Below the pieces are notes generated by a model. That model worked only from the letters and a program-made list of their open reading frames with translations. It did not search any database and had not been told where the DNA came from. From NCBI GenBank assembly GCA_043811375.1, contig JBDRNJ010000024.1:1-64000 (forward strand): a stretch of DNA of 64,000 nt. Reading direction: 5' to 3'. The stretch comes from a bacterium (GTDB taxonomy: Bacteria > Zixibacteria > MSB-5A5 > GN15 > FEB-12). This document shows, piece after piece, positions 1 to 64,000 of this stretch; position 1 is the stretch's first letter, and the number at the start of each line of letters is the position of its first letter. Made by a program: the position numbers and the translations under genes.

Positions 1-140
1 ATGGCTTTGAGAAACGCTTGATTCACCTGCCAAGAAAACGAAAACAGAAGAAGAACAATGATGACAACAAAGACCCTGAATCAAAAAAAGTGTTACCTAT
101 GTAACCGGTCTAATGTGTATCCTATGTAACCGGTCATACA
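1..140 (+). mobile_element. Right end of IS481-family insertion sequence
   Basis: Two tandem 21-bp repeats GTGTTACCTATGTAACCGGTC (90-110) and GTGTATCCTATGTAACCGGTC (115-135), then terminal ...ATACA at 140 (TGT...ACA ends). Confidence 0.8.
3..104 (+). CDS. C-terminus of probable IS481-family transposase (partial, runs in from window edge)
   Basis: Open frame from the window start, GFEKRLIHLPRKRKQKK...SKKVLPM*, ends inside the terminal repeats; a KVLPM end overlapping the right IR is typical of IS481 elements. Confidence 0.7.
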   Translation, partial: GFEKRLIHLPRKRKQKKNNDDNKDPESKKVLPM

Positions 141-141
141 C

Positions 142-348
142 TATGATGTGTACGATGCCGGTCTCATCAAGCGTGGGACGATCCGCATTGTGGCTATGGA
201 GCTATGTCGCTGGGATTCGATACCGGAGCGACTTTGGCGCGGCGAAACAAATGTCAGTGCCGACGGATTCCGTGCCGACCACATCGACTACTTTGACAAC
301 CCTGACAACGACTTCGAGTTCGTCGCCTACTACTTTGAATTAGCATAG
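142..348 (+). pseudogene. 3' remnant of a gene probably interrupted by the IS
   Basis: Frame is open from the IS end (YDVYDAGLIKRG...VAYYFELA*) with host-like codon usage and no RBS. Confidence 0.55.
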
Positions 349-423
349 ACAGCCTGCTCTTTGTTGACAAGGGGGTAGTGAGAAGGTAGATTGGGTAAAC
401 TCAAGCTAATTCCATAACAATCT

Positions 424-524
424 GTCATTGCATCATCGCGAACCCGCCGAAGGCGGGTGTGGCGATCTCTAAGAACTGTTTCTTCACCAGGAGATTTCCA
501 CATCGCTTCGCTCCCCATAATGAC
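424..524. repeat. Degenerate GTCAT...ATGAC REP-like palindromic element
   Basis: GTCATTG/TCATCGCGAACCCGCCGAAGGCGGGTGTGGCGATCTC ... GAGATTTCCACATCGCTTCGCTC...AATGAC inverted pair with internal hairpin. Confidence 0.6.
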
Positions 525-592
525 CTTGCAATATATTTTATGAATCATCTGAGCTAACCGGTGCCAACGGCTCCTTGCCGGAGCTAAAACAG

Positions 593-619
593 ATCAGGCC
601 AGGGTGACAGATACAGTAG
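593..619 (-). repeat. 27-bp exact direct repeat of the DUF401 gene 3' region (other copy 762-788)
   Basis: ATCAGGCCAGGGTGACAGATACAGTAG occurs at 593-619 and 762-788. Confidence 0.9.
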
Positions 620-631
620 CCGGCAGCCTTC

Positions 632-716
632 TAGGGCAGGTCTGTCTTCAAACCTGCCATAGGCGAAGCCTGTCCCCCCTTATGGAAAGGCGGATTCGAA
701 GACGGATCCGCCCTAC
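632..716. repeat. GTAG-type REP doublet (inverted pair)
   Basis: TAGGGCAGGTCTGTCTTCAAACCTGCC ... GGCGGATTCGAAGACGGATCCGCCCTAC; arms are mutually inverted and each forms a hairpin. Confidence 0.65.
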
Positions 717-743
717 GGGACTGCGGAACCGCTATGGGGCTGC

Positions 744-1967
744 TCAGAGGGGAAAGAAGAAATCAGGCCAGGGTGACAGATACAGTAGAAAACCGAATAA
801 AGCCAGGAGAAAAACAGGCAATGCCAGTTTACGGTAGACCTTTAGCAGATCACTGTTGAAATACTCGTTTGTGAGAATCAGGCACAGGTGAGTGGGCGAA
901 AGAATCATGCCCAGATATCCCGAAAGATAAGCCAGCAGAATATGGGCCGGGACTATTTCAGGCTGGTAGAGAAACCCGGCCAGCAGAGTATAACCGAGGG
1001 CCACAAAAGCGGCGACCATGCCGGTCAGGATGCCGGCGGCAAAACAGACCAGGAAAATCACCAATTCTTCCGGCAGGTTGAGCTGCAGAGACAATCGGGG
1101 AATGGATCCGATAGCCCCCGACAACTCCAGCGCCGTTTGGAACGAGAGTGTTCCAAATATCAGAAAAATCAGCTTGTAAGACAGACCCTTCTTCGCCGCC
1201 GTCAGCAGACTCTTCCATGACGGTCGACTGACCAGAATCAGCACCACTATAGCTGCCAGTACCGCCAGCGCCAGATCAATCCTGAGGATACCATAAATAG
1301 CGATAGCCAGCGGTATGGGCCAGATAGTCTTCAGGATGCCGCCCAGAGCTCGTAGCGGTTCACTGTGTCCAAGCCCGTCATTGCCCACGTAACGGATGTA
1401 GAAAAACATGCCCAGGGCAATCATAACCAGACTCATGGGCATCTGCATCAGAGCCACCGAGCCAATGGGCATACCGGTGATGGCTTCGGTCAGGATGATT
1501 CCCGGATAAATCGGCCAGAAGAACTCGACCAAATGACGGAACCAGTAGTTGCTGGCTGTGCGGAACTCGGCCGGATAACCACCTTGTCCCAGGACGTTGT
1601 CCACCAACGGCGCCGACAAAAGAGAACCTCCCGGCATCGGCATCAATCCCACCAGCGGCGGCAGCAGGGCTACGGCCGTCTTATTGCCGCCCGGCAACCC
1701 ACGGCAGGCATCGGTAAGCTTGTCCAGAAAGTGCAGTTCCTGGAGCAGTTGTCCCAGGGCAGTAATCAAGACTATTACTGAAGTCAGCGAGATGAACCGT
1801 TCCGATTTCAGCAACTCCCAGTACCCGGCCAGTAAGGCGGACAGGTTGACCCCATAAAGAAGCGCCGTTACCACTCCCGCACCGAAAAGACTCACGGCTA
1901 CTGAGACCCTTTTTCGCAGGGCCAAAACGATAAGTGCAAAGACAACTACCAGCTTCAGCGCATCCAT
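744..1967 (-). CDS. DUF401 family integral membrane protein (ion-transporter superfamily-like)
   Basis: Multi-TM; GLMPMPGG, NYWFRH, SPTHLCL motifs; start moved to MDALKL (1967) just downstream of a promoter. Confidence 0.85.
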   Translation of the reverse strand: MDALKLVVVFALIVLALRKRVSVAVSLFGAGVVTALLYGVNLSALLAGYWELLKSERFISLTSVIVLITALGQLLQELHFLDKLTDACRGLPGGNKTAVALLPPLVGLMPMPGGSLLSAPLVDNVLGQGGYPAEFRTASNYWFRHLVEFFWPIYPGIILTEAITGMPIGSVALMQMPMSLVMIALGMFFYIRYVGNDGLGHSEPLRALGGILKTIWPIPLAIAIYGILRIDLALAVLAAIVVLILVSRPSWKSLLTAAKKGLSYKLIFLIFGTLSFQTALELSGAIGSIPRLSLQLNLPEELVIFLVCFAAGILTGMVAAFVALGYTLLAGFLYQPEIVPAHILLAYLSGYLGMILSPTHLCLILTNEYFNSDLLKVYRKLALPVFLLALFGFLLYLSPWPDFFFPL

Positions 1968-1974
1968 GCCGGCC

Positions 1975-2002
1975 AGTATAGCATACCGGGAGCAAATGTC
2001 AA
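1975..2002 (-). promoter_or_regulatory. Sigma70-type promoter of DUF401 gene (likely leaderless)
   Basis: TTGACA-16 bp-TATACT with TGn extension, 7 nt before ATG, no SD. Confidence 0.65.
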
Positions 2003-2091
2003 TCAACAGACTTGACATCAGACCGAACGACCGCCTAGCTTGATGTCAGACTACAACACGAAATGGACAGCACCGTTACAGGTAATTGACT

Positions 2092-2961
2092 ATGCCGACG
2101 TCCCGACCAAAGGAAAAACCTCTCAAGGTAGTAACCACCATCAATGGGCGACTTGTGCGGCGCGGGCGTGACCGAATATCCGTCTTCGACAATGCTCTTC
2201 TTTACGCGGAAGGTCTGTTTGAAACGCTGCTGGCAATTGATGGCCGCATGATTTTCGTCGACGAGCACCTGCGTCGTCTCTACCGTGGAGCTAAAATTAT
2301 CGGACTTAAGATCCCGGTCAAGGCCGACCGGTTGACGCGGTGGATGCAACGCACAGCGCGCGCTCATCCCGACCGCATCATCAAACTACGCCTGACGATA
2401 ACCAGCGGCGAATCGGCCCGCTGGGTCGGCCGTCAGGGCCTACCGCAGGTAATCCTCAGCGCTTCCCCGCACCAGATGCCAATCCAGCCGTTCAGGTTAT
2501 GGGTTTCCGATTTTCGCATCGATCAGCACTCTGTCTTTAGGCGGATAAAGACGCTGTCGTATGCCATCCACGCTGCCGCTTTGAATCAGGCCCGGCTGAA
2601 ACACTGTGATGATGCCATGCTGCTCAATGAGAAGGGCCAACTGGCGGAGGTGACGTCGGCCAATGTTTACTGGGTACACCGAAGGAAGCTGTATACACCG
2701 CCGCTGAGCGCCGGTTGTCTGGAGGGAGTGACGCGCAAGCTTGTTCTGAAAGAGGCAAAGAAACTGAACCTGCCGCTCAAGGAAAGCGACGGTACTGTCG
2801 ACAGTCTGCTGGGCGCCGACGAGGTCTTCATCTCCAGTTCCCTGAAACTGATCGTCGGCGTTTCGCACCTGCTGGTTGGCCGCCGCACCCATCGTCTGAA
2901 AACCGCATCCCTTACCGATATGATTAGCAACCACTTTCGACACCTGATTAAGCTGGATTGA
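2092..2961 (+). CDS. Class IV PLP aminotransferase (branched-chain aminotransferase / aminodeoxychorismate lyase-like)
   Basis: YAEGLFET, HLRRL, IKTLSY (PLP Lys), EVTSAN, LEGVTR, ADEVF motifs. Confidence 0.9.
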   Translation: MPTSRPKEKPLKVVTTINGRLVRRGRDRISVFDNALLYAEGLFETLLAIDGRMIFVDEHLRRLYRGAKIIGLKIPVKADRLTRWMQRTARAHPDRIIKLRLTITSGESARWVGRQGLPQVILSASPHQMPIQPFRLWVSDFRIDQHSVFRRIKTLSYAIHAAALNQARLKHCDDAMLLNEKGQLAEVTSANVYWVHRRKLYTPPLSAGCLEGVTRKLVLKEAKKLNLPLKESDGTVDSLLGADEVFISSSLKLIVGVSHLLVGRRTHRLKTASLTDMISNHFRHLIKLD

Positions 2962-3006
2962 CAAAGCGAAGTTAGCGAATCGCGATTTCGTACAGTGTTG
3001 CATCCC

Positions 3007-3040
3007 GTGGTGGGCGTACGTCCTCGTGCGCCCACTTCTG
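3007..3040. repeat. Dispersed palindromic REP-like unit (inverted copy at 43779-43812)
   Basis: GTGGTGGGCGTACGTCCTCGTGCGCCCACTTCTG nearly identical to the reverse complement of 43779-43812. Confidence 0.75.
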
Positions 3041-3160
3041 CAGCGTATTGTATGACCGGTTGCCGCATTACCTTTTTGTTGACTTCCGGTTCCAGTCACG
3101 TCTATCCTGTCGCTAAACAGTGTCGTGTATGGAACACGACCTGATTCAAGCGGAGGCGTC

Positions 3161-3982
3161 ATGGTGAATCGGGTTTTAAGAATCTGTATATGGGCAGGCA
3201 TAGCAGTGATTCTGGCTGCCGGCGCCGCTGCTCAAGATCCTTCTGACTATTCGCAGGGTAGTCTGTATGATGTTCCTCCCCGCTGGCTGGCGGACATGCC
3301 GACGGCCGGCACTCTGCCGCGCGCCTACTACAGTATCGCGGTCCGTTTTTATCCCAACGGCGGCGCCCTGGGCTTTACTGATATCGGGCTGTCGAACCGC
3401 CTGATGATGGGCATCGCCTTTGGTGCCGAAGACATCATCTCCAACCGCGACCCAAACTGGAACCCGCGTATCGAGTTTAATCTCAAATTCCGCGTAATCG
3501 ACGAACTGGAGTATTTCCCGGCGGTCAGTGTCGGTTTTTCTTCCCAGGGCAGCGGAGCCTGGGACCGGGATTTCGACCGCTACACCTTCAAGTCCCGCGG
3601 TTTCTATGCCGTCGCCAGTAGAAGTTTCTACTTTTACCAGTGGACTTCCGGCTGGCATGCCGGCGTCAACTACTCACTTGAGAACGACGTTGACCATGAG
3701 AAAGACGTTAACTTCTTCCTCGGCTTTGATGCCACCTTCAAGTACAACCTGGCCCTGCTGGCTGAACTGGATGCCGCCCTCAACGATGATCGCTCCACCC
3801 TGCCGGACGGCACTCAGTACGAATTCGCCGGTCGTGGCCGGGGTTATTTCAATGTGTCCGTCAAATGGCTGTTTGCTGAGAATCTGGAACTGGAAGCCCT
3901 GCTGAAGGACCTGTTTCTCAACCGCCGCGATGCCGACACCTTCACCCGTGAAATACGGCTGACCTATATCGACCATTTCTGA
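3161..3982 (+). CDS. Outer-membrane beta-barrel protein, YjbH-domain-like
   Basis: Signal peptide, DMPTAGTL motif, amphipathic strands, C-terminal Phe; GGAGG RBS before ATG 3161. Confidence 0.7.
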   Translation: MVNRVLRICIWAGIAVILAAGAAAQDPSDYSQGSLYDVPPRWLADMPTAGTLPRAYYSIAVRFYPNGGALGFTDIGLSNRLMMGIAFGAEDIISNRDPNWNPRIEFNLKFRVIDELEYFPAVSVGFSSQGSGAWDRDFDRYTFKSRGFYAVASRSFYFYQWTSGWHAGVNYSLENDVDHEKDVNFFLGFDATFKYNLALLAELDAALNDDRSTLPDGTQYEFAGRGRGYFNVSVKWLFAENLELEALLKDLFLNRRDADTFTREIRLTYIDHF

Positions 3983-4026
3983 CGGCTGTCTGGCCGGTGC
4001 CAGACCAGGTCAGCACGTAGCGTCGC

Positions 4027-5112
4027 TCAGTTCGACTTGCGGAACGCCTTCATAAATGCCACCAGTTTCTCTACTCCCTCAAGCGGCATGGCATTGTACA
4101 TCGAAACCCTGACACCACCCACACTGCGGTGTCCTTTGAGTCCGACGAATCCCGCTGCTTTGGCTTCGGAGATAAGTTTCTGCTCCAATTCCTCCGAAGG
4201 CAGCCGCATAGTGATATTCATCCAACTGCGGCTGTCGGGTTCTACGGTGCCACGGAAGAAATCCGGATCCCCGTCCATCATGGCATAGAGGCAATCCTTC
4301 TTGGCTATATTGATCTTCTCGACCGCTGCCAAACCGCCCTGCTTTTTAATCCAATCCAGCACCAGCCTGACCATGTAAATGGGAAATGCCGGCGGCGTGT
4401 TGTACATTGAGTTCTTTTTGGCATGGGTCTGGTAGTTGAACATACTGGGCAGATTCTCCGCGCACCTGGCCAGCAGGTCATCACGAATAATCACGATCGT
4501 GACGCCCGCCGGGCCGAGGTTTTTCTGGGCACCGGCATAGATCAGCGAGAAGCGGTTATAATCCAGTCGACGCGAGGCGATGTCGGATGACATGTCGCAC
4601 ACCAGCGGAACCCCTTGTGGGTCGGGGAACTGGTGAAACTGGGTGCCGACGATAGTGTTATTGGAGGTCAGGTGCAGGTAAGCCGCATCCGGCGGGCAAT
4701 CGATCTCCCGTGGAGTGGGAACCTTTCGGTAGCCCTCCGCCTGAGAGGAGAACACCACCTGCACGTTGCCGATACCGCGTGCCTCTTTGATGGCCTTGGC
4801 CGACCAGGTACCGGTGTCGACATAGGCTGCTGTTTTGCCCGGTGATAAGAAATTGAGAGGCGTCAACGCGAACTGTGTCGAGGCTCCGCCGCCGAGAAAC
4901 AGGACGTGGAACTGTTCTGTCAACCCCAGAATCTCCCTTATCAGCGCCGCAGCACTAAGGCTGATCTCATCGAACTCCGGTGAGCGGTGCGATATTTCCA
5001 TCACCGACATCCCCGTTGAATGATAATCCAGCAGCTCTTTCTGCGCCTGACGCAAAACGTCCAGGGGCAGGGTGGCCGGGCCGGGATTGAAATTGTAAAC
5101 TCTGTCAGCCAT
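4027..5112 (-). CDS. serC: Phosphoserine aminotransferase
   Basis: NFNPGPA, MEISHRS, DMSS, AGAQKNLGPAG, YNTPP, KGHRSVGG. Confidence 0.97.
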   Translation of the reverse strand: MADRVYNFNPGPATLPLDVLRQAQKELLDYHSTGMSVMEISHRSPEFDEISLSAAALIREILGLTEQFHVLFLGGGASTQFALTPLNFLSPGKTAAYVDTGTWSAKAIKEARGIGNVQVVFSSQAEGYRKVPTPREIDCPPDAAYLHLTSNNTIVGTQFHQFPDPQGVPLVCDMSSDIASRRLDYNRFSLIYAGAQKNLGPAGVTIVIIRDDLLARCAENLPSMFNYQTHAKKNSMYNTPPAFPIYMVRLVLDWIKKQGGLAAVEKINIAKKDCLYAMMDGDPDFFRGTVEPDSRSWMNITMRLPSEELEQKLISEAKAAGFVGLKGHRSVGGVRVSMYNAMPLEGVEKLVAFMKAFRKSN

Positions 5113-5171
5113 CTGTCACCTCACGCAAAGGGCATATTATGCCCGCCATTTTTTCATAATTCCGGATGCCG

Positions 5172-6050
5172 TCACTTGTTGCCGACATACTCTCCGATCA
5201 GCCGTTCAATGATTACCCCGATACGGAGCATATTCTCTTTTGACGAGGCGCCAATATGCGGACTGAACAGGCAATTGGGAGCGTCGATCAAAGGCGAATC
5301 CTTGGGTGGATCGGAATACCACACATCGGTGGCGTAGCCTGCCAGTTTGCCGCTCCTGAGGGCTTCGACAATGTCCTCTTCAACGCAGAGCCTACCGCGA
5401 CCGGTGTTGATCAGAATGGCTCCGTCCTTGAACTCAGCCAGGGATTGCCGGTTGATAATGTCTCGGGTGCTGTCCACCAGCGGCATATGCAGCGACAGGA
5501 AATCCGATTCATTGAGGACTTCCGTCAACGTCGGTCGAATTTCGGCAAAGTCCGTGAAGTTGACGTCCGGGTGCCAGCCGAGCACCCGCATCTGAAACGC
5601 TCTCGCCCGCGCGGCCAGGGCCAGACCGATACGTCCCAGTCCAAGTATACCCAGCGTCTTTCCGTACAGCTCTACCCGCTTGAGATCCTTCTTGAGCCAC
5701 TTCCCTTCGCGCATGGAAGCATCTGCCTGATTCAGCCGGTTGGCCAGACCGATCATAAGAGCGAAAGCCAGCTCCGCCACTGCTGTGGTTGAAGCCTCGG
5801 CCGTATTCTGCACGATAATGCCTTTCTCGGACGCATACTTGCGGTCAACGTTGTCCAGTCCCACACCGCCGCGCAGGACCATTTTCAGTCGCGGAGCATT
5901 GTCGATATACTCCCGGGTCACTTTTGTCTTGCTGCGCACCAGGACAATTTCCGTCTCCGGCAAGCGACTCTTGTCATCGGTCACTTCGCCGTATTTGGAG
6001 AGAATCCCGGGCAGGCTGGGATCAAAAGCGTCGGAAATCAGAATAAGCAT
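5172..6050 (-). CDS. serA: D-3-phosphoglycerate dehydrogenase, short form without ACT domain
   Basis: RGGVGLDNVD, GLGRIG Rossmann motif, NTGRG, PHIGAS; sits in DUF1015-serA-serC cluster. Confidence 0.8.
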   Translation of the reverse strand: MLILISDAFDPSLPGILSKYGEVTDDKSRLPETEIVLVRSKTKVTREYIDNAPRLKMVLRGGVGLDNVDRKYASEKGIIVQNTAEASTTAVAELAFALMIGLANRLNQADASMREGKWLKKDLKRVELYGKTLGILGLGRIGLALAARARAFQMRVLGWHPDVNFTDFAEIRPTLTEVLNESDFLSLHMPLVDSTRDIINRQSLAEFKDGAILINTGRGRLCVEEDIVEALRSGKLAGYATDVWYSDPPKDSPLIDAPNCLFSPHIGASSKENMLRIGVIIERLIGEYVGNK

Positions 6051-6068
6051 AGCTACTGTCCTTTCATA

Positions 6069-7313
6069 TTATTCATCTAGCAAATTAACTACCATACCGC
6101 TGCGCAGCTTGGGTTCAAACCAGGTTGACTTGGGCGGCATAACCTCGCCGACATCGGCCACCTTCAGCAACTGCTCCACTGAAACAGGATAAAGAGAAAA
6201 AGCCGCGGCGTAGCGACCACTATCAACCAGCCGCACCAGTTCTTTAACACCGCGAATACCACCCACAAAGTTGATGTTTGGATCGGTCCGGATATCCTTG
6301 ATACCCAGAATCGGTGTCAGCAGGCAGCGTGACAGGACAGCTGCGTCGATTGACCCCGTGGGATCATTGTTATCGACAATCCCTTCCCTGGTCAGAAGCT
6401 TGTACCATCGGCCGTCACAGTACAGACCGAAACTGCCGGAGACCCCGGGGATCACCGCCTCGGCGACGGCTTCCACCGTGAAGTTTCCTCCCACTCTCTC
6501 GATCAATTGTGCCGGTGTCAGATCGTTGAGGTTCGCCACTACCCGGTTGTAGGGCAGGATCTGCAGTTCGTCGTGGGGGAAAATCACGTTGAGAAAGAAA
6601 TTGTAAGGTTCTCGTCCGGAGTGGTCCGGATTAGTCGCTCGCATTCGCCGGGTAACCTCGGCGGCCGCTGCCGACCGATGATGGCCGTCGGCGATATAAA
6701 TCTCCGTCAACTCGGCGAAATTATCCACCAGCCGGTCAATGGTTGTCTTCGAAGATACCACCCACATTTGGTGACGTACACTGTCCTCGCTCACGAAGTC
6801 GTAGATCGGACGTTCACTTGTTACGGTATCGAAGGCAGCTCTTATCGCCGGCCGGTTGTGAAATATGGAAAGCACCGGACCCACCTGCGCCCGCAGGTGC
6901 TGAATATGATCGGCGCGGTCACTGACCTTTTCCGGTCGCGTCTGTTCGTGTTTCTTGATCCGCCCTTCCTCGTACTCGGCCACCGACGCCAAAGCCACCA
7001 GCCCGGTCTGACTGTGCCCATTCATAGTCAACCGGTAGAGATACAGACAGGGCTGATCGTCGTGACACATGATTCCGTCATCAATCAGCCGCTGCAGGTT
7101 CTCACGGCCACGCTGATAGACCTCTTGATTATAGGCGGATATGTCCCCGGGGAAATCGACTTCCGGTTTGTTGACTCTCAGGAACGAGTTGGGATTGCCG
7201 CGCACAAGTTCCCTGGCTTCCTCGCTGCTGAGAACATCATAGGGCAGCGAAGCCACCTGTGCGGCCCATTGCGGCTCAGGCCTGAGACCTCTGAAGGGAC
7301 AAATCACCGACAC
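6069..7313 (-). CDS. DUF1015 family protein
   Basis: LPYDV, KKHEQT, IADGHHR, MPPKSTWFEPK. Confidence 0.92.
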   Translation of the reverse strand: MSVICPFRGLRPEPQWAAQVASLPYDVLSSEEARELVRGNPNSFLRVNKPEVDFPGDISAYNQEVYQRGRENLQRLIDDGIMCHDDQPCLYLYRLTMNGHSQTGLVALASVAEYEEGRIKKHEQTRPEKVSDRADHIQHLRAQVGPVLSIFHNRPAIRAAFDTVTSERPIYDFVSEDSVRHQMWVVSSKTTIDRLVDNFAELTEIYIADGHHRSAAAAEVTRRMRATNPDHSGREPYNFFLNVIFPHDELQILPYNRVVANLNDLTPAQLIERVGGNFTVEAVAEAVIPGVSGSFGLYCDGRWYKLLTREGIVDNNDPTGSIDAAVLSRCLLTPILGIKDIRTDPNINFVGGIRGVKELVRLVDSGRYAAAFSLYPVSVEQLLKVADVGEVMPPKSTWFEPKLRSGMVVNLLDE

Positions 7314-7481
7314 CTCTGACTTACTCCATTATCTTCGAGCTTCTGATCAGATCACCATGGTCGTTGGGATTACCAACTGATCCAGGGACATTGTCAACAT
7401 CAGTCTAATATACAAAAACCTCCCGGTAAGCCAACCGAAATGACTCGAACCGTTCGGCTTTCCACGTTCTAGAACACGCCC

Positions 7482-7515
7482 AAAAAAAGCAGGCCGGTTA
7501 GCCACCGGCCTGCTT
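7482..7515 (-). terminator. Rho-independent terminator after SWIB gene
   Basis: AAGCAGGCCGGT/ACCGGCCTGCTT stem followed by a T-run on the minus strand. Confidence 0.85.
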
Positions 7516-7539
7516 CAACTGTCAATACTGATATCGCCG

Positions 7540-8007
7540 CTATTTCATGTGCTTCGAGATCAGCTTGGTCATCTCAAACATCGAGACCTGCATCTTGCCG
7601 CCGAAGATCTTCTTGAGCTTGTCGTCGGCGTTAATCATGCGTCGATCCTTGTTGTCCTGAAGCTTGTGCTTCTTGATGTAGTCCCAGAGCTTCTTAGTCA
7701 CCTGTGTGCGCGGTATCGGCTTGTCTCCGACCACCGCCGCCAGATCCGGCGACAAAGTCATCGGCCGCATGAAAGCGGGATTCGGTTTCCGTTTGGATTT
7801 TGTTTTCTTCTTGGCCACTTTCCTCTTGGCCGGTTTCCGCTTGGCGACCGTCTTCTTGATGACTCTCTTCTTGGCGACCGTCTTCTTAGCCGGTTTCCGC
7901 TTGGCGGTCACTTTCTTGACGACTTTCTTCTTAGCTGGTTTCCGCTTGGCGACAGTCTTTTTGACTGTCTTTCTCCTAACGGGTTTCTTCTTCCTTGCAA
8001 CTGCCAT
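7540..8007 (-). CDS. SWIB/MDM2-domain protein with Lys/Ala-rich histone H1-like N-terminal repeats
   Basis: Repeated KKTVAKRKPAKK units, then FMRPMTLSPDLAAVVG...RTQVTKKLWDYIK...INADDKL...SMFEMTK. Confidence 0.92.
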   Translation of the reverse strand: MAVARKKKPVRRKTVKKTVAKRKPAKKKVVKKVTAKRKPAKKTVAKKRVIKKTVAKRKPAKRKVAKKKTKSKRKPNPAFMRPMTLSPDLAAVVGDKPIPRTQVTKKLWDYIKKHKLQDNKDRRMINADDKLKKIFGGKMQVSMFEMTKLISKHMK

Positions 8008-8174
8008 CTGTGGCTCCTTCCGACATTAAGGTTCAAGTCTCTTTTATTCTCTAACTCACCCTCACCCGGATTCATCAGTGTCTCAAGCTGTGTCAACTCT
8101 AAAAAAAAACCATTATTTGAAAATATTGGCAAGAATAAAAAGTGACTCCCGGCAACTTTTTTTAATAGTCAAAA

Positions 8175-9365
8175 CTAACGACGTAGTTCGATAACCGGAG
8201 CCTCACGGGGACAGCCGAGCCGAAACGGAAACCAGTGACCGACTCCCGACGACGTGTAGAGGTGACTGCGCTGAAGCTGATAATGCCCCCACGGGTAACG
8301 TTGTAGTTGCAACATTTCAAAAAGTGAACGATTACCCAGGCCGATCTGTCCCCCATGAGTATGTCCGGCGAGGGTCAGGTTAACATCGGCTTCGGCGGCA
8401 TAGCCGAATACGTCGGGACGGTGACTCATCAACAGCACCGGCTCACCGTCGAGACACTCTCGCATCGTCTTCTGTAGAGTCTCACCGAAGAACGTTGTGT
8501 CCCCGATAACCATCGAGCGCGGATCATCCAGGCCGGCCACCAGCAGGTGCCGGGTGCCGACGGCAATTCTCACCGAACTGTTCACCAGCAAAGAGATAGA
8601 AGAGTGATCGAAAGCTCGCCGCACCGCGGTAATACCACGGTAATACTCGTGATTCCCCAGGCAGGCGAAGGCGCCCAGCGGCGGATTGAGTTGTTCAATC
8701 ATAGCCAGCGCGTCGGGCAGAAGCTGTAGATCGTCTGCAACGTCCCCGGTCAGTAAGACCAGATCAACCGACATCGGTTGGGTCCGGGAAAGGATGTCGG
8801 CCAGGTCATTCAGGGTAACGTACCGCCCCAGGTGCAGGTCCGACAGGTGTAACAATCGCAACCCGGAAAGATCACTCGGAAAAGTATCGATGACAAGCGG
8901 CCGGAGATAAACTCTCACATCTGCAAAAGCCCCGGTGAACCCGGAGACACCGGCAGATACCGACAGCAGCGGTACTGCAACCGTCGCTGTTTGCAAAAAC
9001 AGACGCCTTTTCTCATTCAATGGTTGGTCACTATCCTGATCCGCAGGAGACAACCGACCGAATACCCAGCGCACCAGATGAACCAATCCCGAAAACGGCA
9101 GAGAAATAATCAGGCAGAGTTGAAGAACCACTGCCAGGTTGGTGATTATAGCGGCAGCGAAAGCCAGCCATTTCTGGCCGGTGTATTCACCCACACTCCA
9201 CAGAATGATTGTAATTATTCCCGATAGCGGCAGACCAATCGCAGCCCTACGGATAATTTTGCGGCGCCACCAGGGACGGTTCAGACCCCAGAGCAGAAGA
9301 CAACTCACCAGACCTAACACCAGGATGACGACCGCAACGAAAACGACCGGCAAAAAAATGCGCAT
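8175..9365 (-). CDS. Membrane-anchored metallophosphoesterase (YkuE/YaeI-like)
   Basis: N-terminal TMs; DLH, TGD, GNHE, SHRP, GHTHGGQ. Confidence 0.9.
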   Translation of the reverse strand: MRIFLPVVFVAVVILVLGLVSCLLLWGLNRPWWRRKIIRRAAIGLPLSGIITIILWSVGEYTGQKWLAFAAAIITNLAVVLQLCLIISLPFSGLVHLVRWVFGRLSPADQDSDQPLNEKRRLFLQTATVAVPLLSVSAGVSGFTGAFADVRVYLRPLVIDTFPSDLSGLRLLHLSDLHLGRYVTLNDLADILSRTQPMSVDLVLLTGDVADDLQLLPDALAMIEQLNPPLGAFACLGNHEYYRGITAVRRAFDHSSISLLVNSSVRIAVGTRHLLVAGLDDPRSMVIGDTTFFGETLQKTMRECLDGEPVLLMSHRPDVFGYAAEADVNLTLAGHTHGGQIGLGNRSLFEMLQLQRYPWGHYQLQRSHLYTSSGVGHWFPFRLGCPREAPVIELRR

Positions 9366-9521
9366 AGAATCAGTATCCCATCATATTACTACAACATATA
9401 CGACCAGTCATTGATAGCGGAACATTCTTTTTGATGACACCTTTAGGCCTTCAACCTGAGCTACCGGTATGAAAATGCAATCGCGTACAATCATGGTGTT
9501 ATTCAGGGCAGTCGAATGAGG

Positions 9522-11120
9522 CTACTTCCGCCAGACCGCCGGACGCAGGACAATCAGGACCGTGAATATCTCCAGCCGTCCCAGGAGCATGGAAAAGACC
9601 AGAATCCATTTGCCCGGGACAGGAATCCAACCGTAGTTCTCAACGGCGCCGATTCCGGCCAGTCCCGGGCCGATATTGGCAATCGTCGCCGCTGAACAGG
9701 CCAGGGCCGTGGTCAGGTCGGGAACAAACAGGGTCATCAGTAGCGCCGTCACCAGGAACAGCACCACGAACAGAATGAAGAATGCAACGACGTTTATGAT
9801 ACGGGGGTCATCGATAGTCTGATCGCCGATCTTCACCGGCGCTACCAGGCGGGGTTGGGTCAGTTTGCGCAACTCGTTAAAGGCCACGCGACCGACGATC
9901 ATTATCCGAATCATCTTTATGCCGCCGCCGGTAGAACCGGCGCAGCCGCCGAAGAACATCAGTAGTACCAGCAAAAAGCGAAGGAAATCCGGCCACATGT
10001 CAAAATCAGCCGTCACAAAACCGGTAGTCGTGACAATGGCCAGCGTCTGGAAAGAGGCGGTGCGCAACGTGTTGTAGAAACCCTCTATTTCCCAACTTTG
10101 TTCGGTATAGTGAGCGTGAAACTCCTCGGTTGTCATTGTCTCGGCACGGAAATGTGTTGCCGCCTCGTCTTCGGGCGCCAGACCGTTGATCGAAAGTACG
10201 CAGGTGATAACGACTATCGTAATGACAATCACCGAGGTGTAGAAAGCGAATTCCTTGTTCTTTACCAGTGAGTGGAGATCACCGCGTAACGCTCGAAAAT
10301 GCAGGAGGAAATTGATTCCGGCAAAGTACATGAAGACAATTATCACCCATTGAATGAAATCCGAGTTGTAGGCGGCAATCGAGGCGTTGCGGGTCGAGAA
10401 ACCGCCGGTGGCCATGGTCGCAAAAGTGTGACAGACAGCATCGAACAGGTTCATGCCTCCGACCAGCAGCAGGACCGTTTCAGCCGCCGACAACAACAGA
10501 TAGACACCCCACAATATCGAAACCGTCTGAGCCAGCCGCGGCCGTAATCGGTCTTTCGTCGGCCCCGGCACCTCACCGCGGAACATCTGGTAGCCGGAAA
10601 CACCCATAGCCGGGAAAATCACAATTGCCAGCGTGATGATCCCCATCCCCCCCAGCCAGTGAGTCATAGACCGAAGAAACAGCAATGACCGGGGCAGCGC
10701 CTCTATGTCGTTCAGTATCGAAGCTCCGGTGGTCGTGAAGCCCGACATTATCTCGAAGTAGGCATCGGTAAACGAAAGCATCAGGCCGGCGGCGCTGCTG
10801 TCCCGCTGGGAGACAAAATACAGAAACATGGGTATGGAGGCCAGGAAGGTCAGGGCAAACCAGCCGATGGTAACAATCGCGTACCCCTCCCGAATCCCCT
10901 GCAAGTTGCGTCCCCCGCGACAGATCAGCACCAGCAACGTCCCGATGAAAAGGGATGCCAGGATAGCCAGCACAAAACCGACTATATCGGGTAAGGACAA
11001 TAACTCAGACAGTTCCAGGGACCAGTTGTCGTAGAGGGCGATGCCCAGCGGAGCCACCAGGGTCGCCCCCATCACCTGCATCAATTTCCCGATCGCATAC
11101 CCGACCGCCGTCTTGTGCAT
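9522..11120 (-). CDS. trkH: Trk potassium uptake membrane subunit
   Basis: SGFTTTGAS, ATGGFS, TTTGF, NIGPG pore loops; GCAGSTGGGIK. Confidence 0.95.
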   Translation of the reverse strand: MHKTAVGYAIGKLMQVMGATLVAPLGIALYDNWSLELSELLSLPDIVGFVLAILASLFIGTLLVLICRGGRNLQGIREGYAIVTIGWFALTFLASIPMFLYFVSQRDSSAAGLMLSFTDAYFEIMSGFTTTGASILNDIEALPRSLLFLRSMTHWLGGMGIITLAIVIFPAMGVSGYQMFRGEVPGPTKDRLRPRLAQTVSILWGVYLLLSAAETVLLLVGGMNLFDAVCHTFATMATGGFSTRNASIAAYNSDFIQWVIIVFMYFAGINFLLHFRALRGDLHSLVKNKEFAFYTSVIVITIVVITCVLSINGLAPEDEAATHFRAETMTTEEFHAHYTEQSWEIEGFYNTLRTASFQTLAIVTTTGFVTADFDMWPDFLRFLLVLLMFFGGCAGSTGGGIKMIRIMIVGRVAFNELRKLTQPRLVAPVKIGDQTIDDPRIINVVAFFILFVVLFLVTALLMTLFVPDLTTALACSAATIANIGPGLAGIGAVENYGWIPVPGKWILVFSMLLGRLEIFTVLIVLRPAVWRK

Positions 11121-11123
11121 TGG

Positions 11124-12512
11124 TCAGCCTCGCCTGGAAGATCGACGTGGTTTGAAGAGCCTGGATACGGTCGGCAGATTCTTGTCGTGGGTAATCATTA
11201 TGACGTGATCATCAGGCTCGATAATCGTCTCGCCGTCGGGCAGAATCATGCTGTCACCCCTAACGATCACGCCAATTATAGACCTTCGTTTCAACTTGCC
11301 GGCGATCTCCTTCACCCGGGTATTCGCCACCAGGCTGTCAGGATCGACCGTGAAGCGCACTGCCTCGATATCGACACTGGAAAACTTGACGACGGCACCA
11401 ATGTGACCGCGGCTGATGATCTCTAATATCTCACGGGCCGTCGTCAGGCGCGGGTTGATCACATGATCGATACCGATAGACTTAAATAACCGGTCGTGAC
11501 GTGATTCCGTGGAGGTAACAATTACCTCGTGGGCTCCCTCGGCCTTGGCCAGCAGTCCTGAAAGCATATTGTAGTCGGCGCCTTCGGAAGCGGCAATGAA
11601 AAACGAGGCCGTGTCCACATTCAGCTCGCCCAGCAGATCCGGTTCGGTGCAATCACCATGGAGTACTTCGACGCGATTGAAAAGGCTGGCTGCCGTCTGC
11701 GCCTGCTGAAGGTCAGGGTGGACAAAAGTTACCGGGTGTTCGCTCTTGTCCAGCACCCGGGCCAGTTCCAGGGCGGCGTAGGCATCACCGGTCATGATGA
11801 TCTTGCGACTGTCTTTCTTTTCCACACCGACCAGCCGCAGGAAACGTTCGCGTGATTCGCGTGGGAACAGACTGTAGAGTATGTCTCCCGATTCAATGAC
11901 CGTATCGCCATAGGGTATCATCCCCCGACCTTGACGAACAATAGCGGCAAACAGGACCACGTCCGGGGTGATTTCCTGCCGAATCTCACTGGGTGTCTTG
12001 CCAGCCAGTTCCATCTTATCGGTGATACGATAGCCCCGCATGAGAATCTTGCCGTGCTCGAAATCAGCCGATTCCAGGGCATGGGGGGTTTGCACATATT
12101 GAAGGATGTGCTCCACCAGCACCTGTTCCGGGTGGATTACCGACGTGATACCGAGCTTCTGCAGGTCTACCAGCTTCGATGTTTCGGTGAACTCCCGGGA
12201 TCGTAACCGGGCTATGCGCTGGCTTACATCGTACTGGGCGGCGATAGCACACACCACCGTGTTGACCTGGTCGTTCGGCGTTACGGCCAGCACCATGTCG
12301 GCGTTAGACAGACCGGCCTCCACCAATAGTGACGGAGAGGTACCCGAACCGTTGAGAATCTGCAGGTCCAGTTTTTCGGCGATAGTTCGACAGAGATGTG
12401 AGTCGAGCTCAACCAGAGACAGGTGGTGTTTATCCTTCAGTAACTGTTCCGCCAGGCTATATCCGACCACGCCACCGCCGACGATAATTATCTTCATACT
12501 ACTGTCAGCCAC
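11124..12512 (-). CDS. trkA: Trk potassium uptake regulatory subunit (two RCK repeats)
   Basis: GGGVVG NAD-binding motif, tandem RCK_N/RCK_C domains, adjacent to trkH. Confidence 0.93.
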   Translation of the reverse strand: MADSSMKIIIVGGGVVGYSLAEQLLKDKHHLSLVELDSHLCRTIAEKLDLQILNGSGTSPSLLVEAGLSNADMVLAVTPNDQVNTVVCAIAAQYDVSQRIARLRSREFTETSKLVDLQKLGITSVIHPEQVLVEHILQYVQTPHALESADFEHGKILMRGYRITDKMELAGKTPSEIRQEITPDVVLFAAIVRQGRGMIPYGDTVIESGDILYSLFPRESRERFLRLVGVEKKDSRKIIMTGDAYAALELARVLDKSEHPVTFVHPDLQQAQTAASLFNRVEVLHGDCTEPDLLGELNVDTASFFIAASEGADYNMLSGLLAKAEGAHEVIVTSTESRHDRLFKSIGIDHVINPRLTTAREILEIISRGHIGAVVKFSSVDIEAVRFTVDPDSLVANTRVKEIAGKLKRRSIIGVIVRGDSMILPDGETIIEPDDHVIMITHDKNLPTVSRLFKPRRSSRRG

Positions 12513-12639
12513 CTCTTAATAGAGAGTCCTCTCGGACACGTGATGTCGAGAGACCTCGATAGCACTTTCTGCAGGTAATTTCTATCCTGCCGCTACCCGC
12601 GTCAAACAAATTATTTCCCTCAGATTACCGGTCAACATA

Positions 12640-12673
12640 GAACAACCTGCGGATCGGTCACCCTGTCCGCAGG
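12640..12673 (-). terminator. Probable terminator after M32 carboxypeptidase
   Basis: CCTGCGGA...TCCGCAGG stem followed by TTGTTC on minus strand. Confidence 0.5.
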
Positions 12674-12705
12674 CTGAATTGCACACCGATTACCGGCGGG
12701 GCCGG

Positions 12706-14220
12706 TTAAAACCCGTATATCTCACCATATTTGGCGTTCATGTAGTCGATCAGGGGCTGGTGGTCCAGTGGTTTTCCGGTCACCTTCTCACACAGTTTGC
12801 CTGCTCGGTAGCGCTGCCCCTGCTGGTGGATATTACTCCGCAACCACTTAAGCAGCGGAGCGAACTGACCGTTCTCAAACTGCTCGTCCAGATCGGGTAT
12901 ATCCTGCCTGACCTTGGCAAAGAATTGCGCCGAATACAGATTCCCCAGCGTATAGGTCGGGAAATAACCGACCAGCCCGGCCGACCAGTGAACATCCTGC
13001 AGGCAGCCGTTGGAGTCCTTGTCGACCTCGATACCGAAGTATTTTTTGAAACGGCTGTTCCACTCACCGGCGGCATCGGCCGGCTTGAGGTCACCGGTCA
13101 GGAGCGCCCGCTCCAGCTCGAAACGCAGCAGAATATGCAGATTGTAGGTAGCCTCGTCCGCCTCGACACGAATATATGATGGCTTCACATCATTGATGGC
13201 GGCATAGAAATCATCCAGCTTGACATCCTGAAGCGAATTGCGGAACAGTCGCTGTGCCTGCGGGAAAAAATACTTCCAGAATGCCTTGGAGCGGCCAACC
13301 TGGTTTTCCCACATACGGGATTGAGACTCATGAATACCCAGCGAGGTCGACTCACCCATCGGCGTACCGAAGTGGTTTTTCTTATCCAGACCCATTTCGT
13401 ACAGGCCGTGACCGGCTTCATGCATGGTGCCGAACAGAGCGTCGTTGAGTCGGTTGGGGTTGTAGCGGGTCAGGATACGGGTGTCGCCGGGGCCGACACC
13501 ATCGCAGAACGGATGGGTGGTAATGTCAAGCCGCCCGGCTTTGAAATCGAACCCGATCGCCGCCGCCACCGATTCGCCGAAGATTCGCTGCAATTTGACA
13601 TCGTATTCCCGCTCGACAATCGAGACATCCGGCTTTTTCGGAGCATCCTTTATCTTGCCCAACAGCGTCACCAGTTCGTTGCGCAGTTTCTTGAAAACCT
13701 CGACGATTTCGTCAACAGTCGCGCCCGGTTCGTAGTCATCCAGCAGCGCATTGTAAGGCTCACCTTCGTAACCGTAGGCTTCAGCCTTACGGCGGGACAG
13801 ATTGAGAACCTTCTCCATCCAGGGCAGGAATTTCTTGAAATCGGAGTCCTTCCTGGCGGCGGCCCATTCCGACTGGGCCAGGCTGGTGACTTTGGTGATC
13901 TCTTCCACCAGTTCCTTGGGCAGCTTGGTAGCTTTGTCGTACTGGTAGCGTAACTCCCGGATATTGGCCGCTTCGGGGGAATCCTCGGTTTTGTCCAGAT
14001 CGGACTGCTCTACTTCTGAGAGCAGTTCGTTTATTTTCGGATCGGTGAACATCTCGTGCGTCATCCGGGCCAGCAGTCCCATCTGCTCCGCCCGAAACGG
14101 CGTACCGGCCGGCGGCATGTAGGTGTGCTGGTCCCAGTAAAGGACGGAGCCGGTGGAAGCCAGCAGTGAAATCTCCCGGCAGCTTTTGATGAGTTCATCG
14201 TAGGCAGCTTTGGCTGTCAT
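12706..14220 (-). CDS. Carboxypeptidase Taq family (M32)
   Basis: HPF, HEAGH, HESQ, IRVEADE, QDVHW, GYFPTY; AAGGAG RBS before MTAKAAY. Confidence 0.95.
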   Translation of the reverse strand: MTAKAAYDELIKSCREISLLASTGSVLYWDQHTYMPPAGTPFRAEQMGLLARMTHEMFTDPKINELLSEVEQSDLDKTEDSPEAANIRELRYQYDKATKLPKELVEEITKVTSLAQSEWAAARKDSDFKKFLPWMEKVLNLSRRKAEAYGYEGEPYNALLDDYEPGATVDEIVEVFKKLRNELVTLLGKIKDAPKKPDVSIVEREYDVKLQRIFGESVAAAIGFDFKAGRLDITTHPFCDGVGPGDTRILTRYNPNRLNDALFGTMHEAGHGLYEMGLDKKNHFGTPMGESTSLGIHESQSRMWENQVGRSKAFWKYFFPQAQRLFRNSLQDVKLDDFYAAINDVKPSYIRVEADEATYNLHILLRFELERALLTGDLKPADAAGEWNSRFKKYFGIEVDKDSNGCLQDVHWSAGLVGYFPTYTLGNLYSAQFFAKVRQDIPDLDEQFENGQFAPLLKWLRSNIHQQGQRYRAGKLCEKVTGKPLDHQPLIDYMNAKYGEIYGF

Positions 14221-14415
14221 ATCGTACTCCTTAGCAATCGACGGCCTTAAAGCGACGGTGCCATCAGTTGGGGTACCGCCACCGGTCAGGCCGGCCATAG
14301 TTTCCCGGTTTGCTGTTACAGCCTTGAAAGATAGGCAAATCAGGCGCGAAAACAAGGTTGTCCTTTAACATTAACCTGAATTTGACTTTAGTGTCATGGT
14401 GACACTCATCACCAG

Positions 14416-14440
14416 GTCATGGTGAGCGGAGTCGAACCAT
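14416..14440 (+). repeat. GTCATG-type REP-like unit (second copy 43846-43870)
   Basis: GTCATGGTGAGCGGAGTCGAACCAT vs GTCATGCTGAGCGGAGTCGAAGCAT. Confidence 0.75.
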
Positions 14441-14622
14441 CACACCAAACCTGACAGGGATTAGCCCCTTTTATACCTGACGATCTCAATATCCACTTGA
14501 ATATCAACCGCAACCGACAGTAATTGTTTTATAGCAGCAAGCCACGATTATGGCAAAACAAACACTGTGCCATCAGGCGACCCTGCCTGACAGCAAATGC
14601 AATTGGAAAAATGGAGGAAAAC

Positions 14623-14949
14623 ATGCTGGTAACTACCACTCCCAACATCGAGGGTCACCGCATCAGCAAATACTTCGGCCTGGTCAGCGGCGAGGCCATT
14701 ATGGGCGCCAACATTTTCAAGGATATCTTTGCCAGTATCACTGACATCGTCGGCGGCCGCTCCGGCACTTATGAAAAAGAACTGCGCACCGCCAAGGATA
14801 CGGCTATTGAGGAAATGTGCCAGCAGGCTGAGGAGTTGGGCGCCAACGCCGTGATTGCCGTCGATCTCGATTACGAGACAATCGGCTCCGGCAGCGGCAA
14901 CATGCTGATGGTCACCGCCAGCGGCACCGCCGTGAAGATGGAGGGGTGA
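14623..14949 (+). CDS. ybjQ: YbjQ/UPF0145 heavy-metal-binding domain protein
   Basis: [42 protein letters not shown]. Confidence 0.92.
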
Positions 14950-15021
14950 GGTTTCTCACTAGCTGCTGCCCATTCAACAGTGGAGGTCGTAAAGTTCGAT
15001 GAGCGTGGAGAAAAGACCGGC

Positions 15022-15050
15022 TTGACCGAGAAATGAAACAGCCTTATCAT
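15022..15050 (+). promoter_or_regulatory. Sigma70-type promoter of the ParA-like cassette
   Basis: TTGACC-17 bp-TATCAT about 40 nt upstream of ATG 15091. Confidence 0.6.
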
Positions 15051-15090
15051 TGAACTGGCAAAACTGGCGGCAATTAAAGAGGCTATAAGT

Positions 15091-15951
15091 ATGACCAGAA
15101 CTATGTCACTTCTGAATATGAAAGGCGGCGTGGGTAAAACCACATTGGCTGTGAACCTTGCGTGGTATCTGCATGAAAAAGAACCATGCAATATCCTTTT
15201 AATCGACCTTGATCCCCAATTCAATACTACTCAGTACATGATGGATTACAATGACTTCGTGACACACTCCCGGGACAATGGAACTATTGCGGATATTTTG
15301 ATTGACCAGCCTTCTATGAAACTTACGTCAAAAGGAAAAAGAAAAAAAATACATCCGAACCAGCGGCTCATACGGATTCACACTCACGCCCAGGGATATT
15401 GCTTTGACCTGCTGCCTGCAGAACTGCGTCTCGGATTTGTTGTCAAAAATCCGGCGCAGATGGAGTATAAACTTGAAAAAGTGCTCGAGAGCCTTCGGAA
15501 CAATTACGACTATATTCTCATTGATTGTGCTCCAACTGACTCTGTGTTGACGACTATCGCCATGATGGCATCGGATTATGTGATGGTGCCCGTTAGGCCG
15601 GATAGATTTGCCATTCTAGGCTTCGCTAATTTTCTCGAGACACTTGGATATTTTCGGGATAACTGTCAGGACCCACATAGAGTGCAGGAGCTTGGAGTAG
15701 TCTTCACTCAAGTCACCGGGAATTCGCAAGTTGAAACAGAATGTATGAGTGAAATCACGACTCGAGCTATTAGGGAAAAAAGCTACGTTTTCACGTCGAA
15801 GCTCAGATATTCAAATACCTTCATTAGGGCTGTCAAGGACCAAACTCCAGCGTATAGAACGAAATATGCCCGAGGGAAATTACTTTCCGATATTGCAAGT
15901 ATAACGAAAGAAATGAAACAGCGAATTACCTATATTGAGGGTAACAAGTAA
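15091..15951 (+). CDS. ParA/Soj-family ATPase (orphan, no adjacent parB)
   Basis: Deviant Walker A KGGVGKTT, IDLDPQFN, YILIDCAP; AT-rich coding sequence. Confidence 0.92.
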   Translation: MTRTMSLLNMKGGVGKTTLAVNLAWYLHEKEPCNILLIDLDPQFNTTQYMMDYNDFVTHSRDNGTIADILIDQPSMKLTSKGKRKKIHPNQRLIRIHTHAQGYCFDLLPAELRLGFVVKNPAQMEYKLEKVLESLRNNYDYILIDCAPTDSVLTTIAMMASDYVMVPVRPDRFAILGFANFLETLGYFRDNCQDPHRVQELGVVFTQVTGNSQVETECMSEITTRAIREKSYVFTSKLRYSNTFIRAVKDQTPAYRTKYARGKLLSDIASITKEMKQRITYIEGNK

Positions 15952-15974
15952 CCATACGTATAGCAGGAGATGCA

Positions 15975-16490
15975 ATGAAAGATGTTAGATATGAAATCCT
16001 AAGTGAGTTATACCGTTTCTTAGGGATGTTCAGTGCGAAGGACCTGCTCGCTACTTGCAAGTTACATGGCCTATCAGGCAATTTAAGAACTGCTCTATCC
16101 CTATTGGCAAAGGATCTTCGTACATCTACTTATGAGCTTCCGAAAACAAAAGTGGTCATTACAAGTCGGGACATGCCCGTTGTTTCAAAGCGTGAAGCTC
16201 AGCATGAACTTCTTGGGTCTGCAGATCGTCAATTTGAGGAATATATACTCAGTAGGTTGACAAATAAGAAGGAATTTCCCACCAAGATCACGCTTGTAAA
16301 CCTAGCGAAAGTATTAGGTCTACCTCTTAAAGTAACTGCCAAGGATAGTACGCAGAGAGTGGCCAAGCAGTTGTTAAAAAACATTATGCTTGCCGGGGCA
16401 GATGTTAAGAACAAAGCGTTGGATTTACTTTCTGTAGGGCAGGACAGGCAAACACAAGGCTGGTTTGATGTAATTAGAAAGTCACAGTGA
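15975..16490 (+). CDS. Hypothetical basic helical protein, second gene of ParA-like cassette
   Basis: 171 aa ORF, AGGAG RBS, stop overlaps next start (GTGA). Confidence 0.8.
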   Translation: MKDVRYEILSELYRFLGMFSAKDLLATCKLHGLSGNLRTALSLLAKDLRTSTYELPKTKVVITSRDMPVVSKREAQHELLGSADRQFEEYILSRLTNKKEFPTKITLVNLAKVLGLPLKVTAKDSTQRVAKQLLKNIMLAGADVKNKALDLLSVGQDRQTQGWFDVIRKSQ

Positions 16491-17260
16491 TGCTCAGCAT
16501 CAGACCACACTCAAAGACTATACATCGCATGACCAGCGATTACCTAAGCGAAGCCCAGTCGCGGCTCACAACTTCCGTAACACGAATGGGTCTGTCAGGC
16601 AGCTTTCGCGGTATCTTCAAGGTCTCTTTGGCTTTCGACTCAGTCCTTTCCAAGATCCAAGGACCAAACGTTCATCCCCCCATCTCTTGCCTAAGAGCAA
16701 TTGTCAAGCGTATTCCGCTCCTTGCGTCGATGTGCCAGATATCAGTTGCTACCATCGAATTCCGCCAGCTAATAGAGTTGGTTCTATGGTGCATCTTCTT
16801 CACAGATCATTCCGTAGAATGGCGTAATCTTCAATCGAACCCTACCCGTGGCTACGTGAGAGACCAAGAAAAGCCAATCAGTTACTTGTCAAGCCGGGAG
16901 CCATCGTTTTATGCTAATTATGCCAGAGAGAGGTTCTCTATTGAGCCATCTGGGCTTGCAGCTAAATCCGTCGACGAACTGAACAACCAGCGTCGATCGC
17001 TCAGTGCGTTCGTGCACCCTGGCAGGATAGCAGTCGGCCGTTCGATGTTGCTTCCGTTTGAGGACATATCGGAGAAATCGCTCAACGAGTTCATGAAAGT
17101 TCAGCGCCAGGTAATGGGTCACAGTTGTATTGTACTGGCAGCTTTCAGGAGGAGGGCTTTTGATAAATTACCACCTGTCCACCGCGCTTGGTTTGACTGG
17201 CTGATTGGGCCAACTACTGCAAAACATATCCGGAGTCAAGCATTCGGTCTAACTGACTAG
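16487..17260 (+). CDS. Hypothetical protein with possible HEPN-like fold
   Basis: 257 aa, helical; FRQLIE and RRSLSAFVH motifs reminiscent of HEPN/DUF5677-like proteins (function uncertain). Confidence 0.65.
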   Translation: MMLSIRPHSKTIHRMTSDYLSEAQSRLTTSVTRMGLSGSFRGIFKVSLAFDSVLSKIQGPNVHPPISCLRAIVKRIPLLASMCQISVATIEFRQLIELVLWCIFFTDHSVEWRNLQSNPTRGYVRDQEKPISYLSSREPSFYANYARERFSIEPSGLAAKSVDELNNQRRSLSAFVHPGRIAVGRSMLLPFEDISEKSLNEFMKVQRQVMGHSCIVLAAFRRRAFDKLPPVHRAWFDWLIGPTTAKHIRSQAFGLTD

Positions 17261-17280
17261 CTTCTTGTCTAAGAAACGCA

Positions 17281-17309
17281 TTGCTTGATCTTTGACCAGT
17301 CCCTATATT
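17281..17309 (+). promoter_or_regulatory. Putative thyX promoter
   Basis: TTGCTT-17 bp-TATATT. Confidence 0.5.
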
Positions 17310-17345
17310 TCTTCTTTGAGTTATTGGAGTTATCTTGTGGCTCAC

Positions 17346-18197
17346 ATGAACAACAAACAAGCTGACACGCTGTTGGACCGGGAATTCAAAGTCCTCGACC
17401 ATGGCTTTGTGCGGCTGGTCGACTATATGGGTGACGATGCCGCTATTGTTCAGGCGGCGCGGGTCAGCTATGGCGAAGGGACCAAGAAAGTCTCCGAAGA
17501 CCGGGGATTGATCCGCTACCTCATGCGCCGCCGACATACCTCGCCGCTTGAGATGGTCGAGTTCAAGTTCCATGTCAAACTGCCGATTTTCGTCGCCCGG
17601 CAATGGATTCGCCACCGCACCGCCAACGTCAACGAATACTCCGGCCGCTATTCGGTGATGAAACAGGAATTCTACGTTCCCCAACCGGATGATATCCGCT
17701 ACCAGTCGACCGTCAACAAACAGGGCCGCTCCGAGGAAGAAGTGCCCGACGAACTCAAGCAGAAAGTAGTCGAGTACCTGCAAAAGTCGCAAAGCGACGC
17801 TTTTGAAAACTATCAGGAACTGATCGACACCGGTCTGGCCCGCGAGTTGGCGCGGATCGGGCTACCGTTGTCTTTGTATACCGAGTGGTACTGGAAAATC
17901 GACCTGCACAACCTGTTCCACTTCCTGCGCCTGCGCCTGGACGCCCACGCCCAGTGGGAGATTCAGCAGTACGCCAAAGTGATGGCCGACATCGTCAAGG
18001 ATATCTGTCCACTGGCGTACGAGGCGTTTGTCGACTACAGCCTCTCCGCCGCCTTCTTTTCAGGACCGGAACTAAAAGCCCTGCGACCTTACCTGGAAAA
18101 TGTTACCGACAAAATCGAAGATCTGGTATCAGTCGGTTTGTCCCAGCGTGAGGCACGGGAACTGCTCGACAAGCTGGATAAGATTCGCAAGCTGTAG
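17346..18197 (+). CDS. thyX: FAD-dependent thymidylate synthase
   Basis: AARVSY, HTSPLE, RQWIRHRTANVNEYSGRY, ELAR, HAQWEI. Confidence 0.97.
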   Translation: MNNKQADTLLDREFKVLDHGFVRLVDYMGDDAAIVQAARVSYGEGTKKVSEDRGLIRYLMRRRHTSPLEMVEFKFHVKLPIFVARQWIRHRTANVNEYSGRYSVMKQEFYVPQPDDIRYQSTVNKQGRSEEEVPDELKQKVVEYLQKSQSDAFENYQELIDTGLARELARIGLPLSLYTEWYWKIDLHNLFHFLRLRLDAHAQWEIQQYAKVMADIVKDICPLAYEAFVDYSLSAAFFSGPELKALRPYLENVTDKIEDLVSVGLSQREARELLDKLDKIRKL

Positions 18198-18267
18198 ATG
18201 ACGGCCGGCAACACACCGTCTTAAACTGCGGCCGACCATGAGCACACCAGACTGGAGGTAACGGACA

Positions 18268-18471
18268 ATGGACATAATCCAATTAGCCAACGAGAGAGTC
18301 AGGAAGCTCAACATCTTTGACGTCAAACTGGTGCAGGGAGCGGCGATGTGCGTCATGCTGATCCTGGTCAAGCTGATACCGCAGATTGTGACCATCAGTA
18401 TCTGGTGGTTTGTGGTGTTTTGCGTAATATGTGCACTCAGACCATGTTACGTCTTTTTCTTAAAGAAGTAG
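18268..18471 (+). CDS. Small two-TM membrane protein
   Basis: GGAGG RBS, 67 aa with two hydrophobic segments. Confidence 0.7.
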   Translation: MDIIQLANERVRKLNIFDVKLVQGAAMCVMLILVKLIPQIVTISIWWFVVFCVICALRPCYVFFLKK

Positions 18472-18511
18472 TAGAGAGTAACCGCAGAAGGCTTGGGTTG
18501 CGATCTGGTCT

Positions 18512-19504
18512 TCAGTTACCAACCCGAACAGCAATCTCGATATAGTACCGACTTGCCAGAAACCTTTCTACTGGTGACGAATAATCGTATATCCCGGGAG
18601 TTTTTACGGCCAGCTCGATGGTGCGAATGCCGTTGGCGTCAGTGTAGGTCGTATCGGATGCGAACGGCTGTCGATGTGGAAAAACCAGCAGTTCCCATTC
18701 GGGGACAAAAACAGGGAGCGAGTTGTCGAATTTGCCATCGGGCAGCATCAGATTGTCAGTGTTGTACTGGTCGAGGCCAAGTATTTCAAGGTAGGATTGG
18801 CTCTCCCCCAGTGTATCCTGATAATCCAGGCAGACGTCGCTTCCTTCACTTCCCGCCTGGCATCTAAACACCTTGATCTGAACATCCTCCCAGGGGACAC
18901 TCGGAATGCGGTAGCAGTTGCGCCACATCAAATTCCAGGTCTCGAACTGAGGGATCAATCGCGTATGGTACATCAACTTCAGCAACAGGGTATCGCCGCT
19001 GATATCACCCACAGAACAGACGCTGCCATCGGCACGTCGAACGTGCATAAAAACCCCCAATGCTCGACTGGAGTTGTGTTGTGAGTCAAAGACAATGTAA
19101 TGCCGGTTCGACTGCGGGTCGCTGACACAGATGTACATTGCCGGGTCAATCGGTCGTACACCTGTATTAGCGGTATTGGTGAAACTGAGATTCTCCAATG
19201 GGAATGCGGTGGTGTCTCGCGGGTCGACAGCCAGGTAAGCGGGCCACGCTGCTTCTCCCGCATACGGCCTGGCCATCTCATACAAGAGAACAGCCATCAC
19301 TGAATCACCGGGCTGGAAGAAGGTATCAGCGGCCAGATCGAATATGCGGCATTCCTGGTAATCGCAGTCTCTGACAAAACTGCGCGAATCAAACAGTGAC
19401 TCCTCATCATGATGGGCGCTCGGGCTGGGTGACTCACAGGAGCCGCCGATCAGCAGAACGGATATTACCCCGGATAGGACCAGACAGAACCACAGTCGCC
19501 TCAT
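18512..19504 (-). CDS. Putative lipoprotein resembling an internal domain of T9SS SprA
   Basis: Signal peptide ending GGSC; LKL..TWNLMWRNCY..YLEILGLD..PDGKFD..LLVFP..QPF..IYD motifs. Confidence 0.65.
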   Translation of the reverse strand: MRRLWFCLVLSGVISVLLIGGSCESPSPSAHHDEESLFDSRSFVRDCDYQECRIFDLAADTFFQPGDSVMAVLLYEMARPYAGEAAWPAYLAVDPRDTTAFPLENLSFTNTANTGVRPIDPAMYICVSDPQSNRHYIVFDSQHNSSRALGVFMHVRRADGSVCSVGDISGDTLLLKLMYHTRLIPQFETWNLMWRNCYRIPSVPWEDVQIKVFRCQAGSEGSDVCLDYQDTLGESQSYLEILGLDQYNTDNLMLPDGKFDNSLPVFVPEWELLVFPHRQPFASDTTYTDANGIRTIELAVKTPGIYDYSSPVERFLASRYYIEIAVRVGN

Positions 19505-19510
19505 TTTGAT

Positions 19511-19539
19511 AAGATACACCTTTCGTTGCCGGATGTCAA
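19511..19539 (-). promoter_or_regulatory. Sigma70-type promoter, likely leaderless
   Basis: TTGACA-17 bp-TATCTT, 6 nt before ATG 19504, no SD. Confidence 0.6.
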
Positions 19540-19647
19540 AATCGCGCGTACTCATGTCGCGAAAGGAGTGCCGCTTGGACAGTGACAACGTCTCCCCTGC
19601 CGGCAACCGCTTTTCACCCCGTCAGCATCGGAATCCATGTGGTCGGC

Positions 19648-21459
19648 TCAGCTATTGGCCAGTTTAACAAAGGCATCCACTTTCGCCAGTTGCCGCCCGA
19701 CGGCGTCCGACCAGAACGCTTCCTCGGTCAGGTCGACACCGAGGTGCTTCTGCGCCACTTCCTCGGTGGTCATACTGCCGGTATCGGTCAGCAGTGCCCG
19801 GTACTTGTCGGCAAACGCCGGACCAATTTTGCGGGCGCGGTCGTACACGCCACCGGAGAACAGGAATCCAAAAGTATAGGGGAAGTTGTAGAAAGGCGAG
19901 TCAGTCGCGTAGAAATGCAGCTTGGTGCACCAGAATAGAGGATGATATCCGGAGTCATCGAGCATCCCGGCAAAAGCTTCCTTTTGCGCGGCTAACATTA
20001 TTTCAGTAAGGCGTTCGCGGGGGACAATTCCGTTCTGCCGTTCGGCGTAAAAAGCGCTGTCGAACAAGAACCGGCTGTGCAGATCGCAAAACATGGTGTA
20101 GGCAGCCTGTAGTTTCTGATCCAGCAGCATCAGCTTCTCCTGTGCGTCGGACGCCTGCTCCAGGGCGGCATCGACCACCAGTGTTTCAGCAAAGATAGAA
20201 GCCGTTTCGCCCAAGTTCATCGGATATTCGGTGGCAAAGAATGGTTTGTTTTTCAGCACCCGGCTGTGGTAGGCGTGGCCCAGTTCGTGGGCCAGTGTGA
20301 GCAGGTTGTCAAACGTCCCGGCGTAAGTCATAAAGATGCGACTCTGCCTCCGGGGACCGGAACCGCAACAGTAACCACCACCGGCCTTGCCGGAACGGTC
20401 CTCGGCCTCGACCCAGCGTTTCTCCAGTGCCATGGATGCAAAATCAGCAAAGTCGGTCGAAAACGGTTTGATATTTTCTATTATGAACTTGCCGGCCTCA
20501 TCAAAGCTGTACAAGCGGTCCATATTACCACAGGGTGCAAACTGGTCGAACCAACTGAACTTGTCGATCCCCAGCAGCTTCTTCTTGGCTTCGATGTATG
20601 GTTTCAGTCTTTGCGTTTCCCGGGCTACCACCCGCCACATGGTCTTGAGAGTACTCTCCTGCAGGCGAGCCATCGTCAACGGTTCGTACAGAGGTGATTT
20701 CCATCCCCGTCGATTGTACAGGGACAACCTGAACCCGGCCTGGGAATTGAGCGCCATGGCGGCCAGATCAGCCATCTTAGCCCAACTCTCACTGAGCTTC
20801 GTAAATGCCTGGCGACGCACCTCACGATCAGGGTGAGCCATCTTGGTGGCCAACTGCCCCATGGACAGGGATGTCGTCTCGCCATTCTCTACAAAGTCAG
20901 TCTTGAGGTCGCCGGCCATCTTGGTGTAGAGAAGGTTCCAGGCATGGTAACCGTTGACCGACAGCTCCAGCGCCAGCGACTCCTGCTCAATCGGCATCTT
21001 GCTGCGGGCAATCACGCGCAGTTCGTTCAGGTAGAAGGCTATTTCTTTCAACTCCGGCGATGTTACCAGCGCCTGCCATTGATCGTCGCTCACTTTCAGG
21101 GAGCGAGCTTCAAGCCCGGTTCGCAGTTTCTTCCACTCGGCGTGATAACCATCGCTTTCCCCTACGAACGCTCGCGCGAGGGCGTCCTCGACATCCTGTG
21201 ACATCAGGCAATAGGCAAACGCCATCACCAGGTCCAGGTCCTCATACAGCGATTGCAGTTTAAGAACGAACTGTGTCCAGTCCGGGCGCGATCCTTCGTC
21301 AAGAGTCTCCGGCAGGTTTTCAAGCATGGCGGCGCCTTCTTTCAGTCCTGCCTTTACTCGCGTGCGATACTCCGCATACTCCCGGGACTTGCTGCCACCG
21401 GGGAATATCGATTCGAGATCCCAGGTTGGCGCCGGTGGTATCTTGGTGATTGTCGTCAT
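19648..21459 (-). CDS. pepF: M3 family oligoendopeptidase F
   Basis: WDLESIF, LAHELGHAYH, ETASIFAE, FYNFPYTFG. Confidence 0.92.
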   Translation of the reverse strand: MTTITKIPPAPTWDLESIFPGGSKSREYAEYRTRVKAGLKEGAAMLENLPETLDEGSRPDWTQFVLKLQSLYEDLDLVMAFAYCLMSQDVEDALARAFVGESDGYHAEWKKLRTGLEARSLKVSDDQWQALVTSPELKEIAFYLNELRVIARSKMPIEQESLALELSVNGYHAWNLLYTKMAGDLKTDFVENGETTSLSMGQLATKMAHPDREVRRQAFTKLSESWAKMADLAAMALNSQAGFRLSLYNRRGWKSPLYEPLTMARLQESTLKTMWRVVARETQRLKPYIEAKKKLLGIDKFSWFDQFAPCGNMDRLYSFDEAGKFIIENIKPFSTDFADFASMALEKRWVEAEDRSGKAGGGYCCGSGPRRQSRIFMTYAGTFDNLLTLAHELGHAYHSRVLKNKPFFATEYPMNLGETASIFAETLVVDAALEQASDAQEKLMLLDQKLQAAYTMFCDLHSRFLFDSAFYAERQNGIVPRERLTEIMLAAQKEAFAGMLDDSGYHPLFWCTKLHFYATDSPFYNFPYTFGFLFSGGVYDRARKIGPAFADKYRALLTDTGSMTTEEVAQKHLGVDLTEEAFWSDAVGRQLAKVDAFVKLANS

Positions 21460-21486
21460 AGTTAATCTCCGAATAGGTGTCTCACT

Positions 21487-22269
21487 TTATCGACCGGTAA
21501 ATTCCGCCTTACGTTTTTCCAGAAAGGCGGTCATCCCTTCGTTCTTGTCACTGGTGCCGCAGGTCTGCCCGAAGAAGACCTTCTCCAGATCACTCCCGAC
21601 CGAGAGACCGGCCTCCAACCCACGGTTAATACACTCCTTGGCCGCAGCAACTGCTACCGGACCTTTCGAGCAGATCAGCTTAGCCATTTCCATAGCCTTG
21701 TCCATCAACTCATCAGGGGGATAAACTTCGTCGACCAATCCGATGCGGTGTGCCTCGGCGGCGTTGATCATCTCTCCGGTCAAAATCAACTGCATAGCCT
21801 TACCGCGTCCGACCAGGCGCGACAGCCGCTGGGTGCCACCGTAACCGGGAATGACGCCCAGACTAACCTCCGGCTGGCCCAATTTGGCCTTATCTGATGC
21901 CAGGCGGATATCACAGGCCATAGCCAGTTCGCAACCGCCGCCAAGCGCAAAACCGTTGACCGCCGCAATTACCGGTTTAGGGAAATGCTGAATGGTTTTC
22001 ATCAGGTACTGTCCGCGCGCCGACAGCTCAGTACCGTTCAGCATATCCAGTTTGGCCAGTTCCGTTATGTCGGCCCCGGCCACAAACGCCTTACCGGCGC
22101 CGGTGATAATGACACAACCGACAGCATTGTCGCTCCAGTGCTCACTGAACAATTGCTGCAGTTCGGCAATCGTCTCCTTGTTGAGTGCGTTGAGTGCCTT
22201 CTCCCGATTGATCGTGACCACCAGCACCACGTCTTTTTGTTCCACAATGAGATTCTTGTATTCGCCCAT
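21487..22269 (-). CDS. Enoyl-CoA hydratase / crotonase
   Basis: FVAGADI, NGFALGGGCELAMACD, GQPEV, PGYGGTQRL. Confidence 0.95.
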   Translation of the reverse strand: MGEYKNLIVEQKDVVLVVTINREKALNALNKETIAELQQLFSEHWSDNAVGCVIITGAGKAFVAGADITELAKLDMLNGTELSARGQYLMKTIQHFPKPVIAAVNGFALGGGCELAMACDIRLASDKAKLGQPEVSLGVIPGYGGTQRLSRLVGRGKAMQLILTGEMINAAEAHRIGLVDEVYPPDELMDKAMEMAKLICSKGPVAVAAAKECINRGLEAGLSVGSDLEKVFFGQTCGTSDKNEGMTAFLEKRKAEFTGR

Positions 22270-22361
22270 CGTTAAACCTTTCCTTTATGTATCCTCACTT
22301 AACATAAACAGTTACAGTATATTCTGTCTCGATTGATCGAACTGTCTGTGCGCCGACCGGG

Positions 22362-22838
22362 TTACCTCACCTGGCGTTCCATTCTCAGTCCGGCCACTTG
22401 CTGCGCGGTACTGACCAGTTCAAAACCCGCCTTAAGGTAGCAGCCCAGGGTGATCTCGTCGCCGCTGAGAAAGTTTATGATCACTTTGGCGACATTCGAT
22501 CTGGCGGCGGCTCGCTCGTACAATAGATTCAGCATCTTGGTTCCGTAACCGCGTGAGCGCTGGTAGGGTGCTACTATCAGGTGGGCAGCCTCGACCGCCA
22601 TCTCCAGCGGCTTGTCCCACAGCTCGCCGTAGGCAACCAGCTTACCCGAGGTAAACAGTATGTAGGAGGTCACCCCGTCCCGCTGCCAGGAATCAATGAG
22701 GCCGTCCGATGGTGGAAACTGCGTCCCCCGGCAGACGTCGCGATACGTTTCCTCGGAATCGATCCAGGACAGCACCACCCGGGAATATTCAGCAGTGTAG
22801 GGAATGATGTCGGCTTTGACGTGAATCGGTTCATCCAT
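22362..22838 (-). CDS. GNAT family N-acetyltransferase
   Basis: VAPYQRSRGYG acetyl-CoA motif, YLKAGF. Confidence 0.85.
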   Translation of the reverse strand: MDEPIHVKADIIPYTAEYSRVVLSWIDSEETYRDVCRGTQFPPSDGLIDSWQRDGVTSYILFTSGKLVAYGELWDKPLEMAVEAAHLIVAPYQRSRGYGTKMLNLLYERAAARSNVAKVIINFLSGDEITLGCYLKAGFELVSTAQQVAGLRMERQVR

Positions 22839-22964
22839 TTGTCATTGGCTCCATTCTATGAAGGAGCAATATACGTCAGGAGCCACCGCCGCGCAACCGG
22901 CAGAAAGGGCAGCAGCAGATCGATTACGCCACCCCAAACAAGTAGGCTGGGTCATAATAAAGTT

Positions 22965-23094
22965 TCGTCAGGTCTTGCCACCGACGAAGTCGGGGGTGTG
23001 ACCTGACGATCATCCCACAAGTCCAGTTCTGGTAGGTCAAGCCTACTTGGGGCTTGACATTCATTTTGTCATGCCGCGAGTCGGCATGACCTAC
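22965..23094. repeat. Cluster of REP-like palindromes
   Basis: TCGTCAGGTC...GACCTGACGA hairpin (22965-23009) and GTAGGTCA...TGACCTAC inverted pair (23032-23094). Confidence 0.65.
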
Positions 23095-23102
23095 TGCAAC
23101 TG

Positions 23103-24011
23103 CTATTCCTTCACCCTGCGCTGGTTATAAAGTGCATCGGGATCCGAAAGATTGACCGGTTGATACATCATGTAATCCGGCTCGAAGTAGAACGTCTGTA
23201 CACTCATAGGGTAATCCAGAAAAGTGAGTTGCCGACTCTCGCCTCCGGGGTTAAGTGACCATATATTGCGAACACCATCAATCTCTTTCAGACAAATCAG
23301 AGGTGACGACCGACTTCGCCTATTGGCACTGATGTTGTCGGTGCCCAACTCCCGGTGAATCATGAGGGAGTCTGAAGCAATGTCATAAACAAGGATCAAG
23401 CCCGCCTCAAGATTGGAGCTGTCGGCCGACCCAAAGGTAACAAACAGAAACTGCGCGAAATCATGTGACATGAACCCACAGCGCCAACCCTTCAGAACGC
23501 GTATGACCTCCCACCGGTTAGCCGGCATCATCCTGACGATCTCCGCTATGCTTTCTTCCTTGTTCCCCCAAAAAGCCCTCAGGAGAGTGGAGTGTGGGTT
23601 TGAGAAGTTGAGGATGTCTTTGTTCTGTAACCAGTTACCCGGAGCGCTGTTAGCTTTGGAAACCAAGGTGTCATGCTTCTCTGAAGGCGACAGTATCACT
23701 CTTATCAGGTGTGTGAGACTATCCCCGATGGTTGTACATACAAAGGCGTTGGTATCACAGGCAAGGATCTGTCGGGCTACGATGCTGTCGATTACCTCGT
23801 GGTCCCAGCGGCCACCCCCTTGCAGCATACGAACGAAATAGTATTTCCTATCGTACTCGTAGTAACAAGAAGCAGTATCTTCCGCTATGATCACCTTATA
23901 GGCGCGAGCTTGGTCGAGGCGTAGCCACGTCGGCCCTACTTCCCAGTCTCCGGCCCTCGGCGCAGGGATCAGGAAGCTGCTAAGCAATATAATGTACAAA
24001 GTTGTTCTCAT
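23103..24011 (-). CDS. Hypothetical secreted protein (possible TolB-like beta-propeller blades at C-terminus)
   Basis: Signal peptide MRTTLYIILL..., GAGGT RBS; NIWSLNPGGESRQLT. Confidence 0.65.
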   Translation of the reverse strand: MRTTLYIILLSSFLIPAPRAGDWEVGPTWLRLDQARAYKVIIAEDTASCYYEYDRKYYFVRMLQGGGRWDHEVIDSIVARQILACDTNAFVCTTIGDSLTHLIRVILSPSEKHDTLVSKANSAPGNWLQNKDILNFSNPHSTLLRAFWGNKEESIAEIVRMMPANRWEVIRVLKGWRCGFMSHDFAQFLFVTFGSADSSNLEAGLILVYDIASDSLMIHRELGTDNISANRRSRSSPLICLKEIDGVRNIWSLNPGGESRQLTFLDYPMSVQTFYFEPDYMMYQPVNLSDPDALYNQRRVKE

Positions 24012-24063
24012 TCTGACCTCAGTCACACCCGCCCTCTTCGGGACCTGCACTGCCTGATCAGAT

Positions 24064-24789
24064 TCAATCCCGTGCTCCTTTGGCATCAATTGTGTCCTCA
24101 CACGGTACTGCAATAGAGCCCCAGAGAGGCTCAGGCAGTTCCAGGCACAGGCCGCTGGTAGTCTTACCACCCTGCCAGTGTATGTCAAGTAAGAGACTAG
24201 TGGAACCCGAAAAACTCAAGCTTAGCGAATCAACACCAAGCACAAAGATCCGCTCTGAAGCAGATTTCCCTGTTAAAGAGGACGTTCTTATCAACGTCAA
24301 TCCCGAGAAATCCTCAATTTCATATGCCGCTGCAACAAACTGATCGCTGGAGTCAATGGCAGATTGCCGGACCTCAGCGAGTGTGTCGGTACCCCACAGT
24401 TTTAGCTTGCCAGGGGGTTTATCGAGATTCAGTAGGAAGTACCACTCGAAATTACCTGGGCTCACGTCATAGGTAGCTGCGAACAATACGTTATTGTCGA
24501 CTATGTACATCTGAGCCTTTGAGGCCCGTTTGATCAAGCGAACCAACTCTCGCTCTCCGTCTGCCTCGTGACCTGATTTCAGTAAGAAGATCCCAAGCAC
24601 GTATGGTGTCATAGCGAAAGATGCCTGCAGCCTGGCCACTACGTGGTGTTCACTGTTGAATACAGAGGCAACTGTGCGCCATCTCAACGAACAGGATAGG
24701 AACATAACGCAAATCAGCAGCAGTATCGGGGTAACAGTATGGACCAGGACCCGAAGCACGATGTACAGGATAAACTTAAGTCTACTCAT
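24064..24789 (-). CDS. Hypothetical membrane-anchored or secreted protein
   Basis: GGAGGT RBS, hydrophobic N-terminus, 241 aa. Confidence 0.6.
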   Translation of the reverse strand: MSRLKFILYIVLRVLVHTVTPILLLICVMFLSCSLRWRTVASVFNSEHHVVARLQASFAMTPYVLGIFLLKSGHEADGERELVRLIKRASKAQMYIVDNNVLFAATYDVSPGNFEWYFLLNLDKPPGKLKLWGTDTLAEVRQSAIDSSDQFVAAAYEIEDFSGLTLIRTSSLTGKSASERIFVLGVDSLSLSFSGSTSLLLDIHWQGGKTTSGLCLELPEPLWGSIAVPCEDTIDAKGARD

Positions 24790-24836
24790 CTCTCAATTCA
24801 CCTCCCGCGATATAAGCCTTACCACCTTCCCCTATT

Positions 24837-26285
24837 CTACAAAAATGCAAACAGCGCCGACTGCGAAATTTCCAGCAGTCGTTGCGGGAAGAAGCCCAGG
24901 CCGAGTGTGCCGACAGCTGTTATCAGCAGCGCCAGTAAAATCGCCGGTGAGTATCTGACCGATATGAATGCCCCCTCCGGCTGGTCGAGGTAGCTCGCCT
25001 TAATCACGCGCAGGTAGTAGTAGACGGACAAGAACGAGTTCATGACACCGATCACTGTCAACCAGATATAACCGGCCTTAACAGCCGCCGAGAAGATATA
25101 GAACTTGCCGACAAAACCGACCGTGGGCGGGAACCCGGCCAGCGAAAACATGAACAGCGCCAGCACCGCCGCCAGGTAGGGGTTAGCCCGTGAGAGGCCG
25201 TTGAGTTCGGTAAAATCAGACTTGCAGCCGGAGCGCGTCTCCAGTAGAGTGACTACCGCAAAAGCGCCCAGGTTGAACATGGCGTAGGCCACCAGGTAAA
25301 AGACCGCCGCCGAGATAGCATCCTCTCCCCCAACCGCCAACGCCACCAGCAGGTAACCGGAGTGAGCAATCGATGAATAGGCCAGCATCCGTTTGACGTT
25401 TTCCTGCCTTAGCGCCATAATGTTACCGACAGTCATGGTCAGCACCGCCAGCACCCAGAAGACAGTCCCCAGCGCTTCGATTTCTGTAAACCCGATGGCG
25501 AATATCCGCAACAGCACCGCAAACCCAGCTGCTTTGGGTCCCACCGAGAAGAAGGTCGTCATCGGTGTCGGCGCGCCCTGGTAGACATCGGGCACCCAGG
25601 TATGGAATGGCACGGCGGCCACTTTGAACCCGAAACCAACCAGAATCAGCGACACCCCCAGGTAGAGGTAGAGTTGATAATTGGAGACGATGAAGTGACA
25701 GTCGGCGATCAATCGGCGCAGGTCGGTAGTTCCGGAGGCTCCGAAAACAAAAGCGATACCCATCAGCAGGAAGGCGCTGGCGAAAGCACCCATGATGAAA
25801 TACTTGATACCGGCCTCGTTGGACTCCAGTGAGCGCCGCGCGAATCCGGCCATCACATACAACGGCACCGACATGATCTCCAGGCCGAGGAACATGACTA
25901 TCAGGTCGGTGGTGTTGGCCATGATCATCATGCCCGCCGTTGAGATCATCAGCAGTGGGTAAAACTCCGGCCGGGCGATACCCTTGGCGTGAAGGAAGCG
26001 GTGAGCGATCAGCAGCGCCAGCACCGAAGTGCCTGCAAAGATTACTTTGAGGGCCACCCCGAAGCTGTCGCAGGTAACCATGCCGGAGAACCCGGATTGC
26101 TGATGTCCCCACTGGGCAACGGCCAGCGCCATAGACACAAGCAATCCCAACAACGACAGGCCGAAACACAACGGTTGCAACCGACGCACACAGCCGATTA
26201 GAAGTACCAGTGCGGCTGTTGCCAGGAGGGCTATCTCCGGGTAAATCAGGTCAAAACTTATCGCTGCTGAAGTCCAGTCAATCAT
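24837..26285 (-). CDS. nuoN: NADH-quinone oxidoreductase subunit N
   Basis: EAGIKYF, GFKVAAVPFHTWVPDVYQGAP, KRMLAYSSIAH. Confidence 0.97.
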   Translation of the reverse strand: MIDWTSAAISFDLIYPEIALLATAALVLLIGCVRRLQPLCFGLSLLGLLVSMALAVAQWGHQQSGFSGMVTCDSFGVALKVIFAGTSVLALLIAHRFLHAKGIARPEFYPLLMISTAGMMIMANTTDLIVMFLGLEIMSVPLYVMAGFARRSLESNEAGIKYFIMGAFASAFLLMGIAFVFGASGTTDLRRLIADCHFIVSNYQLYLYLGVSLILVGFGFKVAAVPFHTWVPDVYQGAPTPMTTFFSVGPKAAGFAVLLRIFAIGFTEIEALGTVFWVLAVLTMTVGNIMALRQENVKRMLAYSSIAHSGYLLVALAVGGEDAISAAVFYLVAYAMFNLGAFAVVTLLETRSGCKSDFTELNGLSRANPYLAAVLALFMFSLAGFPPTVGFVGKFYIFSAAVKAGYIWLTVIGVMNSFLSVYYYLRVIKASYLDQPEGAFISVRYSPAILLALLITAVGTLGLGFFPQRLLEISQSALFAFL

Positions 26286-26297
26286 ATAACCTACTCA

Positions 26298-26313
26298 GGC
26301 GGCGACCGCCGCC
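26298..26313 (-). promoter_or_regulatory. Putative bacterial SECIS hairpin
   Basis: GGCGGC-GGTC-GCCGCC stem-loop starting 15 nt after the in-frame TGA at 26329-26331. Confidence 0.75.
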
Positions 26314-26319
26314 ACAATT

Positions 26320-26541
26320 TCAAAATCCTCAGCCACCACCGAATCCGAGTTTTACTTCATCCTGGTCCACGATGACCGGGACAATCCTCTCTCCTTTGGT
26401 CAACTCAAGAATCATGTCTTTGGCATCGGGCGTCCGGCTGATGTTGACTTCCGTGAAGGCGATGCCTTCATCGGTATAGTGCTTTTTGGCCGCCTCGCAA
26501 TAGGGGCAGCCATCCTTGGTGTAGATGGTAACGTTACTCAT
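26320..26541 (-). CDS. Glutaredoxin-like probable selenoprotein, Uxx-star type (CPYC; ends GFGGG-U-G-F*)
   Basis: YTKDGCPYC, IVPVIV; TGA GGA TTT TGA tail plus SECIS-like hairpin; GGAGG RBS; start overlaps nuoM stop. Confidence 0.85.
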
Positions 26542-28123
26542 CGGATATTTCCTCCGCATGATCCGTTATTTCAATCACTGGTGCATCCCCAACCGTCAGG
26601 GATTCGGATAATTGGAAACCGTCGTCGCTCTGGACGGTACTGGCCCGGCTGACCTGTTGGAGCACCTGTCGGGCAGCCGGCTCAATCCGCTCAAACAGGG
26701 GACGCGGGTAGATGCCTATGAAGAATATCAACAGGACCAGCGGAATGAGGATTATCTTCTCGCGCCAGTCCAGGTCTTTCAGGTGCCGGTTTTCCTCCCG
26801 GGTAACCTTCCCGAAAAACACCCGCTGGTACATCCACAACATATAACAGGCGGCAAAAACCACGCCGCTGGCGGCAATGATACCGTACACAGCGTTGGCT
26901 TTGAAAACTCCCAGCAGGATCAGAAACTCACCGACAAAACCGTTGGTGAACGGCAACCCTATAGACGACAGGGTGACAATCATAAAGAACGTCGCATAGG
27001 TCGGCATCACCTTGGCAAGGCCGCCGAAGTCGGCAATCATGCGCGTGTGGCGTCGCTCGTAGATCATCCCCACCAACAGGAACAGAGCGCCGGTGGAAAT
27101 ACCGTGGTTAATCATCTGCAACACCGAACCTTCCAGGCCTTCCAGGTTGAGGGCAAACATCCCCAGCATGATAAATCCCATGTGCGACACCGACGAGAAA
27201 GCCACCAGTGACTTGACGTCCTTCTGGACCATCGCCACCAGGGCGCCGTAAATGATGGCGATCACCGACAGCACGCAGATGTAAGGCAGGTAAGCTAACG
27301 TCGCCTCGGGAAACATCGGCAGGCAGATACGGATAAAGCCGTAAGTACCCATCTTCAGCAGGACACCGGCCAGGATCACCGACCCGGCCGTCGGCGCCTC
27401 CACGTGGGCATCGGGCAGCCAGGTATGGAACGGGAAAAGCGGTACCTTGATGGCAAAGGCCAGCGCGAAGGCTCCGAAGAGCCACAACTGCACACTGACC
27501 GGGATAGGCATCTGCGTCATCTTGAGCAGGTCAAACGAGTACTCGCCGGCAAAACTGTGGTAGGCAAACAGCAGATACAAAACGCCCACCAGCATCAACA
27601 ACGAGCCGAACATGGTAAACAAAACGAACTTGATAGCGGCATACATTCGGCGCGGTCCGCCCCAGACCCCGATAATGAAATACATCGGGACCAGCATCAC
27701 TTCCCAGAAGACATAGAACAAGAACAGGTCAAGGGAGCAGAACACTCCGATCATACCGGTTTGCAGCAGCAGCATTGATGCGAAGTACCCCTTGACGCCG
27801 GTGGTGATCGAATTCCACGAGGCCAGAATACACAGCACCGTCAGGACCGTGGTCAGCACTATCAGCAGCAGGGATATGCCGTCTATGCCCAGGTGGTAAT
27901 GAATCCCCAGCGATGTCACCCAGGGCAGGTTGATTTCAAACTGCATGCCGTTGGCAACCGGGTCGAACATGACGTATAGCCAAATCGACAGCAGCATGGT
28001 GACAAAGGCGATAATCAGACTGATCGACTTGATACTGTCATGCCGGTGACGCGGCACGAGCAGCAACAGGATGGCTCCCAGCGCAGGGAAAAACGTCACT
28101 AATGTAAGAATCCTGTCTTCCAC
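26534..28123 (-). CDS. nuoM: NADH-quinone oxidoreductase subunit M
   Basis: FYVFWE, IKVPLFPFHTWLPDAHVEAP, LLKMGTYG. Confidence 0.97.
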   Translation of the reverse strand: MEDRILTLVTFFPALGAILLLLVPRHRHDSIKSISLIIAFVTMLLSIWLYVMFDPVANGMQFEINLPWVTSLGIHYHLGIDGISLLLIVLTTVLTVLCILASWNSITTGVKGYFASMLLLQTGMIGVFCSLDLFLFYVFWEVMLVPMYFIIGVWGGPRRMYAAIKFVLFTMFGSLLMLVGVLYLLFAYHSFAGEYSFDLLKMTQMPIPVSVQLWLFGAFALAFAIKVPLFPFHTWLPDAHVEAPTAGSVILAGVLLKMGTYGFIRICLPMFPEATLAYLPYICVLSVIAIIYGALVAMVQKDVKSLVAFSSVSHMGFIMLGMFALNLEGLEGSVLQMINHGISTGALFLLVGMIYERRHTRMIADFGGLAKVMPTYATFFMIVTLSSIGLPFTNGFVGEFLILLGVFKANAVYGIIAASGVVFAACYMLWMYQRVFFGKVTREENRHLKDLDWREKIILIPLVLLIFFIGIYPRPLFERIEPAARQVLQQVSRASTVQSDDGFQLSESLTVGDAPVIEITDHAEEISDE

Positions 28124-28126
28124 TCA

Positions 28127-30076
28127 TCACCTCAAAGCCATGTAGGCCACCAGCACCACCACTCCCAGGACAAAGGCGGTAGCATAACTACGCACTCGAC
28201 CGGTCTGAGCTTTTCGCACAAACTGTGAGTTGTCACTGTAGGCGTGGGCCAGCCCATTGAGAAAACCGTCGATCATCACCACATCGACTATTTTCCATAA
28301 GAACAGTGAGCCATAAACGACCGGTCTGATAATGACCGCGCCGTATATCTCATCGACGTGATACTTGTTTAGCAACAACCGGTGCAAGCCTGACAGCTTT
28401 TGTCGCCAGTGAGTAGCCAGTTCCGGTCGTTTGTGGTAAAACAGCCGAGCCATCATAATGGCCGTCAACACCAGCACCACCGAGGCTGCCATCAGGGTCA
28501 ATTCCACGCCGGTGTTACCGGCGGCGGCTGCCAGGGCATGTTCGCCGTCTCCCGTTCGGTTATGGGACATGACCGGCTCCATCCAGAGTTCAAAACGGTT
28601 CACGAACCCAAACACGTGCGGCAGGCCAACCCACCCGCCGATCACCGCCAGCACGCCCAGCACTCCCAGAGGGATTGTCATCGAAAGGGGTGATTCATGC
28701 AAATGCGAACGGGTTTTCTCGTCCATCCGTTCCCGTCCGTGGAATGTAAGGTAAACCAGGCGGAACATGTAAAACGCGGTCAATCCGGCCGTGACAAAAC
28801 CGATCACCCAGAACACGGGATGGCCGTGCGGAGATGAAAAGGATTTCCAGAGTATCTCATCCTTGGAGAAAAAGCCGGAGAACCCCGGAATACCCGCTAT
28901 GGCCAGGGTGGCCATCAGGAACGGCCAGTAGGTCGCCGGAAGGTATTTCTTCAAACCGCCCATCCGGCGCATATCTTGTTCATTGGACATGGCGTGAATA
29001 ACCGACCCGGCGCCCAGGAACAACAGCGCCTTGAAAAAAGCGTGGGTCATCAGGTGAAAAATGCCGGCCGTGAATGAAGCCACGCCACAGGCCAGGAACA
29101 TATATCCCAACTGGCTGACCGTGGAATAGGCCAGCACCCGCTTGATGTCGTTCTGGGCCAGACCGATGGAAGCAGCGAACAACGCCGTCACCCCACCGAC
29201 AATTGCCACCACCAGCAAGGCATCCGGGGACATCATGTACAGCACATTTGTCCGGGCCACCATATATACACCCGCCGTCACCATGGTGGCGGCATGGATC
29301 AGCGCCGACACCGGTGTCGGTCCTTCCATGGCGTCCGGCAACCAGACATAGAGTGGAATCTGGGCCGATTTGCCGATCGCTCCCACAAACAGCAGGATAC
29401 AGGTCGTGGTAATCAATGCCCCGCCGGCGATAAATACCGTCGGCGCCGTTTCCATAACTGTACGGAATTCCAGCGAACCCACCTGCCAGAATATAATGAA
29501 CATACCGATCAGAAATCCGAAATCACCGATGCGGTTGACGATGAACGCTTTCTTGCCGGCATCGGATGCCGATTTCTTTTCAAACCAGAAACCGATCAAC
29601 AGGTAGGAGCAGAGTCCGACCCCTTCCCAACCGACAAACATGAGGACGAAATTGTCGGCCAGCACCAGCGTCAACATGGCAAAAGTGAAAAGATTGAGGT
29701 AGGTAAAATATCGCCCGTACCCGCCGTCGTTGTGCATGTAACCGACCGAGTATATATGAATCAGGAACCCGACCCCACTGACAACAAGAATCATAACCGC
29801 CGACAGCGGATCCAGCAGAAAGCCGACGTTGATATGCAATGAGCCGGCCGGGATCCAACTGAACAGGGTCTGCTCTATGAAGCGAGCGTCCACCGGCAGC
29901 CCCTTCAGGTCAAGAAACAGCACCAGCGACATTATGAAAGACAAACCTACCGAAGCACAGCCGATAAAAGTAATCAACGGCCGCGGCAACCTGCCTATCA
30001 GCAGACCGTTGATCAGAAATCCGACGAACGGGAAAAGAGGAACCAAAAACAGGTACTGTGAATACTCCGCTGTCAC
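28127..30076 (-). CDS. nuoL: NADH-quinone oxidoreductase subunit L
   Basis: GKSAQIPLYVWLPDAMEGPTPVSALIHAATMV, HAFFKALLF. Confidence 0.97.
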   Translation of the reverse strand: MTAEYSQYLFLVPLFPFVGFLINGLLIGRLPRPLITFIGCASVGLSFIMSLVLFLDLKGLPVDARFIEQTLFSWIPAGSLHINVGFLLDPLSAVMILVVSGVGFLIHIYSVGYMHNDGGYGRYFTYLNLFTFAMLTLVLADNFVLMFVGWEGVGLCSYLLIGFWFEKKSASDAGKKAFIVNRIGDFGFLIGMFIIFWQVGSLEFRTVMETAPTVFIAGGALITTTCILLFVGAIGKSAQIPLYVWLPDAMEGPTPVSALIHAATMVTAGVYMVARTNVLYMMSPDALLVVAIVGGVTALFAASIGLAQNDIKRVLAYSTVSQLGYMFLACGVASFTAGIFHLMTHAFFKALLFLGAGSVIHAMSNEQDMRRMGGLKKYLPATYWPFLMATLAIAGIPGFSGFFSKDEILWKSFSSPHGHPVFWVIGFVTAGLTAFYMFRLVYLTFHGRERMDEKTRSHLHESPLSMTIPLGVLGVLAVIGGWVGLPHVFGFVNRFELWMEPVMSHNRTGDGEHALAAAAGNTGVELTLMAASVVLVLTAIMMARLFYHKRPELATHWRQKLSGLHRLLLNKYHVDEIYGAVIIRPVVYGSLFLWKIVDVVMIDGFLNGLAHAYSDNSQFVRKAQTGRVRSYATAFVLGVVVLVAYMALR

Positions 30077-30087
30077 GCTCTATATCC

Positions 30088-30390
30088 TCACCATTTCAAC
30101 AGGTTGAAACGGTCGATGTTGACCGTCTCACGATTACGGTAAAGGGTAATCACCATAGCCAGTCCCACCGCGGCCTCGGCTGCGGCCACCGCCAGTACCA
30201 GGAAAACGATGGCATGACCATCGGCTATCTTCAGCGCCCGCGAGAAGGCGATTAAGGCCAGGTTGGCGGCGTTAAGCATCAACTCGACCGACATAAACAT
30301 CACAATAATGTTGCGGCAGATCAGCACGCCCAGGGTACCGATACCGAAAAGCATCGCCGCCACCACCAGATACATGGTAATCGGAACCAT
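30088..30390 (-). CDS. nuoK: NADH-quinone oxidoreductase subunit K
   Basis: [18 protein letters not shown]; 100 aa from MVPIT. Confidence 0.95.
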
Positions 30391-30391
30391 C

Positions 30392-30970
30392 TCAACCACC
30401 TGTCCCATCGTGTGAATCCGGCGCCGCCGGAGGAGTAACGTCCCGGTCATCACGTTCCTGCCTGGCTATGACCACGGCGCCCACGATGGCCGCCAGTATC
30501 AGAATCGATGTCAACTCAAACGGATACAAGTATCGCGTAAACAAGACAGTGCCGATTTCCTCCACCGAACCAAACGCACCCGGCGACTTCGCCATAACGC
30601 CACCGCCGCCGGCATCTGGGAAAAAACCGCTCTTGACCACGAACCACAATTCCACGAACAGTAGCGCCGCCACCAGGTACTTGGTGAAACGACTGACCGG
30701 CGGTGAATTATCACTTAAGTCTTCGCGTCCCCGAAGGTTAAGCAGCATGATAACGAACAGGAACAACACCAGGACGGCACCGGCATAGACAATGATCAAC
30801 ACCGCTCCCATAAACACCGAACCCAACTGCACGTACAATACAGCCTGGGCTACTAATGACACAATCAGGTACAGCACCGAAGCCACCGGGTTACGCTGGG
30901 CGATCATCATGGTGGCACCGAATACGGCCACTATAGCGGATACGAAAAAGACTACTGTGTCGAGACTCAT
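30392..30970 (-). CDS. nuoJ: NADH-quinone oxidoreductase subunit J
   Basis: [23 protein letters not shown]. Confidence 0.95.
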
Positions 30971-31473
30971 TGGCTTTTATCCGTTATTCCGTACACCCGG
31001 CGTACCCGCCGGTAAATGCGTTTGAAGGGGTTGTCCTGTCGGGGATGCGGCACCAGCATTTGCTCCCTGGTCCAGATGAATGAGTCCCGGTCAAAGTCGG
31101 AGAATTCATATTCCTGCCCCAGGAATATCGCCTCCTCCGGGCAGGCCTCCTCACAGAAACCGCAGAAAATACACCGCAGCAGGTTGATCTCGTACAGCCG
31201 TGCTCGTCGTTCACCCCGTTCGTTCTCTTCCGGCTCCATGTAGATGGCATCGGCCGGACAAGCGGCGGCACAAAGCCCACAACATACACAGCGTTCCTCA
31301 CCGTTGTCATAGCGTTCCAGGTAGTGCCGACCGCGATAGCGCGGAGCCATCGGTTTCCTGCGGCGCGGATAATCCAGCGTCACCGGCTTCTTAAACAGGT
31401 GTTTTAAGGTAACATAGAAACCCTGCGGCATCTTGAAGATCACGTTACCCAGTGCTTGTATGAAAGCTTTCAT
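30967..31473 (-). CDS. nuoI: NADH-quinone oxidoreductase subunit I
   Basis: Two CxxCxxCxxxCP ferredoxin motifs, RYRGRH. Confidence 0.96.
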   Translation of the reverse strand: MKAFIQALGNVIFKMPQGFYVTLKHLFKKPVTLDYPRRRKPMAPRYRGRHYLERYDNGEERCVCCGLCAAACPADAIYMEPEENERGERRARLYEINLLRCIFCGFCEEACPEEAIFLGQEYEFSDFDRDSFIWTREQMLVPHPRQDNPFKRIYRRVRRVYGITDKSQ

Positions 31474-31495
31474 TTTAAGTTACCGGATTTCACGT

Positions 31496-32479
31496 TCACA
31501 ACATCACCCATGCAGCCGTAATCATAGTATTAAGCAGGGCCAGCGGCAACAACACCTTCCATCCAAACGACATCAACTGATCATAGCGGAACCGGGGAAG
31601 AGTACCGCGCAGCCAGATATAGAGAAACATAAACAAAAATACTTTCAAAACGAACCAGACTATAGACGGCAGCCAGGGACCCTGCCACCCGCCGAAAAAC
31701 AGGGTGGCGCCTACGGCCGATACGGCCAGCATGTTGGCGTACTCACCGATAAAGAAAGTGGCGAATCGCATGGACGAGTATTCAGTGTGGTAACCCGCCA
31801 CCAGTTCCGATTCCGCTTCCGGCATATCGAACGGCAGACGGTTGGTCTCGGCAATGGCGCAGGTAAGATACAACAGGAATCCCAACGGCTGCTTGAAAAC
31901 AAACCAGTCAAACACTGTGGCCTGTTGTGCTACCAGCTCCCGCAACGACAGCGTGTTGGCCAGCAGAACGACGCCAATAATGGAAAGACCGTAACCAATT
32001 TCATAGGAGATCATCTGCGCCGACGAGCGCAGGGCGCCCATCAGCGAATACTTGGAACCGGAGGACCACCCCGCCAGCACAATGCCGTACACGCCCAGCG
32101 ACGTTACCGCAAATACAAACAGAATACCGATGTTCAAATCGGAGATGACCATCTTGATCTCACGGCCAAAAAGCGCCGTATCCGCTGCAAAGGGAACCAC
32201 GGCAAAAGTCAGTAAGGCCGGAACAAACGAGATCGCCGGTGCCAGGGCAAATATGACCCGTTCCACGTTACTCGGCACCACATCTTCCTTGAAGATCAGT
32301 TTGATGGCATCAGCTATCGGTTGCAGCAGACCACGCGGTCCGGCATAGGCCGGTCCCACCCGATGCTGCATGAAAGCGACCACTTTCCTTTCCATGTAAG
32401 TGGAATAGGCACAGCCGGTCAGAACGGCCACAACTACCACCACTACCTTGATCGAAGCTACAATAATTATTTCCAGCAT
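31496..32479 (-). CDS. nuoH: NADH-quinone oxidoreductase subunit H
   Basis: GLLQPIADAIKL, ETNRLPFDMPEAESELVAGY, PRFRYDQLM. Confidence 0.97.
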   Translation of the reverse strand: MLEIIIVASIKVVVVVVAVLTGCAYSTYMERKVVAFMQHRVGPAYAGPRGLLQPIADAIKLIFKEDVVPSNVERVIFALAPAISFVPALLTFAVVPFAADTALFGREIKMVISDLNIGILFVFAVTSLGVYGIVLAGWSSGSKYSLMGALRSSAQMISYEIGYGLSIIGVVLLANTLSLRELVAQQATVFDWFVFKQPLGFLLYLTCAIAETNRLPFDMPEAESELVAGYHTEYSSMRFATFFIGEYANMLAVSAVGATLFFGGWQGPWLPSIVWFVLKVFLFMFLYIWLRGTLPRFRYDQLMSFGWKVLLPLALLNTMITAAWVML

Positions 32480-32483
32480 GGTC

Positions 32484-35051
32484 TTATTCGTCCACCTTGC
32501 TGATTTTCACCAGGTCCAGTCGTCTTTTGCGCATAAGCAACGATGTAACCGGTGTGGCTGAGAAATTGCGCGGCACCAACACCACCTCGGAGTCCAGCCA
32601 GGGTGATATCCGGGCCGGAGCGATGATCTTGCCCACCTCGGATTCAACCCGCACCGGAGCGCCCTCATTCAACTCAAATTCAGCGGCCAGATCGGCTGAA
32701 ATCTCAACGTACGCCTCACCGGAAAATGCAGCCAGCAGAGGTGACTTTTCGCTCCAGTGGCCACTGTGGTGCGGATCATCAATGACAAACAGGGGCAGCG
32801 GGTAATCATCGCCGACCGATTCCTGCGGACGTTTCACCGGCTGGAAATCCTTGGGCCGGGCCGGATCCGGCCGGATGGCAAGCAGTCGATCAATATCGCC
32901 AGTCATTTCATCGGTAGATTCAAACAAAGCGTTGCCGAATATTTCCGCGAGCATATTAATTATGTCATACCCCGGTCGAGCCTGACCAATCGGTCGAATG
33001 GCCGCACCGACCCGCTGCAGTCGGCCCTCCAGATTGACGTAGCCACCGGCTGACTCCATCCAACTGGTCAGGGGCAGGACCACATCGGCCAGGGCGGTTG
33101 TCTCATTTTCAAAGAGATCACAGGCGACCAGGAACTCCAGTTTCTCAAGGCCTTCTTTCACAAACTGACGATCCGGGCACAGCATCATGGGATCGGCGCC
33201 CATAACGATAAGACCGTTGATTTCTTCCTTTTTCATCAGGACCAGCATGGAGTCGGTAGTATGAGGTGTGCAATCGGGGAAAGCACCCCATTGAGATGTC
33301 AGCTCTTTCTTTATCGTTTCCGGCGGGTCGGGAATCAATCCCAGACGCTCGGCGCCGCATGAATTGGCATACCGCGCCGGCACCGCCAGTTGCCCCTTGT
33401 CACTCAGACCCAGCAGCAGGTCGAGATTGACTACCGAGGCGGCAATCGCTTCCCGCGCTCCGGATTGAGTGATAAGCTCTCCCATCATAAAGGTCACTCG
33501 CTGTCCTTCAAAGAGAGCCCTGGCCACCAGGCGTAACTCACTCTCGGCTACACCACAGATCGAGGCCGCCTCCTCAAGCGAAGAGACCTCCAGCTTATCT
33601 TTTAGATTTTGCGCGACATCGCTATCGACGATGTTTTCGTCTATAGCCGCCAGACAGATGCCACTGATAACAATCTCGTCGGTTCCCGGACGGTAGACCA
33701 GTTCGCCATCAGCCACGTCGGCCGATTTTACCGAGTACGGGTTGAGAGAGTAGATACGTGGTCGGCCGAAATTGCGAGCTCGGCGCAGGCGTAAGTATTC
33801 GTTGGGGTGTTCCCGCAGCAGATCGGAACCGAAAACAACGATCACATCCGAATCATCCAGATCGGCTATCTTAAACGACCGTCGGCACAACCCGGAGAAC
33901 AGGCTTTCGGTCCGTTCGGGCAACATGCGATAATCGAGTCGGAAATCGATATTATTGGAGTTGAAAACCGTACGAAGGAACTTCGAGAAGCAATACAGGG
34001 AAGCGTTATCGAGGTTTGGCGCGGCCAACCCGCCGATACAAACCCCGCCTTTTTTCTCCCTGATTTCGCTGAAACGCCGGTGGACTACCTCCAGCGCTTC
34101 TTCCCAGGTGGCCGGCACCTGTTTGCCTTCCTTCTTGACGAGCGGAGTCAGCAACCGTTCGGACGAGTTCGCGATCTGGTAGCCGTAACGGGTCACATCC
34201 GGCAGCCAGCCGTCATCGATATCATCATTACAGCGGGAGGTTGTGCGACAAACCTCGTTCTTATGATTATTCGTGTAGAGTAACAGGTTACTTCCCGAGC
34301 TATAAAAATTGCATACCGACGGCACTTTCCCGGCCAGCCACACCCGCATCTTGTAGCGCCAGTCAACGCAGGTCAGGGCACCCACCGGACAGATTTCAGC
34401 GAGGTTACCTGAAAAGGGATTGGTTATCTGCCGGCCCGGCGCGGCATTGATGGAAGTTGTATTGCCGCGACCGTAGGCGCCCAGGTCAAACTCTCCAAAG
34501 GCCTCTTTGTTGGCCCGAACGCAACGATAACAGAGGATACAGCGATTGCGATTGTGAGTGATCCCGGGACCGATGGAAATATCGTCAAAAGTGCTGGCGC
34601 TGCCGTCATCGGTAAAGCGATACTTGGTAAACTCAAAGCGACTGTCGTCCGCACCGTGAGCGTATGTAAGATCCTGCAGCTGACATTCCCCGGCCTGATC
34701 ACAGGTAGGGCAGTCAAGCGGATGATTGGTCAGGGTAAACTCAATAATCGCCCGGCGGCCCTGCAGCACTTTCTCAGAGTTGGTAAAAACGGTCATGCCC
34801 TCAGTGGCCTCCGTGGCGCAGGATACCATCAGCTTCGGGATTTTTTCGATCTCAACGTAACACATCCGACAGGAACCGGCCGCCTTCAGTTTGGGATGCC
34901 AGCAGAAGGTCGGAATGTAGATACCCAGTTTCCGGGCGGCATCGAGAACAGTTGTCCCCTTGGGAACACTGACCTGACGACCATCAATGGTCAGAGTGAC
35001 TGCCTTTGGAGCGGCCTTGCCGGTGGTTTTCTTTTCCGTTGTCTCAGCCAT
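32484..35051 (-). CDS. nuoG: NADH-quinone oxidoreductase subunit G (long form)
   Basis: FCWH..CRMC..SC, HPLDCPTCD..C, CILCYRC..CPVG; molybdopterin-oxidoreductase-like C-terminus. Confidence 0.95.
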   Translation of the reverse strand: MAETTEKKTTGKAAPKAVTLTIDGRQVSVPKGTTVLDAARKLGIYIPTFCWHPKLKAAGSCRMCYVEIEKIPKLMVSCATEATEGMTVFTNSEKVLQGRRAIIEFTLTNHPLDCPTCDQAGECQLQDLTYAHGADDSRFEFTKYRFTDDGSASTFDDISIGPGITHNRNRCILCYRCVRANKEAFGEFDLGAYGRGNTTSINAAPGRQITNPFSGNLAEICPVGALTCVDWRYKMRVWLAGKVPSVCNFYSSGSNLLLYTNNHKNEVCRTTSRCNDDIDDGWLPDVTRYGYQIANSSERLLTPLVKKEGKQVPATWEEALEVVHRRFSEIREKKGGVCIGGLAAPNLDNASLYCFSKFLRTVFNSNNIDFRLDYRMLPERTESLFSGLCRRSFKIADLDDSDVIVVFGSDLLREHPNEYLRLRRARNFGRPRIYSLNPYSVKSADVADGELVYRPGTDEIVISGICLAAIDENIVDSDVAQNLKDKLEVSSLEEAASICGVAESELRLVARALFEGQRVTFMMGELITQSGAREAIAASVVNLDLLLGLSDKGQLAVPARYANSCGAERLGLIPDPPETIKKELTSQWGAFPDCTPHTTDSMLVLMKKEEINGLIVMGADPMMLCPDRQFVKEGLEKLEFLVACDLFENETTALADVVLPLTSWMESAGGYVNLEGRLQRVGAAIRPIGQARPGYDIINMLAEIFGNALFESTDEMTGDIDRLLAIRPDPARPKDFQPVKRPQESVGDDYPLPLFVIDDPHHSGHWSEKSPLLAAFSGEAYVEISADLAAEFELNEGAPVRVESEVGKIIAPARISPWLDSEVVLVPRNFSATPVTSLLMRKRRLDLVKISKVDE

Positions 35052-35062
35052 CGTTGAAACCG

Positions 35063-36394
35063 TTAAAAATCAAATCGTGTTGTTACCCGGCAGGTGCCGT
35101 GGTCAATATGGTATTGCCATTCGTCGCGCCAGTGCTTGATGGCCGACTGAATCGGCATCACGGCTGCGTCACCCAGCGGGCATACCGTCCGGCCCAGGAT
35201 ATTGCAGCATATCTCTTCAATCAACTCTATATCACCCGGTTTGCCCAGGCCCTTTTCAATGCGCTCGATAATCTGCTTCAGCCAACTGGTCCCGTCGCGA
35301 CAGGGGGTGCACTTGCCGCATGATTCATGGTGGTAGAAATGGATCAACTTGAGAACCATCCAGACAATGCAGGTATCCTCGTTGAAGACGATCACCGCTC
35401 CCGAACCGAGCATCGAACCGACCGTCACCAGAGATTCGTAGTCCAGGTTGACATCGATCATCTCCGGTGTCAGCATCGGCGTGGAACTGCCGCCCGGGAT
35501 AACACCTTTCAGTTTCTTGCCGCCCCGGATGCCGCCGCCGTATGCTGGATCATATATAAGTTTTCTCAGGGAGAATCCCATCTCGACTTCGTAATTACCC
35601 GGACGCTGCACGTGACCGGACAGCGAGAATATCTTGCTGCCGGTCGACTTCTCGGTGCCCAGCGAGGCGTACCAGGCACCGCCACGGTTGATAATGTGCG
35701 GCACGCTGGCCAGTGTCTCGACGTTGTTGACAATCGTCGGGCAGGCGTACAACCCCTCGATCGCCGGGAACGGGGGACGCATGCGAGTCATACCCCGCTC
35801 TCCTTCCAGCGAATTGAGAAGGGAGGTCTCCTCACCGCAAATATAAGCACCACCGCCGGAATGGACGATCATATCCAGATCGTACCCACTGCCATGTATA
35901 TTCTTACCGAGATGGCCACGATCATACGCTTCCTCCCGGGCTGCCTCCATGCGCCTGATGCAATAATCGAACTCGCCCCGGATATAGATGAACATCGTGT
36001 GGCAACCGATGGAATAAGCAGCAATGGCCATTCCCTCTATTACCGCGTGAGGATCGCGCTCCATAAGAACCCGGTCCTTGCAGGTACCCGGCTCCGATTC
36101 GTCGGCATTGCAGCACAGGTAGCGCGGTTTGGGAGAATCCACCGGCACAAAGCTCCATTTGAGACCCGCCGGGAAACCGGCGCCACCCCGACCGCGGATG
36201 CCGGATTTCTTGACTTCGTCGATCACTTCCCGGGCCGACATCTCCGCCAGCACTTTCTTCCAGGCCCGGTAACCGCCATTAGCCTCGAACGTCTCGACCC
36301 TGCACTGCTCCGGGTTTTCGACGTGCCGGAACAGGTGCAGACGGTCGCTGTCGGCAACTTCGGCGGCATTGGTTATGACGGGTGAGTCAAACAT
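35063..36394 (-). CDS. nuoF: NADH-quinone oxidoreductase subunit F
   Basis: RGRGGAGFPAG, NADESEPG, YICGEET, ESCGKCTPC. Confidence 0.97.
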   Translation of the reverse strand: MFDSPVITNAAEVADSDRLHLFRHVENPEQCRVETFEANGGYRAWKKVLAEMSAREVIDEVKKSGIRGRGGAGFPAGLKWSFVPVDSPKPRYLCCNADESEPGTCKDRVLMERDPHAVIEGMAIAAYSIGCHTMFIYIRGEFDYCIRRMEAAREEAYDRGHLGKNIHGSGYDLDMIVHSGGGAYICGEETSLLNSLEGERGMTRMRPPFPAIEGLYACPTIVNNVETLASVPHIINRGGAWYASLGTEKSTGSKIFSLSGHVQRPGNYEVEMGFSLRKLIYDPAYGGGIRGGKKLKGVIPGGSSTPMLTPEMIDVNLDYESLVTVGSMLGSGAVIVFNEDTCIVWMVLKLIHFYHHESCGKCTPCRDGTSWLKQIIERIEKGLGKPGDIELIEEICCNILGRTVCPLGDAAVMPIQSAIKHWRDEWQYHIDHGTCRVTTRFDF

Positions 36395-36870
36395 CAGTCT
36401 TTTTCTCTCAATTCCTGAAGAATCTGATCCACTTTTTCGCGGGTCAGGTTCTCATGGTAATCCTGGTTGATCTGCATCATTGGTGCGGTGGCACACGAAC
36501 CGAGGCACTCCACTGTCGTCAACGTAAAGAGGTTGTCGGGGGTGGTCTCACCCTTCTTGATCTGGAGTTTCTCTTCAAGGTAGGCCACCAGTGAGTCAGC
36601 ACCCAGCAGGGCACAGGATATATTATGGCATACCTGAATCAAATACTTACCGACGGGATGCTTGGGAAACAGCGTGTAGAAACTGGCCGCCTCCGCCACC
36701 TCAACAACCGGCACACCGATAGTTTCCGATATTTCCCGGTAAACGTCATCATTGAGATGCCCCACCTGTCGATATGCAATCGTTATAGCCGGCAGGATAG
36801 CCGACTTACGATGCGGATACTGCTCGGCTTTATCGCGAATGCGCTGCCTTGATTCATCCGTCAGAATCAT
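36394..36870 (-). CDS. nuoE: NADH-quinone oxidoreductase subunit E
   Basis: CHNISC, ECLGSC 2Fe-2S ligands. Confidence 0.96.
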   Translation of the reverse strand: MILTDESRQRIRDKAEQYPHRKSAILPAITIAYRQVGHLNDDVYREISETIGVPVVEVAEAASFYTLFPKHPVGKYLIQVCHNISCALLGADSLVAYLEEKLQIKKGETTPDNLFTLTTVECLGSCATAPMMQINQDYHENLTREKVDQILQELREKD

Positions 36871-38036
36871 CTGTCAACCTCTCCCAGAACGATATCGATC
36901 GATCCGATGGCACATACCACGTCCGCAAACAGCCGCCCTTCCACCAGGCGCGGCAGGGATGCCAGATTGATAAAAGACGGCGGTCGCACTCGAACCCGGT
37001 GCGGCTTGTTGCTGCCGTCGGATGAGATAAAGAATCCGATCTCCCCTTTGGGCGACTCGATAGCCTGGTAGACCGCTCCTAACGGTGCCTTGAAACCCTC
37101 GGTGATAATCTTGAAATGGAATATCATCGATTCCATCTTGTAGAGTATGTCTTCTTTAGGAGGCAACACCACTCCCGGCACGTGAGCCCGGTAAGGTCCC
37201 TCCGGCATACCATCGACAGCCTGTTCGGCGATGTTCAGTGACTGACGGATTTCCTCAAGCCGCAGCAGATAACGGTCGTAAGCATCGCCGTTTCGCCCAA
37301 TGGCGATTTCAAAGTCGAAGTTCTCATAACCGCTGTACGGGTTGGCTTTTCTCAGGTCATGTTTGACCCCGCTGCCGCGCAGCATCGGCCCCGAAAGGGA
37401 AAGATTGATAGCCTCTTCGGCGGAGATAACCGCCACCCCCCGGGTTCGATTGATAAAAATCTCATTCTTGGTCAGTAGTTTCTCATAATCATGCAGCCGT
37501 TCCCGGACAATCTTGACAATTTTTCTTACCTTGCGGTCAAAATCACGCGGCAGATCATGCGCCAGCCCGCCGATCCGGATATAGCTGGTCATCATCCGCT
37601 GACCGCCACAAGCTTCATAGATGTCCAGGATAAGTTCCCGCTCCCGAAAAGTATACAGCAGCATCGACATCGCACCCAGGTCCAGCGCATGCGTACCCAA
37701 CCAGACCAGGTGTGAGTTGACGCGAGTAAGTTCCGCCAGGCAGACCCGCGCCCATTTGACCCTGTCCGGTACGTCGACATCCATCAGCTTTTCCACCGCC
37801 AGGCAATAGCCGAGATTGTTGGACATCGGTGCCAGATAATCCATACGGTCTGTGGCCGGCAACGCCTGGTAATAGAGCTTGGACTCCATCGTTTTCTCAA
37901 TACCGGTATGCAGGTAACCGATCACGGGGCGCGCCCTGACCACCGTCTCCCCGTCCAATTCAAGCACCACCCGTAACACGCCATGAGTCGATGGGTGTTG
38001 CGGTCCCATGTTCAGGGTAATGGTCTGTTCAGCCAT
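36867..38036 (-). CDS. nuoD: NADH-quinone oxidoreductase subunit D
   Basis: NMGPQHPSTHGVLR, DRMDY, IDIVLGEVDR. Confidence 0.97.
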   Translation of the reverse strand: MAEQTITLNMGPQHPSTHGVLRVVLELDGETVVRARPVIGYLHTGIEKTMESKLYYQALPATDRMDYLAPMSNNLGYCLAVEKLMDVDVPDRVKWARVCLAELTRVNSHLVWLGTHALDLGAMSMLLYTFRERELILDIYEACGGQRMMTSYIRIGGLAHDLPRDFDRKVRKIVKIVRERLHDYEKLLTKNEIFINRTRGVAVISAEEAINLSLSGPMLRGSGVKHDLRKANPYSGYENFDFEIAIGRNGDAYDRYLLRLEEIRQSLNIAEQAVDGMPEGPYRAHVPGVVLPPKEDILYKMESMIFHFKIITEGFKAPLGAVYQAIESPKGEIGFFISSDGSNKPHRVRVRPPSFINLASLPRLVEGRLFADVVCAIGSIDIVLGEVDR

Positions 38037-38551
38037 TAGCGTATCACCTCGGGCGGCTTATCCTTGTTCCAGGTAAACTGCGGCTGTTCATAGGTGAGCG
38101 GGAAATCCTTGCGCAACGGGTGACCGTCAAGGTCATCGGGCGTCAATATCTTGGTCAGGTCGGGATGTCCCTCAAAGCTGATCCCCATCAGGTCGTAGAC
38201 TTCACGTTCCAGCCAGTCGGCCCCCTGCCAGAGGTGAGTGAGCGAAGCAATAGTCGGGTTGTCTCCGGGCAGCCGGACCTTCAGGAAAAACCGGTACTGG
38301 TGCGACAGGGAGTAAAGATTGTACACCACCTCAAAGCGGCCGTGCTTCTCCTCATCGTGACCGAGCCAGTCCAGAGAGGTGATATCAGCCAGGAATCTGA
38401 CGTCGAGATCACTGTCATGCATCAATTCCTCGCAAATAGGAACCAACGCATCAGCAATTATGTAGAACGACTGCTGATCCCGGAAATTATCTTCCCGGAT
38501 GACAGCCTCACCGAATGTACTTTTTAAAAAACTTCTGAGCTTCTCTTCCAT
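38036..38551 (-). CDS. nuoC: NADH-quinone oxidoreductase subunit C
   Basis: WLEREVYDLMG, GHPLRKDFP. Confidence 0.96.
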   Translation of the reverse strand: MEEKLRSFLKSTFGEAVIREDNFRDQQSFYIIADALVPICEELMHDSDLDVRFLADITSLDWLGHDEEKHGRFEVVYNLYSLSHQYRFFLKVRLPGDNPTIASLTHLWQGADWLEREVYDLMGISFEGHPDLTKILTPDDLDGHPLRKDFPLTYEQPQFTWNKDKPPEVIR

Positions 38552-38623
38552 ATCGCAGTGCTTGTTCCGTTGTTCACAAAGACAATCCGCATAACAGCGG
38601 CCGGAGCGCTGTCGCGAGCGCCT

Positions 38624-39127
38624 TCAGACCACCTTCCGTCCCCACTCATCGTGGCGATCCTTAACCGACTCTTTTTCAATCTTCTCCTGAAGCTTGAGTA
38701 TACCGTTCAACAGTTGCTCCGGTCGCGGCGGGCATCCCGGCACATAGACATCAACGGGAATGATCCGGTCGACTCCCTGAAGGACAGCATAGTTGTTGAA
38801 AATTCCTCCACAGGAGGCACAGGACCCCATAGCCAGAACCCACTTGGGGTTGGGCATCTGTTCGTAAAGTGTCCGGACCACCGGGGCCATCTTCATCGAC
38901 ACCCGGCCGGACACAATCATCAGATCAGCCTGGCGCGGGGATGGCCGCAAAACTTCCATGCCATAGCGAGCCAGGTCAAAATGGGGAGCAAAAGTTGAGA
39001 TCATCTCAATGGCGCAGCAGGCCAGACCGAAACCGAGAGGCCACATCGAGCGTTTGTGAGCCCAGTTGACTACTTTATCAAGGGTAGTGAGAATGATGGA
39101 ATCGGGAATCTTCTCTTCTAATCCCAC
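38624..39127 (-). CDS. nuoB: NADH-quinone oxidoreductase subunit B
   Basis: [32 protein letters not shown] start overlapping nuoA end. Confidence 0.96.
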
Positions 39128-39474
39128 CGCAGGGCTCCTTTTCCCAGGACATAAAAATACCCGACCAGAAGTATCACCACAAAGACCAACATCTCGATAA
39201 AGCCAAACAGGCCTAACTGCCGCGAGATAACCGCCCACGGGTACAGGAAGATCACTTCTATGTCAAAGAGTACAAAGAGAATAGCTACCATGTAGAACTT
39301 CACCGGTACCGGTTCCCGGGTAGTCCCGACCGGTGTCAGGCCGCATTCGTAGGGATCAGTTTTGTGGCCCTGCCTGGTTCGGCGTCCGATCAGGATCGAC
39401 AGCAACATCAGAATTGCCGCAATCATGGTGGCAAATATCACCAGGAAGAGGATCGGGTAAAATGTCTCGAACAT
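39118..39474 (-). CDS. nuoA: NADH-quinone oxidoreductase subunit A
   Basis: PYECG, FVLFDIE, KGALRW. Confidence 0.96.
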
Positions 39475-39506
39475 ATCTACAGCCAACTCCGCAAAATAAT
39501 TCCCCA

Positions 39507-39535
39507 ACTTTAGTCGATCATCCACTGGAAGTCAA
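39507..39535 (-). promoter_or_regulatory. Putative nuo operon promoter
   Basis: TTGACT-17 bp-TAAAGT upstream of GGAG RBS of nuoA. Confidence 0.5.
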
Positions 39536-39774
39536 CAAATATCGCTGTTATCCTTAATGAAGCTGTTCCATAAGTAAGTTCCAGCCATATTATGTTCCAC
39601 GCCATACAGAAAAGCGATCCGCCAACTCCGCGCAGCGAAGGGGTGGCAAGCCACTACTATTCTATATCGCATAGTGGCGGGCTTTATGTCCGCCGGTGGC
39701 GTTGAAAAAGTCATTGCAAAGAGTGACGGCCTTCCGGCTGAAGCGACGTGGCTTTCTCGTTGACATTTTTACGC

Positions 39775-39800
39775 GCGGTCGGGAATCCTTTCCTGACCGC
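39775..39800. repeat. Intergenic REP-like hairpin
   Basis: GCGGTCGGGAATCCTTTCCTGACCGC. Confidence 0.45.
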
Positions 39801-40095
39801 ATCAAATGTAGCCGTCACGAACCTGGCAAAACTCATCCGGAATCACTACTTTGGCTTTTTCGCTCGCTCGCTGATAGCGATCTCTGACCGCCTCGAGGTA
39901 GGCACGTCATTCGTTTTCCCCCATATCACAGCTCCACTACCTGGTTACCAATATTATGAGGCAACGTACTATCCAGCAGCCTGTTTTCGGTTACCTTTTT
40001 TGTGAGGCAATGGCCGAATAGATAATGGAATAGGATTTCTCAACGAATGATATATATTGTGGGTGTACCGCTCATATAGGCCAGAGGTAACTCGC

Positions 40096-42027
40096 ATGTT
40101 CGTAATAGCACGAACGTTAACTGCGTATATTACAGCCATCGTGTTGGGGAGCAGTGGGGACTCATATAGTGCCGCAAACATCGAGACCGATACCACCGGG
40201 TCAAAGAAACTCCAGGTGTCCCGATCACTGCTTGAAGAAGCCCCCGACGTATTCCGTAACCAGTTTCTGCCAAGATTACCTGCACCCCATCAGATCACAA
40301 AATCACCCGGGCACTATTCAGTAGATGACTGGAAAAACGCTATCGATACGACCTGGGGTCCGGGACCGTCTGCGAGTGTAAAGGCCGCCAGGTTCGACCT
40401 GTTCTGGAACACTATAGATGATAGTTTTGCCTGTTTTCAGGACCTCGACGTCAACTGGGATTCAGTCGGGGACCATTATTCCACGGAAATCAACGATTCC
40501 ATCGTGAGCAGAGGTCGTTTCGCGGCAATAATGGACCACGCCACGAGAGCCTTAAAAGAGGGGCACACGATGTCCCGCGACAGCGTGGTCTACTTCACCC
40601 AACCGGCTCCCGGTGTTCCACTGATGTTTGTCGGCGGTTGGGGAACCAATGACCATTTCGGCGCCGGCCTGACTCCTTTGCCCGACAGCTCGTTGCTGGT
40701 CTACCGGACAGTGACAAATCACCCCCTCGGACTGGTACCGGGTGATATTGTGCTGGGTTATGACGGAATCCGATGGAAGCAGTTATACCGGGAGTTACTG
40801 GAGGCTGAACTACCGGTGACCGGGTTCTGGTGGGGAAGTTCGGAATCCTCACACACCCATTCCTGGCTGATGGCAGCCGGCCTCAACTGGCATCTTTTCG
40901 ACACAATTGACATCGTAAAGTATAATACGGGAGACACCCTGCATCTGGCCACCGATTTGCTGGTCGGGCAGGATATGCATCTTTGGGCCACGGAGCAAAT
41001 GGATATCCCCGGCGTACCCTTCCCGGATCTCTCAATAGACGACTTGATCACCTACGATTTTATCGAGGGAACGGATATCGGTTACATATACAGCTTAGGC
41101 TGGTACATCAATGGCGTAGATATGGACTGGTCCTGGGCTATAGCTTCCCTCTTGTATGGAACGACGGGGATGATTATTGACTTAAGGACCTGTTACGGTG
41201 GTAATCCCGCCTGGACACGACAGGGTCTGGAGTACCTTTTCGCTCAGACCGTGGATACAATCGGTATAGATATGCGTGCCGATCCCGATGACCACTTCAG
41301 TATGCAACCGTCCAGCCTTATCCCCGCCGACTGGTTCAAGATCGACGGTGATTCAACGTCATACTACGACAAGCCGGTAGCCGTGCTGATCGGGCCGGGA
41401 TGCATAAGCATGGGTGATCTCGTCGCCCTGCTGCTGACATTCTATCCCAACACCAGGCTCTTCGGCAAACCCACCTCGGCCGCCTTTAACAGCCCGGATG
41501 CGTATTCTGCCGGTGCGGATTTCTTCTTTCGCTATTCCCGAAGCGAAACGTACCTGTTTAGCAATCCCGGTCATTACCTGACCCACGACGAGTTCCCGAA
41601 TGCGATCGATTTCCCATGGATTTCATTCCAGGAGGTATGGCTGACACCTGACGGTGTAGCCGCCGGTAAAGATGACGTCGTTGAGGCTGCCATAGCCTGG
41701 ATAAACGCCACCACCGCTGCAGGAGATGAACCGGAGGAGACCCTGCCTGAGAGTTTCGCACTCCTCCAGAACTACCCCAACCCATTTAACCTGTCAACCA
41801 CGGTTTCATTTGATCTGCCGTCGCGCTCGCGCGTTGTCATCACCGTCTACAACGTGATCGGCCAGGTGGTGACAACATTGCTTGATGAAGTCAAACCGGC
41901 CGGCCGCTACGACATCAAATGGGACGGCAAAGATCAGCACGGCGAAACTATCGCCAGCGGCGTCTACTTATACGAAATGAGAGCCGGAGAATATACCGAT
42001 ACCCGGAAGATGCTGCTGTTGAAGTAG
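40096..42027 (+). CDS. S41 family peptidase with C-terminal FlgD-Ig/T9SS-like sorting domain
   Basis: LKEGHT, IIDLRTCYGG, CISMGD (catalytic Ser position), FALLQNYPNPFN...SGVYLY..KMLLLK. Confidence 0.85.
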   Translation: MFVIARTLTAYITAIVLGSSGDSYSAANIETDTTGSKKLQVSRSLLEEAPDVFRNQFLPRLPAPHQITKSPGHYSVDDWKNAIDTTWGPGPSASVKAARFDLFWNTIDDSFACFQDLDVNWDSVGDHYSTEINDSIVSRGRFAAIMDHATRALKEGHTMSRDSVVYFTQPAPGVPLMFVGGWGTNDHFGAGLTPLPDSSLLVYRTVTNHPLGLVPGDIVLGYDGIRWKQLYRELLEAELPVTGFWWGSSESSHTHSWLMAAGLNWHLFDTIDIVKYNTGDTLHLATDLLVGQDMHLWATEQMDIPGVPFPDLSIDDLITYDFIEGTDIGYIYSLGWYINGVDMDWSWAIASLLYGTTGMIIDLRTCYGGNPAWTRQGLEYLFAQTVDTIGIDMRADPDDHFSMQPSSLIPADWFKIDGDSTSYYDKPVAVLIGPGCISMGDLVALLLTFYPNTRLFGKPTSAAFNSPDAYSAGADFFFRYSRSETYLFSNPGHYLTHDEFPNAIDFPWISFQEVWLTPDGVAAGKDDVVEAAIAWINATTAAGDEPEETLPESFALLQNYPNPFNLSTTVSFDLPSRSRVVITVYNVIGQVVTTLLDEVKPAGRYDIKWDGKDQHGETIASGVYLYEMRAGEYTDTRKMLLLK

Positions 42028-42189
42028 CATGCGAGAGGATAATAATATATTTGATCGGGGTACGTTCTGAGGTTGTCCCATAAGGTGACGACTCGGGCTG
42101 GGCAGGGTGGGGGCTCTTCTCCCACCAATAAAAGTGGCGATAAGACAAATGAGAGTCCAGATTAAACCATAACATGCAAAGGGTTTAGC

Positions 42190-43650
42190 ATGAAAGTAAT
42201 CAAAGTGTTGTTCATCGGCATCGGCAGCATCATTGCGTTCTGGCTCATACTCATCATTGTAGTCGCCATCTTCATCGAACTCGACTCCAACGAAACAACC
42301 AAAACATCAACTATTCAAGATGGCGCACCTGCACAATCTGCCAGTTCGACCGTCGAAAAGACATCCGGCAAATCCGGCTCCAGTGCCAAGGCCGAGACAT
42401 CGACCCTTAAATGGCGGATCATTGAAAAACGAGATGTCAGTCATGGAGCCGCTGAGCGCATCACTTACTGGGTCCGACTCAAGGACGATTACAATAGAGA
42501 CGAAATCCGCAAGGTAATCACTCACATAACCAATAAGTACAAGACCCATTACGATATCATCTGGCTTCGGATTATACCGCCCGACGCCAAACGGAGAGGA
42601 GAAGATTGGGTTGGCTGGACCCCGGAAATCTGCAAAACAAAATGGATCAGCCCATCCCTGGATAAACAATGGCACACGACTGGTGATTGCATGGGAACTA
42701 TAGATGAACATCTCGGACGGATAGCCATAGACTGGTCTGATGTTCGCGATGTCTCAGACAGACCACTCACTGCGAGTGTGCAGGATTTGCCGGTGCTGGA
42801 GGACGTGGCCAAAGAGAAGGATGTCGCTGACAACAGCTCGGTCAAAGCGTCGGGGTCCACCAAACACATACTCCCCTTTGACCCAGACGAAATAGTTAAA
42901 CAACTTAAATCATCAGAGTTTTATGCTCACGCCGACAGCATCATCTGGGAGCGAGAGACAAATCTCCTCGGCACCAGTTGGTGGCATGGCCAAACCGAAC
43001 ATCTTTCAGTCCATTTCAGAATAGTCCCCGATCAGCTTGCTGTGAGTATTCTTGCCTCTACACCGGATGGAATGGCTACCGCTCTCTTGACAATAACTGC
43101 ACTCAATCGTGCAGCATTTCCGATTGATCATGATTCGATCACACGAGAGATAATCCCACAGCTTCTTAAGGCCGCTGAATCCAATCCAAGTGAATCTCAG
43201 GCAACAACCCACAACAATCTAGGGTTGGAAGTTGCCAAGACACCCACTGGACTATTAGCCTACATAATAACGCGTGAACCCGTCTTCCAGAAACCATCTG
43301 ATTTCAGTCCCGGCACGCCTGAATACACACTTGCTAACTACATATGGACCTGGAAGGATCAGGACTGGGTCGCGATGGTCGAACATTGTCAGTTGACCTG
43401 GCGATCAAATAGCAATGATCCCACAGATGATCTTAAGGTGTGGCTCAACTTTTGTACGCCTGTTGGATTCAGGATCATTGATAAGGAGGGCGGACCTGCC
43501 GTCGTGAACATCTCTTTCACTCTGAAGGTTGATTGCCAAGGTCTCAAGAAAGAAAAAATAAAAACGGCAAGGGTCATTAAGGAGCGGGCACCATACAAGG
43601 TCAGTGTCGACGGACTGTGGGGTGTGAACCCGTATTCCTTTTTTCCATAG
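42190..43650 (+). CDS. Hypothetical membrane-anchored multidomain protein
   Basis: N-terminal TM, Ser/Thr-rich linker, 486 aa, atypical codon usage. Confidence 0.75.
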   Translation: MKVIKVLFIGIGSIIAFWLILIIVVAIFIELDSNETTKTSTIQDGAPAQSASSTVEKTSGKSGSSAKAETSTLKWRIIEKRDVSHGAAERITYWVRLKDDYNRDEIRKVITHITNKYKTHYDIIWLRIIPPDAKRRGEDWVGWTPEICKTKWISPSLDKQWHTTGDCMGTIDEHLGRIAIDWSDVRDVSDRPLTASVQDLPVLEDVAKEKDVADNSSVKASGSTKHILPFDPDEIVKQLKSSEFYAHADSIIWERETNLLGTSWWHGQTEHLSVHFRIVPDQLAVSILASTPDGMATALLTITALNRAAFPIDHDSITREIIPQLLKAAESNPSESQATTHNNLGLEVAKTPTGLLAYIITREPVFQKPSDFSPGTPEYTLANYIWTWKDQDWVAMVEHCQLTWRSNSNDPTDDLKVWLNFCTPVGFRIIDKEGGPAVVNISFTLKVDCQGLKKEKIKTARVIKERAPYKVSVDGLWGVNPYSFFP

Positions 43651-43778
43651 GCCAATACGGAGTAGAAGTGATGTCGTATTACCAAAAAAGCCCCGGCGTA
43701 AACACCAACAGTGTTCAGATAGTTTGGGACTTAACATGTTCGGAACTTACTTGTAGGTCAACTTCTCCCCCTACACCA

Positions 43779-43870
43779 CAGAAGTGGGCGCATGATGTCG
43801 TACGCCCACCACAATCTACCGGCAGGTGTCCATATCTACCTCGTAGTCATGCTGAGCGGAGTCGAAGCAT
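43779..43870. repeat. REP-like cluster containing copies of the 3007-3040 and 14416-14440 units
   Basis: CAGAAGTGGGCGCATGATGTCGTACGCCCACCAC (43779-43812) and GTCATGCTGAGCGGAGTCGAAGCAT (43846-43870). Confidence 0.7.
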
Positions 43871-43948
43871 GGAGCAGTGCCATTAAGCTCAACTAATAAA
43901 CTCATCAGACTTCGACGCTGCCATGTGAGCGGGTTTCCTTACACAAAC

Positions 43949-45001
43949 CTACACACCGATCCGTATATGGTTTGAGAATATCCAGCCCCGCTTTCCTTTC
44001 CAGGCCTCAACACGGTAGATTCCCGGTTGAGACACGCTGTATTCCAGACGATCGGTATCAGCCTGGAGAATTATCTGTCCGTTATGTATCAGTTTGAGTG
44101 TGGCCCGGGAAGGGGTGCGGACCAGCAGGCGAGTGTTGTCATCTATCGGCAAACATCCACCACACACCACGCGTTCGGTAGCGTTCTGACCGTAAAACTC
44201 AAAGGCATCGACATTCCCCCAGCGCATATTGGACATGTAAAGCCGGGCATCACGTATGGCGTCGTACAACTGCCGGCGAGCGACCGGGAATTCTTTCGCC
44301 ATCGGCTCCGGTAATATAATGTGGCAGCGCAGGCACCTGAAATGCACCTTGTAGGGAAAAATTTCAACCTTGAAGGGACCGATACGAAACTGAAAGGCGT
44401 GAGCGTCCGGACTGGCGATACCGACTACTTTCCGTTCCATATTCAACTCGTCCCATTTCTTCAGAATCCGGTCGGTGGGTCCGATCATTGACTTGCGTGG
44501 CGAAAAGGCCATCAGCAGCAGGTTGTACCGGGTCAGTTGTTCCATCCATTCCGACATCTGGTTCCACAGTTCGATGCCGGTGAATCCGTCGGCCGTCCAG
44601 TCTTTCCACGGGTAGGCCGGGAATCGCTCCAGACGGTTTCTGATTTCGTCCGGGTGAGCCAGGATACCGATAGCGCCATCGGTCGCCCCGGCGGCAACAT
44701 ATTCGGCCGCCGTCATGTCAACCGGATATACCCGGGGCACGTCGTACAGTAAATAATGGTGGATATCGTCGGAGTCGTTGTGTTCGTAACCTATGACTAC
44801 GAGAGTTTTGCCGTACAGACCTTCGCCATTACGATCACGGTTGCTCAGTGTCATGTGATCGGAGAACATCATGAAATCGAGACCGGACCGTTGGCCGATA
44901 GCGATGACGTCCTCCAGGCTCCGGGTACCGTCGGACTCGGTGGTGTGGATGTGTATGGCGCCGCTGTAGTAGTACCAGTCACCGACCCGCTTACCCATCA
45001 T
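43949..45001 (-). CDS. PHP-fold metallohydrolase (CehA/McbA / histidinol-phosphatase-like)
   Basis: HIHTTESDG, SDH, AHP, PDAH. Confidence 0.85.
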   Translation of the reverse strand: MMGKRVGDWYYYSGAIHIHTTESDGTRSLEDVIAIGQRSGLDFMMFSDHMTLSNRDRNGEGLYGKTLVVIGYEHNDSDDIHHYLLYDVPRVYPVDMTAAEYVAAGATDGAIGILAHPDEIRNRLERFPAYPWKDWTADGFTGIELWNQMSEWMEQLTRYNLLLMAFSPRKSMIGPTDRILKKWDELNMERKVVGIASPDAHAFQFRIGPFKVEIFPYKVHFRCLRCHIILPEPMAKEFPVARRQLYDAIRDARLYMSNMRWGNVDAFEFYGQNATERVVCGGCLPIDDNTRLLVRTPSRATLKLIHNGQIILQADTDRLEYSVSQPGIYRVEAWKGKRGWIFSNHIRIGV

Positions 45002-46319
45002 TTATCCTCCGGGTCTCGGGCACTTTCCTGAAAATATACAATCCGACTACCATCATCGCCGCCAGTGTCAACACCCCCATTTTATATGGAAGTTTGACGG
45101 GGTCTATCGCGCCTTCTCCAAGCAGACTGATAGTAGCCCGTCCCAGCGACCGGTCCGGTCCAAACAGGTAGACTACTAACGTCCAGATCAGCGGTCCCAC
45201 CACAGCAGCGGCCCGACCCGACAGCGCAAACAACCCGAAGAATCGCCCCAGGTCTTCGCGCGGCACCAGTTCCGCCAGCAGGGGTCGCGATGTCGTCCAT
45301 AATCCTCCCAGCAGCACGCCTACCAGCGAACCGAGCACCCAGATCATTGCCGTGCTGTCGGTCATCAGAAACACCATTAGTACCACCACCCAACCCCAGA
45401 CAATCAGATTGAGCAGCTTTTTCAACGACCAGTGCTGGGCGAGTTTGCCGATTGCAAACGATCCCGCCACCGCCGAAACCGTCGAGATTATCAGGAAAGT
45501 GTCAATGGCTTCATCAGCCAGGCCGATCACAATCGTACAATACAAACCGATATTAATGATGACCGTCGCCACGGCATCTTCAAAGAAATAATCAGCGATA
45601 AGAAAGCGCAGTACGCCGGGATATTTCCGCGTCTGGCGAATCCCATCCCAGACAGCCCGATAGGAAGCCCCCAGTGAAATCCGGGCTCGTGGCCGTGATA
45701 CCGGCCGTTCCTTCACCCAAAGAAAGAGTGGTACAGCGAATAACATAAACAGGAGTGCCGTGGGCATAAACGAGCCCTGCTTGCCTGATCCATCCAGGAA
45801 AGGTACATCCCAACCATACAGATTTCCGTTGACGAACGGCAGAACCAGGACTATCCCCAGGACGGCGCCGACATAGCCCAACGCCACTCCCACTCCGGAG
45901 ATGAACCGTGCCCGAGCCCCTTCAGCCACCGAATACAGCAGTGAGTTGTAAAACGGTTGCCCGGCTTCGTAGGAGAAGTTGGCAATAATAAACAGGATAA
46001 TCGTCACGGCTATCAGTGAGGGTGGTATGACAGCCAACAATCCCACTGACAGACAGCAGGAAATGGTGAACAAAAACAAGAATATCTTTTTCTTCGTCGA
46101 CTGATCCGACATCGCTCCCAAAGCCGGTAAGAGCAAGGCGGCCGCGGCCATGGAAATCGAAAACGGGATATCGAAGTAATAATCTTCCCGCCCTAAATCC
46201 TCGACAATATAAAGCTTCAGATAGCGTGACGTTACGTTCATGGAATAGATGGTATTGGCGAAATCGTACAGGGACCAGCCGAGGATTTCCTTTCTCCACA
46301 GAGATTGCGGTTTATCCAT
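44991..46319 (-). CDS. MFS transporter, UMF1/ATG22-like
   Basis: WSLYDFAN, ISGVGVALGYVG, FFGLFALSGR; multi-TM. Confidence 0.88.
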   Translation of the reverse strand: MDKPQSLWRKEILGWSLYDFANTIYSMNVTSRYLKLYIVEDLGREDYYFDIPFSISMAAAALLLPALGAMSDQSTKKKIFLFLFTISCCLSVGLLAVIPPSLIAVTIILFIIANFSYEAGQPFYNSLLYSVAEGARARFISGVGVALGYVGAVLGIVLVLPFVNGNLYGWDVPFLDGSGKQGSFMPTALLFMLFAVPLFLWVKERPVSRPRARISLGASYRAVWDGIRQTRKYPGVLRFLIADYFFEDAVATVIINIGLYCTIVIGLADEAIDTFLIISTVSAVAGSFAIGKLAQHWSLKKLLNLIVWGWVVVLMVFLMTDSTAMIWVLGSLVGVLLGGLWTTSRPLLAELVPREDLGRFFGLFALSGRAAAVVGPLIWTLVVYLFGPDRSLGRATISLLGEGAIDPVKLPYKMGVLTLAAMMVVGLYIFRKVPETRRINDG

Positions 46320-46322
46320 CGA

Positions 46323-46883
46323 CTACAACCCGAGTTGGTCGGAGATGGTTATCATGCCGTCTCTTACCAGCAACAGAAACTGATCGAGTTCAAGACCCAG
46401 GTTGTCACAGGCAGCCATGTTTTCCCGCAACGCTCCGGCGGCAAAGCGTTTCTCCTTGAAACGCCGCAGCATGAAGGCATTGTCGAAAGCCGATAGACAC
46501 TTCTGTGGATGCATCAGGGCACAGGCAACCAGAAAACCGGTAGCCGGGTCCACCGTATAAAGCGCCCAATCCAGACGGCTCCGACAGGGTACATGGCCGG
46601 GGTGAGCATGGATAGCATAGAGCATCTCCTCCGGCAGGTTGTAAGGCGCCAACCATTCGCCGGTCAGGTAAGTATGTCGGGCTTCGTCGTCTTTAGTCTC
46701 GTTGTAATCCAGATCATGCAGCAACCCGGTCAGACCCCAGTACTCTACATCCTCACCGAAATGCTCAGCCAGTCGTCGCATACCGGCCTCCACCGCCAGG
46801 ATATGTTTCAGCAGGTTGTTGACACCTATCTTCTCGACAACCATCTGATAGGCTTGCTCGCGGTTTAGTGATAATTCTACCAT
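46323..46883 (-). CDS. HDIG/HD-domain metal-dependent hydrolase
   Basis: LLKHILAVEA, GLLHDLDY, AIHAH, KEKRFAAG. Confidence 0.88.
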   Translation of the reverse strand: MVELSLNREQAYQMVVEKIGVNNLLKHILAVEAGMRRLAEHFGEDVEYWGLTGLLHDLDYNETKDDEARHTYLTGEWLAPYNLPEEMLYAIHAHPGHVPCRSRLDWALYTVDPATGFLVACALMHPQKCLSAFDNAFMLRRFKEKRFAAGALRENMAACDNLGLELDQFLLLVRDGMITISDQLGL

Positions 46884-46890
46884 AACCTGT

Positions 46891-46919
46891 AATAAAGGAT
46901 GATGTTGTCGACCTGTCAA
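46891..46919 (-). promoter_or_regulatory. Putative promoter, possibly leaderless, of HDIG-MFS-PHP unit
   Basis: TTGACA-17 bp-TTTATT, 7 nt before ATG 46883. Confidence 0.45.
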
Positions 46920-46959
46920 GGTACAGAACTACTCGCCGGTTCCCTCCCGGACCCACCAT

Positions 46960-48984
46960 CTAATCCAGGAAATTCCATTGGAGATGATAGTAGAAGTAAC
47001 GGCCGGGAAAGGTGACGTACTCGCGTGAATGATAGGCTCGGGACAGCACATTCTGAAATACGAAATCGAACCGGAAATCCTTTAGCGCAAAAGACAGCTT
47101 GGCGTTCACCACCGGATTCATCCCCATATCCCGCTCCTGATATCCGTGGTACGGCCCGGTATAGACGATCTCGCCATAGGCAAACAGATCCAGCAGCCGC
47201 TGTGCCCAGAAGACGTGCATCTCAAGACCCGAGAAGTACTGGTATTCGGGGTCATAAGCCTTCTCTTCAAAAGCGCCGTAGAACTGCCAGTGCCAGGCGC
47301 CGCCACCGGTGTAAGTCAGAAATCGGCCCAGCCTGATACTGGGTCCGGCGCTGATATCGAAAAAGTCAATATCACCGTTCATCGGTGAAAAAAGCGTGTA
47401 AGATTTTATAGTATCCTCTATGGTTTCCCGGTGCCAGTCGATGCCGTCCAGGATGGTGCCACCCGTGACCCGAATACTAAAGTTGTTGTCAACCGACCCC
47501 AACTCCACCACCGAACTGGCCACCAATTGCCTTTCCGATTTGATATTATTGTTCCCCTGCTCCGCATAACCATCCGAGCCACTACCGTATAGAGTCGCTT
47601 TCTGGAAAGGCAGGTGCAATTCATACAGCGAAGGCGCTCGCTCGCTGTAGCCGACCGACAGCATCAACAACGATCGCGGCGTTTCCCGCCACAGGACGGC
47701 TGCCGCCGACGGCAACACCCGGAAATCCTCAACATACCGCGCAGAAACAAAAGCTGCCCAGCGTGTCCCTGACCGCAGGCTCCCGACGCGCAGGGTCATG
47801 CCGCCATCGGCGCGGTCAAGATTCTTAGGACCGTCATCGTATTCCAGGTAATCGGCATCGAGGTGCACCTGAAATACGGTCGTCCCCGAAAGCCACTCCC
47901 TGAGAGCGAACACTCCATGCCCGGTCAGGTTTAGACGGTTTTTAGTAACACCGGTGACATAGGAACCCTGGCGCAGATGCCGATAGCCGATCTCACTGCG
48001 AGCCCGGTTGTCACTGCTATTCAGATCATAAGAGAGTTGAACCGAGCGGTCAAAACGCTCACGGTCAACGGCCGCTCCGCCAGCTTCGGGTCTCACGACA
48101 AAATCCCCCTCCCGATGGTACAGTTGTCCCCAGGCGCAAAATCCGGCCCGTGACGCCAGCGGGAAGTAAAAGTCGCCATAGTAATGATAGGCGTCATCGA
48201 TCCGGTTGACATCCGGGCCGTCGGCATCACGGTAACCTATCGACGCATTGATGCGACGTCCCGACAGGAACCGACGCGAGTAGCGACCGCGCACATAGGA
48301 ATAACCGAAAGCACCCTTGTCGGCCAGCAGGGCCGTCTCAGCTTTGTGCGTTGACGGGCGACCGGGTCGCGTCAGGAGTGTAGCCACGGCGTTACGACCG
48401 CCAAGAATCTGACCCACCGGACCGGGCAACACGAAGATATCGGCATTGAAAGCGGTGGGCATGTCATTGAGATCCGTCAAACCGTCGGGCTGGGGAATAT
48501 GCTCAAAAGGGTGTAATTGGCGGCCGTCGATCAGTAGATTAAGACGATCGCCCGGAAGACCGAACGGTTGCACCGTCTTGCGCAGCGGTGTCACCTGGTG
48601 CTCAATAATCAGGTAGGAGGGATCGAAGCGAAAATAATCGCCGGCATCGTGAAAGGAAGATCGGTCGACATGTCGGCGCCGATTGAATCGTTCCGAAGTA
48701 AAATAGGTCGTAAGACTGTCCATGGCTGAGAGACCGGGTTGACGCTGGCGACGGCGGCGAAACTCCCGGAGACGTTCTTCAACACCAACACCGGAGGTAT
48801 CCGCGACACCGGTACTGTCGGCCGGTAACAGTTGCTCCGACAGAGTATCAATTACACCAGTTGTGTCATTCGTCAGGGGGAGATCAGGAACTTCTGTATC
48901 GGTAGTATCTGCTGCTACCGGTGCCGCCGGTGATACCGGTGCCGTCAGGCAAACCAGGATCAATATGAGCGTTCTAACTCTCAC
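46960..48984 (-). CDS. TonB-dependent receptor-like / putative porin outer-membrane protein
   Basis: Signal peptide, plug-like LLIDGRQL segment, RAPSLYEL, C-terminal FQNVL..PGR..QWNFLD. Confidence 0.7.
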   Translation of the reverse strand: MRVRTLILILVCLTAPVSPAAPVAADTTDTEVPDLPLTNDTTGVIDTLSEQLLPADSTGVADTSGVGVEERLREFRRRRQRQPGLSAMDSLTTYFTSERFNRRRHVDRSSFHDAGDYFRFDPSYLIIEHQVTPLRKTVQPFGLPGDRLNLLIDGRQLHPFEHIPQPDGLTDLNDMPTAFNADIFVLPGPVGQILGGRNAVATLLTRPGRPSTHKAETALLADKGAFGYSYVRGRYSRRFLSGRRINASIGYRDADGPDVNRIDDAYHYYGDFYFPLASRAGFCAWGQLYHREGDFVVRPEAGGAAVDRERFDRSVQLSYDLNSSDNRARSEIGYRHLRQGSYVTGVTKNRLNLTGHGVFALREWLSGTTVFQVHLDADYLEYDDGPKNLDRADGGMTLRVGSLRSGTRWAAFVSARYVEDFRVLPSAAAVLWRETPRSLLMLSVGYSERAPSLYELHLPFQKATLYGSGSDGYAEQGNNNIKSERQLVASSVVELGSVDNNFSIRVTGGTILDGIDWHRETIEDTIKSYTLFSPMNGDIDFFDISAGPSIRLGRFLTYTGGGAWHWQFYGAFEEKAYDPEYQYFSGLEMHVFWAQRLLDLFAYGEIVYTGPYHGYQERDMGMNPVVNAKLSFALKDFRFDFVFQNVLSRAYHSREYVTFPGRYFYYHLQWNFLD

Positions 48985-49507
48985 CAATAACTCCCTCCCT
49001 GACATATAACCGCCGGGCGGCACTAAAAAGCAACGGGAAAATCAGCACGTTGGATACCATGGAGATTCCAGCCCAGATGGCGCCACCGACAAACCTCGGC
49101 CAGAACGGTTGAAAGAGTGCCGCATCGACGATGTTCACCGGCAGGTAGAAAATAACCGTACACAAAATCGCCGCCGGCACCAGGCGACCGACCATAGCCG
49201 GACCCCGACATTGCCGCCGGAGGAAAGTACGAAAAACAACTCCCACCAGACCACTGCCGGCAGCGCCAAGAACTTGCGCCACCATAATCGGCACCGGCGC
49301 CGGACCATAGGGATTGAGTGCCGTCCATAAACCCATGCCAAACAGTCCCACCAACGCACCCGGCAGCGCACCCCACATCAGGCCGGCGGAAAACACTATA
49401 AAAAAGATGAAGTTTATATTGGGCAGAAATGATGTTCCCCAGGACAGAACATATACCAGGGCCGAAAAAAGCGCCACACGAGCAACCAGGTGGTGCCTTG
49501 ACATCAT
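48974..49507 (-). CDS. ECF transporter S-component (CbrT/BtuM-like, probably cobalamin)
   Basis: RVALFSAL, LPNINF, NPYG; about 6 TM; overlaps receptor gene. Confidence 0.75.
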   Translation of the reverse strand: MMSRHHLVARVALFSALVYVLSWGTSFLPNINFIFFIVFSAGLMWGALPGALVGLFGMGLWTALNPYGPAPVPIMVAQVLGAAGSGLVGVVFRTFLRRQCRGPAMVGRLVPAAILCTVIFYLPVNIVDAALFQPFWPRFVGGAIWAGISMVSNVLIFPLLFSAARRLYVREGVIGES

Positions 49508-51696
49508 CGGATAATAACGACCTTCACCCTGTCTTCAACCAGCAGTTCACGCTGCCGGGATGAAGCATACACCCGCCCCATCGCAATGTACACGCCAGAC
49601 GCTACTTCCCGCTCGTGTTCGTTTTTCATGTCCCAGGAAGTTGTGAATTCAATTATCTTGCCGCAATGGATGGGCGTGCCCGATTCCATTCGTCGCACGA
49701 ACTCCCCAGCCAGGTTAAAAACATCGACCGTATAACTGGGCTTGGTGTAGACCAGGTTACTGTAAACGTCCGTTGGAATCTGGAACTTGAATTTCAGCGG
49801 GGTCTGCCCCATTTCACCTACCACCGCCGGATTGGGGTACGGCGCCAGCACCGCCGCCGGTATGTTCACTAATTCCGGATCAATAATGATGGGCGTATCC
49901 AGCCGGGTGGAATCCAGCAGTCCATCGATGTAATATCCCAGTCTGAAGTCATAGTATCTTGAATCGTAGGCCGGGTAGTAATACGAGGCAGTAGACATAA
50001 TCATGGTTACCGATCGATACTGGTTGGGATGAAGAATGCGTACCAGTGAACTCTGATACGTGGAATCGATGTAGGGCATAAATGTCTGATCTACTGCGAA
50101 GGAATCCGGCCACTGGTCGAATTGATAAACCAGACTGAGTCCCCACGGCTGGGGCGGGTTGGAATCGGCTGGCGTGAGGGGGCCACGACCAATCGACACC
50201 CACATGTCCAGCACGGAATCAACGTGCATAATGTCATAGCCGGGCAACGTATCCGTCACCTGGGTTGAATCCAGACAGGTATCGTTCGACCAATTATCAC
50301 AAATCCAGAAAGTGGTATCTTCACGAATCGCCCGCAGGTTGTTCAGGCGCAGGTAAGCCGCCGAGTTATGCTCCGGCTTATACGGATTCTCATTGCCCGG
50401 CACATACGCCGGGTAGTTGGTCACGTTCACAATGGCGTGGCTGGTGTCGATGATGCTGGTGCCGATAGAGCGGAAGATCGAATCACGAAGAATCGGGTAG
50501 TAGAGGCCTTCGGAGTAACCGACACCCTCGGGAGAACAACAGACTCTCTGGCCGATAAAGAAATTCCAGAGAGCAAATTCACGAAAGGCCATGGCAAAAC
50601 CGCGATAGTCTGGATAACCTTCGATGGAATCAATGGCCAGTTCCGTGGCTGCCAGGAAATGCGGCCCGCCCCCCATATCGCCGCAACGCAGCCAAATGTC
50701 CTTGATGATCTCGGGGCCGTACTTTTCCGACAGGTAAATCGGAAATACCACTGACCCGTATGGGTGGTAGTCCAGGGCATCAGAAAGGTGCCGCTGGATC
50801 GACACCCGCGGATATTCAAAGAAGTAGGGTAAATAGATATAGTAATCATTGATCCCGTCGTAAACCTGCTCCTCCATCCATACGGCCGACATCTCCATCC
50901 AGTAACGACGCAGGTATTCTACGTTGTTGGCCGTGTCCAGTTCCGACTCAGTGAAGTCGATACCGAACTGCACCGCATGAAAAAACTCATGGGCGGCGGT
51001 TACCCGCACGGCGTCCAGCGGTCGGCTCTTGTAAGCAGCGATTCCTTGATAGTCGTTCTCCAACTCCATAAAAGAGGTGACCCGAATCGACATTGGATCA
51101 CCGTCAGCGTACTCATCAGGATAGGTTTGCCCCATGTAACCCGGAAACAGGTTGCTGAAATAGACATCGTATCTCTCGTCGCCACCCGACGGATAAAAGG
51201 AATCAACCGGAGGTGGGTCATAACCCAGCGTTTTGATAACATGATCGTAAACGTTGTCCAGGATTTTCGCCGATTCTTCGATGTAATTGGGCACCCCGTC
51301 GCCGTCGCTGTCTTCACCGGGACGGTAAACAGCGTGGCTACCTGTTGTCGTGTAGTGCAATTTGAACAACCCGGCGGGGCTGTTGTAAATTCGTTCGCCA
51401 GGATAAGTCGGCCTGTCGACAGCCTGCACCCCCAGGGCTTTCATAAGCTCGGGATCAAGCCGGTCGCGGAATACGAAAAAATCAGCCAGCGCCGACATAC
51501 CGCACTTAACGGGTGGCCTCTCAGCCGGGTCCTCGTCGGCAGTCGCGAACGATTCCACCGGCGGCGCCATCTGACCGGTGACATACCCATAATTCTCGAT
51601 AATCTCAATCTGTCTCTCCCTCGACAGGCTGTCGGCCTGAACCAGCGAAAAGACACTGACGACAATCACCGGCAACAACGACACAAACTTATTCAA
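49504..51696 (-). CDS. Secreted zinc metalloprotease (MXAN_6640-like) with C-terminal sorting domain
   Basis: Signal peptide, KCG, DSDGDGVPNY, AHEFFHAVQF, WMEMSAVWMEE, PYPNP..ASGVY. Confidence 0.82.
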   Translation of the reverse strand: MNKFVSLLPVIVVSVFSLVQADSLSRERQIEIIENYGYVTGQMAPPVESFATADEDPAERPPVKCGMSALADFFVFRDRLDPELMKALGVQAVDRPTYPGERIYNSPAGLFKLHYTTTGSHAVYRPGEDSDGDGVPNYIEESAKILDNVYDHVIKTLGYDPPPVDSFYPSGGDERYDVYFSNLFPGYMGQTYPDEYADGDPMSIRVTSFMELENDYQGIAAYKSRPLDAVRVTAAHEFFHAVQFGIDFTESELDTANNVEYLRRYWMEMSAVWMEEQVYDGINDYYIYLPYFFEYPRVSIQRHLSDALDYHPYGSVVFPIYLSEKYGPEIIKDIWLRCGDMGGGPHFLAATELAIDSIEGYPDYRGFAMAFREFALWNFFIGQRVCCSPEGVGYSEGLYYPILRDSIFRSIGTSIIDTSHAIVNVTNYPAYVPGNENPYKPEHNSAAYLRLNNLRAIREDTTFWICDNWSNDTCLDSTQVTDTLPGYDIMHVDSVLDMWVSIGRGPLTPADSNPPQPWGLSLVYQFDQWPDSFAVDQTFMPYIDSTYQSSLVRILHPNQYRSVTMIMSTASYYYPAYDSRYYDFRLGYYIDGLLDSTRLDTPIIIDPELVNIPAAVLAPYPNPAVVGEMGQTPLKFKFQIPTDVYSNLVYTKPSYTVDVFNLAGEFVRRMESGTPIHCGKIIEFTTSWDMKNEHEREVASGVYIAMGRVYASSRQRELLVEDRVKVVIIR

Positions 51697-52528
51697 TGTT
51701 CTCCCTTCTCCGGGCTGCTTTCTCTTTCAGTCCTTCCAACAGATCAGCCGGCACGTTCTGTGAACCGATCGTGCAATAATGGCTCGGTCGGCCGTGGAAA
51801 TCCGACCCGCCGGAGGTTACCAGACGATACCGCAGAGCTACGTGCTGCAGGTGTTCCCGGTCTGCCGGAGTGTGGTACGGGTGATATAATTCGATGCCAT
51901 CCAGCCCGAGATCGACCAACTTTTCCAGGTGACGCCAGGCATTGTCAACGATCGGGTGGGCCAGCACAGCGATACCACCCGCCGCATGCACGGTCGAAAG
52001 CGCTTCCCGTGGAGAGAAGTTGTCCTTGGCCACGTATGCCGGGCCATCGTTGCGAAGGTACTTGTCGAAAGCCTCCTGATATGTTTGCACCGCCCGCCCG
52101 CTAACCATGACGTCGGCGACATGGGGTCGTCCCACGGCCGCCGCACCGGCAGCTTCCTTAACATCCGGAAACGAGATATCGATATTCATAGCCTTCAGCT
52201 TTTCAACCATCCGGAGGGCACGTTGGTTCCGTCGTTCACGGAATTCCCTAAGGGCATCGGTCAGGTTCTGGTCCTCCGGGTCAAACAGGTATGCCAGCAG
52301 GTGCACATCGCCCCCGTCCATGGTTACCGACAGCTCCACCCCGGGAATCAACTCCGGACTGTTTTCATCGACCAGTTCCGACACCGCCCGGTAACCTCCC
52401 AGGCTGTCATGATCCGTAACTGAGATCGCGCTCAATTTCTGTTCTCGTGCCGCCTGGATCAACTGCTCTGCCGTATACCTGCCGTCCGAGAAGCAGGTAT
52501 GCAAATGCAGATCAATCCAGGCACTCAT
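51689..52528 (-). CDS. PHP domain protein (TrpH/YciV-like phosphoesterase)
   Basis: DLHLHTCFSDG, TDHD, GRPH, LAHP, GGSDFHG. Confidence 0.92.
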   Translation of the reverse strand: MSAWIDLHLHTCFSDGRYTAEQLIQAAREQKLSAISVTDHDSLGGYRAVSELVDENSPELIPGVELSVTMDGGDVHLLAYLFDPEDQNLTDALREFRERRNQRALRMVEKLKAMNIDISFPDVKEAAGAAAVGRPHVADVMVSGRAVQTYQEAFDKYLRNDGPAYVAKDNFSPREALSTVHAAGGIAVLAHPIVDNAWRHLEKLVDLGLDGIELYHPYHTPADREHLQHVALRYRLVTSGGSDFHGRPSHYCTIGSQNVPADLLEGLKEKAARRRENIE

Positions 52529-54052
52529 TCACAGGCTGCTTTCCACGCGCTCTCGAATAATCGTGGCTGTAGTTTGCGCTTCCTCAGCTACCGCCTCAGC
52601 TTCCTGGCGGGTGGCCGACACAAAGTTGCCGTCGGTCAATGAAGTCAGATTTATACGTACGTTATACCAGGCTCCTTCAACGGCCGCCAATCCCATCAGT
52701 CCGGCCACTCCGGCATCGGATATCGAGTTTTCGTTGCCTTTTTCAGCCACTATCCGAGCCAGTTTCAACACGTCCAGTGATTTTTTCATCACCGTCAGCG
52801 GCACCCGCGCGGCCTCCTGAGTGGCTTTCTCAACGGCCGCATCGCGAGCCGCTACCTCTTCGTCGGTGTTCCGGGGGAGCTTGAACGCCGCCATGACGTC
52901 GTCGAAAGCTTCCTTGTCGGTCTCGATTAACTGTGTCAACTCTGTGCGTAGTTTGTCCGCCCGGTCACGAATGTCGGATAATTCTTCTTTAACGGCCGCG
53001 TACTGCTTCTTGCCCACCGTGAGACGACAGACCATGGCCGACAGAGCCGCAGCCAGAACTCCGGCTGAAGCTGCCACCGAACCGCCCCCGGGAGCCGGTG
53101 ACGACGAGGCCACCTGGTCGTAAAACGTCTCACCCTGTGCGGCGGCACCACCGGCCGACTGTAGTTTTTCCTCCAGCACCTGTTCTTTGGAGAAGTTCTC
53201 CAACCTCAGGTAGAAATCAGAAACCGCCAGCATCGCATCATTAGGCACCAGTCCCACCATCTCGGAAGAAGTAACGTTCACCCCGTAGCGGGCAGCCTCC
53301 GACTTGATCGTCTCAAAAACCCGGAAGACCGGCGTCTTGGTGTAGTCGACCAGGTTCATCGATATCTGCACCTGGTCGCGTTCCTTGATCTCAAAACCCA
53401 GTGCTTTGACAAAGCGATAGCCGCCGCGCAGACTGCGCACGGCGTCGGCAATTTTGTCGGCTATCCATTTCTTGTTGGTGTCGAGATAAACATTAAAAGC
53501 CACCAGCGGAAAACGGACGCCGATAGCCGTAGCGCCGGATTTGAGATTCATCCTGGCCGGACCGTAATCCGGCTTCCGCGACGGGTCGGATTCAATACTG
53601 TCGCGCATCCCTTCGTATTCGCCGGTACGCACTTTCGCCAGGTTTTTACGATTGGGAGTCGTGGCGGCATTTTCATACAGATATACCGGAATCTGCAGTT
53701 CATCCCCGACTTTCCGGCCCAACCGATTGGCCAGTTCCACCCCTTCCTCAATAGTCATATCCGACAGCGGGATAAAGGGGCAAACGTCACAGGCACCCAT
53801 TCTGGGATGCTCCCCCTGATGAGTGGTCATATCAATAAGTTCGGCCGCTTTCTTATAACCCGCAAAAGCAGCCTCGACCGCCAGTTTGGGATGACAGACA
53901 AATGTCACTACGGCCCGGTTGTGATCGGGATCCATCTCCTTGTCCAGCAGAACCACTCCCTCCTGGGAGGTAATGGCCTCACAGATGGCATCAATCACTT
54001 CCGGGCGACGACCTTCGGAATAATTGGGCACACATTCGATCAGCTTCGCCAT
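52529..54052 (-). CDS. ftcd: Bifunctional glutamate formimidoyltransferase / formiminotetrahydrofolate cyclodeaminase
   Basis: ECVPNYSEGR, DHNR, HPRMGACDVCPF; C-terminal APGGGSVAA..SISDAG..NVRINL. Confidence 0.93.
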   Translation of the reverse strand: MAKLIECVPNYSEGRRPEVIDAICEAITSQEGVVLLDKEMDPDHNRAVVTFVCHPKLAVEAAFAGYKKAAELIDMTTHQGEHPRMGACDVCPFIPLSDMTIEEGVELANRLGRKVGDELQIPVYLYENAATTPNRKNLAKVRTGEYEGMRDSIESDPSRKPDYGPARMNLKSGATAIGVRFPLVAFNVYLDTNKKWIADKIADAVRSLRGGYRFVKALGFEIKERDQVQISMNLVDYTKTPVFRVFETIKSEAARYGVNVTSSEMVGLVPNDAMLAVSDFYLRLENFSKEQVLEEKLQSAGGAAAQGETFYDQVASSSPAPGGGSVAASAGVLAAALSAMVCRLTVGKKQYAAVKEELSDIRDRADKLRTELTQLIETDKEAFDDVMAAFKLPRNTDEEVAARDAAVEKATQEAARVPLTVMKKSLDVLKLARIVAEKGNENSISDAGVAGLMGLAAVEGAWYNVRINLTSLTDGNFVSATRQEAEAVAEEAQTTATIIRERVESSL

Positions 54053-54071
54053 AGCAAACTCCGTAACTACT

Positions 54072-55037
54072 TTACTTCCGGGATCCGAATTTACGCCTGA
54101 GTCCCCAGGCCAGCAGGGGAATCATAATCTCGTGGTGACCGACGAAATTGAAACCGCGACCAGTATCCAGGGTCGGGCGTCTGACCACGTTTTCAGCAGG
54201 ACGATAATGAGTAATCATATCAAAATTCGCCGTTACCAACCGACTGCGACCCTGATTGACATTCCGGGCCACCGTCAGCGCTTTCAAAAACACTTCCGGC
54301 AATATAACGGCTGAACCGATATTTGCAACTACCCCGCCGCGATCAATAGCCCGGCACAGCGTACACAGCAGACGGAAATCGCGGTGGGACGCTGCCGCCG
54401 CCAGGGCGGCGTCGTATTCGGGATGCTGACAGACGATATCGGTACCGATGCCTAAATGCACCGTCACCGGCAGGTTAAGCCGTTGCGCCTGACCAAACAG
54501 GGAGAACTGTCGATGTTTCGCTTTCTCACCGTTGATCAGCCATCCGGCGGCCTCCCCCAGACCGATGTCGTCACGCGCCGCCGAGGTGCAGGCCGCGGCA
54601 AAAAGCTCGGCCGTGTCGCGCACCATACCAAACGAGCCGTCGGCCAGACCAGCCGCAACATCTTCCGAGGTACCTCCAAAAAAGGCGAGTTCCAGATCGT
54701 GAATGAGCCCCGCACCGTGCATGGAGAGCCCGGTCACCAGGCCGCGCTGCATCAGATCGATTATCACCGGCGACAGCCCCACCTTAATAACGTGCGCTCC
54801 CAACAGCCAGTGAAACGGCGCTCGGCGCCGACGGGCTTTGACAACCAGGGTGATAAACTCGTTCAGGTCGACCGCTTTCAGGAAATTCGGCAACGACTCA
54901 AAAAAATCGGCGCCCGTCATTCTTTTCATGGGCCGACCCAGGCCCGGCACCTGCGTCCGATTGGATCGTTGGGCATAACGGTAACGCTTGACCGACGTCA
55001 GGTCAATCGGCAGCAGCTTAGAGGGTTTTCGGGGCAC
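54072..55037 (-). CDS. Conserved hypothetical protein, deoxyhypusine-synthase-like fold (GSU2086-like)
   Basis: GAHVIKVG, IHDLE, TSEDV, IGTDI, GSAVILPEVFLKA, GHHE. Confidence 0.75.
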   Translation of the reverse strand: MPRKPSKLLPIDLTSVKRYRYAQRSNRTQVPGLGRPMKRMTGADFFESLPNFLKAVDLNEFITLVVKARRRRAPFHWLLGAHVIKVGLSPVIIDLMQRGLVTGLSMHGAGLIHDLELAFFGGTSEDVAAGLADGSFGMVRDTAELFAAACTSAARDDIGLGEAAGWLINGEKAKHRQFSLFGQAQRLNLPVTVHLGIGTDIVCQHPEYDAALAAAASHRDFRLLCTLCRAIDRGGVVANIGSAVILPEVFLKALTVARNVNQGRSRLVTANFDMITHYRPAENVVRRPTLDTGRGFNFVGHHEIMIPLLAWGLRRKFGSRK

Positions 55038-55039
55038 GA

Positions 55040-55879
55040 TCAGAAATCCTCGATCTTGCCTAAACGATAATCGGTCAACTCGGCCGTGATCGAACCCACC
55101 AGCACTTTGGACTTCATCAGGACGGGCATTTTCAGACGATCGTCGGTCAACCAGACTCTCAGCCGGCCCTGATGCTTGAAAACACCCACCGATTTCAGCA
55201 ACGGTTCCACCACCACACAATCAAATGTCCCGGCCTCCACCGTTACCGTCTCCCGTTTGAGAACCTTCACCTCAAGCGGATAATGCTTGCCGTCCGTGAA
55301 GTTGTCAACTGCCAGCGCCTGGCCCGGCTTTAGTTCCTGGGTTCGTACATAGTACAACACTGACAGCGGATCCTGCACAAAGGGAGGTACCGACAGTGTG
55401 TCGTCGATGTAAAACGCCAGGTGATTGCGCTGATCGAAACAGTACCGTCTATCGGCCCGATAGCTGCCCTCCCGAAGGTTCTTCTCAAAACGCCAACTGA
55501 ACAACCCCACCGCGTCAATAATTGATTCCACTCGGTCATCAACGTTGTAGAAGGTGGAGAAGAATTTGTTGGAGTTGGCCCGTGAGACAATCTGGTGGCA
55601 GGGACGCTGCTCATACTCAACCAGTCGTACCACCTCCATGGTGGCCACCCCGGCATTGATAAAGCCGTAGTTGATATCGAACGTAAACTTCTCATTGGCC
55701 CCAAACGCCACATTCTCAACGTAGCGGTCGAAGGTATTGACTTCTTCGGTAATCTCGGAAGAGTCCTGAGACGCCTCGGCGATACCCACCTCCACCGTTA
55801 CGAAGTAGCCCAGGGGAAAAACACCGGCCACTACCAGCAGGATCAGCACGACTGTCTGCAACAGGGATCTACGCGGCAT
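55040..55879 (-). CDS. DUF3108 domain protein
   Basis: N-terminal TM/signal; DPLSVLYYVR, VEAGTFDC, VWLTDD..PV. Confidence 0.85.
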   Translation of the reverse strand: MPRRSLLQTVVLILLVVAGVFPLGYFVTVEVGIAEASQDSSEITEEVNTFDRYVENVAFGANEKFTFDINYGFINAGVATMEVVRLVEYEQRPCHQIVSRANSNKFFSTFYNVDDRVESIIDAVGLFSWRFEKNLREGSYRADRRYCFDQRNHLAFYIDDTLSVPPFVQDPLSVLYYVRTQELKPGQALAVDNFTDGKHYPLEVKVLKRETVTVEAGTFDCVVVEPLLKSVGVFKHQGRLRVWLTDDRLKMPVLMKSKVLVGSITAELTDYRLGKIEDF

Positions 55880-56363
55880 TGGTCTTCTCGTCTATCTTGT
55901 CGATAATCAACGGCAAGTGTTTACCCAGATACTCGCCTATTTCCAGAAACGCCGTGTTATACATCTCCAGTGGCTGCCCGATCGGGTCGTCGACACCTTC
56001 GCCGTTGCTGCCCGGCCGGGGAAAATTCTTGAATAAAAAGGTCCGATCAACTGCATCGCGCTTCAGCTTTAGAACTTCGTCCACGTGCCGCGGCGCCAGA
56101 CCAAGGATGAGATCGCAGCGATCGATCAACGCCACCGTCAGCGGCTGCGACTGGTGATAAGAGATGTCCACATCCCAGATACGGGCTGCCTCAATAGCAT
56201 ACATGGTGGCCGGATAACCGGTCGCAGCTCCCGTTCCCGATGACAGCACCTCAAACCTGCCCGGACGTTCCTTCGCCAGCAGCATCCGTAGCGCTCCCTC
56301 GGCCATAGGTGAACGACAGGTATTGCCGGTGCAGACAAACATGATGACATAGGGTTCACTCAT
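55869..56363 (-). CDS. Low-molecular-weight protein phosphatase, YwlE-like arginine phosphatase
   Basis: CTGNTCRS P-loop, DPIG. Confidence 0.9.
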   Translation of the reverse strand: MSEPYVIMFVCTGNTCRSPMAEGALRMLLAKERPGRFEVLSSGTGAATGYPATMYAIEAARIWDVDISYHQSQPLTVALIDRCDLILGLAPRHVDEVLKLKRDAVDRTFLFKNFPRPGSNGEGVDDPIGQPLEMYNTAFLEIGEYLGKHLPLIIDKIDEKTNAA

Positions 56364-57001
56364 GCCGGCCGCTCCTGCCAAGCCGCCATAATCTCATCGG
56401 AACCAATCGCACCCGGGCGCAGAATCCGAGGGCTGCCGCTACTGCAGTCGACAACCGTCGACGCCAAACCATCGAGCACCCCACCATCGAGAAACATATC
56501 AACGCCGCCGGTCAGGCCGCTTCTGATCCGGTCGATGGTTGTCAGGGCAGGTGAACCGGAACAGTTGGCCGATGTTGCCGTCAGGGGAAAATTCGTTCGA
56601 GCCATAATCTGTCTGACCACCGGCGCCGAGGATATCCGAATCCCCACCCGACCACTCGCGGCCAGCGGGCTGATCCAGTCCGGCTGCCGATTCAATACCA
56701 GTGTCAGCGGACCGGGCAGGAACCGGGCGGCCAATACTTGAGCCGGAGGATTCACTTCGGCATATTCGGCAGCCATCCCGAGACTGTCGACAAAGATTGC
56801 CATCGGTTGTTCCACCGGACGTCCCTTGACTCGATATACCCTGGTCACCACCTCCGGCCGGTCGGCCCGCCCCAGCAGGCCGTATTGTGTTTCGGTCGGC
56901 GCCACCACCAGGGCGCCGACACCCAGCAAATCAACCGCACGACCGATCACCGCCGACGACGGCTGACGATAATCAACCACAACGACCTTGACGTCAATCA
57001 T
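56360..57001 (-). CDS. tsaC: Threonylcarbamoyl-AMP synthase (YrdC domain)
   Basis: PTETQYGL, KGR, PGPLT, TSAN, STVVD. Confidence 0.92.
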   Translation of the reverse strand: MIDVKVVVVDYRQPSSAVIGRAVDLLGVGALVVAPTETQYGLLGRADRPEVVTRVYRVKGRPVEQPMAIFVDSLGMAAEYAEVNPPAQVLAARFLPGPLTLVLNRQPDWISPLAASGRVGIRISSAPVVRQIMARTNFPLTATSANCSGSPALTTIDRIRSGLTGGVDMFLDGGVLDGLASTVVDCSSGSPRILRPGAIGSDEIMAAWQERPA

Positions 57002-57617
57002 GGTAGTCAAAGCCATCCTCATATTCCAGGCTGTCCTCAATCACCGGCCAGGTACTGTCGGAGTAAAGCAGTGGTGCCTGCGGCACTCCCACATTAACCA
57101 TAACCACCCAGGCCTCGGGATAACCGGCCGCCCGGACCCGCTGCTGGTAGTCCTCGGCCTCATCCCGGCTGGAGAAGCTGCCCACCCGCACTTTATAGTA
57201 CGGTACCTCATAATCAAGGAACACGGGACGATCAAAAATCTCGCCGGCTACCCGCATCGTGTGACGCGCCTCACCATAGAGCTTGCTGGTGAACAACTGT
57301 ATCCGGTAGGCCTGATGATTCAACGTGTCGATTGTTTCCGGCAGGTTAACGAACTGAACGGATGCCGACCTCTCGCTGTACGAATCCGGCGATAACGCCG
57401 CCTCACTGCCATGAATGGCGTCGGGCCGGGGATACTTTTGGGGTACCACCTCCACATCGCGGTGCAGGTCCAGGGGATCAAAACCGGTCTTGTCGGAATC
57501 GGCGGTTTCGTTACCTGATTGCTTGCCACCGGAATGAGGCGGTCGGATACATCCGTTGGACCAGGCCAGGCCGACTCCGATCAAAACGATACTAAAGATA
57601 CTGACGTGTCTTTTCAT
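56994..57617 (-). CDS. SPOR-domain lipoprotein
   Basis: Signal peptide with Cys; YRIQLF..YYKVRVG..GYPEAWVV. Confidence 0.85.
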   Translation of the reverse strand: MKRHVSIFSIVLIGVGLAWSNGCIRPPHSGGKQSGNETADSDKTGFDPLDLHRDVEVVPQKYPRPDAIHGSEAALSPDSYSERSASVQFVNLPETIDTLNHQAYRIQLFTSKLYGEARHTMRVAGEIFDRPVFLDYEVPYYKVRVGSFSSRDEAEDYQQRVRAAGYPEAWVVMVNVGVPQAPLLYSDSTWPVIEDSLEYEDGFDYHD

Positions 57618-58671
57618 CTTCTCCAAGCCGGGCCAGGATCTTCTTTATCTCCGAGGCCTTGGTGCGATGAGTCACCAGTGTGATATTGTCGGTTTTGACG
57701 ATAACCAGATCCGAAACGCCCAGAGTCGTAACGATCCCGTCGCTGTTATTATAAATGGTGCTCTCATATGTCTCCACCGCCACCGCCTCCCCGATGATGA
57801 CGTTGTTGTCTCTATCCATTTCCTTATACCGCTCCAGCGCCCGCCAGCCCCCGATATCATCCCAAATAATGTCGCCCTTGATGGTCAGCACGTTATCGGC
57901 ATTCTCTAAAACAGCAAAGTCAACTGAGATCGAAACCAATCTCTGATACAATTCCTGTCGTGCCTGCTGTTCACGATCGGTGCCGATTTCGTCAGAGTAG
58001 GCCGTGAGCAACCGGCTCATTTCCGGCTGACAATCAGCAATGGCTTTCAGGATCGATTGGGCGGACCAGACAAACATGCCGCTGTTCCAGAGATATTTGT
58101 TGCTGTAATAGTATTCATGGGCCACTTCCACCCGCGGCTTTTCGGTGAAGCCGGAGACAGCGTACACCACACACCCGCCCTCGTGCCTATACATGTCCCC
58201 CAGCTTGATGTACCCGTAATTGGTTTCCGGACGGGTGGGAGTTATGCCGATAGTAATCAGGCAGTCCTCGCTGGCGGCAATGGCGGTTCCGGCTTTCAGA
58301 ATCTCCAGCAGCTTCTGAGCCGGACGTATCAGGTGATCGGCCGACAAAACTACCATCATCGCCTGAGGATCTTCCCTGAGCAAATGGACAGCCGTCACTC
58401 CGATAGCGGCACAGGTGTTGCGACCCTGTGGCTCACACAGGATGTTGCTTTCATTAACCGAATCCATGGAATCGAGGATAAACCGATGCAACCCTTCACC
58501 GGTAACGATGCGAATATTCTCGGTCGGTATCAGCGGCAGCACCCGGTCAATAGTTTCTTCCAGCATGGTCTTATCGGATGTGAGTTTCAGAAACTGCTTG
58601 GGACGATCAACTCGCGACAACGGCCAGAACCGTTCACCTCTGCCACCTGCCAAAATGACTCCGTAGACCAC
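57592..58671 (-). CDS. manC: Mannose-1-phosphate guanylyltransferase
   Basis: ILAGGRGERFWPLSR..PKQ, EPQGRNT, ADH, WNSGMF, WDDIG. Confidence 0.93.
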   Translation of the reverse strand: MVYGVILAGGRGERFWPLSRVDRPKQFLKLTSDKTMLEETIDRVLPLIPTENIRIVTGEGLHRFILDSMDSVNESNILCEPQGRNTCAAIGVTAVHLLREDPQAMMVVLSADHLIRPAQKLLEILKAGTAIAASEDCLITIGITPTRPETNYGYIKLGDMYRHEGGCVVYAVSGFTEKPRVEVAHEYYYSNKYLWNSGMFVWSAQSILKAIADCQPEMSRLLTAYSDEIGTDREQQARQELYQRLVSISVDFAVLENADNVLTIKGDIIWDDIGGWRALERYKEMDRDNNVIIGEAVAVETYESTIYNNSDGIVTTLGVSDLVIVKTDNITLVTHRTKASEIKKILARLGEDEKTRQYL

Positions 58672-58706
58672 CTGTTATCCTTTCACCTTATCTCTCTAAT
58701 TACTTG

Positions 58707-58734
58707 ATTATAACGGAGTAATACTGTCAGTCAA
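58707..58734 (-). promoter_or_regulatory. Sigma70-type promoter for the manC-led operon
   Basis: TTGACT-16 bp-TATAAT. Confidence 0.7.
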
Positions 58735-58814
58735 CATAAAGTTGAACGGGCGGGGCGGTTACAGCCGGTCCGGCGGGAATCACCAACCGCGCTCAAAGCA
58801 CCACCACCGGGAAT

Positions 58815-59540
58815 TCAACGACGAATGCGAAAAAACAGGAATACCCACGGTCGCAGTATCGACCACCAGCCAACCAGCGGCACGATCTTGGTGTAGTTTT
58901 TCTTCTCTTCGGGATAAGCCATTGTGACCGGAACTTCCACCATTCGGAAGTCGTTGCGGGCTACCTTGTAATGAATATAATACTCCAACTCGTAGCGATC
59001 AAGCCACTCCTGGTCGAGATTTATGTCAGGGTGATCAAGAATATCAAGTCGGTAGGCTCTAAAACCGCAGGTGACATCGGTACCTTTATATCTCAGCAGT
59101 ATATTGGTAACCAATGTAAACAGTCTGATAGCCAGATTGCGAAATAGCGGCAGGTTCGGACTCTGACCGCCCTCCAGGTATCTCGAACCCTGAACATAGT
59201 CGGCCTTATCCTCAAGGATCGGCGCCACTAAACGGGGAATCTCGCCGGGTATCATTTTGCCGTTACCGGCCATCACAACAATAGCCTTCAAGCCCTGTCG
59301 GCGACCGTAGTCGATAGCCTTTCTGATGGAAGTTCCCACGCCACAGTTCTGTTCATTCCGAATGACATGATGCCCTGCCGCCACAAGCCAGTCAGCGGAC
59401 TGATCGGTGGAACCGTCATCGACGAAAATCAGCCGGTACTCGGTGGGGGCCGGAAATAATCGCACCAGCCGCCGCAGTTTCTCACCCTCGTTGTAAGTGA
59501 TGACCGCCACCAGTATATCGCGCAGCGACCGTCCGTCCAT
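58815..59540 (-). CDS. Glycosyltransferase family 2 (polyprenol-phosphate glycosyltransferase-like)
   Basis: YNE, VDDGSTD, GSRY, DVTCGFRAY; usual DAD motif appears as AGN. Confidence 0.88.
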   Translation of the reverse strand: MDGRSLRDILVAVITYNEGEKLRRLVRLFPAPTEYRLIFVDDGSTDQSADWLVAAGHHVIRNEQNCGVGTSIRKAIDYGRRQGLKAIVVMAGNGKMIPGEIPRLVAPILEDKADYVQGSRYLEGGQSPNLPLFRNLAIRLFTLVTNILLRYKGTDVTCGFRAYRLDILDHPDINLDQEWLDRYELEYYIHYKVARNDFRMVEVPVTMAYPEEKKNYTKIVPLVGWWSILRPWVFLFFRIRR

Positions 59541-59541
59541 G

Positions 59542-60123
59542 TTACCTGGCCGTCACCTGTCCATCACGCAGAGCATACTCGCGTCCGCAGACCCGGCAGC
59601 GGGCTACTTCCTTATCACCGGAGCGCGAGAACTCCAGCCGTTGAGCACAGGTACAGACATATCCCGCCGGTCGAGCCGGATTGCCCAGCCAGAGACCAAA
59701 ATCAGGAACATCCCTGGTAACCACAGCCCCGGCGCCGATAAAGGCGAAGCGCCCCACAGTGTGTCCGGCTACAATCACGGCTCCGGCGCCGATCGTGGCG
59801 CCATGGCGGATCAGGGTGGCGTCATACCTGTCACGAGCCACCTTGCTGCGCGGGTAAACGTCGTTGGTGAACAGGACGCCGGGACCGACAAAGACTTCAT
59901 CCTCCAGAACCACCCCATTCCACAATGAGACCCCGTTCTTGACAGTCACCCGGTCGCCGACTACGACTCCTTTCTCAACAAAACAGCCATCGCAGATGTT
60001 GCAGTCGGCGCCTATACGAGCGCCCTGCTGAACATTGCAGAAGGCCCAGATGCGACTGCCGGCACCTATCTGATCGGTCTCGACAATGGCCGCGGGATGA
60101 GCGAAAAACCTGGTGTCCGTCAT
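59542..60123 (-). CDS. Hexapeptide-repeat sugar N-acetyltransferase (WbpD-like)
   Basis: Left-handed beta-helix repeats, FTNDVYPRS, GNPAR, C-terminal CxC..CxxC. Confidence 0.88.
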   Translation of the reverse strand: MTDTRFFAHPAAIVETDQIGAGSRIWAFCNVQQGARIGADCNICDGCFVEKGVVVGDRVTVKNGVSLWNGVVLEDEVFVGPGVLFTNDVYPRSKVARDRYDATLIRHGATIGAGAVIVAGHTVGRFAFIGAGAVVTRDVPDFGLWLGNPARPAGYVCTCAQRLEFSRSGDKEVARCRVCGREYALRDGQVTAR

Positions 60124-60124
60124 A

Positions 60125-61135
60125 TCAGTCGAGTCTGACTACCTTTCCCTGGTTCCGTATCGACAGGTTGGCGGCTTCCAGGATACGCACCACCCGCAGT
60201 CCTGCCTGCCCATCGGTCAGGGCCGGTCGATCTTCATGGATACAGTTGTAAAATTCGCGACTCACGTGGTGAAGCGCCTCCGTCAGGTCGACATGCGGAG
60301 CCCACATGTCTCCCGTTCGATATTGTATCAACATGCGGTAGATTTCATCCCCATCGGGGATAACGTCCACTCCCCGATCATATACTTTGACCTTTTCCGA
60401 CGGTTCCGTGTCATCGTAGATAATCATCTGGCGCGATCCTGAGATAAGGGTCTTGCGTACCTTGACCGGCGCCAGCCAGTTGACATGAATATGCCCCAGC
60501 AGGTTGTCATCGTAATAGGTCGAGATGTAGGCGATGTTCTCGATGTCGCCCTCGAAATGTGCCATACCGGTGGCGGCTATCGCCCGCGGCGACCGATCCA
60601 GCAGGTAGTCCATGATGGAAACATCGTGGGGAGCCAGGTCCCAGATAACGTTGACATCGTGCTGGAACAGGCCCAGATTCACTCGCACCGAATCGAAATA
60701 GTACAACTGTCCCAGTTTGCCGGAAACCACCAACTCCTTGATGGTCTGTACGGCGCCGGTGTAAACAAAAGTGTGGTCGACCATCAGCCGCAACCGCTTC
60801 TGCTCGGCGGCATCGATTAACCGTTGACCCTGTTCCACCGTAGCCGTCAGTGGTTTTTCCACCAGCAGATGTTTGCCGTTGGCCAGGGCTTCCATACCCA
60901 GTTCGAAGTGGCTCGACACCGGTGTGGCGATCACCACCGCATCAATGTCGGGCGACCGCAATACCTCGTTGGTGTCTGCGGTCAGACAGGAAATGGCCGG
61001 ATACCGGCGACGAACGAAGTCCAGTCGGTCAAGACGCCGGTCGCACACGGCGACAACCTCAATGTCGTCCAGAGCGTTAAAATTGCGGATCAGGTTGGGA
61101 CCCCAGTAGCCACAACCGATAATGCCGATTTTCAT
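60125..61135 (-). CDS. Gfo/Idh/MocA family oxidoreductase (sugar-nucleotide dehydrogenase)
   Basis: GCGYWG, VEKP, WDLAPHD. Confidence 0.92.
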   Translation of the reverse strand: MKIGIIGCGYWGPNLIRNFNALDDIEVVAVCDRRLDRLDFVRRRYPAISCLTADTNEVLRSPDIDAVVIATPVSSHFELGMEALANGKHLLVEKPLTATVEQGQRLIDAAEQKRLRLMVDHTFVYTGAVQTIKELVVSGKLGQLYYFDSVRVNLGLFQHDVNVIWDLAPHDVSIMDYLLDRSPRAIAATGMAHFEGDIENIAYISTYYDDNLLGHIHVNWLAPVKVRKTLISGSRQMIIYDDTEPSEKVKVYDRGVDVIPDGDEIYRMLIQYRTGDMWAPHVDLTEALHHVSREFYNCIHEDRPALTDGQAGLRVVRILEAANLSIRNQGKVVRLD

Positions 61136-61159
61136 CGCTATGTTTCCCTTACGGGTTGA

Positions 61160-63382
61160 TCAGTACACCAGGCAACTGCCATCGGGCTTGAAATGCATCA
61201 GGAAGATATTGTACCGTCCCGTCTGCTTTCCCGCTGCCGGCGACAGGTCTCTCCCGGCAACCATCTTGCCATCCGAGCGCTCAGTATAACAGGAAAGTGT
61301 CGAGTCAGACAAGTAATTTACTTGGTAGCGAATACGGGGATCATTACAGTGCACGTAGCGCTCAATGGAAGTAAACCGGACACCGGGGATATACCCTAGC
61401 CGGCTGCCGGTCTTGTAATTGCCCCAGACGGAGATATGGTTATTCTCTTCTTCAAAGCGATCGTTGATGGCTAACCAGATGTCCACGAAGCCGTCCCGAT
61501 CAAGTACCCGGCGGATAAGGGAATCATCCAACGGCACGATCGCATACTGGCGGAACTGTTCAATCCCGAGCGGTTCAAAGCGGGCGTAGAAGTCGTAGGT
61601 TGCCTTGGGATAGAACAGGTCCGACAATGGTTTCTGCCCTCCGACAAATTCAAAGGTAGTGTCACCGACGGCCATAGTGAAAGTATTGCGCCGACCGTGA
61701 CCGGAGTTGACATCAACCACCACCGCCAGCAGTTCGTCCTGACGGACTTCTTTCAGGTCGGAAATGTACAGCCGTGTTCCGGCCTTCACACTGTCGCTGG
61801 TGAGACGACATTCAAACTCAGCCCAGCCTGCCCGTGAGAGGGTAGTGGTCCAGCCGATCACACTGACCAATAACAACGGCACTGCGACGACAAGCAAACG
61901 GCCCCGGGGGTAGTGTTCCCAGGTCAACCTGCGGCTGAGCAGAAAAAGTCCCCCGCCCAGCAAAGACGTCTTCATCAGCAGGATTCCGATCACCAGAGTC
62001 AGACTCATTCCGTTACCGAAGATACTGTTGAGCCAGTTCTGATCGAAACCATAAGCTGCCACCATCAGGACCAGCGCCGCCACCGGCATCAATCTGGTTC
62101 GGACGGTGCCGGTTTGACAGGCTTCCCACAACAGGGTCATCAAATAGGCGCTGCCCAGCAGCACCATCGGCATGGCGTTGAAGTTGTATCTTGAAAGCGA
62201 ATGAAAGATAAGATGAACGGCAGTGTAATAGCCGATTATAGCCACCGGCCACACCGCTCGTGTCAGATTACTGCTCGCCAGAATCAGCAACCCCAGCAGC
62301 CCTGAAACAACGATCACCAGGTGCAGCTTCTCCCCCGTACGGTATGGCACAATGAAACTCCGCTTGAAGTCATTAAACGGTCGATGCCAGAGACGATCAA
62401 ACTTCTTGACTGTCAGACCGACTGTTCCGATAGGGTCACTCACCAAATCACCGACCACAGAACGCTTCCAGAAGTCTTTCTCCACCTTATCGAGATCATA
62501 CCCTTCGAACACGATGGAACTAGATTGTCGCAGGTTGGAAGCAGCGTAGGAGGGATCACGCAAAGTCAGTTGGCCATAGTGTGTCGACGTCAATACCAGC
62601 CAAGCCACGAAGATCAAGACTGCCGGTGTGACGTAAAATAGCCAGCGACTGACAGCCATTCGTGCCGGCCAGACACCGTGAGTACGCGCCAGCAGACCGA
62701 TAGACAGCGGTATCATCAGCAACATCGCCGTTGGCTTGTTGAGAACCAGCAGCCCGGTCACTACCCCGGCCAACATCAGCGGCCACCGATCATGGCTCTC
62801 ACACCCTCGCAGCAGCAAGTACAGCGCCAGCAGTATCCAGAAGCTGGTAGATGTCTCCAACAACAGCATGGAACTGCCCAGCATGAATGGAAAGTAAATG
62901 GCATACAGCAGGCTGGCTATCAGGGCTGCCTTGCGCCCGACCAAACGCAACCCGATCCCAATAATCAGCAGTGTACTCAGCGCATCGAGCAGAACTCCCA
63001 ACAGGCGGGCAAAAGTGAAATCCTCCGTCGGCGCCAGCAAGAGTATGACTGCCAAAAGACCGGGATAAAGAGGACCGCTGAAAAACATATCCTCGCGCGC
63101 CTGCGTCAGAGTATGGGGCTGGTAGAAAAGCCATTCAATTTGTTCCCCCTGGATGTACTTCCGGCAGTAGTGGTCAAACTGCAGTCGGTCTTCACGTTCA
63201 GAAACGACCGGTCCGGCTCCGCTGTCGTCCACCAGGGATATCAGGCCGATAGACGCCGCTACATAACGGCGGGCGTCCCACATGACCGGCAACAGATCGC
63301 CGAACATCAGGAAACCCAGCCGCAGACCCAGCGACAGAACCAGTATCAGAATCACCCGACGACGAAACGTACCGGTGGTCAT
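61160..63382 (-). CDS. ArnT/PMT-like (GT-C) membrane glycosyltransferase with C-terminal soluble domain
   Basis: WDARRY, PLYP, LLE, SRY motifs; multi-TM. Confidence 0.8.
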   Translation of the reverse strand: MTTGTFRRRVILILVLSLGLRLGFLMFGDLLPVMWDARRYVAASIGLISLVDDSGAGPVVSEREDRLQFDHYCRKYIQGEQIEWLFYQPHTLTQAREDMFFSGPLYPGLLAVILLLAPTEDFTFARLLGVLLDALSTLLIIGIGLRLVGRKAALIASLLYAIYFPFMLGSSMLLLETSTSFWILLALYLLLRGCESHDRWPLMLAGVVTGLLVLNKPTAMLLMIPLSIGLLARTHGVWPARMAVSRWLFYVTPAVLIFVAWLVLTSTHYGQLTLRDPSYAASNLRQSSSIVFEGYDLDKVEKDFWKRSVVGDLVSDPIGTVGLTVKKFDRLWHRPFNDFKRSFIVPYRTGEKLHLVIVVSGLLGLLILASSNLTRAVWPVAIIGYYTAVHLIFHSLSRYNFNAMPMVLLGSAYLMTLLWEACQTGTVRTRLMPVAALVLMVAAYGFDQNWLNSIFGNGMSLTLVIGILLMKTSLLGGGLFLLSRRLTWEHYPRGRLLVVAVPLLLVSVIGWTTTLSRAGWAEFECRLTSDSVKAGTRLYISDLKEVRQDELLAVVVDVNSGHGRRNTFTMAVGDTTFEFVGGQKPLSDLFYPKATYDFYARFEPLGIEQFRQYAIVPLDDSLIRRVLDRDGFVDIWLAINDRFEEENNHISVWGNYKTGSRLGYIPGVRFTSIERYVHCNDPRIRYQVNYLSDSTLSCYTERSDGKMVAGRDLSPAAGKQTGRYNIFLMHFKPDGSCLVY

Positions 63383-63428
63383 GAATCACTCGCTCTCGTC
63401 GAAAGTACCGGTGCCCGGTCGACCGGCG

Positions 63429-64000
63429 TTACTGTGGCATCTCTTCAGTGGCTTCTTCTCCCAGTGTCTTCAGCGACAGGTGTTCTTTTTTCAGGAAATA
63501 AAAGCCCATCATCGTAACTATCAGGTACTGTGCCGCGTGCAGCACCAGGGCGCAGGAAAGCGCATCCTCTTTGGCAATACCGTAGGACATCAGGGACCAC
63601 ACCGCTCCGGCATGGTAGACACCCACAAATCCGGGCGAAGACGGTACCAGAATCGATATTGAAACCACCACCAACAGCACGTACGAGGCATCCAGCGACA
63701 GTTCGAAACCAAAGGCCCAGAATACGAATATGTTGGACAGCCCCATCAGCAGCCAGATAAGAATCGTGTGCAGCGCCACCAAAGCAACACTGCGGGGACT
63801 GTTGAGAAATTCCAACCCACGGGAGAACTTCAGGATTATATTGTGAAAGACCTGCCGCACACTCTGCGGCACAAAAAACAGATACCTGGTCAGAAGACGC
63901 CCGGCCTGGTCCGCCTTAAGAGCCAGTACCAATACGATTACAATTCCCGACAGCGCGATACCGATGGCCACATTCAGCCCATACTTCATGGACTCATTCA
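63429..64000 (-). CDS. Lysylphosphatidylglycerol synthase TM-domain / flippase-like protein (partial, 5' end outside window)
   Basis: VPSSPGFVGVYH motif; frame open to the window edge. Confidence 0.85.
   Translation of the reverse strand, partial: NESMKYGLNVAIGIALSGIVIVLVLALKADQAGRLLTRYLFFVPQSVRQVFHNIILKFSRGLEFLNSPRSVALVALHTILIWLLMGLSNIFVFWAFGFELSLDASYVLLVVVSISILVPSSPGFVGVYHAGAVWSLMSYGIAKEDALSCALVLHAAQYLIVTMMGFYFLKKEHLSLKTLGEEATEEMPQ

Follow-up and report, generated by a model that had tools for sequence, protein, structure and literature searches.

The window analysed here, by which the whole stretch of 64,000 nucleotides is meant, carries on its minus strand a complete nuo operon for complex I. 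According to an NCBIfam scan of 20 ORFs, the sole insertion in this nuoA-N operon that is not itself a nuo gene is a short frame between nuoM and nuoN, which is predicted to encode a selenoprotein. The genes and signals of the locus are the following:

24837..39525, minus strand: complete operon nuoA-B-C-D-E-F-G-H-I-J-K-L-M-[selenoprotein]-N (NCBIfam scan of 20 ORFs)
26534..28123, minus strand: nuoM (TIGR01972, 653.7 bits), with its stop TAA at 26536..26534
26551..26555, minus strand: GGAGG, Shine-Dalgarno-like by sequence and of putative function, 9 nt from the ATG at 26541
26323..26541, minus strand: predicted gene for the Uxx-star glutaredoxin-like selenoprotein, 73 codons long (M1 to F73), with CPYC at residues 12-15 and selenocysteine (Sec) at residue 71
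26329..26331, minus strand: in-frame TGA, predicted from the comparison of loci to be the Sec codon (residue 71)
26328..26323, minus strand: GGA TTT (Gly, Phe), read from the sequence between the two TGAs
26320..26322, minus strand: TGA, the predicted true stop of the selenoprotein gene, two codons past the Sec codon
26298..26313, minus strand: SECIS-type hairpin GGCGGC-GGTC-GCCGCC, with the stem at 26313..26308 and 26303..26298 and the loop GGTC at 26307..26304
24837..26285, minus strand: nuoN (TIGR01770, 448.1 bits), its ATG 12 nt past the hairpin

At its 5' end the frame is joined directly to nuoM, as its ATG overlaps the nuoM stop TAA (ATGAGTAA). At its 3' end the minus strand reads GGA TTC GGT GGT GGC TGA GGA TTT TGA AATTGT GGCGGC GGTC GCCGCC, the first TGA and the stem being separated by exactly 15 nt and the loop beginning 21 nt past the UGA. 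The table-11 ORF terminates at GFGGG; when TGA is taken as U, translation from the ATG (26541) yields 73 residues, MSNVT...GCPYC...GFGGG-U-GF. A preliminary description of this DNA had reported the two TGAs with GGA TTT between them, the 6-bp stem, the GGTC loop and the 15-nt spacing, and all of these are exactly as reported there. It had also predicted a 73-aa product with both a CxxC centre and a Sec, which agrees with the translation (CPYC at 12-15, U71), and a SECIS element 3' of the true stop codon, which agrees with a hairpin that lies wholly beyond the stop at 26320..26322, inside the 34-nt gap preceding nuoN.

The 73-aa form matches the NCBIfam model NF041212, the Uxx-star family glutaredoxin-like (seleno)protein with the sub-models NF041114, NF041211 and NF047338, with 112.4 bits (cut-off 66) over profile positions 1-70 of 70, as expected from the family assignment made in the preliminary description. 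The form truncated at the TGA scores 104.3 bits, the three residues past GFGGG adding 8 bits. The window protein has the ending by which the family is recognised, with just two residues between Sec and the stop (U-G-F-stop), and a glutaredoxin/thioredoxin fold is indicated by Pfam PF00462 (glutaredoxin, 48 bits), by an AlphaFold2 model and by Foldseek. The score against NF041114 (UXX-star selenoprotein family 1) is 75.4 bits, barely over the cut-off of 72, and the second Sec of that model, in an N-terminal UxxT, is absent from the window protein, which has CPYC instead. Because it carries CPYC, the protein is, judged by its residues, a member of the broader NF041212 only and not of NF041114. 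It also stays below the cut-offs of the NrdH-redoxin model TIGR02194 (49.1 bits, cut-off 85.75) and of the Grx3 model TIGR02181 (51.1 bits, cut-off 90).

The family is already curated in NCBIfam, and the window gene is a further member of it that has been mis-called rather than a new kind of system. The accessible part of a 2026 review (PMC13188914) tabulates the family, crediting Zhang & Gladyshev 2008 and Haft & Tolstoy 2025, and gives family 1 with an N-terminal UxxT and two Sec residues. The Grx-like proteins mentioned in the accessible part of Zhang & Gladyshev 2008 (PMC2398784) are just those with an N-terminal UxxC, and the accessible portion of the BSepDB main text (PMC13326102) contains nothing on the Uxx-star family.

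Whether the TGA ends this protein or is read through can be judged from its relatives. A six-frame search of 60 related genomes together with the genome of the window (61 in total) finds the gene in 56 of them, with 49-74% identity in the best matches of the relatives and with exactly one in-frame TGA in each best match. In the loci that were read, which are that of the window's own genome and those of 29 relatives, the ending is G-G-U-G-X-stop in 30 of 30, where X is F (23), I (6) or V (1), and the orthologues are of the same length as the 73-aa form of the window. The final stop always follows two codons past the Sec codon; 26 of these loci have TAA or TAG there and the other 4 have TGA. The glycine codon behind the TGA uses all four third bases (GGA 12, GGC 10, GGT 4, GGG 4), which is the pattern of a translated glycine codon.

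In a sample of the phylum, 173 of 251 genomes have a match over the NF041212 cut-off. Among the 150 phylum matches listed, 136 are flagged as having one TGA, and the remaining 14, in which the alignment ends before the tail, were fetched and all hold TGA at this position, ending G-S-U-G-Y, G-S-U-G-F or G-G-U-D-F before the stop. The preliminary description had looked to homologues for either Cys or TGA at this position, and one half of that expectation holds: the TGA is kept in every locus read, each time with two residues and a stop behind it and never as GFGGG followed by TAA or TAG. The other half does not, as no homologue with Cys in place of Sec was found among the 56 best matches, the 150 phylum matches listed or nine database proteins that were read, and the classical pairing of Sec and Cys homologues is thus absent from the sequences examined. 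The name of the family implies that Cys forms exist elsewhere.

Public gene calls tell a different story from these genomic loci. The best 120 proteins from a collection of 5.8 billion include 108 that are listed at 70 aa, the others being 66-87 aa long, and all nine of those read end in GFGGG, cut at the TGA; one of them is named “Uxx-star family” by its source. Together with the fact that TGA is the commonest stop in the genome, this would fit an ordinary stop codon, a 70-aa glutaredoxin ending in GFGGG and a hairpin that is an intercistronic RNA element (a stabiliser, a processing site or a regulator of nuoN). Such a reading is very improbable. It leaves unexplained why a second stop stands exactly two codons past the TGA in 30 of 30 loci, why the first of these codons is always GGN with every third base and the second always F, I or V, and why neither TAA nor TAG ever replaces the TGA in the 56 best matches or in the 150 phylum matches listed. 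The NF041212 profile, moreover, covers the tail residues and gains its 8 bits from them. If the TGA is read as Sec, the public records of a whole bacterial class, systematically truncated at this codon, lack the residue that most likely carries the chemistry of the protein.

Shortly past the stop the hairpin recurs in each of the 30 loci; its stem measures 5-9 bp and its loop starts 18-23 nt after the UGA. Loop positions were taken from a script choosing the best stem, which in three loci (L011, L012 and L019) took another register of a repetitive stem than the minimum free energy (MFE) fold of ViennaRNA; the ViennaRNA loops are GGUC, AGUUA and GGUC, respectively. The loop is GGUC in 18 of 30 loci by the script register and in 20 of 30 if L011 and L019 are counted in the ViennaRNA register, and GU is present in the loop of all 30 when the ViennaRNA registers are used for these three. 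GGUC also stands at the apex of the SECIS element of E. coli fdhF.

Covariation was followed in a MAFFT alignment of 29 sequences, L020 being left out on account of a run of N. The RNAalifold consensus of these sequences predicts this helix alone. Over the six named pairs 90.8% of the cells are paired and five of the six pairs change on both sides, with 34 cells of such double changes against 11.0 +/- 4.1 in shuffled alignments, none of the 500 shuffles reaching the observed number. Controls in which the pairing was slid along the alignment are 25-51% paired, the exception being the -3 slide with 82.5%, which is due to the GGC/GCC periodicity of the stem. As it recurs in all 30 loci and its stem covaries, the hairpin is, by this comparative measure, more than a chance structure, and the conservation with compensatory changes that had been looked for in the preliminary description is present.

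Its dimensions also agree with what has been published. As given in the accessible parts of the respective papers, bacterial SECIS elements have a stem of 6-8 bp and, some 20 nt past the UGA, a G that is conserved in the loop (PMC4605307), with an apical loop 16-37 nt from the UGA (PMC10778597); the window has a stem of 6 bp and a GGUC loop 21 nt after the UGA. For an ordinary stop with an intercistronic RNA element it can be said that the hairpin ends 12 nt ahead of the nuoN start and could affect nuoN translation. A reading of the hairpin as a terminator was rejected, as it has no U-run behind it and nuoN starts 12 nt on in the same operon. An 11-bp pairing that encloses the UGA in the ViennaRNA MFE fold of the window alone (z = -1.6, not significant) was likewise set aside, being missing from the consensus fold of the 29 sequences. 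An Rfam scan of 26200..26400 with E up to 10 returned seven matches at chance level and no SECIS family, a result that weighs little as Rfam is without a usable model for such short bacterial SECIS elements. A genome-wide count of stops that are followed by a hairpin with GU in the loop, behind open frames of 60 codons or more, gives 71 for TGA, 55 for TAA and 25 for TAG; these are mostly non-coding frames and the count is non-discriminating.

The genome of the window, which source names place in Candidatus Zixiibacteriota and which is that of a Zixibacterium (3.56 Mb in 92 contigs, 95% complete), contains the dedicated machinery for Sec that had been named as a check on the preliminary description. 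The genes selA (503 bits) and selB (324 bits) are adjacent on contig C68, a tRNA-SeC with anticodon tca is found on C9, and selD (389 bits) is itself of the Sec type, with a single in-frame TGA of its own in CSG-U-ASK that is followed by a hairpin with a GUU loop. TGA ends 446 of the 1064 ORFs of at least 400 codons, more than any other stop, and 8 of the 14 nuo genes, and is therefore not reassigned as a general sense codon.

These data also bear on a read-through of the TGA that inserts something other than Sec, either by a near-cognate tRNA (for Trp or Cys) or under a genetic code that gives TGA a sense meaning. In its favour, the conserved ending by itself shows constraint on the two following codons and not the identity of the inserted residue. 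A sense code is difficult to reconcile with the use of TGA as a stop in long ORFs and nuo genes and at the end of this very gene six bases on, and both variants leave aside the dedicated Sec system, the covarying SECIS-type hairpin at the published distance and the curation of the family as Sec/Cys; this reading, too, is very improbable. The gene at 26541..26323 of the minus strand is thus very probably a Uxx-star glutaredoxin-like gene in which the TGA at 26331..26329 is read as Sec. The family score, the Sec machinery, the conserved TGA-X-X-stop and the covarying hairpin all argue for this decoding, which the preliminary description had put forward from the window alone.

Incorporation of Sec at this locus would then proceed as follows. 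SelB with Sec-tRNA(Sec) would bind the hairpin GGCGGC-GGUC-GCCGCC while the UGA occupies the ribosomal A site; after insertion of Sec, Gly and Phe would be read and translation would terminate at the next stop, the hairpin being unwound just ahead of nuoN. The SECIS would therefore act from untranslated RNA within the 34-nt gap before nuoN. A comparable arrangement has been engineered in E. coli, where a thioredoxin reductase with a C-terminal Sec was produced from a SECIS in the 3' UTR (Arner et al. 1999, as summarised in the accessible part of PMC10778597). There, too, the element lies past the stop and works without having to be translated, with Sec 2-3 codons from the end; by contrast, that of the window is natural, conserved across a bacterial class and placed in a 34-nt intercistronic gap of an operon. 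In the accessible text of the 2026 review bacterial SECIS elements are still placed in coding regions (PMC13188914), and the locus would be a clean natural case of a bacterial SECIS acting wholly from untranslated RNA.

To obtain a view of what the tail Sec could do, the fold of the protein must be considered. An alignment of 39 sequences shows no variation at G11, C12, P13, C15, V54, P55, G66, U71 and G72, and one further locus outside this alignment has Asp at position 72. AlphaFold2, run on the same alignment with Cys in place of Sec, gives a model with a mean pLDDT of 93.2 and a pTM of 0.82, consisting of a strand (4-8), a helix (13-24), a strand (30-33), a helix (40-48) and two further strands (56-59 and 62-65). 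Classical glutaredoxins of the Grx3 type have a helix after the last strand which bears the glutathione-binding motif. The model has no such C-terminal helix, its only helices being 13-24 and 40-48; past the strand at 62-65 just 8 more residues follow.

Bridge or strand states are also assigned at 53-54 and 71-72. As all other strands have their usual partners, we infer from the secondary-structure string of the model that residues 71-72 pair with 53-54, directly ahead of the cis-proline. This is the site at which glutaredoxins hold the Cys-Gly of glutathione. The tail had been described as flexible from the sequence; with a pLDDT of about 88 and residues 71-72 in a beta bridge of the AlphaFold2 model, it is probably not simply flexible.

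In the PDB, Foldseek and sequence searches find Grx3-type glutaredoxins, NrdH, small redoxins of archaea and Bacillus, and Grx domains from TrxR3 and thioredoxin glutathione reductase, the Foldseek TM scores being 0.70-0.82 when normalised to the query; a comparable Sec-type tail was found in none of the PDB matches returned. NrdH-redoxin and the small dithiol glutaredoxins (1h75, 4hs1, 7c10, 3zij) have the same minimal fold at a similar length (query-normalised TM 0.77-0.82). The window protein differs from them in falling below the NrdH and Grx3 cut-offs, in having no helix past the last strand and in carrying the Sec tail.

Two mammalian enzymes, thioredoxin reductase and thioredoxin glutathione reductase, feed electrons to a CPYC Grx domain through a Gly-Cys-Sec-Gly tail at the C-terminus. 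The window protein, whose fold matches include 3h8q and 6rtm from this group, resembles these enzymes in having a Sec near the C-terminus, a Gly-rich tail and a CPYC Grx domain as the likely partner of the Sec. It is unlike them in being one chain of 73 residues without a flavoprotein module, and in having no Cys next to the Sec. The product would be a minimal glutaredoxin/NrdH-type fold that is devoid of the usual C-terminal helix, in which the Gly-rich tail could bring Sec71 back to the groove of CPYC and cis-Pro. Sec71 could then form a selenenylsulfide/dithiol relay with Cys12 and Cys15, as a one-chain counterpart of the relay from Sec tail to Grx domain in thioredoxin glutathione reductase.

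A different role for the Sec of Uxx-star proteins is proposed in the accessible part of the review, which speaks of “metal-binding ligands or ... unknown substrates” (PMC13188914). Applied to this locus, the tail Sec, perhaps together with CPYC, would bind a metal or metalloid as a ligand instead of taking part in a redox relay, and the position within the complex I operon would only provide steady expression. This is unlikely for the window protein. The NCBIfam scan of 20 ORFs finds no genes for metal resistance or transport near the gene in the window, the CPYC and cis-Pro are those of dithiol glutaredoxins, and a nuo position kept across the class is hard to explain through expression alone.

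This position is conserved. In 29 of the 30 loci the gene has nuoM on its upstream and nuoN on its downstream side; the remaining locus is truncated at its contig end. Six named MAG contigs, with labels of Zixibacteria or Ignavibacteriales, repeat this order of nuoM, gene and nuoN. Both neighbours are also present in 12 of the 14 loci that come from another family of the class; in the other two (L098 and L107) the contig stops short on one side. The place between nuoM and nuoN is fixed across four families of one order and one further family of the class. The gene would share its transcript with complex I and be translationally coupled to nuoM, and its product is therefore most likely a thiol/selenol reductase serving complex I, through repair or protection of cysteines or through removal of oxidants made there. 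Whether its function concerns complex I at all is roughly an even matter.

A closer association has to be weighed as well, in which the selenoprotein is bound to complex I as an accessory (supernumerary) subunit. Mitochondrial complex I offers a precedent, comparable in idea, in the thioredoxin-fold subunit NDUFA2/B8. The fixed position in five families, the overlap of the start with the nuoM stop and the absence of any other glutaredoxin-like gene from the genome of the window (tblastn, E 0.01) would all suit a bound subunit. Other genomes speak against it. The gene is missing from five of the 60 relatives, all of which have selA and none of which has a match to NF041212, and in three of these five (G009, G027 and G058) nuoM now adjoins nuoN. 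The junction in G009 reads VGFGSS-TGA-GL-TGA and is followed by a hairpin, that in G058 reads MIDVAIYT... and is also followed by a hairpin, and in G027 a palindrome is all that is left. These remnants look like three independent deletions.

Likewise, a Uxx-star gene is missing from five genomes, belonging to three other families of the class, that have selA and NuoN, and the second nuo operon of the window's own genome (on C40) is without a selenoprotein gene. Since the gene has been deleted or is absent in lineages that keep both complex I and selA, complex I does not need it; as far as these genomes tell, the gene is dispensable for complex I and specific to a clade. No cysteine column of NuoM or NuoN tracks its presence, in a comparison of 36 and 34 sequences with the gene and three without. 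The selenoprotein is therefore probably not an obligatory structural subunit, and a bound accessory subunit is an unlikely reading given the lineages and operons that lack it and the absence of a matching cysteine.

A bolder model would combine the tail with the operon. Zixibacteria may have added a dedicated selenoprotein to complex I in which the tail Sec-Gly-Phe occupies the groove for the Cys-Gly of glutathione as a tethered seleno-glutathione, giving a self-contained relay on or bound to complex I; the SECIS would double as the spacer by which nuoN translation is set, so that the supply of selenium could gate production of the last complex I subunit. This model is speculative and, although conceivable, rather improbable as a whole.

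The conserved complex I context is the only lead here that is possibly new. A literature search, with Haft & Tolstoy 2025 outside it, found no paper describing a selenoprotein tied to complex I or joining a selenoprotein with nuoM and nuoN; as judged by the listings, nothing relevant was found on glutaredoxins in nuo operons, nor on complex I or selenocysteine in Zixibacteria. Haft & Tolstoy 2025, whose title concerns selenoprotein neighbourhoods, may already describe the nuo context. If the order of nuoM, gene and nuoN reflects function, this would be the first selenoprotein linked to complex I that was found in that search.

Three of the metatranscriptome runs searched yielded no contig. One further run (4% of sampled words) gave one 278-nt contig of a relative, with 15 differences from the window over 26516..26793, which spans the 3' end of nuoM and the first 26 nt of the gene and says nothing on expression or read-through. 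Uxx-star genes also occur outside the phylum, in a Syntrophomonadaceae MAG and a Deltaproteobacteria MAG; neither nuoM nor nuoN flanks them, and their hairpin, too, lies 3' of the stop.

The genome to which the window belongs carries a second nuoM-nuoN pair on another contig (C40, about 22388-25364), the products of which share 47% (NuoM) and 38% (NuoN) identity with the copies in the window. The spacing of this second pair leaves no space for an intervening gene, and the Uxx-star selenoprotein gene is confined to one of the two complex I-type operons of this genome. Two NuoN matches above the cut-off are found in relatives as well.

In three relatives (G009, G027 and G058) nuoM and nuoN are adjacent and the junctions have kept different remnants of the selenoprotein gene. 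The G009 junction (locus L089, about 1400-1500) still reads 'VGFGSS-TGA-GL-TGA' and has a hairpin, the G058 junction (L091) retains 'MIDVAIYT' together with the hairpin GCGGCU-GUGA-GCCGC, while in G027 (L090) a palindrome is the sole remnant. The junction sequences suggest that the gene was deleted three separate times. All three genomes still have selA.

The Gly following Sec, which is invariant across the alignment of 39 sequences, is not universal, because a further orthologue (L107, G246:C294) has Asp at this position and ends in GFQGGG-U-D-F-stop. At the RNA level, the window sequence alone would allow an 11-bp helix around the UGA (26298-26340, minus strand) in which the Gly codons GGUGGUGGCUG pair with CGGUCGCCGCC. 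This helix, which is not conserved, could act as a local competitor of the SECIS hairpin in the window.

Two further features of the window can be added:

26534-26650, minus strand: acidic C-terminal extension of NuoM, about 38 residues (about 492-529), lying beyond the TIGR01972 profile
23103-24789, minus strand: a pair of ORFs, 241 aa and 361 aa, immediately 3' of nuoN

The TIGR01972 match stops at residue 491 of the 529 residues of NuoM, and the extension is variable among relatives. The two ORFs overlap by 125 nt in different frames, and neither has an NCBIfam match at E 1e-5.

Outside the window, selD of the same genome (C27, about 74133-75059; locus L007) is a selenoprotein gene too. Its reading frame holds a single TGA (C27:74163; motif CSG-U-ASKLAPK), and 16 nt further on lies a GCCAAA/UUUGGC stem with a GUU loop. 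A crude scan for a TGA and then a hairpin also returned two minus-strand frames in this genome, '...RAKGS-U-GCTAAV...' (C51, script index 5970) and '...NNSGC-U-SCGCL...' (C83, script index 18938), which look like additional selenoprotein candidates.
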